Below are positions 1-64,000 of a DNA stretch of 64,000 bases, in pieces. The notes below the pieces were generated by a model that worked only from the letters and a program-made list of their open reading frames with translations, had not been told where the DNA came from and did not search any database. The DNA is taken from the sequence record NC_048046.1; one strand, written 5' to 3'. A program made the position numbers and the translations under genes. Every line of letters begins with the position of its first letter. Within the stretch, counting starts at the first letter, position 1.

Positions 1-552
1 GGGGACCCTTCGAAATTAGGGTAGAAATAGGCTAAAAAATAACTAAGAATTTCAGAGCCCGGCCCCGACCCCGAGCGCTCATCTACATTTGGTGCCAATT
101 TCGACATCACCCCATAGATGTGGGGCAAATCTTGGGCTCTAGACACCTGGGATTCTGCGGGGCGCGTTAACCATGTTTGTTTACGTTAATGCACCCTCGG
201 CCGGTAACCCTAATTCGTAGCCTTAAAATCCCCCGACTTTACCTGGAGTATGGCCCAGGCACTACCCGGTCAGACCGCTCCGGTATGGCCGCGAGATCGG
301 CGCGTCGACAGCCTCAGCGGCCTGTCTGCGCCCTGACAGCCGCCGGCGCCTGCCGACAAACCTACGGACCTCAGCCACCAAACCTACGGAGTCCGGCGAT
401 CGAGGTCCGCAGGTTGGGGGACCCTTAGAAATTGACCGGGGGACCCTTCAAAATTCACCCACCAGGGACCCTGGAAATTTCACCGGGGGACCCTTCGAAA
501 TTCTGCCTCCGGGGACCCTAGGAAATTCTGGAGCCAGGGACCCTGGAAAATT
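1..552 (+). repeat. Terminal GGGACCCT-N2-3-AAATT direct repeats (7 copies); probable genome-end/packaging signal
   Basis: Copies start at about 2, 418, 440, 465, 487, 512 and 537. The last six are spaced about 22-26 bp apart and the window begins exactly on a copy. The function is inferred. Confidence 0.8.
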
Positions 553-800
553 CACCCAGAATTTGGCCGGATCACCGGCCTATTTAAGCCCAACCCTCAG
601 ATCGGCATAAATATCGGCGATTTTACCCCATTTTCGGCCCAAAAACCCTTAAAAATCAGCTTTTTAGTCCCATTTCAGCATCGGCAACGCCCGCTCCGCG
701 CCCTGACTGACCGCAGTCATCCTTCAGCGCAAATGTGACTCACCAACCTGTCGTCACAATTCCTCCCACGTTTTCAACACGTTACAGAGTCACGTCTCAA

Positions 801-940
801 ATCCGGCCACGCCCAGCCCGATCCGGTCATCCGGCCAAACCTTAATCCGGCCATATCCGGACATCGCCTCGTCCCAGAAACTTCAATGAAATCAATAAAC
901 CCTCCACACCAAACGTGACTATCCGGACATATCCGGCCAC
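801..940 (+). repeat. Cluster of 7 ATCCGG(C/A/T)CA direct repeats
   Basis: Copies at 801, 821, 829, 845, 855, 921 and 931 in non-coding DNA. Confidence 0.75.
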
Positions 941-990
941 GCAAACGTGACTCTCGACATATTGCTGCACCGCAGCATAGCCCCAGCCCG

Positions 991-1039
991 TACAACCCAT
1001 TTCGGTTGTATTTCCGCTTTACAACCAATAACGGTTGTA
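991..1039. promoter_or_regulatory. Tandem pair of 20-bp palindromes TACAACC-N6-GGTTGTA (operator-like)
   Basis: 991-1010 and 1020-1039 have identical 7-bp arms and different 6-bp spacers. Confidence 0.7.
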
Positions 1040-1426
1040 TCTGCCCAGGCACATCCCCTCATCCCTGTCAACCCCACCTACCTGCGACCACCTCGCAGTC
1101 CTGATTTGGCAGAAACGAGACTGTGTCGCCGGCGCCGCGCCCCTGCGTTATCGTGCCGCGCTTGCCAGAGCGCCAGGATCGTGCCCTACTGTCGATCGGG
1201 AGCCGGCCTCCCTGGCTCAAGTGCTTCGGCGTAGCGGGAAGATCGAACCCAGCCCCGTGACTCGCTGCAATGCCGCCTTGAGCGACCTCGATCGTCTCTC
1301 CCAAGCGATATCGAGGTCAGGCCGGCTCCTATCCCACCTCCAGGTCACCCAAAACAGGGCTAGTGGCGCGGATTCACCCGTTTTTGGGCTAGTCTGGGCT
1401 CAAAACAGCCTAAATCGGGCGAAAAA

Positions 1427-1575
1427 CTCGACAAAACGCCATTTTATTCGCAAAACTTGACGCGATTCCATTAATTTGACGCGACGTCATTCCATTTCGC
1501 CAACTTGACACGACGCCATTTCATTTCGCCGACTCGACATGACGCCATTTCATTCTCTTGACGCGACGCCATCCC
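1427..1575 (+). repeat. About 6 degenerate tandem repeats of 21-30 bp, consensus TTGACGCGACGCCATTTCATTTCGCC (iteron-like)
   Basis: Units start near 1428, 1457, 1476, 1505, 1534 and 1558. Confidence 0.75.
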
Positions 1576-1607
1576 GTTCTGCCCGGCGCTCGACCACCGC
1601 CCAGGTC

Positions 1608-1840
1608 GGTTAAGGTAAACGTCAGGCCCGTTAACCATGATCGTTAGGGTTAACGCCCAGGTAGGGTTACGAATTAAGGTAAACGCGGAGTTAGGGTTAA
1701 CGTTCGTTAAGGTTAACACCACGTCGCTCGGCTAACAGTAGTAGTGTTAACGTGCAACGCACTGTTAGGGTTACGAATTAAGGTTAACGCGCCCGGCGGT
1801 CATACCGGGTAATACTTAACGGGCGTTAGGGTTAACGCCC
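1608..1840. repeat. Dense cluster of TTAAC / TTAGGGTTAACG half-site repeats
   Basis: More than 10 TTAA/TTAG(GG) motifs, including TTAACCAT at 1631-1638, in an AT-richer non-coding stretch. Confidence 0.65.
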
Positions 1841-1847
1841 TAAGAGC

Positions 1848-1913
1848 GCGCAGCCTCGCCGTTGCGCCCCTACGGTTCGAAGAGCCCGGCCCTGCCGGGT
1901 CCTGCCCGGCTAC
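1848..1913 (-). ncRNA. Conserved non-coding element, copy 1 of 4 (candidate sRNA)
   Basis: Core GCCCCTACGGTTCGAAGAGCCCGGCCC at 1866-1892, downstream of the minus-strand box at 1931. Confidence 0.5.
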
Positions 1914-1980
1914 CTCTACACCCTAGCGGCTATTTCTTAACAAAACGTAAACGCCCGACACTTTCGCGCCGGGCGTCTCG

Positions 1981-2244
1981 TTATGCGTCGTCCGCTTGCG
2001 CGGCGGCGCCGTAGTCGTGTTGATCCCATAGGACGCCCAGCGTTTGGTCAGGGCTGAAATGGGGGCAAACCGTTTCGATTGTGTCGTAAGTCTCCCGGAA
2101 GGCGAGCGCGTCGTCATCCTGGAGCCAAACCGACGTTTTGGCGGCCTTGTTGCGCAGCGTGTACGCCGCGCCGTTGCCGTAGCTGTCAAGGGCGAAGCGT
2201 TCGCCCTCCGATATGCGAATCGGGCCTGAGTACATGGTCAGCAC
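1981..2244 (-). CDS. Hypothetical early protein (87 aa)
   Basis: Protein-like composition; overlaps the next minus-strand ORF in an operon-like way. Confidence 0.75.
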   Translation of the reverse strand: MLTMYSGPIRISEGERFALDSYGNGAAYTLRNKAAKTSVWLQDDDALAFRETYDTIETVCPHFSPDQTLGVLWDQHDYGAAAQADDA

Positions 2245-2498
2245 CCCGTCGGGTCGGCCTTGGCGTAGCGCCAGCGCTCGCCGTCATGCCAAAGCCCGGT
2301 TGAGTGAACCGTTCCGTACTCGCGAATCTCGCGACGGGCGGTTTCGGGGTCGATTCGGTCGTATCGCCACCCCTTGCCGGCCGAGTCTTCGGAGGCTTGC
2401 GCCTCGCGTAGCTCTTTGGCCGTCATTTCGAAGATGTGGCGGGAGTAGCCGACGATTTCACCGGCCTCTTTCATGGGAATTCGGCGCATGACGTACAT
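2238..2498 (-). CDS. Hypothetical early protein (86 aa)
   Basis: Protein-like ORF with a GGAG RBS upstream. Confidence 0.75.
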   Translation of the reverse strand: MYVMRRIPMKEAGEIVGYSRHIFEMTAKELREAQASEDSAGKGWRYDRIDPETARREIREYGTVHSTGLWHDGERWRYAKADPTGC

Positions 2499-2600
2499 GT
2501 CGCGTTCTCCGAAGGCGCCGGGCGTTTCCGCCCGGCGCTAGGTTACCAGAGCGCCCAGAGAATGAGCGCGGCGAGTAGCAGGGGCGTAAGCTTGATCAAG

Positions 2601-2894
2601 CTACAGCCCCAAGGCATGGGGGACGCCCCAAACGGCCGCCGCGTTGCGCGGGCGGGCGTCAAGGGCCAATCGCCACCGGTAGAGGTATTCTCGCGCCGCC
2701 GCTTGTTCGGGCGTCCGGCCGTGTCCGATACGCTCCGCCATGCGGGTTGCGACGTCGGAGCCGGGAACCTTGCGCACCGGGTCGGAGCACATGTCCGCGA
2801 AGAGCGCGCACGCCTCTTTGATTGCCGGCGCGTTGTCCGCGAAGGACTGGCGCAAGAAATCGACGAGAGGGACGCGTTTAGGCGTTTCGTTCAT
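2601..2894 (-). CDS. Hypothetical early protein (97 aa)
   Basis: First ORF downstream of the minus-strand box at 2955. Confidence 0.75.
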   Translation of the reverse strand: MNETPKRVPLVDFLRQSFADNAPAIKEACALFADMCSDPVRKVPGSDVATRMAERIGHGRTPEQAAAREYLYRWRLALDARPRNAAAVWGVPHALGL

Positions 2895-3065
2895 AGGGCC
2901 TCACGATGTCAAAGAGCGCGGCGGGGTTGTCCGCCGACCCCTGCAATCTCGCACCTATTTCTTAACAAGACGTTAACGGCCGAATCTTTTTTGCGTTTAC
3001 GTTTTGTTAAGGAATGGGCGTTAGGTTGCTCTCGACGGCGCAACCCGCGCCCCTGGAGCAAGGCC

Positions 3066-3473
3066 ATGTTTTCGAACCTCCCGCCGCACCTCTTCGTTTC
3101 GTCCGCTGGCGGCGACCTCTTCGACACCCGCGACCCGGATTGGAATTTCAAGCCGCCGCTTCGCCGCGCCTATTCGACGGCCGCCGACCCTATCGAGACG
3201 CTTTCTCAGGTCAAGGCGGCCTTGCGGGCGGGTCCTTACGCTTGGCCGGGCGGGTATCCCCTGTATTTCGTCACCCGCGACGGCGCCGCCCTGAGTTTCG
3301 ACGCCGTGCGCTCGCAATTCGCCAGCGTGGCGGATGACTTCATGTCGGACTCCTCGACGGGCTGGCGCGTCTGCCGTGTTGAAATCAACTATGAGGATTC
3401 CGACCTGCGATGCGACCACACGGGGAAAGCTATCCCCGCCGCGCACGGTGACGACGAAGACGAACCGGCTTAA
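3066..3473 (+). CDS. Hypothetical protein (135 aa; AWPGGYPLY motif, C-terminal CDHTG)
   Basis: ATG at 3066 after a CCTGGAG RBS and the box at 2996. This is the plausible 3' part of the 345-aa track ORF. Confidence 0.8.
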   Translation: MFSNLPPHLFVSSAGGDLFDTRDPDWNFKPPLRRAYSTAADPIETLSQVKAALRAGPYAWPGGYPLYFVTRDGAALSFDAVRSQFASVADDFMSDSSTGWRVCRVEINYEDSDLRCDHTGKAIPAAHGDDEDEPA

Positions 3474-3539
3474 CCTTTTGTTAAGAAATAGCCGGTAGGG
3501 TGAAACCTGCCGGCGCATCCCGCGCCCTGGAGCCTGCTT

Positions 3540-3833
3540 ATGTCGCACGTCTATGACATCGAATATACCGACACGTTCGCCGGGGAGGCGAATTACTCAT
3601 GGGTTCGCCGGGCGACCGTGACCATGCCAGAGCTAACCCATTACGGGTATGACGGCGGTTCGAACTACTCCAAGGCGAACAAGGTTTTTAACCGCGAACT
3701 CATGAAGCGCGCCAAGGCCGCCATGGGCCTGACGGGCGTCAAGGGCGTCTCGACCACGCACGGGGACACCCTGGAGTTTCGCCCCTACGGCTCCGCGACG
3801 GTCCTTTTCGCCAACTATCGCGAAATAGACTGA
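3540..3833 (+). CDS. Hypothetical protein (97 aa)
   Basis: Box at 3470, leader hairpin and CCTGGAG RBS; followed by a hairpin at about 3840-3867. Confidence 0.8.
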   Translation: MSHVYDIEYTDTFAGEANYSWVRRATVTMPELTHYGYDGGSNYSKANKVFNRELMKRAKAAMGLTGVKGVSTTHGDTLEFRPYGSATVLFANYREID

Positions 3834-3902
3834 CCACGACGCCCGGCGCCTGGACGGCCGCCGGGCGTTCGCTTGCCCAGCCCGTTAACCATGTTTTTGA
3901 AA

Positions 3903-3969
3903 AGCGCCCAGCCTCGCCGTAGCGCCCCTACGGTTCGAAGAGCCCGGCCCCGCCGGTCCCGCCGGCTAC
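3903..3969 (-). ncRNA. Conserved non-coding element, copy 2 of 4
   Basis: Core at 3924-3950, downstream of the minus-strand box at 3987. Confidence 0.5.
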
Positions 3970-4096
3970 AGGTCCAATCTAGCGCTCATTCCTTAACAAA
4001 CCGTAAACGCGAGAATCTTTTTCGTGTTTACCTTTTGTTAAGAAATAGGGTCTAGTGTTCTCGTGTCGGGCGGATCGGCCGCCCTGGAGAACCTGA

Positions 4097-4681
4097 ATGC
4101 AAAACATGCCCAAGCATGACCGCGAAGTCATCTGCGCCATCGTTACGCACGCCCTGGCGCTCGGCTATGAAGTCGCCTGCGCTGATACCGAACTCGACTG
4201 GACGACTGACCCGGCCGCGATCTTCGCCGACCTCGGCGAGTGCGACGAAGAGCGAATCAGCTTCCGCAAGCCCGGCGACCCGACGCGCAAGCATTGGGTT
4301 TATCTGGTCTACGGGAACGGGGAAGGCGAAACCGTCTGCGACTACCGCGCCGACGCTGAAACCCGCGAAATCCTCGCCGTCGCCGACGCCCTGGCCAGCG
4401 TGCAAGACATGGAAGCGCTCGCGCTCCAGCACCGCAAGCCCTTCACGGAAGACGTGGGCGGCGACCTGCAACTGTCCATCGCCTGGACCGGGACTGGTTT
4501 CATGTACGGGCTCGCCCGTGGCCCGGACGCGCCTTCGCTGGACCTTCGGCGCCTGCAAGCGGTGTCTTGGCTCGCCACGCGCCCCGCCGACGACTACCGG
4601 AGCGCCGCCACCGTTGACCAAGTCGTCGCGGTCATGGCGGAAGTCGACAAGGTCCCGCACCTGATCGAACGCGCCGCCTAA
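4097..4681 (+). CDS. Hypothetical protein (194 aa)
   Basis: Box at 4027 and CCTGGAG RBS; terminator-like hairpin at 4688-4712. Confidence 0.8.
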   Translation: MQNMPKHDREVICAIVTHALALGYEVACADTELDWTTDPAAIFADLGECDEERISFRKPGDPTRKHWVYLVYGNGEGETVCDYRADAETREILAVADALASVQDMEALALQHRKPFTEDVGGDLQLSIAWTGTGFMYGLARGPDAPSLDLRRLQAVSWLATRPADDYRSAATVDQVVAVMAEVDKVPHLIERAA

Positions 4682-4783
4682 ATCGAACGCCCCGGAATCT
4701 TTTTCCGGGGCGTTTACCTCTTGTTAAGAAATAGCCGTTAGGTTGCTCTTGTGGCGGGACGGTCCCGCCCTGGAGAAGACCCG

Positions 4784-5182
4784 ATGAACGAAGCCCAAAC
4801 CAACGCCGCCGCCGCGATCAAGACCACGGGTGAAACGATCCTGGCGAAGATCGAAGCGGCCCGCGCGGAAGTCGCGGCGAACCCGCACCTCGCCGGCCAA
4901 TTCTACCTTGTCGCCGACACGGGCGGCGGTCTGGTCGTGAACTCGGACGGCGCGCACGGCTACCGCCTGAGCGGCATGTTTAGCCCCCTGACTCTGGCCT
5001 TCGACGCCACCGCCAAGGAAGAGGCCTATAAATTCGCCGGTCACTGGAATCGCCGCATAACGCCGGCTCAACGGGCCTCGCGCTGCACCGTCACCGTGAC
5101 GACCCGTGAGGAGGCCTGGAGCGCCCTCGAAAAGTCCTGGCGCGAAACCTTCGCCATGATCGAAGCCGCCAAGAAAGACTAA
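4784..5182 (+). CDS. Hypothetical protein (132 aa)
   Basis: Box at 4713, hairpin, RBS, ATG at 4784; hairpin at 5189-5212. Confidence 0.8.
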   Translation: MNEAQTNAAAAIKTTGETILAKIEAARAEVAANPHLAGQFYLVADTGGGLVVNSDGAHGYRLSGMFSPLTLAFDATAKEEAYKFAGHWNRRITPAQRASRCTVTVTTREEAWSALEKSWRETFAMIEAAKKD

Positions 5183-5283
5183 GGCGAGCGCCCCGGCCGA
5201 AAAGCCGGGGCGTTTACCTCTTGTTAAGAAATACCCTCTACAGTCCAACTTGTCGGCGCATCCCGCGCCCTGGAGCAAGTCCC

Positions 5284-5430
5284 ATGCGTAAGCCTCGCCT
5301 GTATTTCGAATATTACGGCGTCACCGTCTGGCGCAACACGTCGCCCGGCTTCGCCCTGCGCTGGAGTGGCGGCGGGTACGCGGCCGACACCCAAGAGGGA
5401 ATCCGCCGCCTGATCCGTGAGGGTCGATGA
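5284..5430 (+). CDS. Small hypothetical protein (48 aa)
   Basis: Box at 5213, CCTGGAG RBS, ATG at 5284. Confidence 0.7.
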   Translation: MRKPRLYFEYYGVTVWRNTSPGFALRWSGGGYAADTQEGIRRLIREGR

Positions 5431-5714
5431 GCAACGCCGCCCGCGCCGAAAAATGGATCGGCCGCGTTGAGCAAGGAGTCGGCCGCGCCCTCGAAAGAGC
5501 GGCGCGGTCCCGGCCCTTCGCTATCGAGGCGGAGGCCGCCCCGTTCCTGGCGACCTTCAAGCGTCAGGCCGCCGGACATGCCGCGCGCGCCCAGACCCTG
5601 GCCAGCCAAGGCGACCGCGTCGGCGCCTTGGTCGAGGCGGGACACGCGCAACGGTGCGCCGCGAACCACGCGAGAATTTTGGAGGCCGTCGACTCCGTCT
5701 TAACCTCTTGTTAA
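5427..5714 (+). CDS. Hypothetical protein (95 aa)
   Basis: ATGA overlap with the upstream gene. Confidence 0.7.
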   Translation: MSNAARAEKWIGRVEQGVGRALERAARSRPFAIEAEAAPFLATFKRQAAGHAARAQTLASQGDRVGALVEAGHAQRCAANHARILEAVDSVLTSC

Positions 5715-5770
5715 GAAATAGGGGCTAGGTTGCTCTTGTGGCGGGACGGTCCCGCCCTGGAGAACCTGAG

Positions 5771-6037
5771 ATGAGCACCCTTCCCGTTCGGACCCTGGCG
5801 CAAATCGGTCACCTGACTTGGGTGGCCACGCGCAAAGGCGCCGGCTTCGATGCGGCGTTCGCCGATAGTGACGACGCTATCCGCCACGCCATGAACACGG
5901 GCGGCAACGTCGGCCACACCCTCCTAGGCTGGATTGACATGTTCAGCCCTTCGGCGACGTTCGAAGAGAACCAACGGCAGGTCGCGGCCTTCCTCGAACG
6001 CGGCGACGAATTCGACCGCGTCATGGGCCAAGGCTAA
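5771..6037 (+). CDS. Hypothetical protein (88 aa)
   Basis: Box at 5700, hairpin and RBS; hairpin at 6043-6067. Confidence 0.8.
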   Translation: MSTLPVRTLAQIGHLTWVATRKGAGFDAAFADSDDAIRHAMNTGGNVGHTLLGWIDMFSPSATFEENQRQVAAFLERGDEFDRVMGQG

Positions 6038-6105
6038 GCCAAGCGCCCCGGCAGAAAAGCCGGGGCGTTTACCTTTTGTTAAGAAATACCCTCTAAGGTG
6101 ATCAC

Positions 6106-6170
6106 GTACCCGGCAGGACCGGGCGGGCCGGGCTCTTCGAACCGTAGGGGCACAACGGCGGGGCTGCGCG
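6106..6170 (+). ncRNA. Conserved non-coding element, copy 3 of 4 (inverted relative to the others)
   Basis: Reverse-complement core at 6125-6151, downstream of the plus-strand box at 6068; ends GCGCGTTTTTC. Confidence 0.5.
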
Positions 6171-6269
6171 TTTTTCAGCGCCTCGAAAAAGTTCACCGCG
6201 TTAACGTCTTGTTAAGAAATAGCGCCTAGGGTGGCTGTGTGGCGGGACGGTCCCGCCGGAGAAAACGAC

Positions 6270-6716
6270 ATGACCACGCAAGCCGCCCTCGCCGCCCGCC
6301 TGGACCGCGCCGCCCGGATCATCCGGGGCGAAGTCGCCGCCTCCAAGCGGAAAGAACGCAAGGCCCGCCGCGCGTTTTCCCGCGCCCTCGCCGGCATGGA
6401 CATTCCGACCTATGTCGCTTGGCTGAACGATCCGGCCGACTCCTTCGCCCTTACCGACGACGTCGCCCATTGGGCGCAAATCGGAATCACGAACGCCGCG
6501 CAACTCGGCGACTACCTGAACGGGTGCGTTCGTCGGGAAATGGAAAAGGACGCTCGCAACGGTTATTGCGATGACGCCTTTGACGACTACGCCGAACGCG
6601 GCGGCTACGGCGGCGGCGATGACGGGGAGGGCTACACCTTCGACCGCGACCGCGCCGAAGGGATCGCCGCCGACAAGGCCAAGCGCGACGCCATGCACGA
6701 AGACATGCCGTTTTAA
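6270..6716 (+). CDS. Hypothetical protein (148 aa), basic N-terminus and acidic C-terminus
   Basis: Box at 6201, hairpin and GGAG RBS. Confidence 0.8.
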   Translation: MTTQAALAARLDRAARIIRGEVAASKRKERKARRAFSRALAGMDIPTYVAWLNDPADSFALTDDVAHWAQIGITNAAQLGDYLNGCVRREMEKDARNGYCDDAFDDYAERGGYGGGDDGEGYTFDRDRAEGIAADKAKRDAMHEDMPF

Positions 6717-6795
6717 CGGTTTGTTAAGAAATAGCGTCTAGAACGAAACCACGGGCGGCGGATCGGCCGCCGCCCGGACCTTCGGAGCCCCGAAA

Positions 6796-6948
6796 ATGTT
6801 CCTCTGGATTTGGACCGTCGCCACCGACGAACTGACCCCCGCCTATAAGAACCCGCCGGCCGTCGCGCCGGAAGGTTGCCTTTTCCTCATGGCGGCAAAC
6901 CAACGCCAAGCGGAACGCGCCCGCGACCTCGCCAAGGCCGCCGGCTAA
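6796..6948 (+). CDS. Small hypothetical protein (50 aa; MFLWIWTVATDEL...)
   Basis: Read manually and absent from the ORF track; box at 6713, hairpin and GGAG RBS. Confidence 0.65.
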   Translation: MFLWIWTVATDELTPAYKNPPAVAPEGCLFLMAANQRQAERARDLAKAAG

Positions 6949-6973
6949 ACCCCTCAATCTGGAGCGCAAGCCC

Positions 6974-7543
6974 ATGACGCAACGCTACCGCCTCGCCGAT
7001 CAAATCAAGGTCGCGAACGAGGTTTCGAATCTACTCTATTCGGCCTCCGACGTCGTCGCCGTCGCTGCGCAGTACGAAACGACGCCCGCCGGTCAAGCCA
7101 AGCTCGCCAAGCTGCGAAGCGACCTCATCGGCATGAGCGCCGGCGCCCTGACGCACAAGCCGCCGGCCGCCGTGCTCGAAACCCTCGTTTGGGTTGTCGA
7201 GTTGGCGCAAGATCGCGCTACCGGCGCGGACTTCAACACGCCGCAAGAGGCCCTGGACGAACACGACGCCTTAGCCTTCGTTTGCGACTGGCTGAAGGCT
7301 CAAGGTCAGGACGTGTCGCCGATCATCGGCGCGCAACCGTCTTCCGAAGCGCTCGCTAAGTTGGTAGCGGCTCGCGACGCCGCACAAGCTGAACTCGACG
7401 CGCTGGAGGTTCCGGCCCTGCCTGAAGCGGTTGACGTCGTCGCCGACGTTCTCCGCTACAAGGACGCCCAAGGCGACGCGGACGACGTCCTTTCCGCCCT
7501 GGCGCGCGCCGGCTTCAAGGTCGTTCGGGAAGGGGAGGCCTAG
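6974..7543 (+). CDS. Hypothetical protein (189 aa)
   Basis: CTGGAG RBS and typical codon usage. Confidence 0.8.
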   Translation: MTQRYRLADQIKVANEVSNLLYSASDVVAVAAQYETTPAGQAKLAKLRSDLIGMSAGALTHKPPAAVLETLVWVVELAQDRATGADFNTPQEALDEHDALAFVCDWLKAQGQDVSPIIGAQPSSEALAKLVAARDAAQAELDALEVPALPEAVDVVADVLRYKDAQGDADDVLSALARAGFKVVREGEA

Positions 7544-7546
7544 CCT

Positions 7547-7786
7547 ATGGCGCAAACCTTCCCCCACGTGCTGGCGTCGCAGCACTTCCCCGGCCGGGGC
7601 GCTACGGCGCCCGGATCGGTCGTCCTTCGCGACCTAGGCCCGACCGCGCCGCATCGCTACGTCACCCACTTCCGCAACGAAGAGGACCCGGCGAAGCCGT
7701 ATCACGTCATGGGCCACTATTTCGCCGAAGACGAGGAAGCGGACGCACAAGCCGATTTCCGTAAACGCTGCGCTCGCGGCTACTGA
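7547..7786 (+). CDS. Hypothetical protein (79 aa)
   Basis: GGAGG RBS; operonic. Confidence 0.75.
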   Translation: MAQTFPHVLASQHFPGRGATAPGSVVLRDLGPTAPHRYVTHFRNEEDPAKPYHVMGHYFAEDEEADAQADFRKRCARGY

Positions 7787-7814
7787 TCAACCCTCAGGAC
7801 AAGGAGTCCAGACC

Positions 7815-8006
7815 ATGACCGACAAGACCCCCGCCAAGCCGAAGAAAGCGCCCGCCAAGGCCAAGGCCGCCCCGGCTCCGAAGGAAGCCGCCGCCGCGCC
7901 CAAGACGCCCCGCAAGGCCAAGGCCGCCCCGGCTCCGGCCGCTCCGCGTCCGAAGGTGCGCGGCCTGAAAGCCGCCCTTTTCGGGGGCGCGTTCAACCGC
8001 CTGTAA
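7815..8006 (+). CDS. Lys/Ala/Pro-rich histone-H1-like peptide (63 aa)
   Basis: AAGGAG RBS; repeated KAKAAPAP motif. Confidence 0.65.
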   Translation: MTDKTPAKPKKAPAKAKAAPAPKEAAAAPKTPRKAKAAPAPAAPRPKVRGLKAALFGGAFNRL

Positions 8007-8099
8007 AACTTCCCGGCGTTTACCTCTTGTTAAGAAATAGGAGGTAGAACATAAACACGGGCGGCGGATCGGCCGCCGCCCGAACTCCCTGGAGGCCCC

Positions 8100-8408
8100 A
8101 TGGCCCGTAAGCTGACTCTCTCGCTGCTCGCGAACCCCGATTTGAGCATGGCGAACGTCACGACCACGTCGCAGCGTATCGAGGACTGGACCGACACCCT
8201 TTATCCCGAAGACGGGAGCGAAGGCGCTGAAATCGTCCTGCCGCCGGTCACGTTCGGCGCCGTGTATGAGCGCGCCGAAGACCTGCTGACCAAGTCGCAG
8301 CAACGCACCGCCGAACGGTCCCCGAATCGCGAAGTCTCGCCCGACCTCGCCGAACGTTTCGAGGGAGCGACGGCCACGACGAATGGCGGGCGTCGTTTGA
8401 CCCCATGA
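8100..8408 (+). CDS. Hypothetical protein (102 aa)
   Basis: Box at 8019, hairpin and CCTGGAG RBS. Confidence 0.75.
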   Translation: MARKLTLSLLANPDLSMANVTTTSQRIEDWTDTLYPEDGSEGAEIVLPPVTFGAVYERAEDLLTKSQQRTAERSPNREVSPDLAERFEGATATTNGGRRLTP

Positions 8409-8782
8409 TGAACTATGTTTGGCCGGTCGCGCTTCCCTACCGCGCCGAAGCCTCGCAAGTCGCCGCGCTGCTGCAAGAATTCTGCCCGGTCATGACTCTG
8501 GTCAACTTCGGCGACGACTCGCCGTTCTGCTCCGAGTCCCACGCCTTCGCGCTCTCGGGCGGCGGAATGAACCTCGCCGACCAAATCGCGACGGCCTATC
8601 TCTGCGCCGGCGTCGTTCCGCCCTCGTCTCTGCTGGAATCGCTCCCCGGCGTGATCAGCGATTATCAACGCGACAAGGTCGCCCCGGTCCTGCGCAAGGC
8701 CTATCGGAAAGCCGCCGATTACCACGCGTACCGGGCTAAGGCGATCCGCCGGGAAGCCGGCCGCGTCTTCACCAAGTCCTAA
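8405..8782 (+). CDS. Hypothetical protein (125 aa)
   Basis: Operonic; hairpin at 8789-8813. Confidence 0.75.
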   Translation: MMNYVWPVALPYRAEASQVAALLQEFCPVMTLVNFGDDSPFCSESHAFALSGGGMNLADQIATAYLCAGVVPPSSLLESLPGVISDYQRDKVAPVLRKAYRKAADYHAYRAKAIRREAGRVFTKS

Positions 8783-8860
8783 GCCTGGAGGCCCGGCGCA
8801 CCCCGCCGGGCCTTTAGCGTGTCTGGCGCGTTAACCATGTTCTAGAATTGCGGGCAGGTT

Positions 8861-8915
8861 CGCCGTAGCGCCCCTACGGTTCGAAGAGCCCGGCCCCGCC
8901 GGTCCCGCCGGCTAC
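8861..8915 (-). ncRNA. Conserved non-coding element, copy 4 of 4
   Basis: Core at 8870-8896, downstream of the minus-strand box at 8933. Confidence 0.5.
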
Positions 8916-9041
8916 AGGACTCACCCTAGACCCTATTCCTTAACAAACCGTAAACGTGAAAAAGAATCTCGCGTTAACCTCTTGTTAAGAAATACCCCCT
9001 ATGGTCCTCTCGACGGCGCACCCCGCGCCCTGGAGTCTGAC

Positions 9042-9647
9042 ATGACCCTTCCGACCCTTTACCTTCGCCGCGAACCGACGTCGCAAGGCGTCCCGAACGT
9101 CGATGACTCGCCGGAGCGTTTCGACATCGTGGCCTATCGCGACAAGGCGATGACTGACGCCGCCGGCCGCTGGCCTTGGTTCTATCAGTCCAAGCCCCGC
9201 AAGGGCGCGAAAACCGTCATGCTCAATTGCATGCGTCACCGCGCCGCGTGGCGCCCCGATCATCACGGCGAAACCCCGTTCATGCTGGAAACGCGCCGCG
9301 CCATGACGGCCGCGACGATGCAAATGGACGCCCTGATTTCCCGCCTGCACGCCGAAGGCCGTAAGCTGGCGCTCGCCGGGACCGTGGCCTATTCCAAGGC
9401 GCACCCGCGCCGAACGGTGACGTTCGTTAGCGCCATGGGCTCCAATTGCCTGCACGTCACGCCGGGCGGGACGTCCTATCGCGGCGAATACCAACTGACC
9501 ACGGGCGACCATGGCGACTACCCGCCGCCGGCCTGGATGGAAGAGCTAGACCGCCTTTGCGACGACTACCGACTCGGGACGTTCCCGGATAACCTCAAGG
9601 TCGTGTGCAAGGGTGGAAAGATCATCGAGCAAGTTTCCAACTGGTAA
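9042..9647 (+). CDS. Hypothetical protein (201 aa)
   Basis: Box at 8974, CCTGGAG RBS, ATG at 9042. Confidence 0.8.
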   Translation: MTLPTLYLRREPTSQGVPNVDDSPERFDIVAYRDKAMTDAAGRWPWFYQSKPRKGAKTVMLNCMRHRAAWRPDHHGETPFMLETRRAMTAATMQMDALISRLHAEGRKLALAGTVAYSKAHPRRTVTFVSAMGSNCLHVTPGGTSYRGEYQLTTGDHGDYPPPAWMEELDRLCDDYRLGTFPDNLKVVCKGGKIIEQVSNW

Positions 9648-9713
9648 CCTTTTGTTAAGAAATAGCCGGTAGGTTCATCCCTGCCGGCGCATCCCGCGCC
9701 CCTGGAGTCGAAC

Positions 9714-10364
9714 ATGCCCCGCACCGTCACTAAGGAAGTTTTCCAGTACGACGAACTGACGCCGAAGGCCCAAGAAAAGGCCCGCGACTGGTTCCGCGAC
9801 ATGCTGGACCGCACCGCCGATAACGAATTCGCCGAACCCGTCATGGAAGAGGCCGAACGCGTCGCCGGCATGCTCGGAATCACCTTCAAGCCGACGCGCG
9901 GCGGTGATCCGGTATCGTGGTCGGGCTTCTACAGCCAAGGCGACGGCGCCAGCTTCGAGGGCCGTTACGCGGCCCCGGAAAAGCCGGCTTTCGAGACGAT
10001 CAAGGCCGAATTCCCTACGGAATTGAAGTTGCAAGCCATAGCGGCCGAACTGGACGCCTTCCAAGATCGCCACGGCCGCCGACTGGTCGCGGACATCACC
10101 CGCAACGGCCGGAGCAACTACGTTCACGCCTATACCGTCGATATCGACGTTTGCGAGCAAGACGAGGCCGCCGACGACGGACTCGTTAACGTTTCGCCGA
10201 CGACCGAAAAGGCCATCGCCGACGAACTGCGCAATTTCATGGGCTGGATTTGGGATCAACTCCGCGAAGCCTATGAAGGCGACCGCGAGGACGAAACCGT
10301 CGCCGACAATATCCGCGCCAACGAATACGAATTTGAGGCGGACGGAACCCGGACCCGCGACTAA
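9714..10364 (+). CDS. Conserved phage/plasmid hypothetical protein (216 aa; DEL..KAQEKARDW and FYSQGDGASF motifs)
   Basis: Box at 9644 and RBS. The motifs resemble a widespread mobile-element family from memory; not verified. Confidence 0.8.
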   Translation: MPRTVTKEVFQYDELTPKAQEKARDWFRDMLDRTADNEFAEPVMEEAERVAGMLGITFKPTRGGDPVSWSGFYSQGDGASFEGRYAAPEKPAFETIKAEFPTELKLQAIAAELDAFQDRHGRRLVADITRNGRSNYVHAYTVDIDVCEQDEAADDGLVNVSPTTEKAIADELRNFMGWIWDQLREAYEGDREDETVADNIRANEYEFEADGTRTRD

Positions 10365-10414
10365 CGCAACCCGGCCGGCGCTTCGGCGCCGGCCTAGCCT
10401 GGAAAGGCCCCGCA

Positions 10415-10615
10415 ATGAACATGGCTCGCAAAGAACACGCCGGAAGCTACCAAATCGGGATTTGGGGCGTTGAGCGCATCCGACGCGGCGTCTGGGAAGC
10501 CCGCGCCAACGGGCCGGGTACGCTTGGCGACGGCTCGCCGCATACGTATCCGACGCTCGACGCGGCGCACCTCGCCTTGACCGGCGAGCCCCGGCGAGAA
10601 ATTCGCGGCTCTTAA
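10415..10615 (+). CDS. Hypothetical protein (66 aa)
   Basis: Protein-like ORF whose stop lies inside the next box. Confidence 0.65.
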   Translation: MNMARKEHAGSYQIGIWGVERIRRGVWEARANGPGTLGDGSPHTYPTLDAAHLALTGEPRREIRGS

Positions 10616-10672
10616 CCTGTTGTTAAGAAATAGCCGCTAACCTCTAATCATCGAACAACGGGAGACACCCCC

Positions 10673-11245
10673 ATGATGACCAACCCTCACGCCCTGGCGA
10701 TCCTCGCCGCCGCAAACAAGATTCTTCCCCTGACGCACCTGCACCCGTGCGACCAACGCGCGCCGGCCGTCGATATCATCGGCGACCTGTTCAAGATCGC
10801 CGACGACATCGACGCCGCCGCCCCGGCTTCGGCCGTGACCCTGCCGGCCGGTAACGAGACGCTGGCGAAGCTGGGCGCCGCCGTCGCCCTGGCGCGCCTG
10901 GAACTCGAAAGCGCCTATCAGCGGACCGAAAGCATTAGCGAGCGCCACCGCCTCGCGCCGCTCATCGCCACCATGTCGGACGCCCTCAAGGCGTACCGCG
11001 CCGACCCGGCGACGCCCAAGGCTCCGGCCGCGCCCCTGCCGCACGCCTTCGCCACCATTCCGGACGGTTCGGCCCTGCAACGCGCCACCGCCGCCGGTAT
11101 CGCGATCTTTCAGGCCGAAGGCTCGACGTTCTACACGCCCGGCCCGTCCGCCAACTTCACCCGCGACGACTGGCGCGGCCCGTACTACGGCGCGGCCGAA
11201 GCCGCCCGCGCCGCCCTGGCCGAACGCAACGGGAAGGCGGCCTAA
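10673..11245 (+). CDS. Hypothetical protein (190 aa)
   Basis: Box at 10612 and GGAG RBS. Confidence 0.8.
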   Translation: MMTNPHALAILAAANKILPLTHLHPCDQRAPAVDIIGDLFKIADDIDAAAPASAVTLPAGNETLAKLGAAVALARLELESAYQRTESISERHRLAPLIATMSDALKAYRADPATPKAPAAPLPHAFATIPDGSALQRATAAGIAIFQAEGSTFYTPGPSANFTRDDWRGPYYGAAEAARAALAERNGKAA

Positions 11246-11248
11246 GCC

Positions 11249-11773
11249 ATGCTGAATCCGATCCTTCGCGAACGGCGCGAGCCGGTCGATATCGTCCTAG
11301 ACGCCCTCAAGGGCCGTATGGGCGAAGCCGACGCTTCGGAGGCCTGCGACTCCGTGTTCCTGGCCCTGCAAAACGAGGGTTACGCCGTCGCCCCCTTCAC
11401 GATTGAAGGCCGCCGCCTCACGCAAACGGATACGGGCGTCAAGCTGGGCGACGCGCTCCGGACGCTCTTCGAAGCGGTCCCGAACTACGCCGTTCGGTCG
11501 CAACGTCTCGCCGACGCCGTGAGCGTCGCTAGCGGGTACGTCTATCAACCCCGGTATCGCTTCCTCGCCGACGACGGCACGGGCGCGGCGATCCTGACCA
11601 ACTGCGACGACGGCCGGAGCGTTTATTTCCAGCCCGGCCCGGACGCCGACGAGGCCCGCGCCGAATTCGAGCGTTCGCAGTACACCGACGAGACGGCCGA
11701 AGGCTTCGGCGTCGCCGGCCTCTGGCGCGCCAAGGCCGCCGCCTATTTCAATGACGATCCGGAAGGGCTCTAG
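11249..11773 (+). CDS. Hypothetical protein (174 aa)
   Basis: Operonic spacing. Confidence 0.8.
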   Translation: MLNPILRERREPVDIVLDALKGRMGEADASEACDSVFLALQNEGYAVAPFTIEGRRLTQTDTGVKLGDALRTLFEAVPNYAVRSQRLADAVSVASGYVYQPRYRFLADDGTGAAILTNCDDGRSVYFQPGPDADEARAEFERSQYTDETAEGFGVAGLWRAKAAAYFNDDPEGL

Positions 11774-11776
11774 CCG

Positions 11777-12256
11777 ATGAGCTACGACACGAAGACTCTC
11801 GCCGCGCAAACGATCATCGACGCGCACACCGCCGGCCGTGGCCTGGAGGAAGGCCAAAGTCGGGCAACCGACCTCTACCACGTTCTCGACTCGCTGCTGA
11901 CGTGGAGCGACTTCCACGGCGTGGACTTTGACGCCACGCTTTCGGAGCTACGCGCCGACCTCGCCGAAGAGCCGCCTTGCGCCGGCAATGTCGGCCGGGT
12001 CGTCATCACGCTGGAAACCGGCGAAGGCGCCCGCGAGGAATTCGTGTCGCGTCACTACACGATTGCCGAAGCCGTCGCCGCCCTGGATGGCCCCGGTATC
12101 GACGCCAAGGCCCGGCATGAGGGCCGTTACACAATCGCCGCGCCGCACGGGCTGGGCTCGGACCTTGAAGCCGTCCCCCTGGCGCGCAAGCTGGGCTATC
12201 AGGGCAAGGATTGCCCCGCCGCCGCCTTCGCCTTCCTCTCTACCCGGATTCCCTGA
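11777..12256 (+). CDS. Hypothetical protein (159 aa)
   Basis: Operonic spacing. Confidence 0.8.
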   Translation: MSYDTKTLAAQTIIDAHTAGRGLEEGQSRATDLYHVLDSLLTWSDFHGVDFDATLSELRADLAEEPPCAGNVGRVVITLETGEGAREEFVSRHYTIAEAVAALDGPGIDAKARHEGRYTIAAPHGLGSDLEAVPLARKLGYQGKDCPAAAFAFLSTRIP

Positions 12257-12258
12257 TC

Positions 12259-12699
12259 ATGGCCAAGCGCAAGCCCTACACCCCGAACCCGTTCGCCCGC
12301 TACAGCGTCGGCGGCCTCTCCGCCGAAGCCAAGGCCGCCCGCCGGCCTTCCCTGGCCTGCCTTCGCGCCATCGTCCGGGAAGCCGCCGCGCTAAAGGCCG
12401 AAGCCGTGGCGCGCCTCGCTGATCAACGGTGGATGCGCGGCGCCTCGCTCATGGCGCAAAGCTGGACCCGTGACAACGCGGCGATGAGCGTTCACGCCCT
12501 AGCCCGGAAGAACCTCGAATATCTCCGGATGCGAGCGCACCTCACGGTTTCGCCAGAGCGGGCCGGCTCCTACGCGCCCGCCGGCTGGCCTATCGACCGC
12601 CCGGCCCTGGAAAAGTGGCAAGCCCTCAACCCGCCGCCCCCGGCCCGTGACTATGACTCGCTCATCGGCCGCGCCGCCCGCGCCTCCGGCTGGGCTTAA
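12259..12699 (+). CDS. Hypothetical basic protein (146 aa)
   Basis: ATG 2 nt after the previous stop. Confidence 0.75.
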   Translation: MAKRKPYTPNPFARYSVGGLSAEAKAARRPSLACLRAIVREAAALKAEAVARLADQRWMRGASLMAQSWTRDNAAMSVHALARKNLEYLRMRAHLTVSPERAGSYAPAGWPIDRPALEKWQALNPPPPARDYDSLIGRAARASGWA

Positions 12700-12712
12700 G
12701 GAAAGGATTCCC

Positions 12713-13000
12713 ATGTCGGACCTGATCAAGCTCAACCCCGAACCCGCCAACATGACCGCCGTCAAGCTGGGCGCCGTCATCCTGTATTTCAGCTATCAGA
12801 CCCTTGTCGGGTTCCGTTGCCCGCATCTGGGCACGGTGTCCAATCCGGACGGCAAGGGCTACGGCCGAACGACCGCCGGCCACATGACGAAATTCGGCCT
12901 CGCCAGCGCTCGGACCACGGCGACGGAATCGGATTTCCAGACGCTCGCGCTTCGGGCCGTTCAAGGCCACGTCCGCGACATCGGCGAATTGCTGATCTAG
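12713..13000 (+). CDS. Hypothetical protein (95 aa)
   Basis: AAGGA RBS; ATG at 12713. Confidence 0.75.
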   Translation: MSDLIKLNPEPANMTAVKLGAVILYFSYQTLVGFRCPHLGTVSNPDGKGYGRTTAGHMTKFGLASARTTATESDFQTLALRAVQGHVRDIGELLI

Positions 13001-13014
13001 TCGCGCCCGTTCAA

Positions 13015-13115
13015 GAGTCACGTTTCAGGCCTAACCTGACTCCAACAGAGTCACATTTTCCCGAAACCGTGACTCCGCCTCGATTTCCCGTCACGTTCTG
13101 GTCTAAACGTGACTC
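13015..13115. repeat. Three tandem 28-bp palindromes, consensus GAGTCACGTTT-N6-AAACGTGACTC
   Basis: Copies at 13015-13042, 13048-13075 and 13088-13115. Confidence 0.85.
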
Positions 13116-13306
13116 GTCCTAGTTCCTCAGTAAAAACAAGGAGTTATCTTGCGCTTCATCGAACACATGCTTGAAGGTTCCGGCGTCCTTTTCGCAATCG
13201 TCATCCTTTTCCTGCTGCATTAACCTCTTGTTAAGAAATAGCGGGTAGAGGTAGAGGGGTCAGGCGCACACCGCGCCGGCCCCTCTTTCTGTTGGAGCGC
13301 AGACCA

Positions 13307-13798
13307 ATGCCCGACTACAAGACGAACGACCCCAAGGGCTACATGGGCGACCCCCGCCGGGGCGCCGCCATGGGCCGTCCGACCTACGCGCCGGACGCCG
13401 CCGGCTGGACCGTGGAAGGCCTGAAGACGGCCGCCGCCCTCGAAGAGGACCGCGCCCGGATCGCCGAAGAGCAACGCGAGAACCGCCCCGGCGACGGCTA
13501 TAAGCGCCAGTGCTGGGAAGCCGCCGCCGCGTCGTTCCGCAAGGAAGCCGAACGCCTCCGCTCGCTCATCCCGGCCGCCCGCGCCATGCTCGCCGCCTCG
13601 CCGAAGATCACCCTTCAACGCGTCCGCCTGGACTCGGGCGGCTACGACCGCAACGGGACCTATTTCGGGCATGACCTCCCCCTGTATTGGGCGGCGGACG
13701 AATCCGGCGACTATGACGCGACGTTCCGCGCCGCCGACCGCAACGCGGCGAAGGCCATCGTTCGCGAGACGTACCCCGCCGCCCGCTTCTACAACTAG
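13307..13798 (+). CDS. Hypothetical protein (163 aa; GGYDRNGTYFG motif)
   Basis: Box at 13220 and GGAG RBS. Confidence 0.8.
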   Translation: MPDYKTNDPKGYMGDPRRGAAMGRPTYAPDAAGWTVEGLKTAAALEEDRARIAEEQRENRPGDGYKRQCWEAAAASFRKEAERLRSLIPAARAMLAASPKITLQRVRLDSGGYDRNGTYFGHDLPLYWAADESGDYDATFRAADRNAAKAIVRETYPAARFYN

Positions 13799-13875
13799 CC
13801 GGCGTTAAGGGGTTGTTAAGAAATAGCCGGTAGGGTCACACCTACCGGCGCACCCCGCGCCCTGGAGAAAATCGG

Positions 13876-14724
13876 ATGACCTCGCAACTCTGCATCGCCG
13901 ACGAAAACGCCGCCCTGGATTTCCTGGCGCGCGCCGTCCCCGCCCTCTGTGACGCCGGCATTATGCCGCCGACGCTGGATATTCTGGATTCGCTCGCCGC
14001 CAACCCGAACGCGTACGGTCTTAGCCGCGTCCCGGCCCTGGCGCCGCTCGCCGCCGAATGGGCCGGACCGTATCAGACGCAAGCGAATGACGGCGAAGGT
14101 CCGACCACGGTCCGGGCGCTGATCGTCGCCGCGCTGGGCGCCGATGAGTCCGGCAACTTCGATATCGGGTTCCGCACCTACGCCGTGAACGACTCGGAAC
14201 ACTGGAATCTTGCCGGGACTCCTCTGGAGGGCGTGCCGGCCTATAGCCTGTATCTGATCCGCGAAGGCGAGCAAACTTACATGTGCTCGCTCACGCCATC
14301 GAGCTACGCCTATGGGATTCAGAACGTGTTCCTCTATCCCGATCAAGACGGCTTGCCGGCTGTCAATGAATACGGGCAAACGGCGGTTGAAGCGTATATG
14401 GACGCCGAAAACCCCGAATATGAGGGCGTCGAAGATACCTATTTCGGGTATATGGGCGACCGCGCCGCATTCGACCGCCGCGAAGCCGAAGAGGGCGACG
14501 TTTCAGAGCGCCTTAGCTTCGATAAGTCGGTTTTCCGTGTGGACCTCTCCACGCTGGACGGGTTCGCCGCGTCGCCGGCCAATCCCCGCGAAACGACCGC
14601 GTTCGCCGACTTCGAAACCCTCGCCGCCGCCTTCTACAAGGCCGCGTGCGACTCGGCTTGGGAGGACGCGAAGGAATACGTTAGCGGCAACGCTACCGAA
14701 CCGCGCATTTTAACGGGTTGTTAA
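13876..14724 (+). CDS. Hypothetical acidic protein (282 aa)
   Basis: Box at 13805 and CCTGGAG RBS. Confidence 0.85.
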   Translation: MTSQLCIADENAALDFLARAVPALCDAGIMPPTLDILDSLAANPNAYGLSRVPALAPLAAEWAGPYQTQANDGEGPTTVRALIVAALGADESGNFDIGFRTYAVNDSEHWNLAGTPLEGVPAYSLYLIREGEQTYMCSLTPSSYAYGIQNVFLYPDQDGLPAVNEYGQTAVEAYMDAENPEYEGVEDTYFGYMGDRAAFDRREAEEGDVSERLSFDKSVFRVDLSTLDGFAASPANPRETTAFADFETLAAAFYKAACDSAWEDAKEYVSGNATEPRILTGC

Positions 14725-14788
14725 GAAATAGCCTGTAGGTTCTCCCCATGGGCGGCGGATCGGCCGCCGCCCGACCGGAGCGCCAGAC

Positions 14789-15001
14789 ATGGCTATCTCG
14801 ACCGCCGCCCTTAACGCTCACGTCGCCGAAGTGGCGGAATGTGAGTCCGACCTGAACGAAGCCTTTGAGGCTTTCGACCGGGGCGAAGCGCCCGACCGTG
14901 GCGACTGCGATTATGCGTTTCTGAAGCTGGAAACGGCGGAAATGCACCTCGCGCAATTCCTGGCGCCGGTCTTGGCGTCGCCGATCTTTGTTCACGCCTA
15001 G
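14789..15001 (+). CDS. Hypothetical acidic protein (70 aa)
   Basis: Box at 14710, hairpin and RBS. Confidence 0.75.
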   Translation: MAISTAALNAHVAEVAECESDLNEAFEAFDRGEAPDRGDCDYAFLKLETAEMHLAQFLAPVLASPIFVHA

Positions 15002-15012
15002 GAGGGCCTGAC

Positions 15013-15228
15013 ATGTCCAAGCGTCCTGACTTCACCGGCCGGCTTCCCGTCCGCGACGACGTGCAAACGGTGACGTGTCACCGCCCGCCGACGCGCTCGG
15101 AAATCAACTTCGGCCACGGCGCGACGCATTACCGGGATTTCCCGGTTGCGGCCGTGTGCTGGGCGGGAACCCGGTTCAAGAAAACGTGGTTCGTCGCTGA
15201 CGACGGGCTTCGCTACTACACGTCTTAA
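15013..15228 (+). CDS. Hypothetical protein (71 aa)
   Basis: GGAGG RBS. Confidence 0.75.
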   Translation: MSKRPDFTGRLPVRDDVQTVTCHRPPTRSEINFGHGATHYRDFPVAAVCWAGTRFKKTWFVADDGLRYYTS

Positions 15229-15305
15229 CCTCTTGTTAAGAAATAGGCCCTATGGTCTATTTCGAGGGCGGCGGATCGGCCGCCGCCCGAACCGGAGTAG
15301 ACGCG

Positions 15306-15737
15306 ATGTCCGCCCGCTTTCAAACCGCCGCCGCCGCCCGTCAATTCATGCTCGGCGGTAACGCCGTGGTCACGCTGCAAAGCGAAAAGACCGGCGCGCG
15401 CTTCACCTACAAAATCAAGGCCGCCCCTGACGGTGCGGTGTCGTTCGTTAAGCTCCTGACGGGTCAGGACAACGAATCGGATTACGCCTATATCGGGTTG
15501 ATCCGGGGCGCTCAATTCGCCCGGACGGCTAAGGCTCGCGTCACCGCCGACGCCCCTAGCGTCAAGGCCCTGGAATGGGCCTGGAAGGCGCTAAGCGCGG
15601 ATCGCTTGCCCGATACCCTGGCGATCTTCCATGAGGGCCGTTGCGGGCGCTGCAATCGCCTCCTGACGGTCCCCGAGTCCATCGAGTCGGGCTTCGGCCC
15701 GGAATGCGCCGGCCGCGTCCTGCGCCAAGCCGCCTAA
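15306..15737 (+). CDS. DUF6011-like zinc-finger protein (143 aa)
   Basis: C-terminal GRCGRCNRLLTVPESIESGFGPEC motif. Confidence 0.75.
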   Translation: MSARFQTAAAARQFMLGGNAVVTLQSEKTGARFTYKIKAAPDGAVSFVKLLTGQDNESDYAYIGLIRGAQFARTAKARVTADAPSVKALEWAWKALSADRLPDTLAIFHEGRCGRCNRLLTVPESIESGFGPECAGRVLRQAA

Positions 15738-15783
15738 CCTCAACGGGCGGGCCTCGCGCCCGCCCAAGCCCTGGAGTCCTGCC

Positions 15784-16014
15784 GTGGCCTATTATCCGCC
15801 CGTCAAAGGTCAAGTTCACCGTTTCCGCGACTCGGTCGCCCTGTACGTCGGGACCGGCGAGACGGTTTACGTTTCCGCCGCCGACGCTCGCAAGATCGCC
15901 CGCGCCCTGAACAAGGCCGCCAAGTCCTGCACCTCGGAGCCGTTCGCCCAAAGCTCCGGCCTGACGTTCTCGTTTTCGTTCGCGGACGGTCGGGAAAAAG
16001 ACCTTCCGCGTTAA
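15784..16014 (+). CDS. Hypothetical protein (76 aa)
   Basis: CCTGGAG RBS; GTG start. Confidence 0.75.
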   Translation: MAYYPPVKGQVHRFRDSVALYVGTGETVYVSAADARKIARALNKAAKSCTSEPFAQSSGLTFSFSFADGREKDLPR

Positions 16015-16093
16015 CTTGTTGTTAAGAAATGCCGTCTAGGGTGACGGCATGGGGCGGTGGATCGGCCGTCGCCCTAGCCTGGAGCGAAAGCCC

Positions 16094-16393
16094 ATGACCA
16101 AGACCAAGCGCCCCGCCGGCTACTACTCGAAAGCCGCCCGCGAAGCCCGCGCCCTGGCTCGCCAGCGCCGCGCCGCCGCCCGCCTCAACTGGTCGGACGA
16201 AAAGCGCCACAAGATGGCGACCAAGTCCGCCAAGTTCTTCGCCAAACACGCGGCCCGCGCCGCCCTGGCGGGGAACGAGAAAGAAACCCGCCGCCTATCG
16301 GTTCACATGACCCGATTCGACAACGTGCGCCGCATGGTCGGCGCCGTGTTGGCGGTCCGCGCCGCTCGCTTCCGCATCGAGGCCGCCGCGTAA
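16094..16393 (+). CDS. Hypothetical Arg/Ala-rich basic protein (99 aa)
   Basis: Box at 16011 and CCTGGAG RBS. Confidence 0.7.
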   Translation: MTKTKRPAGYYSKAAREARALARQRRAAARLNWSDEKRHKMATKSAKFFAKHAARAALAGNEKETRRLSVHMTRFDNVRRMVGAVLAVRAARFRIEAAA

Positions 16394-16425
16394 GGCGGCC
16401 TCACAACCCCTAGAAAGGACACCTC

Positions 16426-16623
16426 TTGAAACACGCCTCCGAAGCGCTCGCCGTCGTCGCCGTGTGCGGACTCCTGGCCTTTTGGCTCTGGAATGACTCG
16501 CATCCGGTCATGGTCGCCGTGGGCCTGGACTGTCAGGGCGAAACCGTCCGCGTCTACGGCGCCGACGACGCCCCGGAAGCCTCCAAGGTCTGCCGGACCG
16601 TGGAAATCCACAAGGTCCCCTAG
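16426..16623 (+). CDS. Small membrane/exported protein (65 aa)
   Basis: AAGGA RBS; N-terminal hydrophobic helix. Confidence 0.65.
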   Translation: MKHASEALAVVAVCGLLAFWLWNDSHPVMVAVGLDCQGETVRVYGADDAPEASKVCRTVEIHKVP

Positions 16624-16716
16624 AAAGTTCGGCCTCTTAACCTCTTGTTAAGAAATGGCCTCTAGGGTGACTACATGGGCGGCGGATCGGCCGCCGCCCG
16701 AACCGGGAAAATCAAG

Positions 16717-17097
16717 ATGACCCGTCAAGCTAAGCCCTTCGCTCACCTGAAGCCCAAGACCGGCGAAACCAAGGCGCAAGCCTTGATCCGACTCGGTGAT
16801 TTCTCGCGCTTCGGCATTATGGCCCAACTGCTGATCATGGAAGCTCTCGGCCGCAAGTTCGGCGCTATCGAGTACGGCCCCCGTGATACGAACATGGGCA
16901 AGCTCAAGCAATTCCTGAAGGCCGCCCCGAACGACACCGTTGCGGCCGTGGAAGAGTACGCCGGCGCCGTCGCCGCTATGGGCCTGGAAAAGGTCCGCGA
17001 ACAATTCAAGGGCGGCGCGGGCGCGCTGATCCACCCCGACTCCTGGCATGGCGTGGCGGTGGAAATCAAAACCGCCCTCGACGCCGCCAAGGCCTAA
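16717..17097 (+). CDS. Hypothetical protein (126 aa)
   Basis: Box at 16637 and leader hairpin. Confidence 0.75.
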   Translation: MTRQAKPFAHLKPKTGETKAQALIRLGDFSRFGIMAQLLIMEALGRKFGAIEYGPRDTNMGKLKQFLKAAPNDTVAAVEEYAGAVAAMGLEKVREQFKGGAGALIHPDSWHGVAVEIKTALDAAKA

Positions 17098-17169
17098 CCC
17101 TTCCCCTGTAGAGCGTACCGGGGCGGCGGATCGGCCGCCGCCCAAACCCCTAGGACTGGAGTCCTTCAC

Positions 17170-17364
17170 ATGTCCCGTTCGTTCCGTCACTCCGCCGCCT
17201 TCGAAGATACCCGCGCCGAATTCGCCGCCCGGAAGAACGCCCGCGAAAGCCGCCGCCGCGAATTCGAATCCATGGGATTCGATAACGCCGACGCCCTGGC
17301 CGTGCGCCGCTTCCATCGCCCCTACAAGGGCCGGAATCGGTCGGTCCTGGACATCGAAGCCTAG
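17170..17364 (+). CDS. Hypothetical protein (64 aa)
   Basis: Leader hairpin and CTGGAG RBS. Confidence 0.7.
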   Translation: MSRSFRHSAAFEDTRAEFAARKNARESRRREFESMGFDNADALAVRRFHRPYKGRNRSVLDIEA

Positions 17365-17459
17365 GCCCGGAAACGGCCCTTCTAGAGCCCCTACAGAAGG
17401 CCCGCCCTAATCGGCGGGCCTTTACTGTTTGGTAAGACCTTCCCCGCTAGAGTGTGTGC

Positions 17460-17672
17460 ATGGACAAGCCCGCTCTCTTCGAAGTCACCACGCGCCACGC
17501 CGACGGATCGGCTACCCGTGGGATCGTCCCCGCCGCTCTGGTCAAGACGGCCTATGCGCAAGCGCTGCGCAAGGCCTGGAAGGCTAAGGCGGGCGACCTC
17601 GTGACCGTGCTCCCCTACGGGGTGGCCCTGCCGAATACCCCTGCCCAAAGCGAAAGGCTTTTCTCGCTTTAA
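17460..17672 (+). CDS. Hypothetical protein (70 aa)
   Basis: Protein-like ORF; stop lies inside the next box. Confidence 0.65.
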   Translation: MDKPALFEVTTRHADGSATRGIVPAALVKTAYAQALRKAWKAKAGDLVTVLPYGVALPNTPAQSERLFSL

Positions 17673-17731
17673 CCTTTTGTTAAGAAATGGCCTGTAGGGT
17701 ACACCCATAGGCAACCCCTGGAGCTACCCCG

Positions 17732-17935
17732 ATGACCCTGCATCACACCCTCATGGAAGCCCTGGACACGGCCCAGATGAACGGCGCTACGGTCGACCCC
17801 CTGCATGCGGACATCCGCCGCGCCCTGCGCCTTGCCCAGATGGCGGGCGCTACGCTGGACACCCCGGAAGAGGTGGCCGCCGCTGTGCTGCGCATGAAGG
17901 TTGCGCAGTCGATGAACCGCCGTCGCAAGGCCTAG
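17732..17935 (+). CDS. Hypothetical protein (67 aa)
   Basis: Box at 17669 and CCTGGAG RBS. Confidence 0.75.
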   Translation: MTLHHTLMEALDTAQMNGATVDPLHADIRRALRLAQMAGATLDTPEEVAAAVLRMKVAQSMNRRRKA

Positions 17936-18035
17936 GAAGAAAGGCGTTCGCGTTTACCTCTTGTTAAGAAATAGGGGGTAATGTCTCTACATGGGCGGCG
18001 GACATCCCCGCCGCCCGAACCTCGGAGCCCCTGCC

Positions 18036-18248
18036 ATGTTCCCCCGTAACGTCGCCATCGCCGAAGCTGCTCAGTTCTCGCAAGTGTCCATGGCGGACTA
18101 TCGCGAGCATGTCGCCGAAGAGCGTCACGCCATGCGCGCGAAGCTGGCGAAGCGAGCCAAGCTCAAGGCGGACATCAAGGCGGGCGCGTTCGCCTTCGCC
18201 CTGGCCTTCGTGGCTGCTGGCGTGGTTCTCGCTCTGGGCGTGTTCTAG
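18036..18248 (+). CDS. Small protein with C-terminal transmembrane helix (70 aa)
   Basis: Box at 17953, hairpin and GGAG RBS. Confidence 0.75.
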   Translation: MFPRNVAIAEAAQFSQVSMADYREHVAEERHAMRAKLAKRAKLKADIKAGAFAFALAFVAAGVVLALGVF

Positions 18249-18568
18249 GGGGAGGGGTCGCCCTCGGCGCGAGTCGAGGGTACCTAAAAGAATCCATCTC
18301 GACCCCTTGACAAAATCGACGGGCCGGGGGAGGGTCTTGTTTCAAAATGGGACGGCCAGGGACCCAAGGCCACCCTCCCTCGTTAACCATTTTTCCGGGG
18401 CGCCTAGTGTAGTGACCGCGTTTTGATGTCGGGGTCAATGGCGTCAGAGATTTCGAAAAATTTATCAGAGGGATAGGGGACCCAGGCCAGCGGCTTTTGG
18501 ATTCGAAAACACGAATCTGGCTGACCGAAATTTTATTTCTGTAAAATAGGGGTCAATAAGCTCAAACG

Positions 18569-18604
18569 AAAAAGCCCGGCGGTGATCGGCACCGCCGGGC
18601 TTTC
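18569..18604 (-). terminator. Rho-independent terminator (possibly bidirectional)
   Basis: AAAAGCCCGGCGGTG-atcgg-CACCGCCGGGCTTT. Confidence 0.75.
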
Positions 18605-18668
18605 GTGAACGGGAGTTAGAGTTCCGCTCAGCCTAAACAAGACCATCAACCACAGACGGGGTCCGGCG

Positions 18669-19310
18669 TCAAGGTCCGCGATAGATCGCGGTCTTTTCGG
18701 GATCAACGCGATAACCCGGCATCGGGCCGATCTTGCGCTTCCCATCCATGCGGATACCGCCAAAACGGTCACCTCGCGTGCTGTCGTACGGCGCCGGCGT
18801 CTCCGCCGCACCCACACCCACCTCGTACCAGCCCTGATCGGCCGTCTCGACCAGCAGGGTTGCGTGGGCCAGCCCGATACCGGGGCTCCACATCATCAGG
18901 ATCATGCGATCGCCACCCTGCCCGGCCTTGTGGAGCCGCTCGGCCAGGGTGAGCGCGTAATCCTCGCAATCGCCGCACAGGGTGTCGTTGTCCCAGAAGT
19001 CCGCGTTGCCGGTGCGCAGCTTGTCATCGCGATACTCGAACTGCTTGCGCATCTCCAGGTCGATCGAGATCACATCGGCCGATGCGAGCGCCTTGCCCGG
19101 CCCGCCTGCACAGATCAACGCCTTCGGCGCGCGTCGACAGAAGAACGCCAACTCGTAAACGTTGATCGCTGCAACCCGAGAGGGCGAAATGGTCGAATTG
19201 ACCGCGCCGCCGCGTACCGCGCCGATTAAAGGGATTTCCGGGCACTGCGACGCAGCGGGCGAGCAGGACAGCAGAGCGAGGCAGGCGAGGAGCCCGGCGA
19301 GAATACGCAT
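18669..19310 (-). CDS. Exported transglutaminase-like cysteine proteinase (BTLCP/LapG family), probable lipoprotein
   Basis: Lipobox-like LLSC signal; GDCEDYA catalytic Cys motif; downstream HATLLV His motif. Confidence 0.75.
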   Translation of the reverse strand: MRILAGLLACLALLSCSPAASQCPEIPLIGAVRGGAVNSTISPSRVAAINVYELAFFCRRAPKALICAGGPGKALASADVISIDLEMRKQFEYRDDKLRTGNADFWDNDTLCGDCEDYALTLAERLHKAGQGGDRMILMMWSPGIGLAHATLLVETADQGWYEVGVGAAETPAPYDSTRGDRFGGIRMDGKRKIGPMPGYRVDPEKTAIYRGP

Positions 19311-19624
19311 GACAGGAAATCCGGCAGGAGAATGCCAGGAATCCTGTCACCATCAAACGTGACTCGCAAGTAATGAAAAACCCCGCCGAGACGCGGACGC
19401 CATCCCAGCGGGGTTCCTCGACGACCGTGCTCGGAAAGAGGCACGATCAGTATCTTCCTAGACAGCGTCCGGCGAAACGTCAAGCGGGATAAGGAAAAGC
19501 CCGCCAGCGCGGCTTGGGGGGAGCGCTGACGGGCTAGGCGGTCCAGCATGGTGGGGCCGATGCCGGAGACCTCTATAGAGCAGGCACGGAATGGGGTGTC
19601 AACCTGCGACATGACGCCGCGCAT

Positions 19625-19797
19625 AGAAAAAGCCCGGCGCTCTGGGTTTGCGCGCCGGGCTTCAACACTTGCTGCACAGGGAAGGCCCCTAGGTCTTAGG
19701 CCACCCTGAAGTCCTCTGGTGAAATCAAGAGCTAAGCGCGCATGACAGCCTCCTGTGAACGAGTATCTGGGAAATCCCTCAGGCTTCCTGTGTGAAG
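19625..19797 (-). ncRNA. Candidate ~170-nt small RNA
   Basis: Minus-strand TTGACA at 19826-19831, a 5'/3' closing stem, and an intrinsic terminator at about 19625-19662. No sizeable ORF. Confidence 0.4.
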
Positions 19798-19849
19798 TCT
19801 TCACGCTAGAGATGCTGTTTCAGAGTGTCAAGCAGGAAAGCACACATGG

Positions 19850-19890
19850 GTCAAAAATCTTGACATTTTTCAACCTCAGCGGCACTATAC
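19850..19890 (+). promoter_or_regulatory. Sigma70/73-type promoter (TTGACA ... ACTATAC)
   Basis: TTGACA at 19860-19865 and a -10-like motif at 19884-19890, upstream of the 19951 operon. Confidence 0.6.
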
Positions 19891-19950
19891 GCGCCACAAA
19901 TCGGCAAGCTGCGGGGCCGAGATCACTCAATAAGCTGGGGAACTAAAACA

Positions 19951-20235
19951 GTGATTTCGCTGGGAAATTTCGGCAACACGTCCAAGCTGGCCGTCACCTC
20001 TGACGCTGCAACCTTCGAGGGTGTACAACCCTGGTCTTTTTTCGTCGTTCACTCTAATCGCGCCGTTCACCTGAAGCGCGTTGACGTCGAGACGGGCGAC
20101 GACGCTGACACGACCGACTTCCATTTGATGGCGGACGAATATGCCCGCGTCGAAATCCCGCCGGGCGGCTTCCTCTCCTTCGTGCTCGCGACGGCCGAGA
20201 CCGACGGTGACATCTACATCACGCCGGCGACCTAA
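19951..20235 (+). CDS. Hypothetical virion-associated protein (94 aa)
   Basis: First gene after the promoter; beta-rich, acidic sequence. Confidence 0.7.
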   Translation: MISLGNFGNTSKLAVTSDAATFEGVQPWSFFVVHSNRAVHLKRVDVETGDDADTTDFHLMADEYARVEIPPGGFLSFVLATAETDGDIYITPAT

Positions 20236-20237
20236 TC

Positions 20238-20633
20238 ATGCCGACGCTCTCCTATTTCACCCACCGCATGGTGGTGCAGTGGCTGCGCGGCATTCCGACC
20301 ACGCCGCCCACGGGCCTTTTCGTTGGCGCGCTCACCCAGGCTCCTAACGCGGACGGGTCCGGCGTCATTGAGCCTTCGGGTAACGGCTACGCCCGTCGCC
20401 CAATCACGCTGACCGAGGCAGTCGTATCGGCCGGCGTCACCACGACGCAGAACGTCGCCGACACCATCTTCCCGACGGCCCAAGGTAATGCGTGGCCTCA
20501 AGTCACGTACCTGGGCGTCTTTAACCAAACTGGCGACTTGCTCGCTTACGGTCCGCTGGCGGCGCCTCGCGCTGTAGGTGTGGGCGACTCTCTCGCATTC
20601 GGGGCAGGCACGATTCAACTTCGCCTGAAGTAG
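20238..20633 (+). CDS. Small fibre-associated structural protein (131 aa), paralogue of 48575-48973
   Basis: Shared NADGSGVIEPS.GYAR...FP.A...W..V..(L/F)GVF pattern. Confidence 0.75.
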   Translation: MPTLSYFTHRMVVQWLRGIPTTPPTGLFVGALTQAPNADGSGVIEPSGNGYARRPITLTEAVVSAGVTTTQNVADTIFPTAQGNAWPQVTYLGVFNQTGDLLAYGPLAAPRAVGVGDSLAFGAGTIQLRLK

Positions 20634-20637
20634 CGTC

Positions 20638-21063
20638 ATGCCGGAACTCATCCAGGCACGCTGCGGGATGATCGCGCACACGTCGGTGGTGAATACCGCC
20701 GCGTCACTGCTCTGGTCGGCCTCTGCCACTCTCACTGTCGAAAACGACGCAGACACTACGACCCGCAGCCGGTACGCCAAGCCGGCTGCGGCTGTTTTGC
20801 AATCCGAACCCTATCCTGGCTACCTGGGGTTTCCACGAGAGTCGGCCCAACCCGTTCTCCTGGGCGGAGCGCTCACCGACCCCTCGGAGCCGTTGGTCTG
20901 GAATTTGGCCTCCGCTCCAGAAGAGGGCTGCTGCGATCTTATCCCCGGCATCCAAAGCGATATCCTGTCGCTCCAGGAAGCGGTCGCAAATCTACAGGAC
21001 CCCGACGTGTCCTACCTCGCTGATCCCGGCAATTTCGTGCCGGCCTTCATGAACAATCTCTAG
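20638..21063 (+). CDS. Hypothetical protein (141 aa)
   Basis: Operonic. Confidence 0.7.
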   Translation: MPELIQARCGMIAHTSVVNTAASLLWSASATLTVENDADTTTRSRYAKPAAAVLQSEPYPGYLGFPRESAQPVLLGGALTDPSEPLVWNLASAPEEGCCDLIPGIQSDILSLQEAVANLQDPDVSYLADPGNFVPAFMNNL

Positions 21064-21075
21064 GGGATCGCCCAG

Positions 21076-21603
21076 ATGGCTACTCTCGCTTCTCGTATTA
21101 CCGATCTGGCTCAGGCGATCGCCGCCCAGGTCAAGGCTCAAAAGCTCCTGATCAACAACAACGCGGCCGACCTGTCCGCGCTGACCACCACCGCCAAGGG
21201 CAACCTTGTCGCGGCCCTGAATGAACTGCGCACGCTGGTGCTGTCGGTTCAGACGACCGCCAACAACGCGGCCGTCATTAATGACGCCGGCACGACCAAC
21301 CACGATGCGTGGTCGGCGCAGAAGATCGCGCTGGAAATTCAGGCCGCCAAGGACTCGCTGGTCAACGGCGCGGCGACCGCGCTGGACACCCTGGCCGAAC
21401 TGGCTGCGGCGATCGGCAATGACGCCAACTTCGCCGCGACCGTGACGACCGCGCTGGGCAACCGGGTCCGCTACGACGCCGCCCAGACTCTGACGGCACC
21501 GCAGAAGGCGCAGGCCAAGGCGAACATCGACGCCTACGGAAACCTGGAAATTGGGAACCCCGATACGGACTTCGTCACGGTCTTCACGACCGGGCTGACC
21601 TAA
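21076..21603 (+). CDS. Fibre-like coiled-coil structural protein (175 aa)
   Basis: LDTLAELAAAIGNDANFA motif typical of phage fibre proteins; N-terminus similar to 43525-43962. Confidence 0.8.
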   Translation: MATLASRITDLAQAIAAQVKAQKLLINNNAADLSALTTTAKGNLVAALNELRTLVLSVQTTANNAAVINDAGTTNHDAWSAQKIALEIQAAKDSLVNGAATALDTLAELAAAIGNDANFAATVTTALGNRVRYDAAQTLTAPQKAQAKANIDAYGNLEIGNPDTDFVTVFTTGLT

Positions 21604-21790
21604 AGGGGAGGCGGGAGGGTGTATCGCCAAACAAGCACACCCTCCGAGGCTTGTAGATAAACCGCGATTTCTCGCAGCCCTGGCTACGCAACGCCCGTCG
21701 GCGTCCCGTACGCAATACCTACGGCGGAAAATCCTCCCGGTCAACCACTTTTTAGCTTGACAGCGTGACTGGCACGTCCCGGACCAACGT

Positions 21791-21821
21791 GCCAGTTTTC
21801 TTGACACGCCCTGTTAACCAT
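21791..21821 (+). promoter_or_regulatory. GCCAG-N5-TTGACA promoter with overlapping TTAACCAT CtrA half-site (portal operon)
   Basis: TTGACA at 21801-21806; TTAACCAT at 21814-21821. Confidence 0.65.
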
Positions 21822-21932
21822 GTCATCCGTGGCGTCGATCAGGGCCGCGTGCCCTGGTTCCCTCCTTCGTCATAAGCCTTGGGCGGGGTCCGCGAGTAGA
21901 GTTTTGGACCCCGCCCACTTTTTCAAAAGAAC

Positions 21933-23927
21933 ATGGCTGGTCTTTCACCCAACTCCGCGAACATTCGACGCACGAAGCGTGGCGCTCAACAGTTCACGCA
22001 TCTCGTGGTCCATCCGGAGTACGAGTATTATCGTCCGGATTGGGCGAAGATTCGCGACGCCATTGCCGGCGAACGCGAGATCAAGGCTCAGGGCGTCAAG
22101 TACCTGAAGGCCCCGAAGGGCTTCGACGACGAGGACTACGCGAACTACCTCGATCGCGCCGCCTTCTACAACATGACGTCGCAGACGCAGGCCGGCATGG
22201 TCGGTCAGATTTTCCGTCGTCCGCCCGTCATCCGTAATCTCCCCAACACCGGTGCGATCACTGGCCGCGATGCCGAAGGTGGCGTCCAGGTCGTGGCGCC
22301 GGCCTCGATCGGCAAGCTGCTTACCCAGCTTCAACGTTTCGCCAAGGACGGCACGTCCCACCAAGGCTTCGCCAAGACGGTCGCGCTGGAGCAAGTGGCG
22401 ATGGGCCGCTTCGGCGCCCTGGTCGATGTGGCCCCGAGCAGTGACCCCACCGCGCCGGCGAAGTCGTACACGGTCGGTTACGCCGCCGAGAATATCGTCG
22501 ACTGGACCGTCGAAGACGTCGACGGCTTCTACGTCCCTACCCGCATCTTGCTGCGCGAATTCGAGCGCGTTGATGAGCACGCCACGCCGTCGCAGCAAAA
22601 TCCCTGGATCGGCCGTGAAGGCAGTGAGACTGCCCAGCGCACGAGCGGCGGACGCCGCGCCGGCCTAGCTGATCGTCAGGGCACGGCTCGTGCCGATGCA
22701 CTGGCCCGCCCGTCGCGCTTCACCAGCAGCTACACCTTCCGCACCATCTATCGCGAACTGATCCTGGAACTCCAGAAGGACGGTAGCCGGGTCTACAAGC
22801 AGTTCGTCTACGTCGAGGACCCGCTGGGCCAAGCCCGCGACGTCTTCACGCCCATGGTGCGCGGGCGCACCCTGCCCTTCATTCCCTTCGTGTTCTTCGG
22901 CTCTATGTCGAACGCGGCCGACTGCGAAAAGCCGCCGCTGCTCGACATCGTCGAACTGAACCTGAAGCACTATCGCACCTACGCCGAACTGGAGCACGGT
23001 CGCTTCTTCACGGCACTCCCCACCTACTACGCCCCTGAACTCGACGACTCCGACGCCTCGGACTACCACATCGGTCCGGGTCGGGTCTGGGTCGTCGACA
23101 AGGAAAGCGGCATCCCCGGCATCATCGAGTTCAAGGGCGAGGGTCTGAAGACCCTGGAACGCGCCCTGAACGAGAAGGAACAGCAGATCGCCGCGATCGG
23201 CGGGCGCCTGATGCCCGGCATGTCCAAGTCGGTCTCCGAATCGGACAACCAGTCGGCGCTGCGCGAAGCCAACGAGCAGTCGCTGCTCCTGAACGTCATC
23301 ATGGCGCTCGAAGACGGCATGACCTCGGTCGTCCGCTACTGGCTGATGTTCCGCGACATCCCGCTGACCGACACCGCGACGCTGCGCTACGAGATCGACG
23401 CGACCTTCCTGACGACGGCCCTGGACGCCCGCGCTCTGCGCGCGATTCAGCAACTCTACGAAGGCGGCCTGCTGCCGGTCGACGCCCTGTACGAGAACTT
23501 CGTCAAGAACGGCATCATCCCGTCGACCCAGACGCTGGAAGAATTCACGATCAAGATGAACGACCCGAAGTCGTTCGTTGGTCAGCCGGACGCGATCGCG
23601 ATGCGCCGTGGCTACGTCAGCCGCCAGCAGGAACTGGATCAGCAACGCGCGGCCCGCGACGCCGACTTCCAGCAGCAGGAATTGGAGCAGGCCGAGCGCC
23701 ACCTGGAGATCGACGAGGAGAAGCTGCGCATCTCCGCCAAGGTCGGTTCGACCAGCGTCGCCGCCAGCCGCAAGCTGGGCGATCCCGAGCAAGCCAAGCC
23801 GTCCAAGGCCGAGCAGGCTCAGATCAGCGCCCAGCAGAAGCAGGCCGCCGCTGCTGCCGCAAAGCCCGTCACGCCCACCCCCGGCACCGTCCAACGCGGC
23901 CGTCCGCCGCAAAACGGGAGCGGCTAA
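21933..23927 (+). CDS. Portal protein (DUF4055/SPP1-like), 664 aa
   Basis: HPEY...W..IRD...GE..IK...YL, Y..RA.FYN.T and PPLLDIVELNLKHYR..A motifs typical of this portal family. Confidence 0.85.
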   Translation: MAGLSPNSANIRRTKRGAQQFTHLVVHPEYEYYRPDWAKIRDAIAGEREIKAQGVKYLKAPKGFDDEDYANYLDRAAFYNMTSQTQAGMVGQIFRRPPVIRNLPNTGAITGRDAEGGVQVVAPASIGKLLTQLQRFAKDGTSHQGFAKTVALEQVAMGRFGALVDVAPSSDPTAPAKSYTVGYAAENIVDWTVEDVDGFYVPTRILLREFERVDEHATPSQQNPWIGREGSETAQRTSGGRRAGLADRQGTARADALARPSRFTSSYTFRTIYRELILELQKDGSRVYKQFVYVEDPLGQARDVFTPMVRGRTLPFIPFVFFGSMSNAADCEKPPLLDIVELNLKHYRTYAELEHGRFFTALPTYYAPELDDSDASDYHIGPGRVWVVDKESGIPGIIEFKGEGLKTLERALNEKEQQIAAIGGRLMPGMSKSVSESDNQSALREANEQSLLLNVIMALEDGMTSVVRYWLMFRDIPLTDTATLRYEIDATFLTTALDARALRAIQQLYEGGLLPVDALYENFVKNGIIPSTQTLEEFTIKMNDPKSFVGQPDAIAMRRGYVSRQQELDQQRAARDADFQQQELEQAERHLEIDEEKLRISAKVGSTSVAASRKLGDPEQAKPSKAEQAQISAQQKQAAAAAAKPVTPTPGTVQRGRPPQNGSG

Positions 23928-24052
23928 TGGCCCTCACCCTCAACGACGCAGCGTCCATGTCGCCCGGCGGTAAGCCGGGCAGCAAGACCTGCAAGCCCAT
24001 GCCCGGCGGCAAGCCGCCGACGAAGCGCTCCAAGCCTGGAAAGAAGAAGTGA
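23927..24052 (+). CDS. Small basic Lys/Pro/Gly-rich peptide (41 aa)
   Basis: TAATG coupling to the portal gene; read manually. Confidence 0.55.
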   Translation: MALTLNDAASMSPGGKPGSKTCKPMPGGKPPTKRSKPGKKK

Positions 24053-24345
24053 CCAACAAGACCGAAACCGCCGAGACGACTGAAGTCGTCCTCACGCCGC
24101 CCGAACTGCTCGCCCTGGAGTGGCTGAAGACGTTCCACAAGGATACCGGCGCCGAATGGTCGACCGAGGCGCAATGGCGCGCCTACGCCGATCGCCCGAC
24201 CATCACGCCGGACGCCAACCGCGCGCGCGGCTTCCGCATCCCGCCGATGCTGGCGAAGGGCGTCATCGAGATGACCACCGCCAACATCCACATCGCCCGC
24301 TACGGCGTGCAGCCCGACCCGGTCGCGCTGTACCGTCCGGTCTAA
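24049..24345 (+). CDS. Hypothetical protein (98 aa)
   Basis: GTGA overlap. Confidence 0.75.
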   Translation: MTNKTETAETTEVVLTPPELLALEWLKTFHKDTGAEWSTEAQWRAYADRPTITPDANRARGFRIPPMLAKGVIEMTTANIHIARYGVQPDPVALYRPV

Positions 24346-24368
24346 GCTCCAGTACCCAGCGTATCGCC

Positions 24369-24569
24369 ATGTCACGTCGTTACTCCGATCTCGATGACCT
24401 GATCCAAGACCTGGATTCGAACGGGTCACTATCCGACGACCCGTTCGGCATCGCCGGCTTTGACGACGATGATCTCGCCCTGCTCGGCCACACGTCTCCC
24501 GACGAACCGCGCCGTGCTCCCGCCAAGAAGCCCGCTGCTCCCAAGCGCGGGCGCCCGAAGAAGGCCTGA
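24369..24569 (+). CDS. Small protein with acidic N-terminus and AT-hook-like KRGRPKK (66 aa)
   Basis: ATG at 24369. Confidence 0.65.
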   Translation: MSRRYSDLDDLIQDLDSNGSLSDDPFGIAGFDDDDLALLGHTSPDEPRRAPAKKPAAPKRGRPKKA

Positions 24570-24574
24570 CCCCG

Positions 24575-24895
24575 ATGTCCTTCAGTACCGAAGAGAACGA
24601 CCGAGCTTTTGTCCGAGGCGGCGCCGGAGGTGTCGCGTACTCGGGCGGCGGTTCCGCTTACGCCCAAGGCGGAGCCGGGGGCACTGCCTATGTGGGTGGT
24701 GGCCCGTCGATCGACGCCCAACTCGCTCAGCAACGCATCGACAATCTGCGCGCCATCGCGCTGCGTCAGGCCGTCGACGCCCAGGCCAGTAAGTTCGAGC
24801 GCGATGGCGAATCGCTCGATGCCGACCTCATCATCCGATCCGCCCGACAGTTCTACGCCTTCCTGTCCGGCGATACCCCGACCTCTGAAGGCTAA
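24575..24895 (+). CDS. Hypothetical protein with Gly-rich segment (106 aa)
   Basis: Operonic. Confidence 0.7.
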   Translation: MSFSTEENDRAFVRGGAGGVAYSGGGSAYAQGGAGGTAYVGGGPSIDAQLAQQRIDNLRAIALRQAVDAQASKFERDGESLDADLIIRSARQFYAFLSGDTPTSEG

Positions 24896-24906
24896 AGGAG
24901 CTTCCC

Positions 24907-25023
24907 GTGGAAGAGTTCTTCAATAACGCTGTGACCCAGGTCAAGACCGTCGTCAACCAGACCAAGACGGCCGCGATCATCATCTTCGTCGCCGGCCTGC
25001 TGACCGGCTGCGTCTTCGGCTAA
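24907..25023 (+). CDS. Small membrane peptide (38 aa)
   Basis: AAGGAG RBS; GTG start; hydrophobic C-terminus; read manually. Confidence 0.6.
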   Translation: MEEFFNNAVTQVKTVVNQTKTAAIIIFVAGLLTGCVFG

Positions 25024-25027
25024 GCCC

Positions 25028-25198
25028 ATGACGCGTTTTCATGCCGCTCTGGCTAGCTTCCTGTTGACTGTCTCCGCCGGCGCTCTGTTCGCGACGGCGT
25101 GGGCCACGAAGCAGGAAGTGTATGCCGTCGCCGGCGGCGTCGCGCTGACGGTGTCGATGGGGCTCGACCTCATCTTCCTGCGGCCGAAGAAGGCCTAA
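25028..25198 (+). CDS. Small two-helix membrane protein (56 aa)
   Basis: Read manually; two hydrophobic stretches. Confidence 0.6.
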   Translation: MTRFHAALASFLLTVSAGALFATAWATKQEVYAVAGGVALTVSMGLDLIFLRPKKA

Positions 25199-25200
25199 GC

Positions 25201-25317
25201 ATGAATCGCACCGACCAGCGCCGTCGAGATTTCGGAGCCGGGGCCATCTTCATGGCCGCGATCGAGTTCATCTGCGACGTGGTCGGTGCGATTTTCGAAT
25301 CCTGCTGGGGAGACTGA
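25201..25317 (+). CDS. Small hypothetical protein (38 aa)
   Basis: Operonic. Confidence 0.5.
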   Translation: MNRTDQRRRDFGAGAIFMAAIEFICDVVGAIFESCWGD

Positions 25318-25463
25318 TGGACCTTGAGTACCGGGGCCGCCGGCCCGAAGACGCGTTCATGTCGTGGGTCTGGCATCATCCTCGTGTGGCGTTGGCTGTG
25401 GCCTTCGGCATCATGAGCGGTATCCCGGCGCTCGTTGGGCTCCTGATTGGGCTCACGCTATGA
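25317..25463 (+). CDS. Small membrane protein (48 aa)
   Basis: TGATG coupling; GGAG RBS; read manually. Confidence 0.55.
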   Translation: MDLEYRGRRPEDAFMSWVWHHPRVALAVAFGIMSGIPALVGLLIGLTL

Positions 25464-25741
25464 CCGGCTTTCCCTTTCCCCTGCCAACCCTCCTCGTGAG
25501 GGTCAACATGTATGAGACCGACTTCGCCGAAGTGCTGGAGGGCACCCTGGTCGAGACGGTCGAAGCGTTCGACACGGAAGCACTCCGCGAGTCTTACGAG
25601 GCGGTGATGATCGCCTGGACCCATTACGCCGCGCACGACGACAGCGTGATGAAGGAGGACACCCGGCGCCGCCTTGTCGACTGGATCAACCTGACTGTCT
25701 GTCCGCGCATCAAGCGGGGGCGACTGCCCATTTGGCTGTGA
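25460..25741 (+). CDS. Hypothetical protein (93 aa)
   Basis: ATGA overlap. Confidence 0.65.
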   Translation: MTGFPFPLPTLLVRVNMYETDFAEVLEGTLVETVEAFDTEALRESYEAVMIAWTHYAAHDDSVMKEDTRRRLVDWINLTVCPRIKRGRLPIWL

Positions 25742-25744
25742 CGA

Positions 25745-26719
25745 ATGCCCGATTTTACCAACGACACCTACGTCTCGACGCCCAACGCAGATGAATTCCG
25801 CGAGGCGACCGCGACGCTCGTGGTGACCGACACGCCGTCCGACGCCTGGACGGCGGCCCACTCCATCATCGACAGCTTCGCGCCGGACGTGACGACGACC
25901 ACGCTCGAAGATGTGCCTGCCGTGCTGCGAGCAGAAGAGGCGGTCATCCCGCTGTCGCGAGGACATACTATCCTCATGGAGTCCACCTATGATCTCATGA
26001 AGGCCCGTGACGCGCTGCGCGTGGCCTTGGACGAATCTTCGGCCCGTATCAAGGTGCTCGAAGAGCAGCACAACGACCTCGTAGACAAGAATGCCCGTTA
26101 CAGTCATTCGCTACGCGCCACCTCGAAGGAGTTGAGCGAAGCGAAGGCTACGCTGGCGGAGCGGGACGCGGCCTACAATGCCGCAGTATTCGATGCCCGC
26201 GATGCCCGTTTCACCTTGGGTGCGCTGCGCCGTACGCTCACTCCCAAGGAAGTCGAGCAGTTCGAAGAAGGTCTGCGCCATCTCTACGTTGCGGAATCCA
26301 ACGAGCGTGACATCGAAGACGCCGAGAGCAACAACGCGGTCCTGCAAGCCGAGATGGCCAAGCAGCGTGCCGAGTTCACCGCCCGGTATAAGGTGACCAC
26401 CCAGCAGATCGACGCGCTCCTGACCACGATCGCCAATGCGGGCGTTTCGACGCCGTCTCTAATCACCGACGTTCACGCCCAGATCGGCATCATGCTGGAG
26501 GCCGGTAAGATCGAGGCCGACTTCCACCGCAACCGTAACGCGGTGGAGCGTAACAAGCAGACGATTTTCCGCTCCAAGCAGATCGCCGCCGAACATGCCC
26601 TCTCCGGCCGCGCCTTGATCTGCGCCGCCTTTGCTCGCTCGCCCGAGCTTCCCGCCGTGCCGAAGATGACGGTCGATGAGAAGCTGGCTCTCGCCAATCT
26701 CCAATCCATGGCCGACTAA
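25745..26719 (+). CDS. Coiled-coil protein (324 aa)
   Basis: Long heptad-rich helical region. Confidence 0.8.
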   Translation: MPDFTNDTYVSTPNADEFREATATLVVTDTPSDAWTAAHSIIDSFAPDVTTTTLEDVPAVLRAEEAVIPLSRGHTILMESTYDLMKARDALRVALDESSARIKVLEEQHNDLVDKNARYSHSLRATSKELSEAKATLAERDAAYNAAVFDARDARFTLGALRRTLTPKEVEQFEEGLRHLYVAESNERDIEDAESNNAVLQAEMAKQRAEFTARYKVTTQQIDALLTTIANAGVSTPSLITDVHAQIGIMLEAGKIEADFHRNRNAVERNKQTIFRSKQIAAEHALSGRALICAAFARSPELPAVPKMTVDEKLALANLQSMAD

Positions 26720-26720
26720 T

Positions 26721-27275
26721 ATGACCGACGTCCCCACCAAGCGCCCCATCACCGTCACCGTGTCGAGCGCCGAGCCCGGCGCCGGCAAGACCACGCTGAT
26801 CGCCCTGATCGGGCACGCGCTCCACAACACCGGCCACAGCGTGAAGGTGCCGCCGCAGAGCGCCGGCCCATTCCATGCCCACGCTCTCCAAGAACTGTTC
26901 GACGTGACGTTCTACGAGCAGGAAGCTCCCGTCATCACCAGCGCGCAATTCGAAACGGAACTCAGTCGGCGCGTGGAGGACATGCGCAAGACGTATGAAG
27001 CCAAGCTCGCCGAATTCCGCGCTGCCAATATCGAACTGCTCAAGCGTCAGCATGAGCAGAACCATGCCTTCGAAGCCGGCATCGTCAAGCGCACCGAAGA
27101 GATGCGACTGGCGTACGAGCAACGCTTCGAGGCGATGTCGGCCGAGATGCATGAACTGCGCCGCGCCACCTCGGCCGCGAACATCGATTCCCAGCAAGCG
27201 CGCAACGCCCTGGCCGAAGCGGCGATCATCATCACCGGGCTGCACCAAGACCTGCGCACCAAGAAGGAGGCCTGA
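26721..27275 (+). CDS. Protein with N-terminal P-loop-like motif and coiled coil (184 aa)
   Basis: AEPGAGKTT near the N-terminus. Confidence 0.75.
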   Translation: MTDVPTKRPITVTVSSAEPGAGKTTLIALIGHALHNTGHSVKVPPQSAGPFHAHALQELFDVTFYEQEAPVITSAQFETELSRRVEDMRKTYEAKLAEFRAANIELLKRQHEQNHAFEAGIVKRTEEMRLAYEQRFEAMSAEMHELRRATSAANIDSQQARNALAEAAIIITGLHQDLRTKKEA

Positions 27276-27278
27276 ACC

Positions 27279-27968
27279 ATGACCACCCCGGTCCCTACCG
27301 AATCCTTCGAGTCCGTCAAGGCGCTCATCAAGGATGTCACGAAGGAACTCGAAGAAGCCAACGCGCTTCTGCTGAAGAAGGCCAAGGCGATCGGCAAGGC
27401 CTCGATCGGCATCGAGACTGCCAAGAGCGAAGCCGCTCAACTGATCCATGCGGCCGAAGAAGCGGAGGTCGAAGCGCGGCAACAATTCCGCGCTCAGAAG
27501 GCTTATGCCGAGAAGATCGCGGCGCGCGTCGAGACTCTGCACGGCCTGATCAAGGGCAACCTGATCGACTCGCATCCCAGCAAGGTCGAAGCGATGCTAT
27601 GGCGTCAAGAACGCGGTGCCGGCATCAACCTGGGCCTGGATGGCTCGCGTGATTCGATCCAGGTCTTCCGCGAAGAGCGCTACATCGGCGAGGTCGTCCG
27701 CATCCGTCCTGATCGGCACAGCACGACCTACACCTTCGCGCCCTATCGCTGCATCGAAATGAAGGCGATCGGCCCGTTCGACACCGTGGCGGAAGCGCTG
27801 GACGCTGCCGTCAGCGTCACGCCCTATGAGCCTGATATGCACGACAATGCGGCCCTGGGCTCGGACGTCGGCTACGGCGCCGAAGGCGACAGCGTGCCCT
27901 TCGGCACCATCACCGAGGTGGCCGCGCGCCTGAACGCGCTGGACGCCGCGCGCACTCCGGAGGCCTAG
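27279..27968 (+). CDS. Hypothetical coiled-coil protein (229 aa)
   Basis: AAGGAGG RBS. Confidence 0.8.
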   Translation: MTTPVPTESFESVKALIKDVTKELEEANALLLKKAKAIGKASIGIETAKSEAAQLIHAAEEAEVEARQQFRAQKAYAEKIAARVETLHGLIKGNLIDSHPSKVEAMLWRQERGAGINLGLDGSRDSIQVFREERYIGEVVRIRPDRHSTTYTFAPYRCIEMKAIGPFDTVAEALDAAVSVTPYEPDMHDNAALGSDVGYGAEGDSVPFGTITEVAARLNALDAARTPEA

Positions 27969-27973
27969 ATTAC

Positions 27974-28417
27974 GTGGGGCGGCCGGCGCTGAATCGCTGT
28001 ACGCATTGTGAGCAGCCGCTGATCACGGGTAGTAATCGATCAGCGGCGCAAGAACGGCATCAAAGTAATTTGTGCATTTCTTGCGCCAACACGGCTCAGA
28101 AGCAGTGGCGAGCACGGCAGCCTCCTGAATGGCGATTGCTACGAGGAGCACAACGGCGTGCTAGGGAGAAGGGCATTCCCTTCAACTTGACGCTAGAAGA
28201 TTTGGAAATTCCGGAGGTTTGTCCAGCATTGGGTATTTCTCTGACCCCAGGCCAAGAGGCAAGTAGCGATACCTCGCCAAGTCTTGATCGTCTGAAGCCA
28301 GAATTGGGCTACGTACGCGGCAATGTTGCGATTATTTCGCATAAGGCCAATCGCATGAAGAACAACGCTACGCTGCCGGAGCTAGAAGCTCTTCTGGCTT
28401 GGTGGCGTGAGCAGTAG
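27974..28417 (+). CDS. HNH/His-Me-finger homing endonuclease-like protein (147 aa)
   Basis: CP.LG..L...SPSLDR..P..GYV.GNV.IIS.KAN.MK.N motif; N-terminal CxxC pairs; AT-richer codons than the neighbouring genes. Confidence 0.75.
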   Translation: MGRPALNRCTHCEQPLITGSNRSAAQERHQSNLCISCANTAQKQWRARQPPEWRLLRGAQRRAREKGIPFNLTLEDLEIPEVCPALGISLTPGQEASSDTSPSLDRLKPELGYVRGNVAIISHKANRMKNNATLPELEALLAWWREQ

Positions 28418-28428
28418 GAGCTAAGACC

Positions 28429-28956
28429 TTGTGTATTGTCAGCGCCGTCATGGACTACGGCGATCAACTCTGGCCGAAGCAGCACCCCTGGATGACTCCG
28501 ATCGTCCCGGACATTCCGCCTATCGAAGTCGCGCCGTCGAAGCCGATCACCCTGAAGGACTTCGCCAAGAAGGAGCAGGGTCGCCTGCCGACGGCTGAGG
28601 AAATCAAGGCGTTCAAGAAGCTGGTCGAGGCCGCTGAACGCTTCGACCAGATCGCCAACCAGCCGCACTGCGAGGACCCGGAGAAGATCAAGCTGCTCCA
28701 GCGCCTCGAAGAGCGCCTCGCTCGTATCGAAGGTGCGGTCGGTGTCGTCGATGAGCCCGCGCCGGCCGAAGTCAGTGCCGACACGCTCGCTTTCGCACGC
28801 GCGCTGTACGGCTACTTCACCAGCAGCGTGTCCGAGTACGTCGATCGCGATCACCTACAAACGCGCCTGGAGCAGAAGTATCCGACCGCCGACGTGGGTG
28901 AAGCCATCCGCCGCGCCGAAGCGGCGAAGGCCCTGCTGCATGGAGAAGCTCAATGA
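28429..28956 (+). CDS. Hypothetical protein (175 aa)
   Basis: AGGAG RBS; TTG start. Confidence 0.75.
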   Translation: MCIVSAVMDYGDQLWPKQHPWMTPIVPDIPPIEVAPSKPITLKDFAKKEQGRLPTAEEIKAFKKLVEAAERFDQIANQPHCEDPEKIKLLQRLEERLARIEGAVGVVDEPAPAEVSADTLAFARALYGYFTSSVSEYVDRDHLQTRLEQKYPTADVGEAIRRAEAAKALLHGEAQ

Positions 28957-29768
28957 CCTCGCGCGATATGATCAGCTACGCCTATCAGCCTGCGATGATC
29001 AAGCCGTATCTACTGGACGCCGTCTTCCGCCGAGTCCAATCGGGCGAGTCCTTTTCGCCTCTGGACCTGAGCAAGGCCTACCGTGACGCCGATACGGCCG
29101 CGATGCGCGAAGCCATTAAGGCGACGTGGGGCGAAGAAGCTACGCTCAAGGCGTACGAGAACGGCGCCTCACTCGCCGACATCAGCCGCATCATGCTGGC
29201 CCTGCGCCAATCGGGTGCGATCGTGCAGGACTTCACGGCCGCCAAGGGCCGCGTGCTCTGGAAGTTGGATATCTATCACGCGAATGTCCTGACGATCCAA
29301 AATCGTCTCGCACACGCGCGCGTGATGCTGGAAGCCACGCCGGCTGACGCGAAGATTCCGGCGCAGGACTTCAACGCCCTGGAGCCGCACGTCATCGCCC
29401 ATGCCGAGAAGTACGGCGTGATGGAGCCCTTCTCCTACGACACCGCGCGCACGCCGCAGGAGTCCTATTTCCGCGAGATCAACGCGACCCTGGCTCAGGT
29501 CGACGCGCCGCGCCGCCCGCGCGGGTTCTTCGGCCGCATCGCTTCCACGGTGAAGGACTACGTCGGCGAGACGATCGAGACGCTTACCTTCCGGCTGACC
29601 GGCAAGGCCGACCTGCCTGTCACCGAGATCATGAAGGCGTCGCCTGAAGACAAGCTGCGTTGGGCCAATCTGCATGCGCCGGGCGAGGACGTGCCGATCG
29701 AGAACCGCAAGAACTACTATCGCCCCAACCTGCGCCCGTCGATCATCCTACGCATCCCGGTCGGCTGA
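28953..29768 (+). CDS. Hypothetical protein (271 aa)
   Basis: ATGA overlap; typical codon usage. Confidence 0.8.
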   Translation: MTSRDMISYAYQPAMIKPYLLDAVFRRVQSGESFSPLDLSKAYRDADTAAMREAIKATWGEEATLKAYENGASLADISRIMLALRQSGAIVQDFTAAKGRVLWKLDIYHANVLTIQNRLAHARVMLEATPADAKIPAQDFNALEPHVIAHAEKYGVMEPFSYDTARTPQESYFREINATLAQVDAPRRPRGFFGRIASTVKDYVGETIETLTFRLTGKADLPVTEIMKASPEDKLRWANLHAPGEDVPIENRKNYYRPNLRPSIILRIPVG

Positions 29769-29992
29769 TGCGCCGGCCCACCCGAAGTGAGCAGGAGTGC
29801 GATGCATTCCGCGACCTGCTCACAAAGGGCTTCTACGTCGTCAACGCCGACGGCGAGGTCAACGCACCGGGCGAACTTGAAGCCGCCCTGGCCGCGACCA
29901 AGCTCTGGCGAGCCGAACTGTGGAAGGCCTTCCGCTCGCTGGATGATCAACTCAATCCGGTCAGGAAATTCGAAAGAACTGGTCAGCCATGA
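29768..29992 (+). CDS. Hypothetical protein (74 aa)
   Basis: TGATG coupling. Confidence 0.65.
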   Translation: MRRPTRSEQECDAFRDLLTKGFYVVNADGEVNAPGELEAALAATKLWRAELWKAFRSLDDQLNPVRKFERTGQP

Positions 29993-30285
29993 AGGTTCTA
30001 ACGGTATTCGTCGCCACGTACAACGAGCGAGCCCTTGAGAAGTTCAGGGCAGCCGGCGTACGTCCGCAGGGTAAGACCCTGGCGTTCTTTGAGGAGAGCG
30101 AGAAGACCGCGTCGATGTTCTTCCGCCTCTACACGCGTAACCTTTACGCGATCGAACTTAGCAAGAGCGAGTTCAGCCTGTACTCGCCCAACCCTACGCC
30201 GCCGTCTTCGCTGGGCTTCCTGGGCGACTTGGATGAGACCCAGAACCTCACCCTCAACATCGGCCGCGCCGACGGGAGCATCTGA
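29989..30285 (+). CDS. Hypothetical protein (98 aa)
   Basis: ATGA overlap. Confidence 0.7.
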   Translation: MKVLTVFVATYNERALEKFRAAGVRPQGKTLAFFEESEKTASMFFRLYTRNLYAIELSKSEFSLYSPNPTPPSSLGFLGDLDETQNLTLNIGRADGSI

Positions 30286-30482
30286 TGAACACGAACGGTC
30301 TCCAGCGCTTCACCCTGAGCCAGATGCTCAACCGTTCGCACGTGCTGGACAAGGCGCGGCTCGACCCGGTGCTGATCCAGGGCCACTACACCGACTTCGT
30401 CCTGATGTCGAAGGAGGAGTACGCGACCCTCGTCAAGAAGCCGTCGGTTCACGTGATCCCGGCGCTCGCCGGTAGCAAGTAG
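30285..30482 (+). CDS. Phd/YefM-like antitoxin (65 aa)
   Basis: A...PV.I......VLMS.EEY..L pattern characteristic of the Phd/YefM family. Confidence 0.6.
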   Translation: MNTNGLQRFTLSQMLNRSHVLDKARLDPVLIQGHYTDFVLMSKEEYATLVKKPSVHVIPALAGSK

Positions 30483-30490
30483 GAGGAGTC

Positions 30491-30793
30491 ATGTTTGCCG
30501 AAGACCACGACGACGTTCACGTCTCCGAGCACGCCGACTTCCGGGTCCGCAAGCGGATGGGCATCCCGCGCAAGGCCGTAGACCGCATGGTCACCAAGGC
30601 CCTCGCCGACGGCGCCAGTCACTCCGCCTTCAGCGGCTCGATGAAGCGCTACCTGGACCACGTCTACCTGAAGGAAGGCCGGGCCAACAACATGAAGGTC
30701 CACGCCGGCTACCTCTTCCTGTTCGCCGGCTCGACCCTGATCACCTGCTGGCCGCTGCCGCCCAAGTACCGAAATACGAAGCCCCGCGCATGA
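30491..30793 (+). CDS. Basic hypothetical protein, possible BECR/RelE-like nuclease fold (100 aa)
   Basis: S.HA..R..KR.GI motif and C-terminal TLITCW strand; AGGAGG RBS. Confidence 0.6.
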   Translation: MFAEDHDDVHVSEHADFRVRKRMGIPRKAVDRMVTKALADGASHSAFSGSMKRYLDHVYLKEGRANNMKVHAGYLFLFAGSTLITCWPLPPKYRNTKPRA

Positions 30794-31218
30794 CGACGAT
30801 CGCTTATCGAGATGGCATCCTGGCTGCTGACAGTCTGGTGACGAATGGCGGCGCCCGCGCCTCGCTGACCGCACGGAAGATTCGCCGCATCGGCAAGGCG
30901 CTGGTCGCCGGCTGTGGCTACATCGGCGAACTGGAAGCGTTCGTCGATTGGGTCGCCGGCGGCATGAAGGAGAAGGACCCGCTGCGCGGCGGCGAGACCT
31001 CCTGCATGCTGATCGTCAAGGGCCAGCCGCCCGTGATGTTCGGCTCGACCGGCCCCTGGCCCTTCACGTCCGATTACATGGCGATGGGCTCGGGCGAGGA
31101 CTTCGCCTTCGGCGCCATGCACGCAGGCGCGACCGCCGAGCAGGCCGTCGCCGCCGCGATCGCTCACGACGTCTATTCCGGCGGCCCGATCATCACCCTG
31201 AAGCTGCGAGATTCCTAA
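30790..31218 (+). CDS. HslV/proteasome-beta-like Ntn hydrolase (142 aa)
   Basis: N-terminal MTTIAYRDGILAADS nucleophile motif, AMGSG, and D.YSGG motifs. Confidence 0.75.
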   Translation: MTTIAYRDGILAADSLVTNGGARASLTARKIRRIGKALVAGCGYIGELEAFVDWVAGGMKEKDPLRGGETSCMLIVKGQPPVMFGSTGPWPFTSDYMAMGSGEDFAFGAMHAGATAEQAVAAAIAHDVYSGGPIITLKLRDS

Positions 31219-31463
31219 TGACCGTTCCGTGGGACCCCCGCGCCAAGCCGAAGGGCGTTGGCGATGAGCGAGAGTACGTCTCGTCGCGCGACTACATCTC
31301 CAAGTTCGAGCGCATGGACAAGAACCCTGAACCCGAGGGTACACCTGAGCGCGAGGATCAGATCGTCCGCATGGCCAAGCGGCTGCTGCCGGGCGCCCTG
31401 CGTAAGGCGTCGCGCGACCAAATCCTGACGCAGCACCGTCTGTTCATGTCGGGGGTCATGTGA
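31218..31463 (+). CDS. Hypothetical protein (81 aa)
   Basis: TAATG coupling. Confidence 0.65.
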   Translation: MTVPWDPRAKPKGVGDEREYVSSRDYISKFERMDKNPEPEGTPEREDQIVRMAKRLLPGALRKASRDQILTQHRLFMSGVM

Positions 31464-31921
31464 AGGTCCAATTTCTGACCGAGCAGGAACACCGGCTACG
31501 CCTGCGCGCGGCCCATCCTCGCTGGAAGACCCAGACCAAGACGCACGATCCCGAGAACGGCATCGAAGGCAACTGCACGCAGGCGGCATTCGCCTCGCTG
31601 CTGGGCTTGGAACTCGACGAGGTTCCGGACTTCAACACCCTGCACCAGGGAGACGAGAACGCCGGCGCCTTCTGGCATCACCTTCACACGTGGTGCCGTG
31701 AGCAGGGCTGGCATCTCCAGATGCGCCCGGCCAATCAAGTGCCGAATGTCCTTTACCTCGCGGACGGCCCGTCACCGCGCGGTGTCGGTCATTTCGTCAT
31801 CATGAAGGAAGGTGAAATCTACCACGATCCGCATCCTTCCCGCGCCGGCATCCTGGAGGTCAAGCACACCTGGATGCTGCTGCCGGTCGACCCGGCCGAA
31901 ATGAAGAAGGTCACCCGATGA
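31460..31921 (+). CDS. Papain-like (C39-type) peptidase-fold protein (153 aa)
   Basis: GNCTQAAFASLLG (Cys), GHFVI (His) and HDP (Asp) in the expected order. Confidence 0.6.
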   Translation: MKVQFLTEQEHRLRLRAAHPRWKTQTKTHDPENGIEGNCTQAAFASLLGLELDEVPDFNTLHQGDENAGAFWHHLHTWCREQGWHLQMRPANQVPNVLYLADGPSPRGVGHFVIMKEGEIYHDPHPSRAGILEVKHTWMLLPVDPAEMKKVTR

Positions 31922-32067
31922 ACGAAGACCTGCTGTTCTACAGCCTGTACGGCGCGACGATCGTTTTCATCGCGGTTCTACGGTTCGAGGCCTGGAAGTG
32001 GTGGAACCGCCCTAGGCGTGGTGCCCGCCTGACCGAAGATCAAGTCGATTCAGTCTTGGCGCGCTAG
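31918..32067 (+). CDS. Small membrane protein (49 aa)
   Basis: Read manually; one TM helix followed by a basic tail. Confidence 0.6.
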   Translation: MNEDLLFYSLYGATIVFIAVLRFEAWKWWNRPRRGARLTEDQVDSVLAR

Positions 32068-32069
32068 CG

Positions 32070-32405
32070 AGCGGGAAGATCGAGTCAATCGCGCATTGAC
32101 CAATCTTCCCGCCGCCGTCGGAGCCCGAAGGCTCCGAGATCGATGGGGTCAGGCTTCTCACCATTCCTGACCCTTCGCGTGTGCGCGAGGCTGCGCTGGG
32201 CACCATCGACAATGCCCACCCGTCATTCTTTCTACGTCGGGCGACCCCGACGGAGGCTTGTGCGAGTCCTCAATCCGCCCGTGTCCCGTGGGCTGACGTC
32301 GCATTTCATCTTCTAACGCCCCGGCTTGCGAGAGGGCGGGTGAAGTAGACGACGTGATCACCCCGTGCCCCGTTAGAAACGGGGGCGGAAGTGCGACGTC
32401 CACGG
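32070..32405. ncRNA. Candidate ~335-nt highly structured RNA
   Basis: At least 8 hairpins, a long-range helix and a possible pseudoknot; minus-strand TTGACA-N17-CTATAG promoter at 32411-32439; no credible ORF. Confidence 0.55.
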
Positions 32406-32471
32406 ACCGTCTATAGCCAAGCCCGCAGACGCCTGTCAACTCCTGGGTTCAAAATTTAATGACCACGCGGC

Positions 32472-32507
32472 GCCAGGATTATTGACACCCGGCGCCAGCA
32501 TGGTTAA
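32472..32507 (+). promoter_or_regulatory. GCCAG-N5-TTGACA promoter with CtrA half-site (ATGGTTAA)
   Basis: TTGACA at 32482-32487; reverse-strand TTAACCAT at 32500-32507. Confidence 0.6.
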
Positions 32508-32563
32508 CAGTTCCGTCGTTCCAGGCGCCAGCCATATTGGCGCCGCCCCGACGGAGCGAAGGC

Positions 32564-33754
32564 GTGACCGCCAACATCGACGATTATATCGAACAGCAGG
32601 AAGCGGCGATCGAGGCGCAGTTCGCCGGCCGCGACTTGCAGTTCGAGCACAACCGCGTCTGGATGACTTCCGGACAACTGGAGCGCGCCGCGCACCGCCT
32701 GACCATGAAGACCCGCGTTGGCGGCGCCACCCGCGACGAGAAGGCGCGCGGCATCTCCGATTACGGCACGGACGCCGCATGCGTCGCCGATGCGTACCTG
32801 AAGATCACGCGCGATGACCGCGACGCGATGAACCTGATCCGCCGCGCGGCGGGCAATATTGATGCACTCGAAAAGCGTCTGGAAGATCAGCTTGGACAGC
32901 TTGAAACCCGCCCGCGCGTCGACCTGACCAAGCTGAAGATGCTGCCGACGATCCAACTCGCGTCCGGCCGCTACTTCGACTTCGTCAACCCGGACAGCAC
33001 GCCGCTGGAGATCGACGATCTCGCCGCCGGCCTGTCGCGCATCTGCCGCTATACCGGTCAACTCGCGATCGACGAGGACGAGGTCTACACCGTCGCCCAG
33101 CACAGCGTCCTGGCGAGCGAGAACTGCGGCCCTGACTGCGACCCGTACGAAGCCCTGCTTCACGATCGGGCCGAGAGCGTGATGAACGACATGGCCTCGC
33201 CGCTGAAGCAGCTTCTCCCCGACTACAAGGAGATCGAGGATCGCGTCGAGACGTCGACCGGCCAATACTACGGCGTCGAGCATCCGATGTCCGCCGGCTG
33301 CAAGGCGATCGACATCCGCATGCTCGCCACCGAGAAGCGCGATCTGATGCCGCACGTCGAGGGCGACACGGCCTGGGCCGGCATCGAGAACATCGAGCCG
33401 TTGCCGTTCAAGATCACGCCGTGGTCGCCGTCGGAAGCGCGTCATCGTTTCCTGCACCGCTTCTACTGGCTGACTGAGGGTCGCCTGCCCAAGCCTGAAG
33501 ACCGCTACGCTCGCCCGCACGAGAACGCGCCGAAGGACTATATCGAGGCACTGGAAAAGGCGTGGGGCTTCTATCCTTTCCGTGCGCCGCATGAGCGTCG
33601 TGGTTCTTTCACCATCACGCCTGATCGCTGGCCCTGGCAGAGCTATCAGGGCCTACCGACTTTGCCTCCGGATTACGGACTGAAGGAACAGGTCCGCCCG
33701 ATCGGCGACACTCAGGATGTCGGCTCTGTCCTTCGTCCGGATGCTGCCGCATGA
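32564..33754 (+). CDS. HD-domain (YfbR-like) nucleotide phosphohydrolase with N-terminal extension (about 396 aa)
   Basis: L....LSRICRY.G, TVAQHSVL, ALLHD.AE...NDM.SPLK and D..ML.TEKRDL motifs. Confidence 0.8.
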   Translation: MTANIDDYIEQQEAAIEAQFAGRDLQFEHNRVWMTSGQLERAAHRLTMKTRVGGATRDEKARGISDYGTDAACVADAYLKITRDDRDAMNLIRRAAGNIDALEKRLEDQLGQLETRPRVDLTKLKMLPTIQLASGRYFDFVNPDSTPLEIDDLAAGLSRICRYTGQLAIDEDEVYTVAQHSVLASENCGPDCDPYEALLHDRAESVMNDMASPLKQLLPDYKEIEDRVETSTGQYYGVEHPMSAGCKAIDIRMLATEKRDLMPHVEGDTAWAGIENIEPLPFKITPWSPSEARHRFLHRFYWLTEGRLPKPEDRYARPHENAPKDYIEALEKAWGFYPFRAPHERRGSFTITPDRWPWQSYQGLPTLPPDYGLKEQVRPIGDTQDVGSVLRPDAAA

Positions 33755-34107
33755 CCGCGCCCTACACCAGTGGCCGTCTGAGCATGAGCTTCACGGCGGA
33801 AGACGGCCGCGTCATCAATTTGAGTGACGTCCATTTGGAAACGACTGGCTACGTCTCGCAAACCCAGCGCCCGGCATTCGGCGACGTCGCCAAGACGATC
33901 GACATGACCTTCACGGCTCACATGGTCGTCGATCCGGCCTGGAAGCGCGAATTCCTCTGGGCGTCTCACAACCTGATCGCCCACCCCATCTCCGAGATCA
34001 CGCATTGGCTGGCCTACATCCCCGGCCTCCGTTTCCTGCGTGCTCTCGGCCTGAAGCTTCACGACATCACGGTTCCGCGCCACGCGCCCGGCACCGGCCG
34101 AGGATAA
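33751..34107 (+). CDS. Hypothetical protein (118 aa)
   Basis: ATGA overlap. Confidence 0.75.
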   Translation: MTAPYTSGRLSMSFTAEDGRVINLSDVHLETTGYVSQTQRPAFGDVAKTIDMTFTAHMVVDPAWKREFLWASHNLIAHPISEITHWLAYIPGLRFLRALGLKLHDITVPRHAPGTGRG

Positions 34108-34110
34108 GAA

Positions 34111-34407
34111 ATGCTGAGTGCCAAGGAAGCCATGACGCTGATGCCGAGCAGCGATCCCAATCCCTATCTGGATGCGATCGAGCAGCGCATTCGTGAAGCC
34201 GCCGCCGCCGGCCACGGCAAGGTGATGATCCACAGCGTGCTGCCGGTGGCCCTGGCGGGTGCGTGGTGCTGCGGTCGTCCCGGCCCGCTCGCCAAGAAGA
34301 TCGAAGATGCGCTGAAGAAGGTCGGCTACCAGCTTGCCTACGACAGCGGCGGTCATCACGGCCCTGGCTTCGTCGGCATCATGTGGGCCGCCGAAGAGGA
34401 GAAGTAG
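34111..34407 (+). CDS. Hypothetical protein (98 aa)
   Basis: Operonic. Confidence 0.75.
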   Translation: MLSAKEAMTLMPSSDPNPYLDAIEQRIREAAAAGHGKVMIHSVLPVALAGAWCCGRPGPLAKKIEDALKKVGYQLAYDSGGHHGPGFVGIMWAAEEEK

Positions 34408-34408
34408 G

Positions 34409-34885
34409 ATGGCCTACGGCTACTGCCCTAACTGTGGCGGCATGGTGGTCAGCCGCACGCGTGGCGGCCCGAACGCCAAGGACACGTGCATCAACGGGCA
34501 CGTCAATCCTTCACGCATGTCGCTGGCGTCGCCACCGAAGGCGAGTGCCGAAACGCTGTCGCCGGCGCAGTGGACGCAAGGTCTGCAAGCCCTGGTTCCG
34601 GACATGTTCCTCGGCCCGCTCGCCATCGCCGTCTCCTCGCAACACGAGGCCGACGCTCTGCGCGACATGCTGAACGGCGCCAAGGGTCCGAACGACCAGG
34701 GTATCATGGTGATCCCGTTCGGCGGCTCGGTCCTCTCGTTCTCGCCCGGCGGCACCGCGCTGCTGCGCGGCTACGTCTCCATCCCGCCGAACGGCGGCCC
34801 GATCACTCGCCAAGCCTTCGAGGCCTGGATCGAGAAGGCGATCGCGCCGTACCTCGCGCCCAACGCTTCCCGGCTGGTCCTGTGA
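34409..34885 (+). CDS. Zinc-ribbon protein (158 aa)
   Basis: CPNCGG...C.NGH at the N-terminus. Confidence 0.75.
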   Translation: MAYGYCPNCGGMVVSRTRGGPNAKDTCINGHVNPSRMSLASPPKASAETLSPAQWTQGLQALVPDMFLGPLAIAVSSQHEADALRDMLNGAKGPNDQGIMVIPFGGSVLSFSPGGTALLRGYVSIPPNGGPITRQAFEAWIEKAIAPYLAPNASRLVL

Positions 34886-35190
34886 TCGCGCTTCACCAAA
34901 AGTACAACGGGCGGCTCGTCTATCTCCAGCCGGACCAGATCAAGGCCGTGGAGCATCGGGCCAGCGGGGATACGGCCGTAATTGTCGAAGGCATCGACGA
35001 CACTTCGCCGTGGATCGTGGTCGAGACGCCCGAGGAGATCGCGAAGCTGCTGGCTGGCTGGAAGTGGCGTCCGCACTTCCTCAACGAAACGATCCGTGAC
35101 GGCGCGGTGATCACCGCTCTTCGTCTCGACCTTAAGACCAAGGGGCTGGTCCCGACCTACGCCCATCTGCACCTGGAGCAAGTCCATTGA
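34882..35190 (+). CDS. SwrD/FlbD(PF06289)-like protein, paralogue 1 (102 aa)
   Basis: MI.L...NG..VYL.PD.I..VE....DT.VI......WIV.ETPEEI..LL pattern. Confidence 0.6.
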   Translation: MIALHQKYNGRLVYLQPDQIKAVEHRASGDTAVIVEGIDDTSPWIVVETPEEIAKLLAGWKWRPHFLNETIRDGAVITALRLDLKTKGLVPTYAHLHLEQVH

Positions 35191-35483
35191 TCCGCCTGAC
35201 CTCGCCTCATGAGAAGACGTCGGTCCTGATCGCCCCGGATCGTATCGCCGTGGCTTACGCGGACAAGACGGCTGATGGCGTAGCCGTTTCTTCCCTCGAA
35301 ATCGCGGGCTGCGACGGCACCGTACGCGCCTACGAAACGCTCAAGCAAATCGCCGATCTCAAGGTGGCCTGGGAAGAGCGCTACGAGAAGCTCGAAGCCG
35401 CCCACGACGGCGTCGTGTCCTACGTCTTCATCAACTCCGCCGGCGTCGTGGACGTGGCGTTTATGGAAGGGCATGGCGCATGA
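35187..35483 (+). CDS. SwrD/FlbD-like protein, paralogue 2 (98 aa)
   Basis: MIRLT......VLIAPDRI.......V..YETL.QI..L..AWE. Confidence 0.55.
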   Translation: MIRLTSPHEKTSVLIAPDRIAVAYADKTADGVAVSSLEIAGCDGTVRAYETLKQIADLKVAWEERYEKLEAAHDGVVSYVFINSAGVVDVAFMEGHGA

Positions 35484-35887
35484 TCCGCCTCACCATCACC
35501 GACGGCCGCTTCATCTACCTCGCGCCCGAACACATCACTCAGGTCGGCTCGTACGGCGACAAGACCTACGTCACGACTGTCGAACATCCCGACGGTCCGA
35601 CCGGCATCGTCGAGGACCCCTTCGACATCGCTCGCCTGAAGGCCGCCTGGGAACTGCGCTATCACGCGCCCGAGATCGCCGGCGATCTGCCCGTGGCGGT
35701 CTACATGGACCGCAGCGATCCGGAGAACCCGTCGATCCAGTTCCTGTGTTGCGCCATCACGCGCAAGCTCCGCGATCAGCGCGCCGGCACTCGTCCCCAA
35801 AACGGAACGATGGCGCCCGTCAACTTCGCTGGGCTCTTCGACGAAATCTTCGGCGCTGCGTTCCCGAACGATCCGGACAAGCGCTGA
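35480..35887 (+). CDS. SwrD/FlbD-like protein, paralogue 3 (135 aa)
   Basis: MIRLT..DG..IYLAPEHI..V....D.T.V........IVEDP.DI..L..AWE. Confidence 0.55.
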   Translation: MIRLTITDGRFIYLAPEHITQVGSYGDKTYVTTVEHPDGPTGIVEDPFDIARLKAAWELRYHAPEIAGDLPVAVYMDRSDPENPSIQFLCCAITRKLRDQRAGTRPQNGTMAPVNFAGLFDEIFGAAFPNDPDKR

Positions 35888-36102
35888 TGCCTGACCTGGA
35901 AGAGCATCTGCGGATTCTTCGACGCGCGTTCGCGAACTACCACGAACGCAACACCATCTGCCGCGCGGAGGGCTGTGACGGGGGCTACGTGGTGCTCGAT
36001 CAGGAAGACATCGACTGGTTCACCCAAGAGCCGCGACGCACGCCGTGCCCGAAATGCAAGGGCTCGGGTTTCGTACCGCGCCAGATGGAGTTGCCGCTGT
36101 GA
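35887..36102 (+). CDS. DnaJ-type zinc-finger peptide (71 aa)
   Basis: C...GCDGG ... CPKCKGSG. Confidence 0.7.
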   Translation: MPDLEEHLRILRRAFANYHERNTICRAEGCDGGYVVLDQEDIDWFTQEPRRTPCPKCKGSGFVPRQMELPL

Positions 36103-36260
36103 TCCAGGAACCTCGTCCGCTGCTGGGGATGGTGCTCGCCGCCACTTTTCTCTCGCTGTTCGCCATCCTCACCTACCCGCTGCGCCTCATGAACGTGCTG
36201 CCCAGCGAGACCGCTTGGGGCGCCCGCGCCTCCGATATCTTCGACGAAGAAGGCCTCTGA
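36099..36260 (+). CDS. Small membrane protein (53 aa)
   Basis: GTGA overlap; hydrophobic helix. Confidence 0.6.
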   Translation: MIQEPRPLLGMVLAATFLSLFAILTYPLRLMNVLPSETAWGARASDIFDEEGL

Positions 36261-37189
36261 TGCCCAATAAGCCCGACATCTGCCTCTACCATCATCCGTG
36301 CTCGGATGGCATGACCGCCGCCTGGGCGATCTGGACGCGCTGGCCTGACATCGAATTCCTCGGCGTCAACTACAACCAGCCGGTACCGGACCTCGCTGGC
36401 AAGCATGTCCTTCTGGTCGACTTCAGCTACAAGCACGACGTCCTGGTGCAGATCGCGGCGGTCGCCGCCTCGGTCACGATCCTGGATCACCACAAGTCGG
36501 CCCGCGAAGACCTCCAGCCGCTGCTGGATTCCGGCGTGGTCCAGGGCGAGTTTGATATGACCCGCTCCGGCGCCAAGATGGCGTGGGATTACGTCTGGCC
36601 GGCGGATGTCGAGAATCCGTTCGATCGCGAGCACTTCCAGTACCGCAACTACGTGGTCGAGGACGGCGAGTATCGTCGCGGCGTCGGCTATGTGCCGTAT
36701 CTCGTCAAGTACGTGCAGGATCGCGACCTCTGGACCTGGGACCTGCCGGACTCCAAGGAGATCAGCGCCTACATCCAGACCAAGCCGCTGACCCTCCAGG
36801 CCTGGGACAAGCTCGCACACGAACTCGAAGACAGCACGATCTACGACCGCGCGGTTGAGATCGGCGCGATCCTGCTGCGCAAGCAGGAATCCGAGATCGC
36901 CGGCGCCCTGAAGTCGACGAAGCGCCGCATGCGGATCGCCGACTACGACGTCCCGGTCGCCAACGTGCCCTACATCTGGGCGTCCGAGGCCGGCAACATC
37001 CTGTGCAAGGGCGAGCCCTTCGCCGCGACCTACATCGACACGGCGGACGGCCGCTCGTTCTCGCTGCGTTCGGACAAGGAAGACCCGAACGCCGTCGATG
37101 TCAGCGAGATCGCGGCCTACTATGGCGGCGGCGGCCATGCGAACGCTTCGGGCTTCCGCGCGCCGATTGGCTGGGAGGGTCGCTCGTGA
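36260..37189 (+). CDS. DHH/DHHA1-family phosphoesterase (309 aa)
   Basis: YHHPCSDG, VDFSY, ILDHH, QDRDLW and GGGGHANASGF motifs. Confidence 0.85.
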   Translation: MPNKPDICLYHHPCSDGMTAAWAIWTRWPDIEFLGVNYNQPVPDLAGKHVLLVDFSYKHDVLVQIAAVAASVTILDHHKSAREDLQPLLDSGVVQGEFDMTRSGAKMAWDYVWPADVENPFDREHFQYRNYVVEDGEYRRGVGYVPYLVKYVQDRDLWTWDLPDSKEISAYIQTKPLTLQAWDKLAHELEDSTIYDRAVEIGAILLRKQESEIAGALKSTKRRMRIADYDVPVANVPYIWASEAGNILCKGEPFAATYIDTADGRSFSLRSDKEDPNAVDVSEIAAYYGGGGHANASGFRAPIGWEGRS

Positions 37190-37524
37190 GTCGCGCACTC
37201 TATTACGTCACCTACGAGGCGAGGGACGATCTGATTTTCCTCCTCGGGACCGAGGATGAAAACGAAGCCGAAGCGTGGCGAGAGTGGATCGTCTCTAGCG
37301 AGGATACCGAGGTGATCGCAGATGTTCGGAGCACCCGCATCGATCCGGATATCGGAGACAGTTTCTACGACGCCTTCGCCCTCATCTGCGACGATGACGA
37401 CGAACTCTACCTGTTCGGTTCGATGGAGTCCGCACGCACCTTCGTCGACAAGGAAGGGCTGAACGGCGCCCTCTTCCAGGGCATTAAGTTCGGCGTCCGC
37501 ACTTTCATGGCGCGACCACTATGA
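37186..37524 (+). CDS. Highly acidic hypothetical protein (112 aa)
   Basis: GTGA overlap; about 25 D/E versus about 10 K/R by hand count. Confidence 0.7.
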   Translation: MSRALYYVTYEARDDLIFLLGTEDENEAEAWREWIVSSEDTEVIADVRSTRIDPDIGDSFYDAFALICDDDDELYLFGSMESARTFVDKEGLNGALFQGIKFGVRTFMARPL

Positions 37525-37772
37525 GCTACTACGGCAACTCCGGCCGCAATGTCCTGAAGGGCCTCTTCGCCTTTGCCGTCTTCGGCATGTTCGTCGGCCT
37601 CTCGCTCGTCGGCGTCCTGGCCGGCATCGTCGTCTCGACGCCGTGGGCACTCTGGTATCACGATCCAAAGGTCGTGATCTGGCCCGCCACGATCGGCATG
37701 GTCCTGATCTGGATGTGGGCGGCATGGGTCCTGTTCACGCCGCGTATCCCCAATCCCTTTCGAAAGCGCTGA
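37521..37772 (+). CDS. Two-TM membrane protein (83 aa)
   Basis: Two hydrophobic segments and a basic tail. Confidence 0.75.
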   Translation: MSYYGNSGRNVLKGLFAFAVFGMFVGLSLVGVLAGIVVSTPWALWYHDPKVVIWPATIGMVLIWMWAAWVLFTPRIPNPFRKR

Positions 37773-37783
37773 AGGAGATCAGC

Positions 37784-38032
37784 ATGACTCTGCAATTTCT
37801 GACCCCTGAGATCATCGATCAACTCGACGATGAGCAACTGCGTGCGATCGCCAACGGCACCCTGGAAGTCGAACTTCTGGAGTACAAGGGCGAAGGCCTG
37901 AACACCCTGCGTGCGCGTCGCGATGAACTGCGCGCCGCCGGCGAAAACACCGTGCGCCTGGACGCCGAGATCGCATGGGGCGAGCGTAATACGCAGCCGG
38001 TTCTGTTCTTCACGCAGAAGATGGCCGCGTGA
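37784..38032 (+). CDS. Hypothetical protein (82 aa)
   Basis: AAGGAG RBS. Confidence 0.7.
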   Translation: MTLQFLTPEIIDQLDDEQLRAIANGTLEVELLEYKGEGLNTLRARRDELRAAGENTVRLDAEIAWGERNTQPVLFFTQKMAA

Positions 38033-38247
38033 AGATCGCCTACGAACTCCGCCAGCAGCATGACGAGATGGGCAACGCCGCCCATCTCCTCTCGCCGGGC
38101 GATGCCGAGCGCATCAACCAGGGCGGCTATCGTCGCGTCGCAGGTGGCTGCACCTGCGACTGCGGCAAACTCTATTACGACCACCCGCCCGTCCTGGGCG
38201 CGCTGTGGCTGACCCGCCTCTGTGGTGGCGAGATCGTGAAGCTGTGA
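38029..38247 (+). CDS. Small Cys-rich protein (72 aa)
   Basis: C.C..CGK..Y.HP...L..LC.G motif. Confidence 0.7.
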   Translation: MKIAYELRQQHDEMGNAAHLLSPGDAERINQGGYRRVAGGCTCDCGKLYYDHPPVLGALWLTRLCGGEIVKL

Positions 38248-38609
38248 TGGAACTTTCGTATCTCTATTCTGTGACGCTCCATAAGTTTCGGGCTCATGGG
38301 CTCGATGCCTTGGGCATGGTGCAAGAACGCGAGCGCTCCGCTGCGGATCGCGAAGCTCTGCACCTCGTCGAGCGACTAAGTGCCTTGCACATCCCGTGTC
38401 ACTTCGCCGATGGGGGTGACGCAGAGGATGATTTCTATGTCGTCCGCTATTCATCACGGGGCTCAGGGTTGCAGTGGCATGCCTCCATCCAGCTTCGCGG
38501 CGATCAGTTGTTGCTGTTACTGATGGGCATGCGCATGGAGTCGCATCCTGCGCTGGTTCGTCAAGCGAAGCTCACCGACGAGAAGTTTCGAGACCTCACC
38601 ATTGCCTAA
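38247..38609 (+). CDS. Hypothetical protein (120 aa)
   Basis: TGATG coupling; AT-richer codons. Confidence 0.6.
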   Translation: MELSYLYSVTLHKFRAHGLDALGMVQERERSAADREALHLVERLSALHIPCHFADGGDAEDDFYVVRYSSRGSGLQWHASIQLRGDQLLLLLMGMRMESHPALVRQAKLTDEKFRDLTIA

Positions 38610-39054
38610 GCAGATCACCTGCGGAGCCTGTGGCGGCAGCGGCCTCGAAGAACTCTTCGGCGAGATGCCCGTCGCGTTCGGAACTTGCACCAACTGCGCC
38701 GGCACCGGCAAGACGGAGTCACGTTACGTGGAACCCTTGACCTACGAAACCTACATCACCACCGCCAAGTCCCGCGCCGGCGCGGCCAAGCAGCCCGGCG
38801 GTCTGATTTTCCCCAAGGACATGCCGCCGGTCCACAAGCTGGCCGACAACGGCATCGACGTCATCATCGACGAGGCCGCGACCCGCGCCCTCTATTGGGG
38901 CGAGGACACCAAGACGATCGCGGACTGCCAATTGAAGTTCCCCAACGTCGGGAACTTCCGAGGCATCCCTGATCAGGACGCCGATTTCTCGACAGGCTTC
39001 GACGACAAGGGTAAGGTGTCCTCCCCTGAAGAAGATCAGGACACCCGCATCTAG
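38602..39054 (+). CDS. DnaJ-type zinc-finger protein (150 aa)
   Basis: CGACGGSG ... CTNCAGTG. Confidence 0.75.
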   Translation: MPKQITCGACGGSGLEELFGEMPVAFGTCTNCAGTGKTESRYVEPLTYETYITTAKSRAGAAKQPGGLIFPKDMPPVHKLADNGIDVIIDEAATRALYWGEDTKTIADCQLKFPNVGNFRGIPDQDADFSTGFDDKGKVSSPEEDQDTRI

Positions 39055-39100
39055 GCAAAGACCTGGAGCGATATGACGAAGGACTCACCAGTGGAGTCCT

Positions 39101-39373
39101 ATGAGCCCTTCCCGTCGAAAGGCGCTGCGCGAAGCAGTCGAGCACTGCGGCGTCTCGAAGATCGAGGTCGAAGCTTGCCAGCGCGAGTACGTGCTGGCGC
39201 ACGACGCCTATAACGCTCTCGTCACCGAGAATCCGCCGAAGAAGCGCTCAGGTACGACCATCGAGAACATGCGTCGACACGCCCTCGCGGCGTACGAAGC
39301 ACTGCTCGATGCGATGCGGGTCCACTCCGACAATTTGGCCCATATCGCGGCCCTGCGAGGGACTTCGTACTGA
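39101..39373 (+). CDS. Hypothetical helical protein (90 aa)
   Basis: GGAG RBS. Confidence 0.7.
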   Translation: MSPSRRKALREAVEHCGVSKIEVEACQREYVLAHDAYNALVTENPPKKRSGTTIENMRRHALAAYEALLDAMRVHSDNLAHIAALRGTSY

Positions 39374-39669
39374 TGTTCGTCATGAAGCGCAACGACGCCG
39401 CGCCCGCCCTGGAGCGCTGGACGATCGAGAACTCCACGGAGTTCCGTCGCGGCCTGCTGCAACTCCCCAGCGAAGATTACCTAAACCCGTCGGCGATCGA
39501 CATGATCCGCGTGGTTCGGGACAAGCCCGACCGTAGCACCGGCGAAGTCCTGACCAAGGTCCACATCGAGTGCAAGGGCTCCTGGTTCTCGACGATCTTC
39601 GATGAGGTCGACGAGGCGCGCGGTTTCGCCCGCACGGTATGCAATTTCCGAGACGAGTACCACCGCTGA
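39373..39669 (+). CDS. Hypothetical protein (98 aa)
   Basis: TGATG coupling. Confidence 0.75.
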   Translation: MFVMKRNDAAPALERWTIENSTEFRRGLLQLPSEDYLNPSAIDMIRVVRDKPDRSTGEVLTKVHIECKGSWFSTIFDEVDEARGFARTVCNFRDEYHR

Positions 39670-40139
39670 TGCGCTACTTCCTGGACACCGAATTCAACGG
39701 CTTCGGCGGCTGTATCCTCAGCCTCGCCCTGGTCGCGCAGAACGGCGCATCGCTCTATCTCGTCTGGCCGACGAACGACATGCCCGAGGACCCCGATCCG
39801 TGGGTCCTCCAGAACGTCATCCCGCTCATGGACAAGGTGCCAGACAACGTCCGTACGATCGAAGTCCGTTACGGGACCGACGACGCCGCGCGCCACATCG
39901 CCGAGTTCCTGCGTGGTGACCCGGCGCCTGAGATCGTCACCGACTGGCCCGACGACATCCGCTACTTCTGCCAAGAGGTCATCACCGGCCCCGGCCAGAT
40001 GATCGCGATCCCGCGCCTCGCCTTCCAGATGCTCCGCGTCGACGCGTACCCGACCACGCTCGCTGGCGCCGTCCAGCATAACGCGTGGTGGGATGCCTGG
40101 GCGCTCCACACGCTGTTGACCCCCATTGGCGCGCGCTAA
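39669..40139 (+). CDS. DEDDh 3'-5' exo(ribo)nuclease, Rv2179c-like (156 aa)
   Basis: YFLDTEF, LSLALV, D..YF and HNA.WDA motifs. Confidence 0.8.
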   Translation: MRYFLDTEFNGFGGCILSLALVAQNGASLYLVWPTNDMPEDPDPWVLQNVIPLMDKVPDNVRTIEVRYGTDDAARHIAEFLRGDPAPEIVTDWPDDIRYFCQEVITGPGQMIAIPRLAFQMLRVDAYPTTLAGAVQHNAWWDAWALHTLLTPIGAR

Positions 40140-40665
40140 GCGCCGGTCCGCCCCGAGGACCACCGCCAACACCATCTCTCGCCGCCGGCCGCGACGCCGA
40201 AAGGCCTCGTCGTCCAAGAAGACCCCTGTGTCCTACAACCACCGCACCCATCCGGCGAAGATTCATCGACCGGCTCCCGGACACTGCCGTTGGTGCCATC
40301 AGCCGATCTATCGGGTGGACGGCACGATCAACCGCCGGCGCTCTTGGTGCAGTAAGACCTGCGTGGGTCATTACTTGCTGCGCACGGATTCCAAGATGAT
40401 GCGACAGCACATCTTCTTCCGGGACCAAGGTGTTTGTGCGAAGTGCGGTAAGGAGCATAAGTACAACAACGCTGATTGGGAAGCCGATCACGCACAGCCC
40501 TTGTTCCTTGCATTTGGCGATCCTTCATTCTGGGAACCAGAGAACGTTCAACTTCTCTGCACTTCACCTTGTCATAAGGAGAAGTCTGCTGAAGATCGAC
40601 GCAAGTACGGGTTTGTTCTCAAGATGGCCAAGGGGCCTAAGTCTGCGCAAAACCGGCTCGGTTAG
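40126..40665 (+). CDS. HNH endonuclease with N-terminal zinc finger (179 aa)
   Basis: CRWC...WCS..C; RDQGVCAKCG; EADH..PL; ENVQLLC..CH..K. Confidence 0.8.
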   Translation: MARAKRRSAPRTTANTISRRRPRRRKASSSKKTPVSYNHRTHPAKIHRPAPGHCRWCHQPIYRVDGTINRRRSWCSKTCVGHYLLRTDSKMMRQHIFFRDQGVCAKCGKEHKYNNADWEADHAQPLFLAFGDPSFWEPENVQLLCTSPCHKEKSAEDRRKYGFVLKMAKGPKSAQNRLG

Positions 40666-40697
40666 CACAGCCTTACTGGCAAGTAAACTACCAAACT

Positions 40698-40736
40698 GCC
40701 AGAATTCTTGACATTAACCATGGATTTTGCTAGAAC
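40698..40736 (+). promoter_or_regulatory. Sigma73-type promoter for the head operon with embedded CtrA half-site
   Basis: GCCAG at 40698, TTGACA at 40708-40713, TTAACCAT at 40714-40721, GCTAGAAC at 40729-40736. Confidence 0.7.
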
Positions 40737-40859
40737 CTGCGACATCCCGACTAGGTAGCCGGCTCTCCCCAGGGCTTGTTGCCGCACCATCCATTCTCGC
40801 GACGCGACGGGTCGTCACGCCTAGTCCCAGGGTCTGGGACAACAGAGAGACAAGTTTCT

Positions 40860-41645
40860 ATGCCGATTTTCCAGTTCGATACGCTCGAACAGATTCCTGA
40901 GGCGCTCCGCAGCTACGCGAAGTCCGAGGGCGAGAAGGTTCAGATCAATCTCGTTCCCGAAGACAAGCTGGCTGAGTTCCGCCAGAACAACACCGACCTT
41001 CTGAAGGAGCGCGACGCTCTGAAGAAGGAAGTCGAGCTGTACAAGCCGGTCGTGGGCGATGACCCGAACGCGCTGGCAGCGGAACTGGTGGAACTGCGAG
41101 CGACGGCCCAGCGCGTCAAGGACGGCACGCTGACCGACAGCAAGGCCATCGAGCAAGAGGTCGTGCGCCGTACCGAGGACATGAAGAAGTCCCTGGAAGA
41201 ACAGATTCGAACGGCCCAGAAGGAAGGCGCCAACTGGCGCGCCAAGGCCACCGACATCGAAGCTGTTCACAAGCGCACCCTGGTCAATTCGGCGATCAAG
41301 GACGCCCTGATCGACCCGGAACTCGGCGTGCAGCCGTACGCCTATCCGGACATCCTGGCCCGCGCGACCAACGTCTGGCGCGCCCAGGACAACGGTCAAG
41401 TCCTGGCCTTCCAGGGCGACCTGCAACTGTACGGTTCGGACGGCGGCTCGCCGCTGACTCCGAAGGAATGGATCGTGAAGCTTCGCGACGAGGCCCCGCA
41501 CTACTTCAAGGGCACTCAGGGCGGCGGCGCCGGCGGCGACAGCACGCAGCGCGGTCAGTTCGGCAAGACCCAGCAGGAACTGCGCAGCATGCGCGGCGCC
41601 GACAAGCTGGCTCTGGCCAACGGAGCTAAGCCGGCCTCGCTGTAG
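40860..41645 (+). CDS. Capsid scaffolding protein (261 aa)
   Basis: Coiled-coil protein directly upstream of the capsid gene, with P..F....GGGAGG near the C-terminus. Confidence 0.75.
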   Translation: MPIFQFDTLEQIPEALRSYAKSEGEKVQINLVPEDKLAEFRQNNTDLLKERDALKKEVELYKPVVGDDPNALAAELVELRATAQRVKDGTLTDSKAIEQEVVRRTEDMKKSLEEQIRTAQKEGANWRAKATDIEAVHKRTLVNSAIKDALIDPELGVQPYAYPDILARATNVWRAQDNGQVLAFQGDLQLYGSDGGSPLTPKEWIVKLRDEAPHYFKGTQGGGAGGDSTQRGQFGKTQQELRSMRGADKLALANGAKPASL

Positions 41646-41813
41646 GCCGGATGGGGGCAGCCCCTCTCGCCTGAGGGGTGCTGGGCCGGGCGGGCCTAAC
41701 TTAAGCGCCTGGGTTTCTTGGGACGGTTCCCGCCAAAAACCGTCCTACCAGTTTCGCCCGAATGGGCATCGCGTCGAGGAAGCGCCACGGGCGCTGATCC
41801 GCATCAAGAATTG

Positions 41814-41841
41814 GAGTCACGTTTCCTCCGAAACGAGACTC
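41814..41841. promoter_or_regulatory. 28-bp palindrome GAGTCACGTTT-cctccg-AAACGAGACTC in the capsid gene leader
   Basis: Same family as 13015-13115. Confidence 0.75.
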
Positions 41842-41946
41842 TCAAGAAATTCCCTCGGGTGTCGTCGGACGATCCGAGGGGGAGCCCGAGGCGGGGGCCG
41901 CCTCCTCAAACCTGTCCGGCATGAAACCAATAAAGGGAAAGCTCTA

Positions 41947-42879
41947 ATGGCTGCCTTGACTCTGCTCGAAGCCTCTGATCTGGCGATGGGCAACGATGAG
42001 GTGAAGCGTTCGGCAATCATCGAACTCTTCGCCTACCCGGACCTGCTGAAGGTGCTGCCGTTCATGGACGTGCCCGGCGGTTCGTACACCTACACGCAAG
42101 AAGGCGCCCTGCCCGGCGTGGCCTTCCGTGGCTTCAACGAAGCCTACACCAACGGCGTCGGCGTCGTGAACTCGCAAGTCGAAGTTCTGAAGATCGTCGG
42201 TGGCGACCTGGACGTCGACAAGGCCCTCATCAAGACCCACGGCGCGGACATCCGCACCCGTCAGGAAAAGATGAAGGTCAAGGCTCTGTCGCTGTTCCTG
42301 GCCGGCAAGATCATCAACGGTGACTCCGAGCAGGACCCGCGCGAATTCGACGGTCTGCGCAAGCGCATCGTCGGCTCGCAGCGCATCCCGGCCGGCGGCA
42401 CCAACGGCGGTGATCCGCTGTCGCTGCAAATCCTGGACGAAGCGATCGACGCCGTCGAAGGTGCGACCCACCTCGTCATGTCGAAGCGCATGCGCAACCT
42501 GCTGTCGGCCGCCAGCCGTCAGACCTCGGTCGCGGGCTTCATCACCTGGGACAAGACCGAGTTCGGCGAGCGCATCGCCTACTACAATGACCTGCCCATC
42601 CTGGTCACCGACTACGACGACAAGAACGTCCAAGTCATCGACTTCAACGAAGCCTGCCCCGGCGGCGGTACCACCGGTACCTCGATCTACGTCCTGAACA
42701 TCGGCGACAGCGGCGTGATCGGCCTCCAGAACGGCGTCATGGAAGTTGACGACCTCGGTCAGGTCAACGACAAGCCGGTGTACCGCACCCGCATCGAATG
42801 GCTGATCAGCCTCGCCGTCATGAGCGGTCGTGCTGCGGCCCGCGTGTGGGGCATCAAGAAGGCTCCGGTCGTCGCCTAA
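41947..42879 (+). CDS. Major capsid protein (HK97-like fold, 310 aa)
   Basis: Size, position after the scaffold gene, strong codon bias, and LP...FR..NE.Y and EFDGL.KR motifs seen in this capsid family. Confidence 0.85.
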   Translation: MAALTLLEASDLAMGNDEVKRSAIIELFAYPDLLKVLPFMDVPGGSYTYTQEGALPGVAFRGFNEAYTNGVGVVNSQVEVLKIVGGDLDVDKALIKTHGADIRTRQEKMKVKALSLFLAGKIINGDSEQDPREFDGLRKRIVGSQRIPAGGTNGGDPLSLQILDEAIDAVEGATHLVMSKRMRNLLSAASRQTSVAGFITWDKTEFGERIAYYNDLPILVTDYDDKNVQVIDFNEACPGGGTTGTSIYVLNIGDSGVIGLQNGVMEVDDLGQVNDKPVYRTRIEWLISLAVMSGRAAARVWGIKKAPVVA

Positions 42880-42889
42880 GGCGATGGCC

Positions 42890-42916
42890 TAAGGGCTGGC
42901 CCTTCGGGGCCAGCCT
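42890..42916 (+). terminator. Hairpin after the capsid gene (attenuator/stabiliser)
   Basis: GGCTGGCCC-TTCG-GGGCCAGCC. Confidence 0.5.
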
Positions 42917-42962
42917 GCGCCTCCTCCCCACCTCACACCACCTCCTCTAAGGGCATCTGAAG

Positions 42963-43442
42963 ATGAACTCCAAGATCAAGCACATGTACGATGCGCTGCT
43001 GGCGCTTCGTTCGCTCACCGACCGCGCTACGCCGGTCACGGCCGATGGCGCCGGTGGCGGCTACGTCGACCTGCACCACCTGCTGCCCGAAGGCACCCCC
43101 GGCGAGCCGGGCGCCCTGGGCGATGTCGCTGGCCTGTTCGGTCAGCGTCCGTTCGACGTCGTGATCCAAGTCGACGCGATCGACACCACGTCGGGTTCGG
43201 AAACCTACACCCTGAAGCTCCAGACGGTCGACGCGAACAAGGCCAACCCGGTCGACGTTCCGTTCGGCGGCGCGGTCATCACGTCGGCCCTGGTCGGCGA
43301 ACCGCTGGTCGTCAAGATCGACCCGGCCGTCCTGAAGCTGGCCGACGCGGATGCCGCGTACCTGCGCATCTTCGCCGACGTCGGCGGCGCCACGCCGTCG
43401 ATCTCCTACTACGCGTTCGCTGCGCCGAACAGCCGCGCCTAA
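42963..43442 (+). CDS. Minor capsid/decoration protein (159 aa)
   Basis: Directly after the MCP with strong codon bias; beta-rich. Confidence 0.7.
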   Translation: MNSKIKHMYDALLALRSLTDRATPVTADGAGGGYVDLHHLLPEGTPGEPGALGDVAGLFGQRPFDVVIQVDAIDTTSGSETYTLKLQTVDANKANPVDVPFGGAVITSALVGEPLVVKIDPAVLKLADADAAYLRIFADVGGATPSISYYAFAAPNSRA

Positions 43443-43469
43443 GTAGGCAGGTCGGGCTCAGGCTCAACC

Positions 43470-43505
43470 GAGGCCCGGATCGAAAGGTCCGGGCCTTTTC
43501 TTTTA
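43470..43505 (+). terminator. Rho-independent terminator
   Basis: AGGCCCGGATC-GAAA-GGTCCGGGCCT followed by TTTCTTTT. Confidence 0.85.
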
Positions 43506-43524
43506 CGTATGAGGGTTCGGGTTT

Positions 43525-43962
43525 ATGGCTACCCTGGCAGCACGTATCGGGCTCTTGGCGCAGGCGATCCGCGACAAGATCAACCTGATCATGCCGCGCC
43601 TCCTGCCTTCCGGCGCGATCGCCGGGCAGGTGCTGATGAAGAACTCCAGCACCAATTACGATGTCGTGTGGGGCAACCGCACCGTCACCTTTTCGGGCAC
43701 GACCGACTCCAACGGCCTCGCTACCCTCACCTTCTCACCGGCCTTCTCGGCGGTCCCCTTCGTGACCGGCGAGTGCTATCAGGCATCAACCGCCAATCCT
43801 CTACGCTATACCGCAGTGCAGGCACTGGATGTGACCGTCTCGGGCTGCAAGATTCGCACGATGCGCCACGCCAGCACCGGCGTTTTGCTGCTCAACACCA
43901 CCGTGCCGGGCATGGAAGTGTTTCCCTCCGCTCCTTACATGGTCCGCGTGACGGGCCTCTAG
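43525..43962 (+). CDS. Short fibre/appendage protein (145 aa)
   Basis: N-terminus MATLA.RI..LAQAI shared with 21076; G..GQVL.K.S.TNYD..W fibre motif. Confidence 0.75.
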   Translation: MATLAARIGLLAQAIRDKINLIMPRLLPSGAIAGQVLMKNSSTNYDVVWGNRTVTFSGTTDSNGLATLTFSPAFSAVPFVTGECYQASTANPLRYTAVQALDVTVSGCKIRTMRHASTGVLLLNTTVPGMEVFPSAPYMVRVTGL

Positions 43963-43998
43963 TCGACCTTCGCAACCCTCCAGTTCAGAGCGTACATC

Positions 43999-46407
43999 AT
44001 GGCCGTGAAGACCACCAAGGTAGACCTGAGTCGCAAGATGCGCGCGATGCCCCTGGTGGGCCTGAAGATTTACGGTAGCGGTGCCGGCGAGGCGCCTCCG
44101 ATCTTCACGACGTTCACGCTGGACAACAATACCGTCCTGGAGAACTCGCCCGAGGACACGCTGATCGGCAACTTCACGATCGTGCCGGACACCTCGGTCC
44201 TTTCGCTGTTCAACGACGCTGACGGTCGCCTCAAGATCGACGGCACGTCGCTCCTGGTCGGCCCGACGCCGATCTCGTACGAGCAGACGCCGGTGCTGGA
44301 CTCGATCGTCCGCGCGACCTACGGGCCGAACTACCTGGACAAGCCGTTCCCGATCATCGTCGTCGACGTCGACGAGATCACCAACATCACGATCACCAAC
44401 AACACGATCCTGGAGAACTCGGTCCAGGGCACGGTGGTGGGTACGCTGGCGACGGTCCCTGGCGGCGGGGCGCTGACGCTGATCGACAACGCCGGCGGCC
44501 GGTTCCAACTTGCCGGCAACGTCATCCAGGCGGGAGCCGTCTCGACTGACTATGAGACCGCGACGTCGCACGATATCGTGGTGCGTGGAACCATCGGCGG
44601 CGAGACGCTGGATAAGACCATCACGATCACCGTCGTGAACGTCAACGAGGGCGGCGGCGACATCGTCCTGACCGGCAACACGATCGCCGAGAATTCGGCC
44701 CAGGGTACGGTTGTGGGTACGGTCAGCACGGTTCCTACCGCCAACTCGATCGCCCTGACCGACAATGCCGGAGGCCGTTTCCAACTCGTGAGCGGTGTCA
44801 TCCAGGCCGGCGCGACCGCGACCAATTACGAGACCGCGACCAGCCACCAAATCACCATCCAGGCGACCTACGGCTCGGACACGGTGAGCGAGAACTTCAC
44901 GATCAACGTCACCAACGTGGTCGAACTGACCGACTTCACCTTGACCGGCACGTCGGTGAACGAGAACACCGCCCAGGGCGGCGCGGTCGGCACGCTGGCC
45001 TCCACGCCCTCGGGCGCGACCTTCTCCTTCGTCTCGCCGAACAATGACGCCGGCGGCCGGTTCCAGATCGCCACCAACGCGCTCCAGGCCGGCGCAACCG
45101 CGACCAATTACGAGACCGCGCCCAGCCATCTGATCACGATCCGCGCCACGCGCGGCGGCGAGACGATGGACAAGAACTTCACGATCACCGTCAACGACAT
45201 CGACGAGATCAGCGACATCGCCCTGTCTGGCAATTCGGTCACCGAGAATACCGGCTCGGGCGTGACCATCGGCGCTCTGACGTCTACGCCGGCCGGCGCG
45301 ACCTTCTCGATCGTTAGCCAGACGCCAGCAGGCACCTACCTCGCGATCTCCGGCACTAACCTCGTGACTGGCGCGACGCCGACCAACTACGAGGCCAACA
45401 CCAGCCACAGCGTCACCATCCGGGGCACTCGCCTGGGTGAGACCTTCGACAAGACGTTCACGATCAACGTGACCGATGTCGACGAGATCAGCGACATCAC
45501 GCTCAGCAACAACTCGATCTACGAGAATTCTGGATCGGGAACGCAGGTCGGCACGCTGTCGTCGACGCCGGCGGGCGCGACCTTCTCGCTGGTCAGCCAG
45601 AACCCCGCAGGGTCGTACTTCAACGTGGTGAGCGGAGCGATCGTCGCGGGCAGCACGTCAACTGACTACGAAACCCGTACCAGCCACCAAGTCACCGTGC
45701 GAGGGACTCGTCTGAGCGAGACCTTCGACAAGACGTTCACGATCAACATCCTGGATGTGGATGAATCGCCGCCGGCGCCTGATCTGGACAGCTTCGGTCT
45801 GTCGGGTAGCTCGATTGCCGAGAACTCGGGCGCGGGTACTTACGTGGGTACCTTCTCGTCGAGCCCCTCGGGAGCCAGCTATGTCCTGAACAGTAACGCT
45901 GGAGGCCGTTTTGCGATGTCGGGTAATGACCTTGTCGCAGGCTCCACGCCGACCGATTACGAGACCGCGACCAGCCACTCGATTTCAGTCACCGCGACGC
46001 GTGGAAATACGTCGATTCCTCAGGGCTTCACGATCAATGTGACCGACGTTAATGAAGGTGGCGGCGGAAGCCAGACGCTGTCTCCCGGAGTGAGCAATGG
46101 CAGCTTGACGGTATTCGCGTCCAATCCTGGTGAGCAGGCCGTTTCGGGCTACGTCACTGTTTCGATCAGCCAAGGTACCGGGCCTTGGTCGTTTGCGTGG
46201 GAGCAGGTCAGCGGTTACAGTGGAATGTCAGTGGCCTATGGAACCGTGAACGGGAAGCCTAACGATTCTGGCTACTTCTATTTGGCCTCGAATGATCGGC
46301 CGTCAGACCGAACCACCATCTGGCGGTGTAAGGTTACCGACTCCATCGGGAACTACGGTTACACCAACAACGTCACGATCCGCCTCGTGCAGTCTAGTCC
46401 CACCTAA
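43999..46407 (+). CDS. Cadherin-repeat virion surface protein (802 aa; 7 repeats plus a distinct C-terminal domain)
   Basis: Seven repeats of about 90 aa, each with EN, (D/N)YE and D(V/I)(D/N)E Ca-binding-type motifs. Confidence 0.85.
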   Translation: MAVKTTKVDLSRKMRAMPLVGLKIYGSGAGEAPPIFTTFTLDNNTVLENSPEDTLIGNFTIVPDTSVLSLFNDADGRLKIDGTSLLVGPTPISYEQTPVLDSIVRATYGPNYLDKPFPIIVVDVDEITNITITNNTILENSVQGTVVGTLATVPGGGALTLIDNAGGRFQLAGNVIQAGAVSTDYETATSHDIVVRGTIGGETLDKTITITVVNVNEGGGDIVLTGNTIAENSAQGTVVGTVSTVPTANSIALTDNAGGRFQLVSGVIQAGATATNYETATSHQITIQATYGSDTVSENFTINVTNVVELTDFTLTGTSVNENTAQGGAVGTLASTPSGATFSFVSPNNDAGGRFQIATNALQAGATATNYETAPSHLITIRATRGGETMDKNFTITVNDIDEISDIALSGNSVTENTGSGVTIGALTSTPAGATFSIVSQTPAGTYLAISGTNLVTGATPTNYEANTSHSVTIRGTRLGETFDKTFTINVTDVDEISDITLSNNSIYENSGSGTQVGTLSSTPAGATFSLVSQNPAGSYFNVVSGAIVAGSTSTDYETRTSHQVTVRGTRLSETFDKTFTINILDVDESPPAPDLDSFGLSGSSIAENSGAGTYVGTFSSSPSGASYVLNSNAGGRFAMSGNDLVAGSTPTDYETATSHSISVTATRGNTSIPQGFTINVTDVNEGGGGSQTLSPGVSNGSLTVFASNPGEQAVSGYVTVSISQGTGPWSFAWEQVSGYSGMSVAYGTVNGKPNDSGYFYLASNDRPSDRTTIWRCKVTDSIGNYGYTNNVTIRLVQSSPT

Positions 46408-46442
46408 AAAGGTGAGCCGCCCAGGTGACCTGGGCGGCTCTT
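46408..46442. terminator. Bidirectional terminator between convergent genes
   Basis: GAGCCGCCCAGGT-G-ACCTGGGCGGCTC flanked by A and T runs. Confidence 0.7.
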
Positions 46443-46446
46443 TAGC

Positions 46447-46845
46447 TTAGGTCAATGGGACGACGCCTGCCGTCTTGCTCAGGATCAGCCAATCCGCTCC
46501 TAGGAATTGGAGTGCTACCGCCGGAGTACGGTCGAGTGCCAGAGGTTGGAACTCAGCCTGAAGTCCGGAGACGTTGAGCCCGTCTCCACGGAAGAAGGTC
46601 GGACCAGACGCTGCCTCGTAAAGGCCGGTGACGCGAGTGATCTGCCCCGCCGGCACGTTGTTGCTGTACTTGAAACGAATCAGAACGATATCGCCGACTT
46701 CTTTAGCCGGCGCAAGTACACCGTGGAAATGACCAGCCTCACCGGTCGTCGAAATTTCGATGACCTTCTCCCCGTTAGGATTGAGGATGAGACCCTCATA
46801 TAGGGGCAGGTCTGCCTGGGTGAGTTGAACGAAATGGCGGGACAT
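46447..46845 (-). CDS. Hypothetical beta-rich protein (132 aa), moron-like
   Basis: Reverse-strand ORF with AGGAG RBS. Confidence 0.7.
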   Translation of the reverse strand: MSRHFVQLTQADLPLYEGLILNPNGEKVIEISTTGEAGHFHGVLAPAKEVGDIVLIRFKYSNNVPAGQITRVTGLYEAASGPTFFRGDGLNVSGLQAEFQPLALDRTPAVALQFLGADWLILSKTAGVVPLT

Positions 46846-46913
46846 TAATCACTCCTAACCGGCCCAGCGCCGGCGAAGCTTGCTACCCGATCTCGGTTTT
46901 CAGATCAATCGGC

Positions 46914-47342
46914 CTAGTCGTCGTATTCCGTCTTGTCCGCCATCGCTTCGACCAGCGGGATCAGCTTGCCCCGATGTTGGGTGTGCCAGACATAGGAGCC
47001 GTCTGCTGTCTTCAGGAGGACGTACAGATAGCTTTCACCGAAGGCGCGACGCACCGCATCCACATCAGCCAGTGATCGCGGCTCGACCCCGGTTTCACCC
47101 CGATCGCGTCCGTACGCGCGGGTCCAGCCCTTCGTGGGATTGTTGAAGTCGTGCTTCTCGCCGATCTCAGCTTCGATGACGCTGAGATCGCCCAGGGCAG
47201 CCAGTTTGCGCGCCTTCTCGATATCCGAGTAGTGGTCCAGCAACGTCTGGCCGTTGCCCTCGTAGTAGCCGTCCCAATGGACGTAGATGAAGAGGAAGGA
47301 GCCGTCTTCCTGCTGGACGGCGACGTTGCTGCGAGTGGCCAT
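46914..47342 (-). CDS. Conserved phage hypothetical protein (142 aa; MATRS...IYVHWDGY motif)
   Basis: Motif is recognisable in diverse phages from memory; ATG at 47342. Confidence 0.8.
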   Translation of the reverse strand: MATRSNVAVQQEDGSFLFIYVHWDGYYEGNGQTLLDHYSDIEKARKLAALGDLSVIEAEIGEKHDFNNPTKGWTRAYGRDRGETGVEPRSLADVDAVRRAFGESYLYVLLKTADGSYVWHTQHRGKLIPLVEAMADKTEYDD

Positions 47343-47428
47343 GAGGGAACCCCGGTTAACTATGCCTTCAGCCATAATCGGTTTGTCCCCCGATGCAAGC
47401 GAAATGTCTGCCCTGCTTGCGCCAGAGT

Positions 47429-47459
47429 GCCAGGAATCTTGACACTTCGGGTTAACCAT
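47429..47459 (+). promoter_or_regulatory. GCCAGGAATCTTGACA promoter with TTAACCAT half-site
   Basis: TTGACA at 47439-47444; TTAACCAT at 47452-47459. Confidence 0.65.
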
Positions 47460-47527
47460 GCCACAAGAAACGGGCTTGCGGCGCATGGTTGCCGCCTTTT
47501 CTGAATTTCCTCCGCCGCAGGAACCAC

Positions 47528-48025
47528 ATGAGCGAATCCGTCATCATCTACGGGCCGAAGGGTCCCGAACGCCACACGCCGGCCAATGCCCGTGACCTCG
47601 TCTACACCGGCCTCTATAGCTGGGCCGAATTCTTCAAGACTACGCCGACTGCCATCGCGCCGTTCGCGCGTCTTGATGTCCCCTCGGGCAGCCTGTCCCA
47701 GGACGTGCTGGACAAGGCGATCGTCAAGGAAGAAGGCGGCGCCTCGGGAGCGGCGTCGAGCGCTGCTGCTGCTCTGGCGGCTCAGCAAGCCCAGATGCAG
47801 GCTGCCCTGATTCAGCAGCAAGCCCTGGCCCAGGCCGCTGCCCAGGCTCAAGCGGCTGCTGCCGCCGCGCCGGCCGTGGAAATCCCGGACTTCAGCCAAC
47901 CTGTCGCCGTGGACGCCTCGGACCTGGACGATGAGGGCGAAGCTGATGCTGAAGAAGTCGTCGGCGACGAGCCGATCGCCACGCCGACCCCGCGTGGTCG
48001 TGGCCGTCCGCGCAAGAACGCCTAA
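47528..48025 (+). CDS. Ala/Gln-rich protein with acidic tail and AT-hook-like RGRGRPRK (165 aa)
   Basis: ATG at 47528. Confidence 0.75.
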   Translation: MSESVIIYGPKGPERHTPANARDLVYTGLYSWAEFFKTTPTAIAPFARLDVPSGSLSQDVLDKAIVKEEGGASGAASSAAAALAAQQAQMQAALIQQQALAQAAAQAQAAAAAAPAVEIPDFSQPVAVDASDLDDEGEADAEEVVGDEPIATPTPRGRGRPRKNA

Positions 48026-48166
48026 GTCGGCGTCGACCCTGTATCAACCTCAGGGTCGCTAAACATGAGGCAGGGCCAATCCCTGTAGGTCTGCGCTAGC
48101 GCCGTATTCCGAGGCCGCACCTGTAAGAGGGTTGTATCGGAAGGTCTCGGAGCGGGAGATATTGAA

Positions 48167-48195
48167 AGGCCCCGAACTCGCGTTCGGGGCCTTCT
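48167..48195. terminator. Bidirectional terminator
   Basis: AGGCCCCGAAC-tcgc-GTTCGGGGCCT. Confidence 0.7.
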
Positions 48196-48200
48196 GATTC

Positions 48201-48494
48201 TCAGTCCCAGCGGCTGAACATGCCGGGACGGAAGGCACGATGGTTGATCCGCTTCTCGCGGTGGAGGGTGGCGAAGATGCGCCCTCGCCCTCGGTACCGG
48301 CGCTTCCACTTGTAGCGGTGGACGAAGCGCTTGGACCCCGGACCCACGCCAAGATGAGCTGTCCCGGTGCGAATGCCCCAGAGCGGCGACTTATTCACGG
48401 TGCTTCGATAGATGTGAATTTGGCGATCGGTCTGGAAGAGCAGATCGCCGTTCATGCCTCGGTAAAGGCGCGATTTAGCGGGAAATCGACGCAT
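48201..48494 (-). CDS. Basic hypothetical protein (97 aa)
   Basis: Reverse-strand ORF ending at the terminator. Confidence 0.55.
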   Translation of the reverse strand: MRRFPAKSRLYRGMNGDLLFQTDRQIHIYRSTVNKSPLWGIRTGTAHLGVGPGSKRFVHRYKWKRRYRGRGRIFATLHREKRINHRAFRPGMFSRWD

Positions 48495-48512
48495 GCGTAA
48501 GCCTTGCGAACT

Positions 48513-48528
48513 GCCAGGAATCTTGACA
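48513..48528 (+). promoter_or_regulatory. GCCAGGAATCTTGACA promoter -35 region for the fibre operon
   Basis: Identical 16-mer to 47429-47444. Confidence 0.6.
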
Positions 48529-48574
48529 TCTGAGCCAATCCGTGACAGAAGTCAAGGGCTAATTTTAGCCCCTC

Positions 48575-48973
48575 TTGGCGGAATTTTCGGTGCCCAACCT
48601 CTCCTATTTTTCGCACGACAACATGATCGCGCAGTTTGGTCCGAACCAGACTTTCGCGGTGCTCGTTGACGCGCCGAACCCGGACGGCACCGGGCTGGTT
48701 GAGCCCAGCGACGCCTGGGGCTACGCACGTCAAGCGATCGACTTTGAAGCCACGCGATCGACCTCGGAGTCGGGCGTGACCGTGCTGCGCAACACGAACA
48801 ACGTGGTCTTCGGCCCGGCGGTCACCGCCGACTGGCCGATGGTCCAGTGGTTCGCCGTCTTCGACGAAAACGACAACATGATCTACTACGGTCGTTTGCG
48901 AACTGCACGTACGACTAAGCTGGGCGAAGTCACGGCGTTCCCGATCGAAGACATCGAAATTCGCCTTCGGTAA
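48575..48973 (+). CDS. Small fibre-associated structural protein (132 aa), paralogue of 20238-20633
   Basis: Shared motif pattern. Confidence 0.8.
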   Translation: MAEFSVPNLSYFSHDNMIAQFGPNQTFAVLVDAPNPDGTGLVEPSDAWGYARQAIDFEATRSTSESGVTVLRNTNNVVFGPAVTADWPMVQWFAVFDENDNMIYYGRLRTARTTKLGEVTAFPIEDIEIRLR

Positions 48974-48979
48974 CCGCTG

Positions 48980-50863
48980 ATGGCGAAGCGAGTCAGCATC
49001 ACGCTCGACGTGGCGACGGATGTAGATTCGCGTCACGGCCTGGGCATGACCGCAGGTCTTCCGCCGGAGATCGAAGGCGGCACCATGGGTATCATGGATG
49101 CTGTCGTCGGCGCGGCTGTCGATGGCGGTGGGATCGTCGTCGTCCCTGGGACGATCGAAGACCTCACGGATGTCGAGATCAATCCGTCCACTCTGGCGGA
49201 AGGCGATGTTCTGGTCTGGCGCGAAGCGCGCTGGGTCAACGAGCCTCAGTCGGGCGGCGGTGGTGGAGGCGGTAACGGCTTCCAGATCGTGCTCGGCCCG
49301 GTCGAAACGGAAGGCGATGGGTCCTGGCTGCCGGGCGCGGTCCCCCTGGCGGACGACATGGCGGTCAGCGAAGGCATCGACCGCATCAACGAAGTCCTGG
49401 GCAAGCTGGTCCCCGCGCAGCCTCCCGAGTTCCCGAACGGCGTCCTGTCGCTGTCGAATACCGGGGGTTCCTCGCCGCGACTGGCGACCGGGGTCACCGA
49501 TAATACGGGCGACGCACCCTACGCGCCGGGTGGCAGCGTTACGCGTGTCCCGGCGGCAGGTGTCTCTAGTTTCGCCTTCAACGATGTGGGTCCGGGCGAC
49601 AGCGGTACGGTGTCGGTCTGGGTCAACGATGTCGAAGTCTCCAGCCGCATCCTAACGGGGTCGGGCGACAACGGCATCTACAACGGTCTCCAGATCGCCG
49701 ACCAGAAGGACTACCCGACTTCGCAGCCGGGCTTCTGGAAGTCGATTGACGTTTCGCTCAACGGCGTCCCGGCGGATGTCGGCGTGAATAAGGTTCAGGT
49801 CGTCCATTCGGCCGCAGGCCAGACCGCCGAGGTCTACTTCGTGCGCGACGGCATGACCGCTTCGCCGGCAGTTTCTGGCGGAAGCGTGGCTGAAGCTGCT
49901 CAGGGTACGCTCGCCTATTCGTCGGGTGTGCCGCACTACGGTTCGGGCGCGTCGCTCACGGTGGGCGGATCGTTCACGAACCTCTCGGGCGAGACCTACT
50001 ACGGCGGCTCGGACATCTTCACGGCGTCGGGCGAGAACGGCGTCATCAGCGGCCAGTCGTACGACTATAGCACGCTGGGGATCACGGTCCCGCCCGTGCG
50101 TCAGAAGACCAGCGCGACCGCGATCACTCCGGTGACCGTGAGCGTGAACGGAAACGTTCATGCGGTGGGTCGCGTCCAGGGCGCCGCGCGTAACGTGAAC
50201 GGCACGGGCTCGGCGGTCCTGGCCTCGACGATGATCCTGGTCAAGCGCGGCGCGGCGCCTGCTGGCAAGGTGGACGAGATGTCGGTGCCCGTGACGGGCA
50301 TGGGCAGCATCCCCAACGGCGACAATGCCGTGTCGGTGACGCTGGGAGATGGCGACACGCCGGCGGGAACTGCTACGGTCTGGGACCCGACGGCGACTCT
50401 GCCGACCTATTCTGCCTCTGTCGTGGCGGGCGTGCTCAAGCATGACCAGATCGACTACACCACCGGCTACCTGCCGCAGGGACCCAACTATTCGGTGGGT
50501 CGCTCGGGGCCGCAGTACCGCACTTGGTCGTTCAAGCGCGCCTCGCGCTCGACGTTCCGTATCGCGGTCACCGGCTCCTATGCAGGCTGCTGGATCAAGC
50601 TGCCGGGCGTCTCGGACTCACAGCCGAACGCCCCGAACGGTTGGTGGAATGCCTTCGCCGCCTATGACGGTGCAGGTATCCCCGGCGAAGCTGGCGACCC
50701 CGCCGCCGGCTGCGCGCTCGGCTCCGTGATGAACGGTGGCTCGGGCACGTTCACGATCACCTTCGGCACGCAGTCCTCGACCAACGCGACCGGTAATGAA
50801 GTCCTCATTCGCTTCCGGCTGAACGCCGGTCAACAAATCACCGCGCTGGCGTACAGCAACTAG
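48980..50863 (+). CDS. Virion structural protein (627 aa), paralogue of the C-terminal part of 50872-53187
   Basis: Gly/Thr/Ser-rich beta protein with long shared blocks. Confidence 0.85.
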   Translation: MAKRVSITLDVATDVDSRHGLGMTAGLPPEIEGGTMGIMDAVVGAAVDGGGIVVVPGTIEDLTDVEINPSTLAEGDVLVWREARWVNEPQSGGGGGGGNGFQIVLGPVETEGDGSWLPGAVPLADDMAVSEGIDRINEVLGKLVPAQPPEFPNGVLSLSNTGGSSPRLATGVTDNTGDAPYAPGGSVTRVPAAGVSSFAFNDVGPGDSGTVSVWVNDVEVSSRILTGSGDNGIYNGLQIADQKDYPTSQPGFWKSIDVSLNGVPADVGVNKVQVVHSAAGQTAEVYFVRDGMTASPAVSGGSVAEAAQGTLAYSSGVPHYGSGASLTVGGSFTNLSGETYYGGSDIFTASGENGVISGQSYDYSTLGITVPPVRQKTSATAITPVTVSVNGNVHAVGRVQGAARNVNGTGSAVLASTMILVKRGAAPAGKVDEMSVPVTGMGSIPNGDNAVSVTLGDGDTPAGTATVWDPTATLPTYSASVVAGVLKHDQIDYTTGYLPQGPNYSVGRSGPQYRTWSFKRASRSTFRIAVTGSYAGCWIKLPGVSDSQPNAPNGWWNAFAAYDGAGIPGEAGDPAAGCALGSVMNGGSGTFTITFGTQSSTNATGNEVLIRFRLNAGQQITALAYSN

Positions 50864-50871
50864 GTCCAACG

Positions 50872-53187
50872 ATGCCCATCACCACTGACGAAAAGGTCGA
50901 CTTCCTGTTCAAGCAGGCTGGCTTCGGTGTCGCCAAGACCGAAACGGCCGCGAACAAGACTGGTTCGAACGAAACCATCCCGTTCCCGCAGGTGGTCTAT
51001 CCGGATTCGGTCTGGAAGGAATCGAACCTGATTCCGCCGTCGGCGCCTGTGTCGTCAGGCGGCGTGATCGAGGCCTGGACCGGCGCGAACCGCATCCGTG
51101 CGACCACGGACCCGACCTCGACTCCCAATCTGGCGTGGCTGGCGACGGAAATCTTTGGCACGCCGGGCTCGCGTCTGTCTGGCTTCGTGCCGCCGACCTT
51201 CGGTTCCAGCTACGCCGCCAAGGTCTATATCGGCGACCCGAATGTGGGTCCGGCCGCCCGTATCTTCCCGGATACCACGAACGAAGAGTGGGTGTTCAAC
51301 TACACCTCGGGCGTGCTCATGTTCATGGGCAGCAGCATTCCGGCCGCGAAGACCGCCACGATCGGCTCGGGTACGGTCACGGTTGCCGCCAACGGCATCT
51401 ACCTCGAACTCTACCAGTACGTCGGCGCGGTCGGCGTGGGCGATGAAGGCGTCGCCAACGGTTATGAACTGCCCCTGGGTGGCACCAGCGCCTGGACCGG
51501 CGCCGTGCCGCTCGACGACAACACGAGCATCTCCGAGGCCATCGACTTGATCAACAACAAGCTGGGCGACGTGGCCTCGGACACGCCGGCCGACGGCTTC
51601 CACCTCGTCCTGGGCGACGTCACTGTCGACGGAGACGGTTCGTGGGCGCCGGGCGCCGTACCATTCACCAACAACATGCCGGTCTCCGAAGGCATGGACC
51701 GCTTGAACGAAGTGCTTGCCAAGCTGATCCCGACGGCTCCGTCGGACTTCCCGGCTGGGACGACGTTGACGATTTCGAACACCGCCGGTAACTCGCCGCG
51801 TCTGGCGACCGGCGTCACCGACAATTCGGGTGGTGGCTCGGGCTACACGGACGGCGGCGCGGTCACCCGCGTCACCGCTGCCGGCATCAACAGCAACACC
51901 TTCAACGACGTGGGTCCTGGCGATACCGGAACCGTCGCGGCCTTCCTGAATGGCGTGGCCACGGCTACGCACGCCCTCTCGGGTACGGGCGACAACGGCG
52001 CCTACTCGGGCCTCGTGATCGCGGACCAGAAGGACTTTCCCGTCTCGACGCCGGGCTTCTGGAAGTCGATCGACGTCTCGCTCAACGGTTTCGCCGCGCC
52101 GACCGGGATCAACAAGGCCCGCATCTCGCACGGCGGCGCGGGCCAGACCAACGACGTCTACTTCGTGCGCGACGCCTTGACGGCGGTGCCTGCCATCACC
52201 TCTCCCACGGTCACCCAGGCCGGTGCGGGCACCCTGGCCTATTCCTCGGGCGTACCACACTTCGGTACGGGCGCCACGCTGACGGTCAACCTGTCGTACT
52301 CCAACCTGTCGGGCGAGACCTATTACGGCGGCGCCGATCCCGTGACCATCACGGGTACGAACGGCATCATCGGCTCGCAGGCGTTTGACTATCCCGCGCT
52401 CGGCATCACCACGCCGATCCCGCGCCAAACGACCACCGCGACGGCGATCACCCCGATCACCGTCAACGTGAACCCGACGAACACCCATAACGTCGGCGTC
52501 ATCCAGGGCGTCGCCAAGAACGTCAACGGCTCCAGCACGACTACCACCCTGTCGACCACGAACGTGCTGGTCAAGGCGGGTTCGGCCGGTTCGCGCATCG
52601 ACGAGATGAGCATTCCGGTCTCGGGCCTGGGCTCGTCGCCGAACACCAACAACGCCGTCTCGGTGGTCCTGGGTGGCGGGGATACGCCGGCCGGCGCGCC
52701 GGCCGCGTGGACGACGTCGACGCAGGTCCAGACCTACGATGCAACGGTGGTCGCGGGTGTGCTCAAGCACGACCAGATCGACTACACCGCCTACATGCCG
52801 CCCGGCCCGAACTATTCGGCGGGCCGGACGGGTTCGCAATACCGCACCTTCTCTTTCAACCGCGCGGCGCGATCGACTTTCAAGATCACGATCGCAGGTT
52901 CTTATGCTGGTTGCTGGATCAAGCTGCCGGGAGTCTCGGATACGCAGCCCAACGCCCCGAACGGCTGGTGGAATGCCTTCCAGGCCTACGACGGCGCCGG
53001 CGTCCCCGGTGAAGCCGGCGACACCGCCAACGGTTGCGCCCTGGGCGCGGTCATGACTGGCGGCTCGGGCACCTTCACGATCACGTTCGGCACGGAATCG
53101 TCGACGAACGCGACCGGCAACCAAATCCTGGTCCGCCTCAAGCTGAACGCGGGCCAGCAAGTTACGGCACTCTCCTTCTCGAACTAA
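50872..53187 (+). CDS. Virion structural protein (771 aa), mosaic of its two neighbours
   Basis: N-terminus resembles 53189-53884; C-terminus resembles 48980-50863. Confidence 0.85.
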   Translation: MPITTDEKVDFLFKQAGFGVAKTETAANKTGSNETIPFPQVVYPDSVWKESNLIPPSAPVSSGGVIEAWTGANRIRATTDPTSTPNLAWLATEIFGTPGSRLSGFVPPTFGSSYAAKVYIGDPNVGPAARIFPDTTNEEWVFNYTSGVLMFMGSSIPAAKTATIGSGTVTVAANGIYLELYQYVGAVGVGDEGVANGYELPLGGTSAWTGAVPLDDNTSISEAIDLINNKLGDVASDTPADGFHLVLGDVTVDGDGSWAPGAVPFTNNMPVSEGMDRLNEVLAKLIPTAPSDFPAGTTLTISNTAGNSPRLATGVTDNSGGGSGYTDGGAVTRVTAAGINSNTFNDVGPGDTGTVAAFLNGVATATHALSGTGDNGAYSGLVIADQKDFPVSTPGFWKSIDVSLNGFAAPTGINKARISHGGAGQTNDVYFVRDALTAVPAITSPTVTQAGAGTLAYSSGVPHFGTGATLTVNLSYSNLSGETYYGGADPVTITGTNGIIGSQAFDYPALGITTPIPRQTTTATAITPITVNVNPTNTHNVGVIQGVAKNVNGSSTTTTLSTTNVLVKAGSAGSRIDEMSIPVSGLGSSPNTNNAVSVVLGGGDTPAGAPAAWTTSTQVQTYDATVVAGVLKHDQIDYTAYMPPGPNYSAGRTGSQYRTFSFNRAARSTFKITIAGSYAGCWIKLPGVSDTQPNAPNGWWNAFQAYDGAGVPGEAGDTANGCALGAVMTGGSGTFTITFGTESSTNATGNQILVRLKLNAGQQVTALSFSN

Positions 53188-53188
53188 G

Positions 53189-53884
53189 ATGGCAATCTCG
53201 ATCAACGAAATCGTCGACGCCCTCCAGAAGAAGATTCTGAGCGGCAAGACCAAGACCGGCAAGTCGACCGACAAGTTCCCCTCGAACGAGTCGATCTCCT
53301 CGCCGCTCGTGGTCTTTCCGGACAACATCTGGAAGGACGCCGGCAGCGTCCCGGCCTCGCCGCCGGCATCGACGACTTCGCTAGTCACGGTCTACGCGGG
53401 AGCCTCGCGCATCCGCATGACGGCCGACCCGACTTCGGCGCCGAATGAAACGTGGCTGGCGACGTCGACCTACAATACCCCGGCCTCGCGGCTGACGGAC
53501 TTCTTGGACACGAACTTCGGCACTGGCTACGCCGTTCGCGTCTTCATCGGCGACCCCAACGGGGGACCCGCCGCGCGTATTTTCCCCGACACTTCCGGGG
53601 AAGAATGGACCTTCGATTACGTGGCGGGCGTGCTGAACTTCCCGACCGCCGTACCGGGATCGAAGACTGCAACTGTAGGCTCCGGGACCGTCTCTGTGGC
53701 GGGCAACGGAATCTACATCGAAGTCTACCGCTACACCGGCGAAAAGGGCGTGGGTGGCGGTGGCGTTCAACCTGGGGACCTGGGGACCATGGCCACTCAG
53801 GACTCCGATGCGGTCGACATCACCGGGGGTGACATCGCCAACGTAACCTTCACCAACGTCACCATCGACGGTGGCACTTTCTAA
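53189..53884 (+). CDS. Virion structural protein (231 aa)
   Basis: Paralogue of the N-terminal domain of 50872; ends ...IDGGTF. Confidence 0.85.
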   Translation: MAISINEIVDALQKKILSGKTKTGKSTDKFPSNESISSPLVVFPDNIWKDAGSVPASPPASTTSLVTVYAGASRIRMTADPTSAPNETWLATSTYNTPASRLTDFLDTNFGTGYAVRVFIGDPNGGPAARIFPDTSGEEWTFDYVAGVLNFPTAVPGSKTATVGSGTVSVAGNGIYIEVYRYTGEKGVGGGGVQPGDLGTMATQDSDAVDITGGDIANVTFTNVTIDGGTF

Positions 53885-53896
53885 AGGGCAAAGCCG

Positions 53897-54319
53897 ATGG
53901 CTTCTATCGTCTACAACTCCATGCTCGACGATCTCGTCAAGGGCAACATCAACTTCGGGTCGGACGCGTTCAAGGTCATGCTGGTCACCTCCAGCTACAC
54001 CGCGAACAAGGACACCCACATGAAGCGGTCGGACACCACGGCCGGCGAAGTCACGGGCACCGGCTACACCGCCGGCGGCCAGACCACGACCGTGACCTGC
54101 ACCAAGGACACCGCGTTCGACCGTGAAGACCTCACGTTCTCGACCGTGACCTGGACGTCCGCAACGATCACCGCCAACGCGGCGATCATCTACAAGTCGC
54201 GCAACGGCGCGGCCTCGGCTGACGAACTCGTGGCCTACGTCGACTTCGGTCAGAACGTCTCGTCCACGAACGCAAACTTCGCGGTCAGCTTCTCCAGCCC
54301 GCTGCGCTTCCAGAACTAA
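53897..54319 (+). CDS. Small virion structural protein (140 aa)
   Basis: D.FKVML......EV.GTGYTAGG motif common in phage fibre/appendage modules. Confidence 0.8.
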   Translation: MASIVYNSMLDDLVKGNINFGSDAFKVMLVTSSYTANKDTHMKRSDTTAGEVTGTGYTAGGQTTTVTCTKDTAFDREDLTFSTVTWTSATITANAAIIYKSRNGAASADELVAYVDFGQNVSSTNANFAVSFSSPLRFQN

Positions 54320-54324
54320 TCGAG

Positions 54325-54353
54325 GAGTCACGTTTCCTTGTGAAACGTGACTC
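54325..54353. promoter_or_regulatory. Perfect palindrome GAGTCACGTTT-ccttgtg-AAACGTGACTC (7-bp spacer)
   Basis: Same family as 13015 and 41814; lies upstream of the giant fibre gene. Confidence 0.8.
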
Positions 54354-54406
54354 TTTCGTTTACTATGCCGGCTTTCCCGTAACGCTGATTAAAGCGCCCC
54401 TGACTC

Positions 54407-57400
54407 GTGTCTGATCTCCTCCTGAACACGCCTGTCTCCGTCGGTTACACCGGCGCGGCCGAGACGTATATCGTCAAGGCGGCAGGCATTGTGCAGGTTC
54501 ACATGTGGGGCGGCGCCGGCGCGGGCGGCTACTACTCGGGCGGCTCGGGCAACGCCAATCGTTATGGTGGGTCAGGAGGCTACGCCACGGTCCGCTTTAT
54601 GGCGGAAGAGGATGACATCCTCACGCTCGAAGTTGGTCAGGGCGGGCAGGTTGCTACGGGTTCTGGCTCGACCGCGACGAACGGCGGCAACGGCGGTTGG
54701 CCTGATGGTGGATACGGCGGTAAGTCTTCCGCGAATCCGGGCATCGGGTTTGGCGGCGGCGGCGGTTCGTCGCGCCTTTACAAGAACGGCGAACTGGTCG
54801 CGGTTGCCGGCGCCGGCGGCGGCGCCACGGGGTTCTACTACGGCGGTAACGGTGGCGGTGTTAATGGTCTCTCGACGCTCGAAGCGTCCGCAGGGGCCGG
54901 CGGCACGCAGACGGCAGGTGGCGCGACTGGTACTGGCGTTGCCGCCATGGCTGGCGGCTATTTCTCGGGCGGCAAGGGCAGTGCGGCACAAGGCACGGCC
55001 GCCGGCACGGCGGGTTCCGGTGCCGGAGGAGGTTACTACGGCGGCGGCTCTAACAGCGTAGCAACTAACGGCGCGCACGGATCGGGGGGCGGCGGCTCCG
55101 GCTATATCAATGCCACCGCTCTAGTCTACCACGGTTACCTGCGAAATGGCCCGCTCAATACGGGCCAGCCCTTCGATGTGCCTGGCATTCGTGCTGCGGG
55201 CGTCGCCGAAGGCGGTAACGGCCCGACGGCTGCTAGTAGCTGGGGATCGATCACGCCCGGCGGCAACGGTCAGATTTACATGACCTTGACGGACCCGGTC
55301 GATTTGGCTGGAGCCTTCCCGCTCACGGGCACGACGACCTACAGCTATACGGGTTCGCGTCAAGCCCTCATCGTCGACCAGCTTTCCTCGGTTGATTTCG
55401 AGATGTGGGGCGGCGGTGGCGGCGGTGGCTTTTATTCTCCGTCGGGCGGCGTTGCCGGCACCAAGGGAGGTGCTGGAGGCTACACCAAGTTCACGCGCAT
55501 TCTCTATCCGGGCGACTTCGTAGAGATTGAAGTCGCTCAAGGCGGCCAAAATCCGTCGGGCGTGAGCCAGACTGGTGGCGCGGGCGGCTGGCCGAATGGT
55601 GGTGATGGTGGGCGCTGTACCAATGGCACGCCGAACTTCGGCGGCGGCGGCGGCTCGTCCAACATCTATATCAACGGGCGCTTGGTGGCTGTTGCCTCGG
55701 GCGGCGGCGGCGGAACGGGTTTCTACCACGGGGGCAACGGTGGCGGACGTTATGGCCTGACCGACGCTGGTGCTGCTGCATCGGGATCGGGCGGCACCTG
55801 GGGCGGCGTCGCCGCAGGTCTAAATCGCGGCTATTACCTGATGGGCGGCCATGGTTCGCCCATCGAGTCTACCACGATCGCGAATGCTTCGTCGGGTGCA
55901 GGCGGAGGTGGTGGGTACTACGGCGGCGGCGGCGCACGCGGCGGCGCGAACACGCACGGCGCAGGCGGCGGCGGCTGCGGCTACATCAATGGCGACAACA
56001 CCTACAACCGCGACATGCAAGCTGGCGTGGCGCAGTCGGGTAATCCGTATAACACCGCTAATCGTCCGGCCGGTGTGGGTGTTGGTGGCAATAACGGTAG
56101 CTCGAACGCGACGTCTACGCCCGGCGGCGACGGCGCAGTCGTGGTCACGGTTTCGGCCATCACGCCCGATCCTCTTCCGGAAGACAAGACCGCGCTGAGC
56201 TTCACGGGCGCGCCGGTCCACTACATCGCCAGCAACTACGGCGCGATGCTCGTCAAGGCCTGGGCAGGCGGCGGCGCGGGCAGTGTGCGTGCGTCGGGTA
56301 CGCCCCCTCGCGGCGGCGGCGGCGGCTTTGCGCGCATTGACACGGTCAAGATCAAGCCCGGCGACATCATCACGTTTGTCGTGGCCGAGGGCGGCAAGTG
56401 CATGCCCGGCGGCACCCTGGGCGGGCGCGGCGGCTTCCCGAACGGTGAAGGCGGTAATGCGGCCGACGCGACGGGCGGCAGCGGCGGTGGCGGTGGCTCG
56501 TCGCACGTCTACATTAACGGCAAGCTCATCCTGGTCGCGGGCGGCGGCGGCGGCGGCTCGATTTCGTTCACCGGTGTCTCCGGCGGCCAGCCCTCGTACC
56601 CCGGCAGTGGCAACAACTTCGAAACGCACGGCTCCAGCCTCAATCAAGGCGGCTGGGCGCCTCAGCGTGGCGCCGAGGGCAACAACCGCCCAACCTACAT
56701 GCTAGGCGGCATGGGTCAGATCGACGGCAATCCAACGATCGACACGCCCAACAATCTGTGCGGCGGCGGCGGTGGCGGCGGCTACTTTGGTGGCGCTGGC
56801 TCGGTTCCGTTGAACTCACGCTACTACGGCGGGAACGCCGGCACCACGTACATTCATCCCGACTACATCGGTGCGATGATCGTCGCGACCGCGACGGGCT
56901 CGAACACGTCTGATCCTGATTGGGTCACGGGCGTCAGCGTTAGCGGCGTGGGCTCCTCGACGTCGGGTGGCACGACCAATAACGGTGGTCACGGCCGTAT
57001 CGTCTTCGATTTCGATATCCTGCCGACCCTGGATGAAAGCGCGATCACGGCCGTGCCCGTGCTAAGCACTGTCCAGACCTATGTCGCAGGTAACGACGGC
57101 GACCTCGTCCTAGATGCCTGGGGTGGAGGTGGCGGCGGCTCGGTCGTGCCGACGGGTGGAGGCGAGCGCGGCGGTGGCGGCGGCTATGCGACTGGCACCG
57201 TGACGGTCAAGAAGGGTCAAATCGTCAAGTTCTATAACGGACGAGGCGGCGGCGGCGGCAACTACACGAGCGGCGCATCGGGTGCGATGGTCGGCTCTGG
57301 CGGCCTGGGCGGCTGGCCCGATGGGGGGAACGGCGGTTTTGCGAACGTCTGCATCAGTGGTGCGGGCGGTGGTTCGTCTCGGATTTATGTTGACGACGTC

Positions 57401-60400
57401 CTGATGATGGTCGCGGGCGGCGGTGGCGGGGTCAGTTTTGGGTCGACTACGACCACGCCGGGCGGTGGCGGCGGCACTCTCGGGGGTAATTCCGACACGG
57501 GAGGCGGTCTGAACAACGGCGGCTCGCAGTCCCTCGGTGGGCGCAACTCGAACCGTACGACGGACACGGTAACGTCTGGGAATCTCTTCAAGGGCGGTCA
57601 CGGTTATATTTCGGGCGGCGCGATCAACACGCATAGCATTTCGTCCGGCGGCGGCGGCGGCGGCGGCTTCTTTGGTGGTGCCGGTTCAGGTGGCCCTAAT
57701 AATTCGGCCTATCTTGGCGGTGCAGGTGGCTCGGGCTTCATCGCCGACGGCTACGGCGTCACGCCTGACGATCCGTATCGCATGCAGGTCGGTCTCCAGG
57801 TAAGCTTCGACACGGGCTCGTTCATTGATGATGGACGGACGGGTGAACCGACTCTGCTAGACACTGCGCCCACTCTGACCGCCACCGGTGTGAAGTACGG
57901 CACGGCCTGCGGGAACTTCCCCGGCACGGGCCACGTGACCTACAACGTCCCTGCGATCGGCACGCAGGACTTCACCCTTGAGGGTTGGTTCAATCCGACT
58001 TCGCTGGCGACCGGGGTCATGATGATCCTGGGGAACAACAGCATCGGCGGGCTGTCGCTGCACTACTATCCCTCGGCTACGGTCCTGGGCCTGCGTTACA
58101 ACAACACCGCCGGCGATGGCTCGGCCGACTACAAGTACACCGACACCACGCGTGCCGCCGGCGTTTGGGCGCACTATGCGATCTGCCGCGATGTCAATGG
58201 TACGCGCGTCTATAAGGATGGACAACTCGTCACGAATGTGACTGGCGTCGCCATCACGAACATGACGGCGACGACTCTTACGCTCGCCAACTACAACGCG
58301 GGCACGGGCGCATCCACGCGCTTCAACGGTAAGATCGATGAAGTCCGCCTTACGGTGGGCGTGGCGCGCTATAAGCAGAATTTCAAGCCTGCTCAGTTCC
58401 TTAACAAGTATTCGCAAATCCCCACGCTAGCGTCCCTGACCCAGGGCACGAATGGCGTCACCGGTCAACCTGCGGGCACCGGCGTCACGGGTTATCAGTC
58501 CGGCCGAGGCGTGGGTGGTCAGGCGAAGCAAGCACTGTCCTCCGGTAACAACGGCGGCGACGGTCAGATCAATTACTTCATGCAGACGTCCACGGTCGCG
58601 GCGTCTGGACCTATCGGCACGATTACTGTGTCGCCTATCACGGACGTCGTGGCGGGCGCGACTTATGACTTGCCGATCCCTGGTCAGAAGATTATCGAAA
58701 GCTACAACGGCGCGCGCACGAATTACCTTGCAAACGCACCGGGTGTGACGCGTCTGCTCGTCGAAATGTGGGGCGCGGGTGGCGGTGGCTGCTCGGCTAA
58801 CAATAGTCTGACGACGAACGGCGGCGGGGGCGCCGGCTACACCTCGTACGAATTCGATCTCAATCAAGGTGATCGCATCACCGTTCAGACGCCGTCCGGC
58901 GGCGGTGGCGCGGTTGACGCCAACGGCTCTAACCCAGGCGGCGCCGGTGGCTATCCCAACGGCGGTAAGGGTTACCGGCCTGCGACGACCACCTTCAACG
59001 GCGGTGGCGGCGGCTCGGCGCAACTTTGGGTGCGAGGCGCACTGGCCGCTGTTGCGGGCGGCGGTGGCGGCGGCTCTTACGGCAGCGTATCGTCGGATTA
59101 TCGGGGCGGCGCGGGTGGCGGTGCCTCAGGCGAAAATGCGTTCAATGATGCGAATGGCGGCGGCACGCAGACTACGGGCGGTTTCGGTTCTGGTAACGGT
59201 CTGTCGGGCAGCTTCCTGCAAGGCGGCCGTGGCGGCACGACTGAAGGTGTCGCTGGCAACGGGTCCGGCGGCGGCGGCGGTTATTATGGTGGCGGCGGCG
59301 GCGGACCGGGCTTTGGCGGGAGCGGTGGCGGCGCCGGCTCGGGCTACGTCAATACGACCATTGTTGGCTTCCGGGTCGGCTCGACCACCAGCGGTTCGGG
59401 CAACCAACCTGCCGGCAAGTCTTCGCCCAACTATGTGTCGCCAATCGGTGTCGGCTCGAATGGTAAGGGGGGTTCGCAGCTTCACGGCGGCAACGGCCGC
59501 ATCGTCATCACGAACATCACGCCCACGCCGGCCGCCACGTCTGGTGATCTAGGCCCGGACATCACGGTCACGCCGATCACGACGCTAGGCTTCCAGATCG
59601 GTTTGCCGGTCTCAAAGCCCATTGCTACGGTGACGGTGGAGCCTCCGGTCGGATACTACGGCTTCCCCGGCTTCCCGACGATGCAGCCGTTTGATCACCC
59701 GATCACGATGCTGCCGGTCGAGTCGAACCCGACCAGCAACGCGCTGGTCATCGTGCCGATTAACGACAGCGTATCGATCCCGCTGTCGCCGCCTCTGATC
59801 GCGCCTTTCTTTGTGCCCGGCGAAGGCACGGGCGATCTGGGACCGGACATCACCATCACCGCGCCCGACGGCTCGGTGCCGAACTCGGCTACGGGTGACC
59901 TGGGCACGGCTGTCACGCTGACGGCTCCTGAAGCGACCACCGAAGTCATCCCGCCGGTCGAGACCTCGGGCGACATCGGCACGATCACGATCGAGCCGTT
60001 GCTGGGTGAAGGCTCGATCAATTACAACGGCTACGCAGGCGGTGACATCGGCACGGTGACGCTCACGTCGCCGGAAGGTTCGGCTGATCCAGGCAGCCCG
60101 CACGTCATCGTCGACATGCCGCCTGCGATGCTCGTCACGCCGCCGGCCGCGCTGCTGTCGGTGCCTTCAACTGCGTCGGGCGATCTGGGTCCAGATATCG
60201 TTCTGACTGCGCCCGACGCGTTCACGGGCATCGAAGGCAACCCGCAGGCCGTCGCGTTTTCGCCTATTCAGGTGCTGACGCCGCTCGTCTCGGTTAACGC
60301 AAGCACCGGTGATGACGTCCAGGTGTTTACGGACCCTGGACTAATCTACGTGCGCCCTCCGCTCGCGGATGGCCTGGAGATCACCGAGGACAATTACATC

Positions 60401-62704
60401 GACGGCCTGCCGTCGCCGCTGGTTCTCACGTTCAGCGCGCCGGAAGGTTCTGCGCGCGGGGATGTGGAGGCTGGCGATTTCCTGCCCACGATCACCGTGT
60501 CGGCTCCGGAACCGTTTGTTGAAGTTGCGGCTGAAGTTGTCGGCTACACTGGCGACTTCATCATCCTGACCCTGCCGCCGCAGCCGGTCTATGATTCGGC
60601 AGCGAACCTCTCGGTGGCGATGCCGCCGGCCGTCGTGATCAATGGCGCGGACGGTGATCCGTCGTTCGACATCACGCTGCCGCTGCCCGGCCCGATTACG
60701 CTGTCTAATCCGGAGGGCGCCGCGCAAGGCGGTTACGGCGCGCAACTGCCGCCGCCGATCGTCATCACGCAGCCGGAGGTCGCGATCTTCGGCAACGCGT
60801 CCGGTTCGCCCGGTACGGTCCAGGTGATCCCGCCTGTCTCGTTCGTGGAGACGCCGGCGTTTGCTACGGGCGGCCTGCTGTCCATCACGCTTTCTCCTCC
60901 TGTGGGCAATGCGCTGGGCGGTGTGGCTGCGGGTGCTTCTGGCAGCCTGCCGACGATCTCGTTGGTCTCGCCGGAAGGCGGTAACGTCGCTGAAGCGGCG
61001 GTCAATGCCAACCTGCCCTCGATCTTCCTGAACGCGCCGGTTCCGTTGCCTCAGGCGAGCGTGAATATCGCGGGACCGAGTAACACGATCAACGTCTTGG
61101 CTCCGGCTGGTACGGCTCGCGTCTCGACGTCGACGTCGGGCGATGTGGGCGTCATCACCGTTGTGGCGCCTGAGGGCATCGGCTACCTCTACGAAGAGGG
61201 CTTTGCCTCGGGCGACGTGGGCACCATCACGGTCACGCCGCCGGCGTCTGCCGTGACGGCTGCTGCGGACAAGGACGCGGCCCTGCCGACCGTCATCGTT
61301 ACGCCGCCTGACGCTCTGCCGATCGTTCCTGGCGCGCCAAGCGGTGACGTCGGCACCATCGTCGTGACTTCGCCGGAAGGTATGGGCTTCCCGGATACCG
61401 TCACCGGCACGGGCGATATCGGTACGGTCGTCGTCACGACGGTCGATGGCACGGGTATGGTCCCCGCTGCGGTCGCCGGTACGATGCCGGCGGCCTTCGT
61501 GGTCACGCCGCCCGAAATCTCTCGCGTCAACGTGTCGGGCAACATCGGTCAGATCACGCTTACGGCGCCGACCGCGTCGCTGACGGGTGAAGTCAATCTG
61601 TCGCGTCCGATCAATGTGACGATCAGCCTGACGGCTCCTGACGGGCTGGGTTATCCTGTGATCCCCGGTGACGCCGAAGGCGATCTGGGTCCGGCTATCT
61701 ACGTCACCGCCAGCGATGGTTCGGCGCACGGCGACTACAACATGATCGTTCCGCTGTCGACGATCCCGGTGAGCGCGCCGGAATCGACCGCGACGGGCGA
61801 TGCTGAAGCTGTGCAGCAGGGCGAACTGCCGATCGTGGTCAGCCCGCCTGCGGGTGAATACTACCGGGAGGCTTCGGTCATCCTGGGCCTGTCGACAATC
61901 TACATCTTTGCGCCGAACGCTACGGTCGACGCCGACGACAAGACGGCTGCCGTCACGCCGGAACTGCCGGTCATCTACGTTGAAGGCGTGGATGGCTTTG
62001 CCGAGGTGCCTGTCGTGGACGGCACGGCTCGCATTCAGTTCCGTCGCTCGATGACGCCTGGAGCCGTCCCGGCTTCGCTGGAGACGCGCGAGATCGCCTT
62101 TAACGAGGTGGACGGGATCATGTACTCGCGTGACGGTTCGGGCAGCCTGCGTCCGACGCCGTGGGGCACGCTGCGCCGTGAGAGCATCCCGGCGACGATT
62201 GGCGCGGCCGGACAGACCTATCGCGCGGACGGTGCCTGGGCTGCGCCGCAGCCGGTCTACGACCTGTTCGTCCAGGGCGTCCCCGCCTCTGGCGTCCGTG
62301 TTGCGCTGGGCGAGACTTTCGTGGGCAAGTCGACGCGGACGCCGGAATCTGGCCTGCCGTATTACAGTCCGTTCTTCGTACCGCGCACCGTCGACATCGC
62401 GAGCCTGTCGGTCGATATCCAGGCGGCTGACATGGGCGTCGCCCAGGTCGCGATCTGGACCATGGATACGGATCGCGTCTTGGGTCAAGCCTTGGTCTCG
62501 GCCTTTGTCCCGACCACCGCCTCGGGCGTGCAGACGGCGGCGTCGACCTCGGTCGTGTTGCAGCCGGGTTGGTACGCCGCCTCGCTGATCTACATCGGTC
62601 TGGGCGCACCGGTCTTCAACGTCATGGAAGGTCCAGCACAGATCGCTACCGACTTCACCACGCAACAGGGAACGCCGGCCTTCGTGTTGGCGAACCTCCA
62701 ATGA
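54407..62704 (+). CDS. Giant fibre/adhesin (2765 aa): five glycine-rich domains, a LamG/ConA-like lectin domain, a Pro/Thr-rich repeat stalk and a C-terminal fibre motif
   Basis: Five repeats begin (M/A)W(G/A)(G/A)GG.G. LamG signature DFTLEGWF...WAHYAI.R...RVY.DG...FNG.IDEVR.T.GVARY. Many SGD.GTITVT.PEG repeats. Confidence 0.85.
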   Translation: MSDLLLNTPVSVGYTGAAETYIVKAAGIVQVHMWGGAGAGGYYSGGSGNANRYGGSGGYATVRFMAEEDDILTLEVGQGGQVATGSGSTATNGGNGGWPDGGYGGKSSANPGIGFGGGGGSSRLYKNGELVAVAGAGGGATGFYYGGNGGGVNGLSTLEASAGAGGTQTAGGATGTGVAAMAGGYFSGGKGSAAQGTAAGTAGSGAGGGYYGGGSNSVATNGAHGSGGGGSGYINATALVYHGYLRNGPLNTGQPFDVPGIRAAGVAEGGNGPTAASSWGSITPGGNGQIYMTLTDPVDLAGAFPLTGTTTYSYTGSRQALIVDQLSSVDFEMWGGGGGGGFYSPSGGVAGTKGGAGGYTKFTRILYPGDFVEIEVAQGGQNPSGVSQTGGAGGWPNGGDGGRCTNGTPNFGGGGGSSNIYINGRLVAVASGGGGGTGFYHGGNGGGRYGLTDAGAAASGSGGTWGGVAAGLNRGYYLMGGHGSPIESTTIANASSGAGGGGGYYGGGGARGGANTHGAGGGGCGYINGDNTYNRDMQAGVAQSGNPYNTANRPAGVGVGGNNGSSNATSTPGGDGAVVVTVSAITPDPLPEDKTALSFTGAPVHYIASNYGAMLVKAWAGGGAGSVRASGTPPRGGGGGFARIDTVKIKPGDIITFVVAEGGKCMPGGTLGGRGGFPNGEGGNAADATGGSGGGGGSSHVYINGKLILVAGGGGGGSISFTGVSGGQPSYPGSGNNFETHGSSLNQGGWAPQRGAEGNNRPTYMLGGMGQIDGNPTIDTPNNLCGGGGGGGYFGGAGSVPLNSRYYGGNAGTTYIHPDYIGAMIVATATGSNTSDPDWVTGVSVSGVGSSTSGGTTNNGGHGRIVFDFDILPTLDESAITAVPVLSTVQTYVAGNDGDLVLDAWGGGGGGSVVPTGGGERGGGGGYATGTVTVKKGQIVKFYNGRGGGGGNYTSGASGAMVGSGGLGGWPDGGNGGFANVCISGAGGGSSRIYVDDVLMMVAGGGGGVSFGSTTTTPGGGGGTLGGNSDTGGGLNNGGSQSLGGRNSNRTTDTVTSGNLFKGGHGYISGGAINTHSISSGGGGGGGFFGGAGSGGPNNSAYLGGAGGSGFIADGYGVTPDDPYRMQVGLQVSFDTGSFIDDGRTGEPTLLDTAPTLTATGVKYGTACGNFPGTGHVTYNVPAIGTQDFTLEGWFNPTSLATGVMMILGNNSIGGLSLHYYPSATVLGLRYNNTAGDGSADYKYTDTTRAAGVWAHYAICRDVNGTRVYKDGQLVTNVTGVAITNMTATTLTLANYNAGTGASTRFNGKIDEVRLTVGVARYKQNFKPAQFLNKYSQIPTLASLTQGTNGVTGQPAGTGVTGYQSGRGVGGQAKQALSSGNNGGDGQINYFMQTSTVAASGPIGTITVSPITDVVAGATYDLPIPGQKIIESYNGARTNYLANAPGVTRLLVEMWGAGGGGCSANNSLTTNGGGGAGYTSYEFDLNQGDRITVQTPSGGGGAVDANGSNPGGAGGYPNGGKGYRPATTTFNGGGGGSAQLWVRGALAAVAGGGGGGSYGSVSSDYRGGAGGGASGENAFNDANGGGTQTTGGFGSGNGLSGSFLQGGRGGTTEGVAGNGSGGGGGYYGGGGGGPGFGGSGGGAGSGYVNTTIVGFRVGSTTSGSGNQPAGKSSPNYVSPIGVGSNGKGGSQLHGGNGRIVITNITPTPAATSGDLGPDITVTPITTLGFQIGLPVSKPIATVTVEPPVGYYGFPGFPTMQPFDHPITMLPVESNPTSNALVIVPINDSVSIPLSPPLIAPFFVPGEGTGDLGPDITITAPDGSVPNSATGDLGTAVTLTAPEATTEVIPPVETSGDIGTITIEPLLGEGSINYNGYAGGDIGTVTLTSPEGSADPGSPHVIVDMPPAMLVTPPAALLSVPSTASGDLGPDIVLTAPDAFTGIEGNPQAVAFSPIQVLTPLVSVNASTGDDVQVFTDPGLIYVRPPLADGLEITEDNYIDGLPSPLVLTFSAPEGSARGDVEAGDFLPTITVSAPEPFVEVAAEVVGYTGDFIILTLPPQPVYDSAANLSVAMPPAVVINGADGDPSFDITLPLPGPITLSNPEGAAQGGYGAQLPPPIVITQPEVAIFGNASGSPGTVQVIPPVSFVETPAFATGGLLSITLSPPVGNALGGVAAGASGSLPTISLVSPEGGNVAEAAVNANLPSIFLNAPVPLPQASVNIAGPSNTINVLAPAGTARVSTSTSGDVGVITVVAPEGIGYLYEEGFASGDVGTITVTPPASAVTAAADKDAALPTVIVTPPDALPIVPGAPSGDVGTIVVTSPEGMGFPDTVTGTGDIGTVVVTTVDGTGMVPAAVAGTMPAAFVVTPPEISRVNVSGNIGQITLTAPTASLTGEVNLSRPINVTISLTAPDGLGYPVIPGDAEGDLGPAIYVTASDGSAHGDYNMIVPLSTIPVSAPESTATGDAEAVQQGELPIVVSPPAGEYYREASVILGLSTIYIFAPNATVDADDKTAAVTPELPVIYVEGVDGFAEVPVVDGTARIQFRRSMTPGAVPASLETREIAFNEVDGIMYSRDGSGSLRPTPWGTLRRESIPATIGAAGQTYRADGAWAAPQPVYDLFVQGVPASGVRVALGETFVGKSTRTPESGLPYYSPFFVPRTVDIASLSVDIQAADMGVAQVAIWTMDTDRVLGQALVSAFVPTTASGVQTAASTSVVLQPGWYAASLIYIGLGAPVFNVMEGPAQIATDFTTQQGTPAFVLANLQ

Positions 62705-63378
62705 CCGATGTAACCACGCCCAACACCATCTTCGCCAAGGCTCTGAAGATCAATGGCGGCACGGGCGCGCCCGCGTCCCTGGACGAAGGCGAACTCTACA
62801 TCGACGAGCAGGGCCGCAAGCTGTACGTCCAGACGGATGCAGGTTTGAATGCGACGCCTCTGGATGTGATGGGTTTCCCGTCGACGATCGGCGTGGACCC
62901 CAGCTACGTGCTGGTCAAGGCGGATGCTGGTTCGGAATGGCGTGAACTGAGCGCCGGCGGCGGCGGGTTCGTGCCTGATGACGAGCCCTGGCATATCCCA
63001 GGGCTTGCGCCGGCTTCGGTAGGAAGCCTCAGCTTCCCGGCCGCGTCCGGGCAGAAGAGCCTCATGCGCCTGGGTAAGGCGGGCCTGCTCGTAGGCACGC
63101 GCGTGCGCGCCACCTTCGGGACGGGGTCGCTTGCGATGTCGATCTACGAGTACGACGGCGCCTTGGGTACGCAGGCCTACACGCACACGTACGCGATCGC
63201 GGGCGCGGGCGTCTACACGTTCGCTCCCAACTTCCCGTTCGACGCCGGCGAGTACGCGATCGTCTTCACCTGCCTGTCTTCGGTCATCGTGGAGGCGGTG
63301 GAGGGCTATACGGTCTGGAGCGACGCGCTTCAATCGCACCCGGTCTCGCTTCAGGTGAACTATGTCGATTCAGAATAA
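62701..63378 (+). CDS. Fibre-associated protein (225 aa)
   Basis: ATGA overlap; P.SL.EGELY.D....KLY motif. Confidence 0.8.
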   Translation: MTDVTTPNTIFAKALKINGGTGAPASLDEGELYIDEQGRKLYVQTDAGLNATPLDVMGFPSTIGVDPSYVLVKADAGSEWRELSAGGGGFVPDDEPWHIPGLAPASVGSLSFPAASGQKSLMRLGKAGLLVGTRVRATFGTGSLAMSIYEYDGALGTQAYTHTYAIAGAGVYTFAPNFPFDAGEYAIVFTCLSSVIVEAVEGYTVWSDALQSHPVSLQVNYVDSE

Positions 63379-64000
63379 GCACTCGGACACCGAGAACTCG
63401 CTTCCCAATCTGGTGCTGGGCGAGATTGCAGTGAACACCGCCGATGATGTGCTCTGGGTGCGCGCCGGCGGCCGGCGCACGCCTATCCATCTTCCGTCGG
63501 TTCAGCGCGCCATGCCTTATGACGGCCAGTCGGGCGCCCCGCTGGTCTCGACGGGCGGCGCATCCACCTGGGACCCCGGTCTGGCGCCGGTCGCGGTTGT
63601 CGACAACGCGATCAAGGTGGACATTCCGCCTGACGACGGCTTCATGAGCGTGCCGGGCGTGCAGATCATCGGGATCGGGAACGACCGTACGTTGCCGGTG
63701 AACTCGATCCAGATCGAGCACTTTCAGGTGCGCTCCGATCAGATCACCCTGACGTCCCTAGCTTGTGTGATCCGCTCGGCTGGCGCCGGCGCGATCCGCA
63801 TGGGCCTCTTCGACGAAAACGACAACCGTCTGCTGAACCAGCTTTTCAGCACGCCGGCGCAGGGCGTCAATTCGTTCAACTTCAATCTGGTTCTGCCGCG
63901 CGGCCATTATCGCGCGCAGATGTGGAATGCCACCGCCACCGACTTTGGGGTGGCAACCGGTATCCAGACCGATCAGGGGTGGCGCGTGGTTGGCTCGGAT
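63362..64000 (+). CDS. Fibre-associated protein, truncated by the window edge
   Basis: Read manually and open to the end; PNL.LGEIAVNTADD.LW motif. Confidence 0.75.
   Translation, partial: MSIQNKHSDTENSLPNLVLGEIAVNTADDVLWVRAGGRRTPIHLPSVQRAMPYDGQSGAPLVSTGGASTWDPGLAPVAVVDNAIKVDIPPDDGFMSVPGVQIIGIGNDRTLPVNSIQIEHFQVRSDQITLTSLACVIRSAGAGAIRMGLFDENDNRLLNQLFSTPAQGVNSFNFNLVLPRGHYRAQMWNATATDFGVATGIQTDQGWRVVGSD

Follow-up and report, generated by a model that had tools for sequence, protein, structure and literature searches.

Three consecutive genes of the Caulobacter phage CcrPW (Colossusvirus, 308 kb), gp068, gp069 and gp070, all annotated as "hypothetical protein", probably encode small oligomerising scaffold proteins from a phage branch of the SwrD/RemA/LytTR-like fold, a reading to which we assign a probability of roughly 0.6. 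The genes lie in the window analysed here, a stretch of 64,000 nucleotides from record NC_048046.1 that represents the left end of the CcrPW genome; window coordinates are identical to record coordinates.

A coupled triplet of old paralogues

The sequence-only reading had placed three translationally coupled ORFs at 34882-35887, and our re-examination returned the same coordinates and a 4-base overlap at each junction (GTGA, TTGA and ATGA; Table 1). The rare GTG and TTG starts are supported by the invariant N-terminal M-I-x-L of the family. All three products are acidic, with pI values of 6.3 for gp068, 4.9 for gp069 and 5.1 for gp070, and a search with the domain profile detected exactly three copies in CcrPW.

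Table 1 Features of the gp067-gp073 region of CcrPW.
Feature	Coordinates	Strand	Description
gp067	34409..34885	+	Upstream co-conserved neighbour; variable N-terminal zinc-ribbon half
gp068	34882..35190	+	A-type paralogue of 102 aa with a GTG start; residues 1-62 form the SwrD-like core, followed by a GWKWR motif, a beta-hairpin and a conserved C-terminal end
gp069	35187..35483	+	B-type paralogue, 98 aa, TTG start; hypervariable slot; SwrD-like core whose strands 3 and 4 are separated by an acidic insert, then an AWEER motif and a beta-hairpin
gp070	35480..35887	+	C-type paralogue of 135 aa with an ATG start; residues 1-60 form the SwrD-like core, followed by an AWELR motif, a hairpin (71-90), a conserved Cys-Cys pair (90-91), a helix and a tail
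Cys90-Cys91 of gp070	35747..35752	+	Second Cys nearly invariant in the C-type subfamily
gp071	35887..36102	+	Downstream co-conserved neighbour, 71 aa, CxxCxGxG zinc-finger motif
gp073	36260..37189	+	DHH/DHHA1 phosphoesterase; marks the conserved module

In BLASTP, gp070 matched gp068 at E 8e-9 and gp069 at E 7e-7, with gp068 and gp069 connected only through gp070, and a profile comparison between gp068/gp069-type and gp070-type alignments gave a probability of 99.65% (E 4e-25) over 88 columns, in agreement with the earlier description of the ORFs as paralogues. Given this 88-column match, the common unit comprises approximately 90 residues, not 55, and consists of the core, the AWxxR motif with its invariant Trp and Arg, and the hairpin. 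The N-terminal pattern of about 55 residues originally taken as the shared element is present in all three proteins but covers only part of the true unit; its reported continuation into AWE is found in gp069 and gp070, with GWK in gp068.

CcrColossus and three Colossus-like contigs from metagenomes share the triplet and its gene order. Between CcrPW and CcrColossus, gp068 is 94% identical with a dN/dS of 0.12 and gp070 is 95% identical with a dN/dS of 0.07; together with the recurrence of the ordered triplet, these ratios indicate that the genes are real. Purifying selection on gp068 and gp070 is thus a direct observation, as are the homology, predicted fold, conservation, tandem translational coupling and copy-number variation of the family. 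In the tree, the A, B and C types separated into orthologous clades (support 96/95, 94/95 and 91/93), indicating that the triplication is old.

The gp069 products of CcrPW and CcrColossus share merely 26% amino-acid identity, with sharp boundaries. At the DNA level, identity between the two phages is 85-98% over most of 34110-36300, drops to 38-53% exactly across gp069 and falls to 53-70% in the N-terminal half of gp067; the gp070 edge and the start of gp071 keep 77-80%. The B-type alleles also depart from the A and C trees. The middle slot is therefore a cassette swapped between CcrPW and CcrColossus. Linked co-evolution of the gp067 N-terminal half with gp069 was considered and rejected, as their allele patterns do not co-segregate.

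Distant homology to SwrD/FlbD

The N-terminal domain had been assigned to the small SwrD/YlzI/FlbD proteins (PF06289), as distinct from the Caulobacter sigma-54 activator. In single-sequence Pfam scans, PF06289 matched gp068 at 14.9 bits (E 0.02, protein residues 1-56 on profile positions 1-50 of 59) and gp070 at 15.2 bits (E 0.016), gave no match to gp069, and reached its gathering cut-off of 24.7 bits with none of the three. A six-frame search of CcrPW recovered the family at 16.5 bits, and it was the sole family to recur among the triplet members, matching 6 of 12 below threshold.

Subsequently, we compared three differently composed phage alignments with three PF06289 proteins by hhalign, which yielded probabilities of 96.8%, 96.3% and 96.9% (E-values of 3e-10, 2e-9 and 2e-10) over 55-56 columns each, collinear from residue 1. 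In the reverse search, an HMM of three true FlbD proteins matched gp068 at E 7e-7. The phage profile, searched against 1.84 billion representative proteins at E<=0.001, returned 129 proteins, among them P0088 (E 1.5e-4), a PF06289 protein to which its source, JGI, gives the name YlzI/FlbD. PF06289 matched 42 of 128 profile relatives at E<=0.01, with a best E-value of 8e-19, and no other family recurred. The same search contained at least 25 cluster representatives of the C-type, and several of its matches were internal tandem duplications; in the C-type alignment, C91 was present in at least 90% of 27 sequences. Word-based homologue searches found close relatives only, a scan with the gp070-type alignment pattern had no match in either the genome or the metagenome collections and matched CcrColossus alone in viral_contigs, and an NCBIfam scan that included gp067 gave no matches.

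Together, these results partly support membership in PF06289: the three proteins are real but distant relatives, at superfamily level only, and do not qualify as canonical SwrD. What stands is the profile-level homology, which reaches FlbD itself, and a SwrD-like predicted topology; what does not is a family-level score, as all fell under the gathering cut-off, along with Asn15, the Pro-Asp-Thr loop, the disordered tail and the flagellar operon. The separation from the sigma-54 activator is upheld by the hhalign probabilities of 96-97% to bona fide FlbD, and the predicted profile match to PF06289 was likewise obtained.

A SwrD-like predicted topology with RemA and LytTR neighbours

In its crystal structures, SwrD has a first pair of strands, a 3-10 turn, three further strands and a final helix; it assembles into hexameric rings via strand exchange, and its structural neighbours are RemA, LytTR, ComK and DUF903 (PMC13740483). 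Independent AlphaFold2 models of gp069 (mean pLDDT 87.2, pTM 0.78) and gp070 (core pLDDT 85-89) both displayed the SwrD order of elements followed by a two-stranded hairpin; in the gp069 model, strands span residues 2-5, 12-15, 20-27, 33-39 and 45-48, the helix residues 52-63, and the hairpin strands residues 78-82 and 88-92. The predicted topology of both proteins is that of the published description of the SwrD fold.

Foldseek found no PDB entry at E<=0.001. The best solved neighbour of both models was RemA (Z 3.9 with an rmsd of 1.8 over 48 residues for one model, Z 4.0 with an rmsd of 2.9 over 52 residues for the other), followed by AgrA and other LytTR domains (Z 2.9-3.4); Z-scores of 3-4 are tied with those of PH/PTB/FERM-type folds, are little proof alone and serve here only to corroborate the sequence evidence. 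The ESM Atlas model of gp068 resembled viral clusters with FlbD and LytTR annotation and aligned to LytTR clusters over residues 1-91 with a TM of 0.60. The C-terminal hairpin gave no signal when considered as a repeat of strands 1-2.

These neighbours bear on the alternative that the proteins are small nucleic-acid-binding regulators of the RemA/LytTR/ComK kind, binding phage or host DNA in the early or middle programme. We consider such a role, in which the core and the extra hairpin would form either a LytTR-like beta domain or a RemA-like ring, unlikely. Apart from the ranking of RemA and AgrA for two models and the match of gp068 to LytTR clusters and to a mixed FlbD/LytTR viral cluster, the proposal draws on the location of relatives in replication and recombination regions of phages, such as a Paenibacillus prophage in which a short relative lies in the early region, with RecT, Rep_O and RusA, and on some viral look-alikes fused to helix-turn-helix domains, a fusion equally compatible with oligomerisation. 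Against it, neither the LytTR (PF04397) nor the RemA (PF04025) model, unlike PF06289, matched anywhere in the phage at E<=10, and PF04397 matched none of the 128 relatives. Moreover, all three proteins are acidic (pI 4.9-6.3), and the B-type insert between strands 3 and 4 is acidic where RemA has DNA-binding arginines.

RemA (PDB 7BME, 7P1W), a ring-forming small beta protein, shares its fold class (PMC13740483) with the phage proteins but no sequence signal, and its helical insert with the DNA-binding arginines is missing from them. LytTR domains (AgrA 3BS1, 3D6W) resemble the core, and in the gp068 Atlas model the similarity extends to residues 1-91 (TM ~0.6); a published view holds that one LytTR domain resembles two SwrD units. 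The phage proteins nevertheless show no LytTR sequence signal, no detectable internal repeat and no receiver or other partner domain.

Departures from SwrD in the pore, the loop and the tail

Homology to the Bacillus subtilis and Borrelia burgdorferi SwrD proteins extends across a core of about 56 residues from Met1. Both groups are small cytoplasmic proteins with the same order of strands, 3-10 turn and helix, and they have in common M1, I2, G9, I19 and a V-x-E-x-P stretch ahead of the helix. The pore motif of SwrD is Asn15-xxx-Leu/Ile19, and mutation of Asn15 renders the Bacillus subtilis protein insoluble (PMC13740483). Of 15 sequences, 14 retain Ile19. At position 15, Colossus-type triplets have Q, D, A, S, P or V but in no case Asn, the residues being Gln, Ala and Ala in gp068, gp069 and gp070, respectively; Asn15 is found in 45 of the 128 wider relatives. 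The surface Pro-Asp-Thr loop between strands 3 and 4 is not kept either, as gp068 has Gly-Asp-Thr, gp070 has Gly-Asp-Lys-Thr and gp069 has a variable acidic insert. Whereas SwrD ends in a disordered charged tail, the phage proteins continue into AWxxR and a predicted beta-hairpin (pLDDT ~84-88), followed by type-specific tails.

Other phage proteins carry related short forms. Structural look-alikes of the gp069 model in BFVD include many phage proteins of 57-80 aa (TM by target 0.65-0.81), several of which bear the name "Flagellar and swarming motility protein", and 11 of the 128 relatives match phrog_8458 ("flagellar protein"; best E 4e-9). These entries resemble the CcrPW proteins in being short, phage-encoded and FlbD-like; the latter, however, gave no match to phrog_8458 at E<=1, are 98-135 aa long against ~60-75, carry the AWxxR-hairpin extension and are without the Asn-Pro turn common to the short forms.

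Distribution, gene neighbourhood and the flagellar motor

Copies were counted across Dolichocephalovirinae with a broad profile, and every genome tested carries the family, in 1 to 4 copies. A single copy was found in phiCbK (gp056, adjoining a dNMP phosphatase gene), CcrRogue and CcrBL10, and three in tandem plus one in both CcrBL9 and CcrSC. Brevundimonas phage Bambus and two metagenomic contigs hold two copies each, and in one related phage contig the B-type and C-type domains are fused in a single ORF of 232 aa. The BFVD look-alikes are encoded by many unrelated phages, whose hosts include Mycobacterium, Gordonia, Rhodococcus, Arthrobacter, Enterococcus and Acidovorax, among others. Mycobacterium, Gordonia, Rhodococcus and Enterococcus are not known to have flagella.

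In Colossus-like and Brevundimonas phages, the paralogues belong to a module with the order zinc-ribbon gp067, paralogues, CxxCxGxG gp071, gp072 and DHH phosphoesterase. The C-terminal 74 residues of gp067 are 95-99% identical across five phages, and family searches gave no match for this protein. The gp071 product weakly matches DnaJ_CXXCXGXG (E 0.013) and Anti-TRAP (E 0.032), and its orthologue comes after the paralogues in Bambus. The gp073 gene is also downstream in CcrColossus, Bambus, L003-L005 and L016 and lies nearby in phiCbK. The surroundings of gp068-gp070 consist of zinc-finger, nucleotide-metabolism, HD and DHH phosphoesterase genes.

The distribution and neighbourhood weigh on the earlier proposal that the proteins alter the rotation of the host flagellar motor, in the way suggested for SwrD via the MotA/MotB stator, and thereby block superinfection by flagellum-dependent phages or steer the motility of infected swarmer cells. 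The proposal starts from a homology to SwrD/FlbD that is real by hhalign, and from at least one copy in all Dolichocephalovirinae tested. In addition, SwrD raises motor power in Bacillus subtilis and is placed on MotA by AlphaFold (PMC13740483), and phiCbK-like phages adsorb using the rotating flagellum (PMC3556154). We nonetheless judge a motor role improbable. The Caulobacter vibrioides control genome gave no PF06289 match at E<=10, though MotA_ExbB and FliL were detected in it, and there is therefore no host SwrD to mimic; a family-model search of CcrPW itself found no MotA and no FliL. A true FlbD (P0136) sits in a flbD-motA-motB-fliL operon, whereas the phage genes are tandemly multiplied, away from motA, motB and fliL, amid zinc-finger, phosphatase and DHH genes in a phage whose host is without the family. 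The Pro-Asp-Thr loop and charged tail, which are the proposed partner-binding parts of SwrD, are not kept. The same fold also occurs in phages of the flagella-less genera named above, and a flagellar role is unlikely given this presence of the branch in phages of non-motile bacteria. Finally, the predicted contact of SwrD with MotA failed biochemical validation in the study of 2026 that reported the SwrD structure, a paper without mention of phages (PMC13740483). Altered motor power and superinfection exclusion accordingly found no support here, and the generic oligomerising module that had been offered as the fallback fits the evidence better than the motor inference.

Discussion

In the scaffold reading that we prefer, gp068, gp069 and gp070 are three old paralogues within a phage-specific branch of the SwrD/FlbD fold superfamily, whose small beta fold is also found in RemA rings and makes up one half of a LytTR domain. 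Each is a cytoplasmic, acidic unit of about 90 residues in which the helix ends in an invariant AWxxR-type motif and is followed by the hairpin and a type-specific tail. By analogy with SwrD, a hexamer, and RemA, an octamer or heptamer, the paralogues may oligomerise via strand exchange between subunits, and the overlapping reading frames suggest that they may co-assemble. That they act together is also suggested by the tandem translational coupling combined with the natural B-C fusion. The conserved core would then serve as the scaffold, whereas contact with the real partner would fall to the divergent hairpins and tails, in particular to those of the exchangeable middle copy. A factor from either phage or host that belongs to the early or middle infection programme is a more likely partner than the flagellar motor, and the proteins may work with their co-conserved zinc-finger neighbours.

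Two features could argue for a different assembly. Replacement of the SwrD pore Asn15 in all three proteins, as read from their sequences, would speak against a ring, and in the models the extra hairpin could close the sheet within one chain, producing a LytTR-like monomer instead of a ring.

A more specific possibility is that the three paralogues form a mixed SwrD-like ring, with an exchangeable specificity cassette as its middle subunit, and that this ring would sequester, or act as a decoy for, a small signal or a variable factor of the host; we hold this to be a long shot. If true, the phage would have turned the SwrD fold into a device for counter-defence or take-over, and SwrD-type rings would be general binding scaffolds, not motor parts.

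The least probable account, that the SwrD similarity is convergent or an artefact of short beta-rich sequences and that the ORFs form an unrelated phage-only family, could appeal to Pfam scores of 15 bits against a cut-off of 24.7, an empty Foldseek search of the PDB at E<=0.001 and low Z-scores, but it is very hard to reconcile with three differently composed profiles that concur at 96-97% and align start-to-start, the reciprocal HMM match, the true FlbD in the exhaustive search, the matching order of secondary structure and the shared M1, I2, G9, I19 and V-x-E-x-P residues.

Collectively, our findings assign a fold family to three "hypothetical" CcrPW proteins and their relatives among the jumbo phages of Caulobacter and Brevundimonas. 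They delineate a large and diverse phage branch of the SwrD fold, with tandem arrays, fusions and a swapped cassette, which extends to phages of non-flagellated hosts. The database label "flagellar protein" on phage genes should not be taken as function. The breadth of the branch, which spans all phiCbK-like phages tested as well as phages of non-flagellated hosts, is an argument for seeing in the fold a general oligomeric scaffold.

Variation at the middle SwrD-like paralogue

Comparison of Caulobacter phage CcrPW with CcrColossus indicates that the middle paralogue of the SwrD-like triplet, gp069, has been swapped as a cassette between the two phages. The gp069 DNA is only 38-53% identical to that of CcrColossus gp066 and the proteins share 26% identity, whereas the flanking DNA retains 80-97% identity and the drop is bounded by the gene ends. 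The nearest alleles to gp069 were those of the metagenomic Colossus-like contigs L003 and L004, and the nearest to CcrColossus gp066 was that of L005. In L003, the A-type gene prediction (95 aa) begins at an internal ATG; because the reading frame continues without a stop 5′ of this codon and there encodes V-I-F-L, in agreement with the M-I-x-L start of the family, an upstream GTG is probably the true start.

Features of the SwrD-like loci and their neighbours.
Feature	Sequence	Position	Description
gp067	CcrPW	34409-34885	two-part protein: N-terminal zinc-ribbon half, C-terminal 74 residues
gp069	CcrPW	35190-35470	middle paralogue
Cys-Cys of gp070	CcrPW	35747-35752	C-type; alignment A7
gp071	CcrPW	35887-36102	71 aa; CxxCxGxG zinc-finger motif
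gp073	CcrPW	36260-37189	DHH/DHHA1 protein, 309 aa
A-type gene	L003	about 3355-3687	
P0012	L018	300-998	fused B-type and C-type units
phiCbK gp056	L031	2045-2395	single copy in phiCbK
CcrSC gp083-085	L032	1755-2592	SwrD-like family
CcrSC family member	CcrSC	about 47260	

Relatives in other phages

Unannotated members of the family were also found in the Caulobacter phages phiCbK, CcrSC and CcrBL9. The phiCbK gene is translationally coupled to a dNMP phosphatase gene. CcrSC and CcrBL9 each carry a separate tandem triplet 3′ of the portal gene together with a fourth copy, which retains the SwrD-like Asn-Pro turn. Furthermore, in the related phage contig L018, the two units of P0012 are joined in-frame within a single 232-aa ORF, and P0027, P0049, P0077, P0081, P0094 and P0102 likewise contain two domains per chain.

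Neighbouring genes and the C-type cysteines

Across five Colossus-like phages, the C-terminal part of the upstream neighbour gp067 is 95-99% identical, exceeding the conservation of every neighbour, and its zinc-ribbon half is 47-82% identical; a family search and a solved-homologue search with gp067 returned no match. Downstream, gp073 equals stand-alone NrnA-type nanoRNases in length, and its family scores were weak. Between the triplet and gp073 lies gp071, which weakly matches the DnaJ central domain and anti-TRAP, a small zinc protein whose binding target is a ring-shaped beta protein. In Brevundimonas phages as in Colossus-like ones, gp071 invariably comes next after the SwrD-like genes, and on this ground we consider it a candidate partner. 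Within the C-type subfamily, the Cys-Cys pair is kept at the end of the hairpin, with the second cysteine nearly invariant and followed by threonine. If the proteins form rings, these C-type cysteines could cluster.
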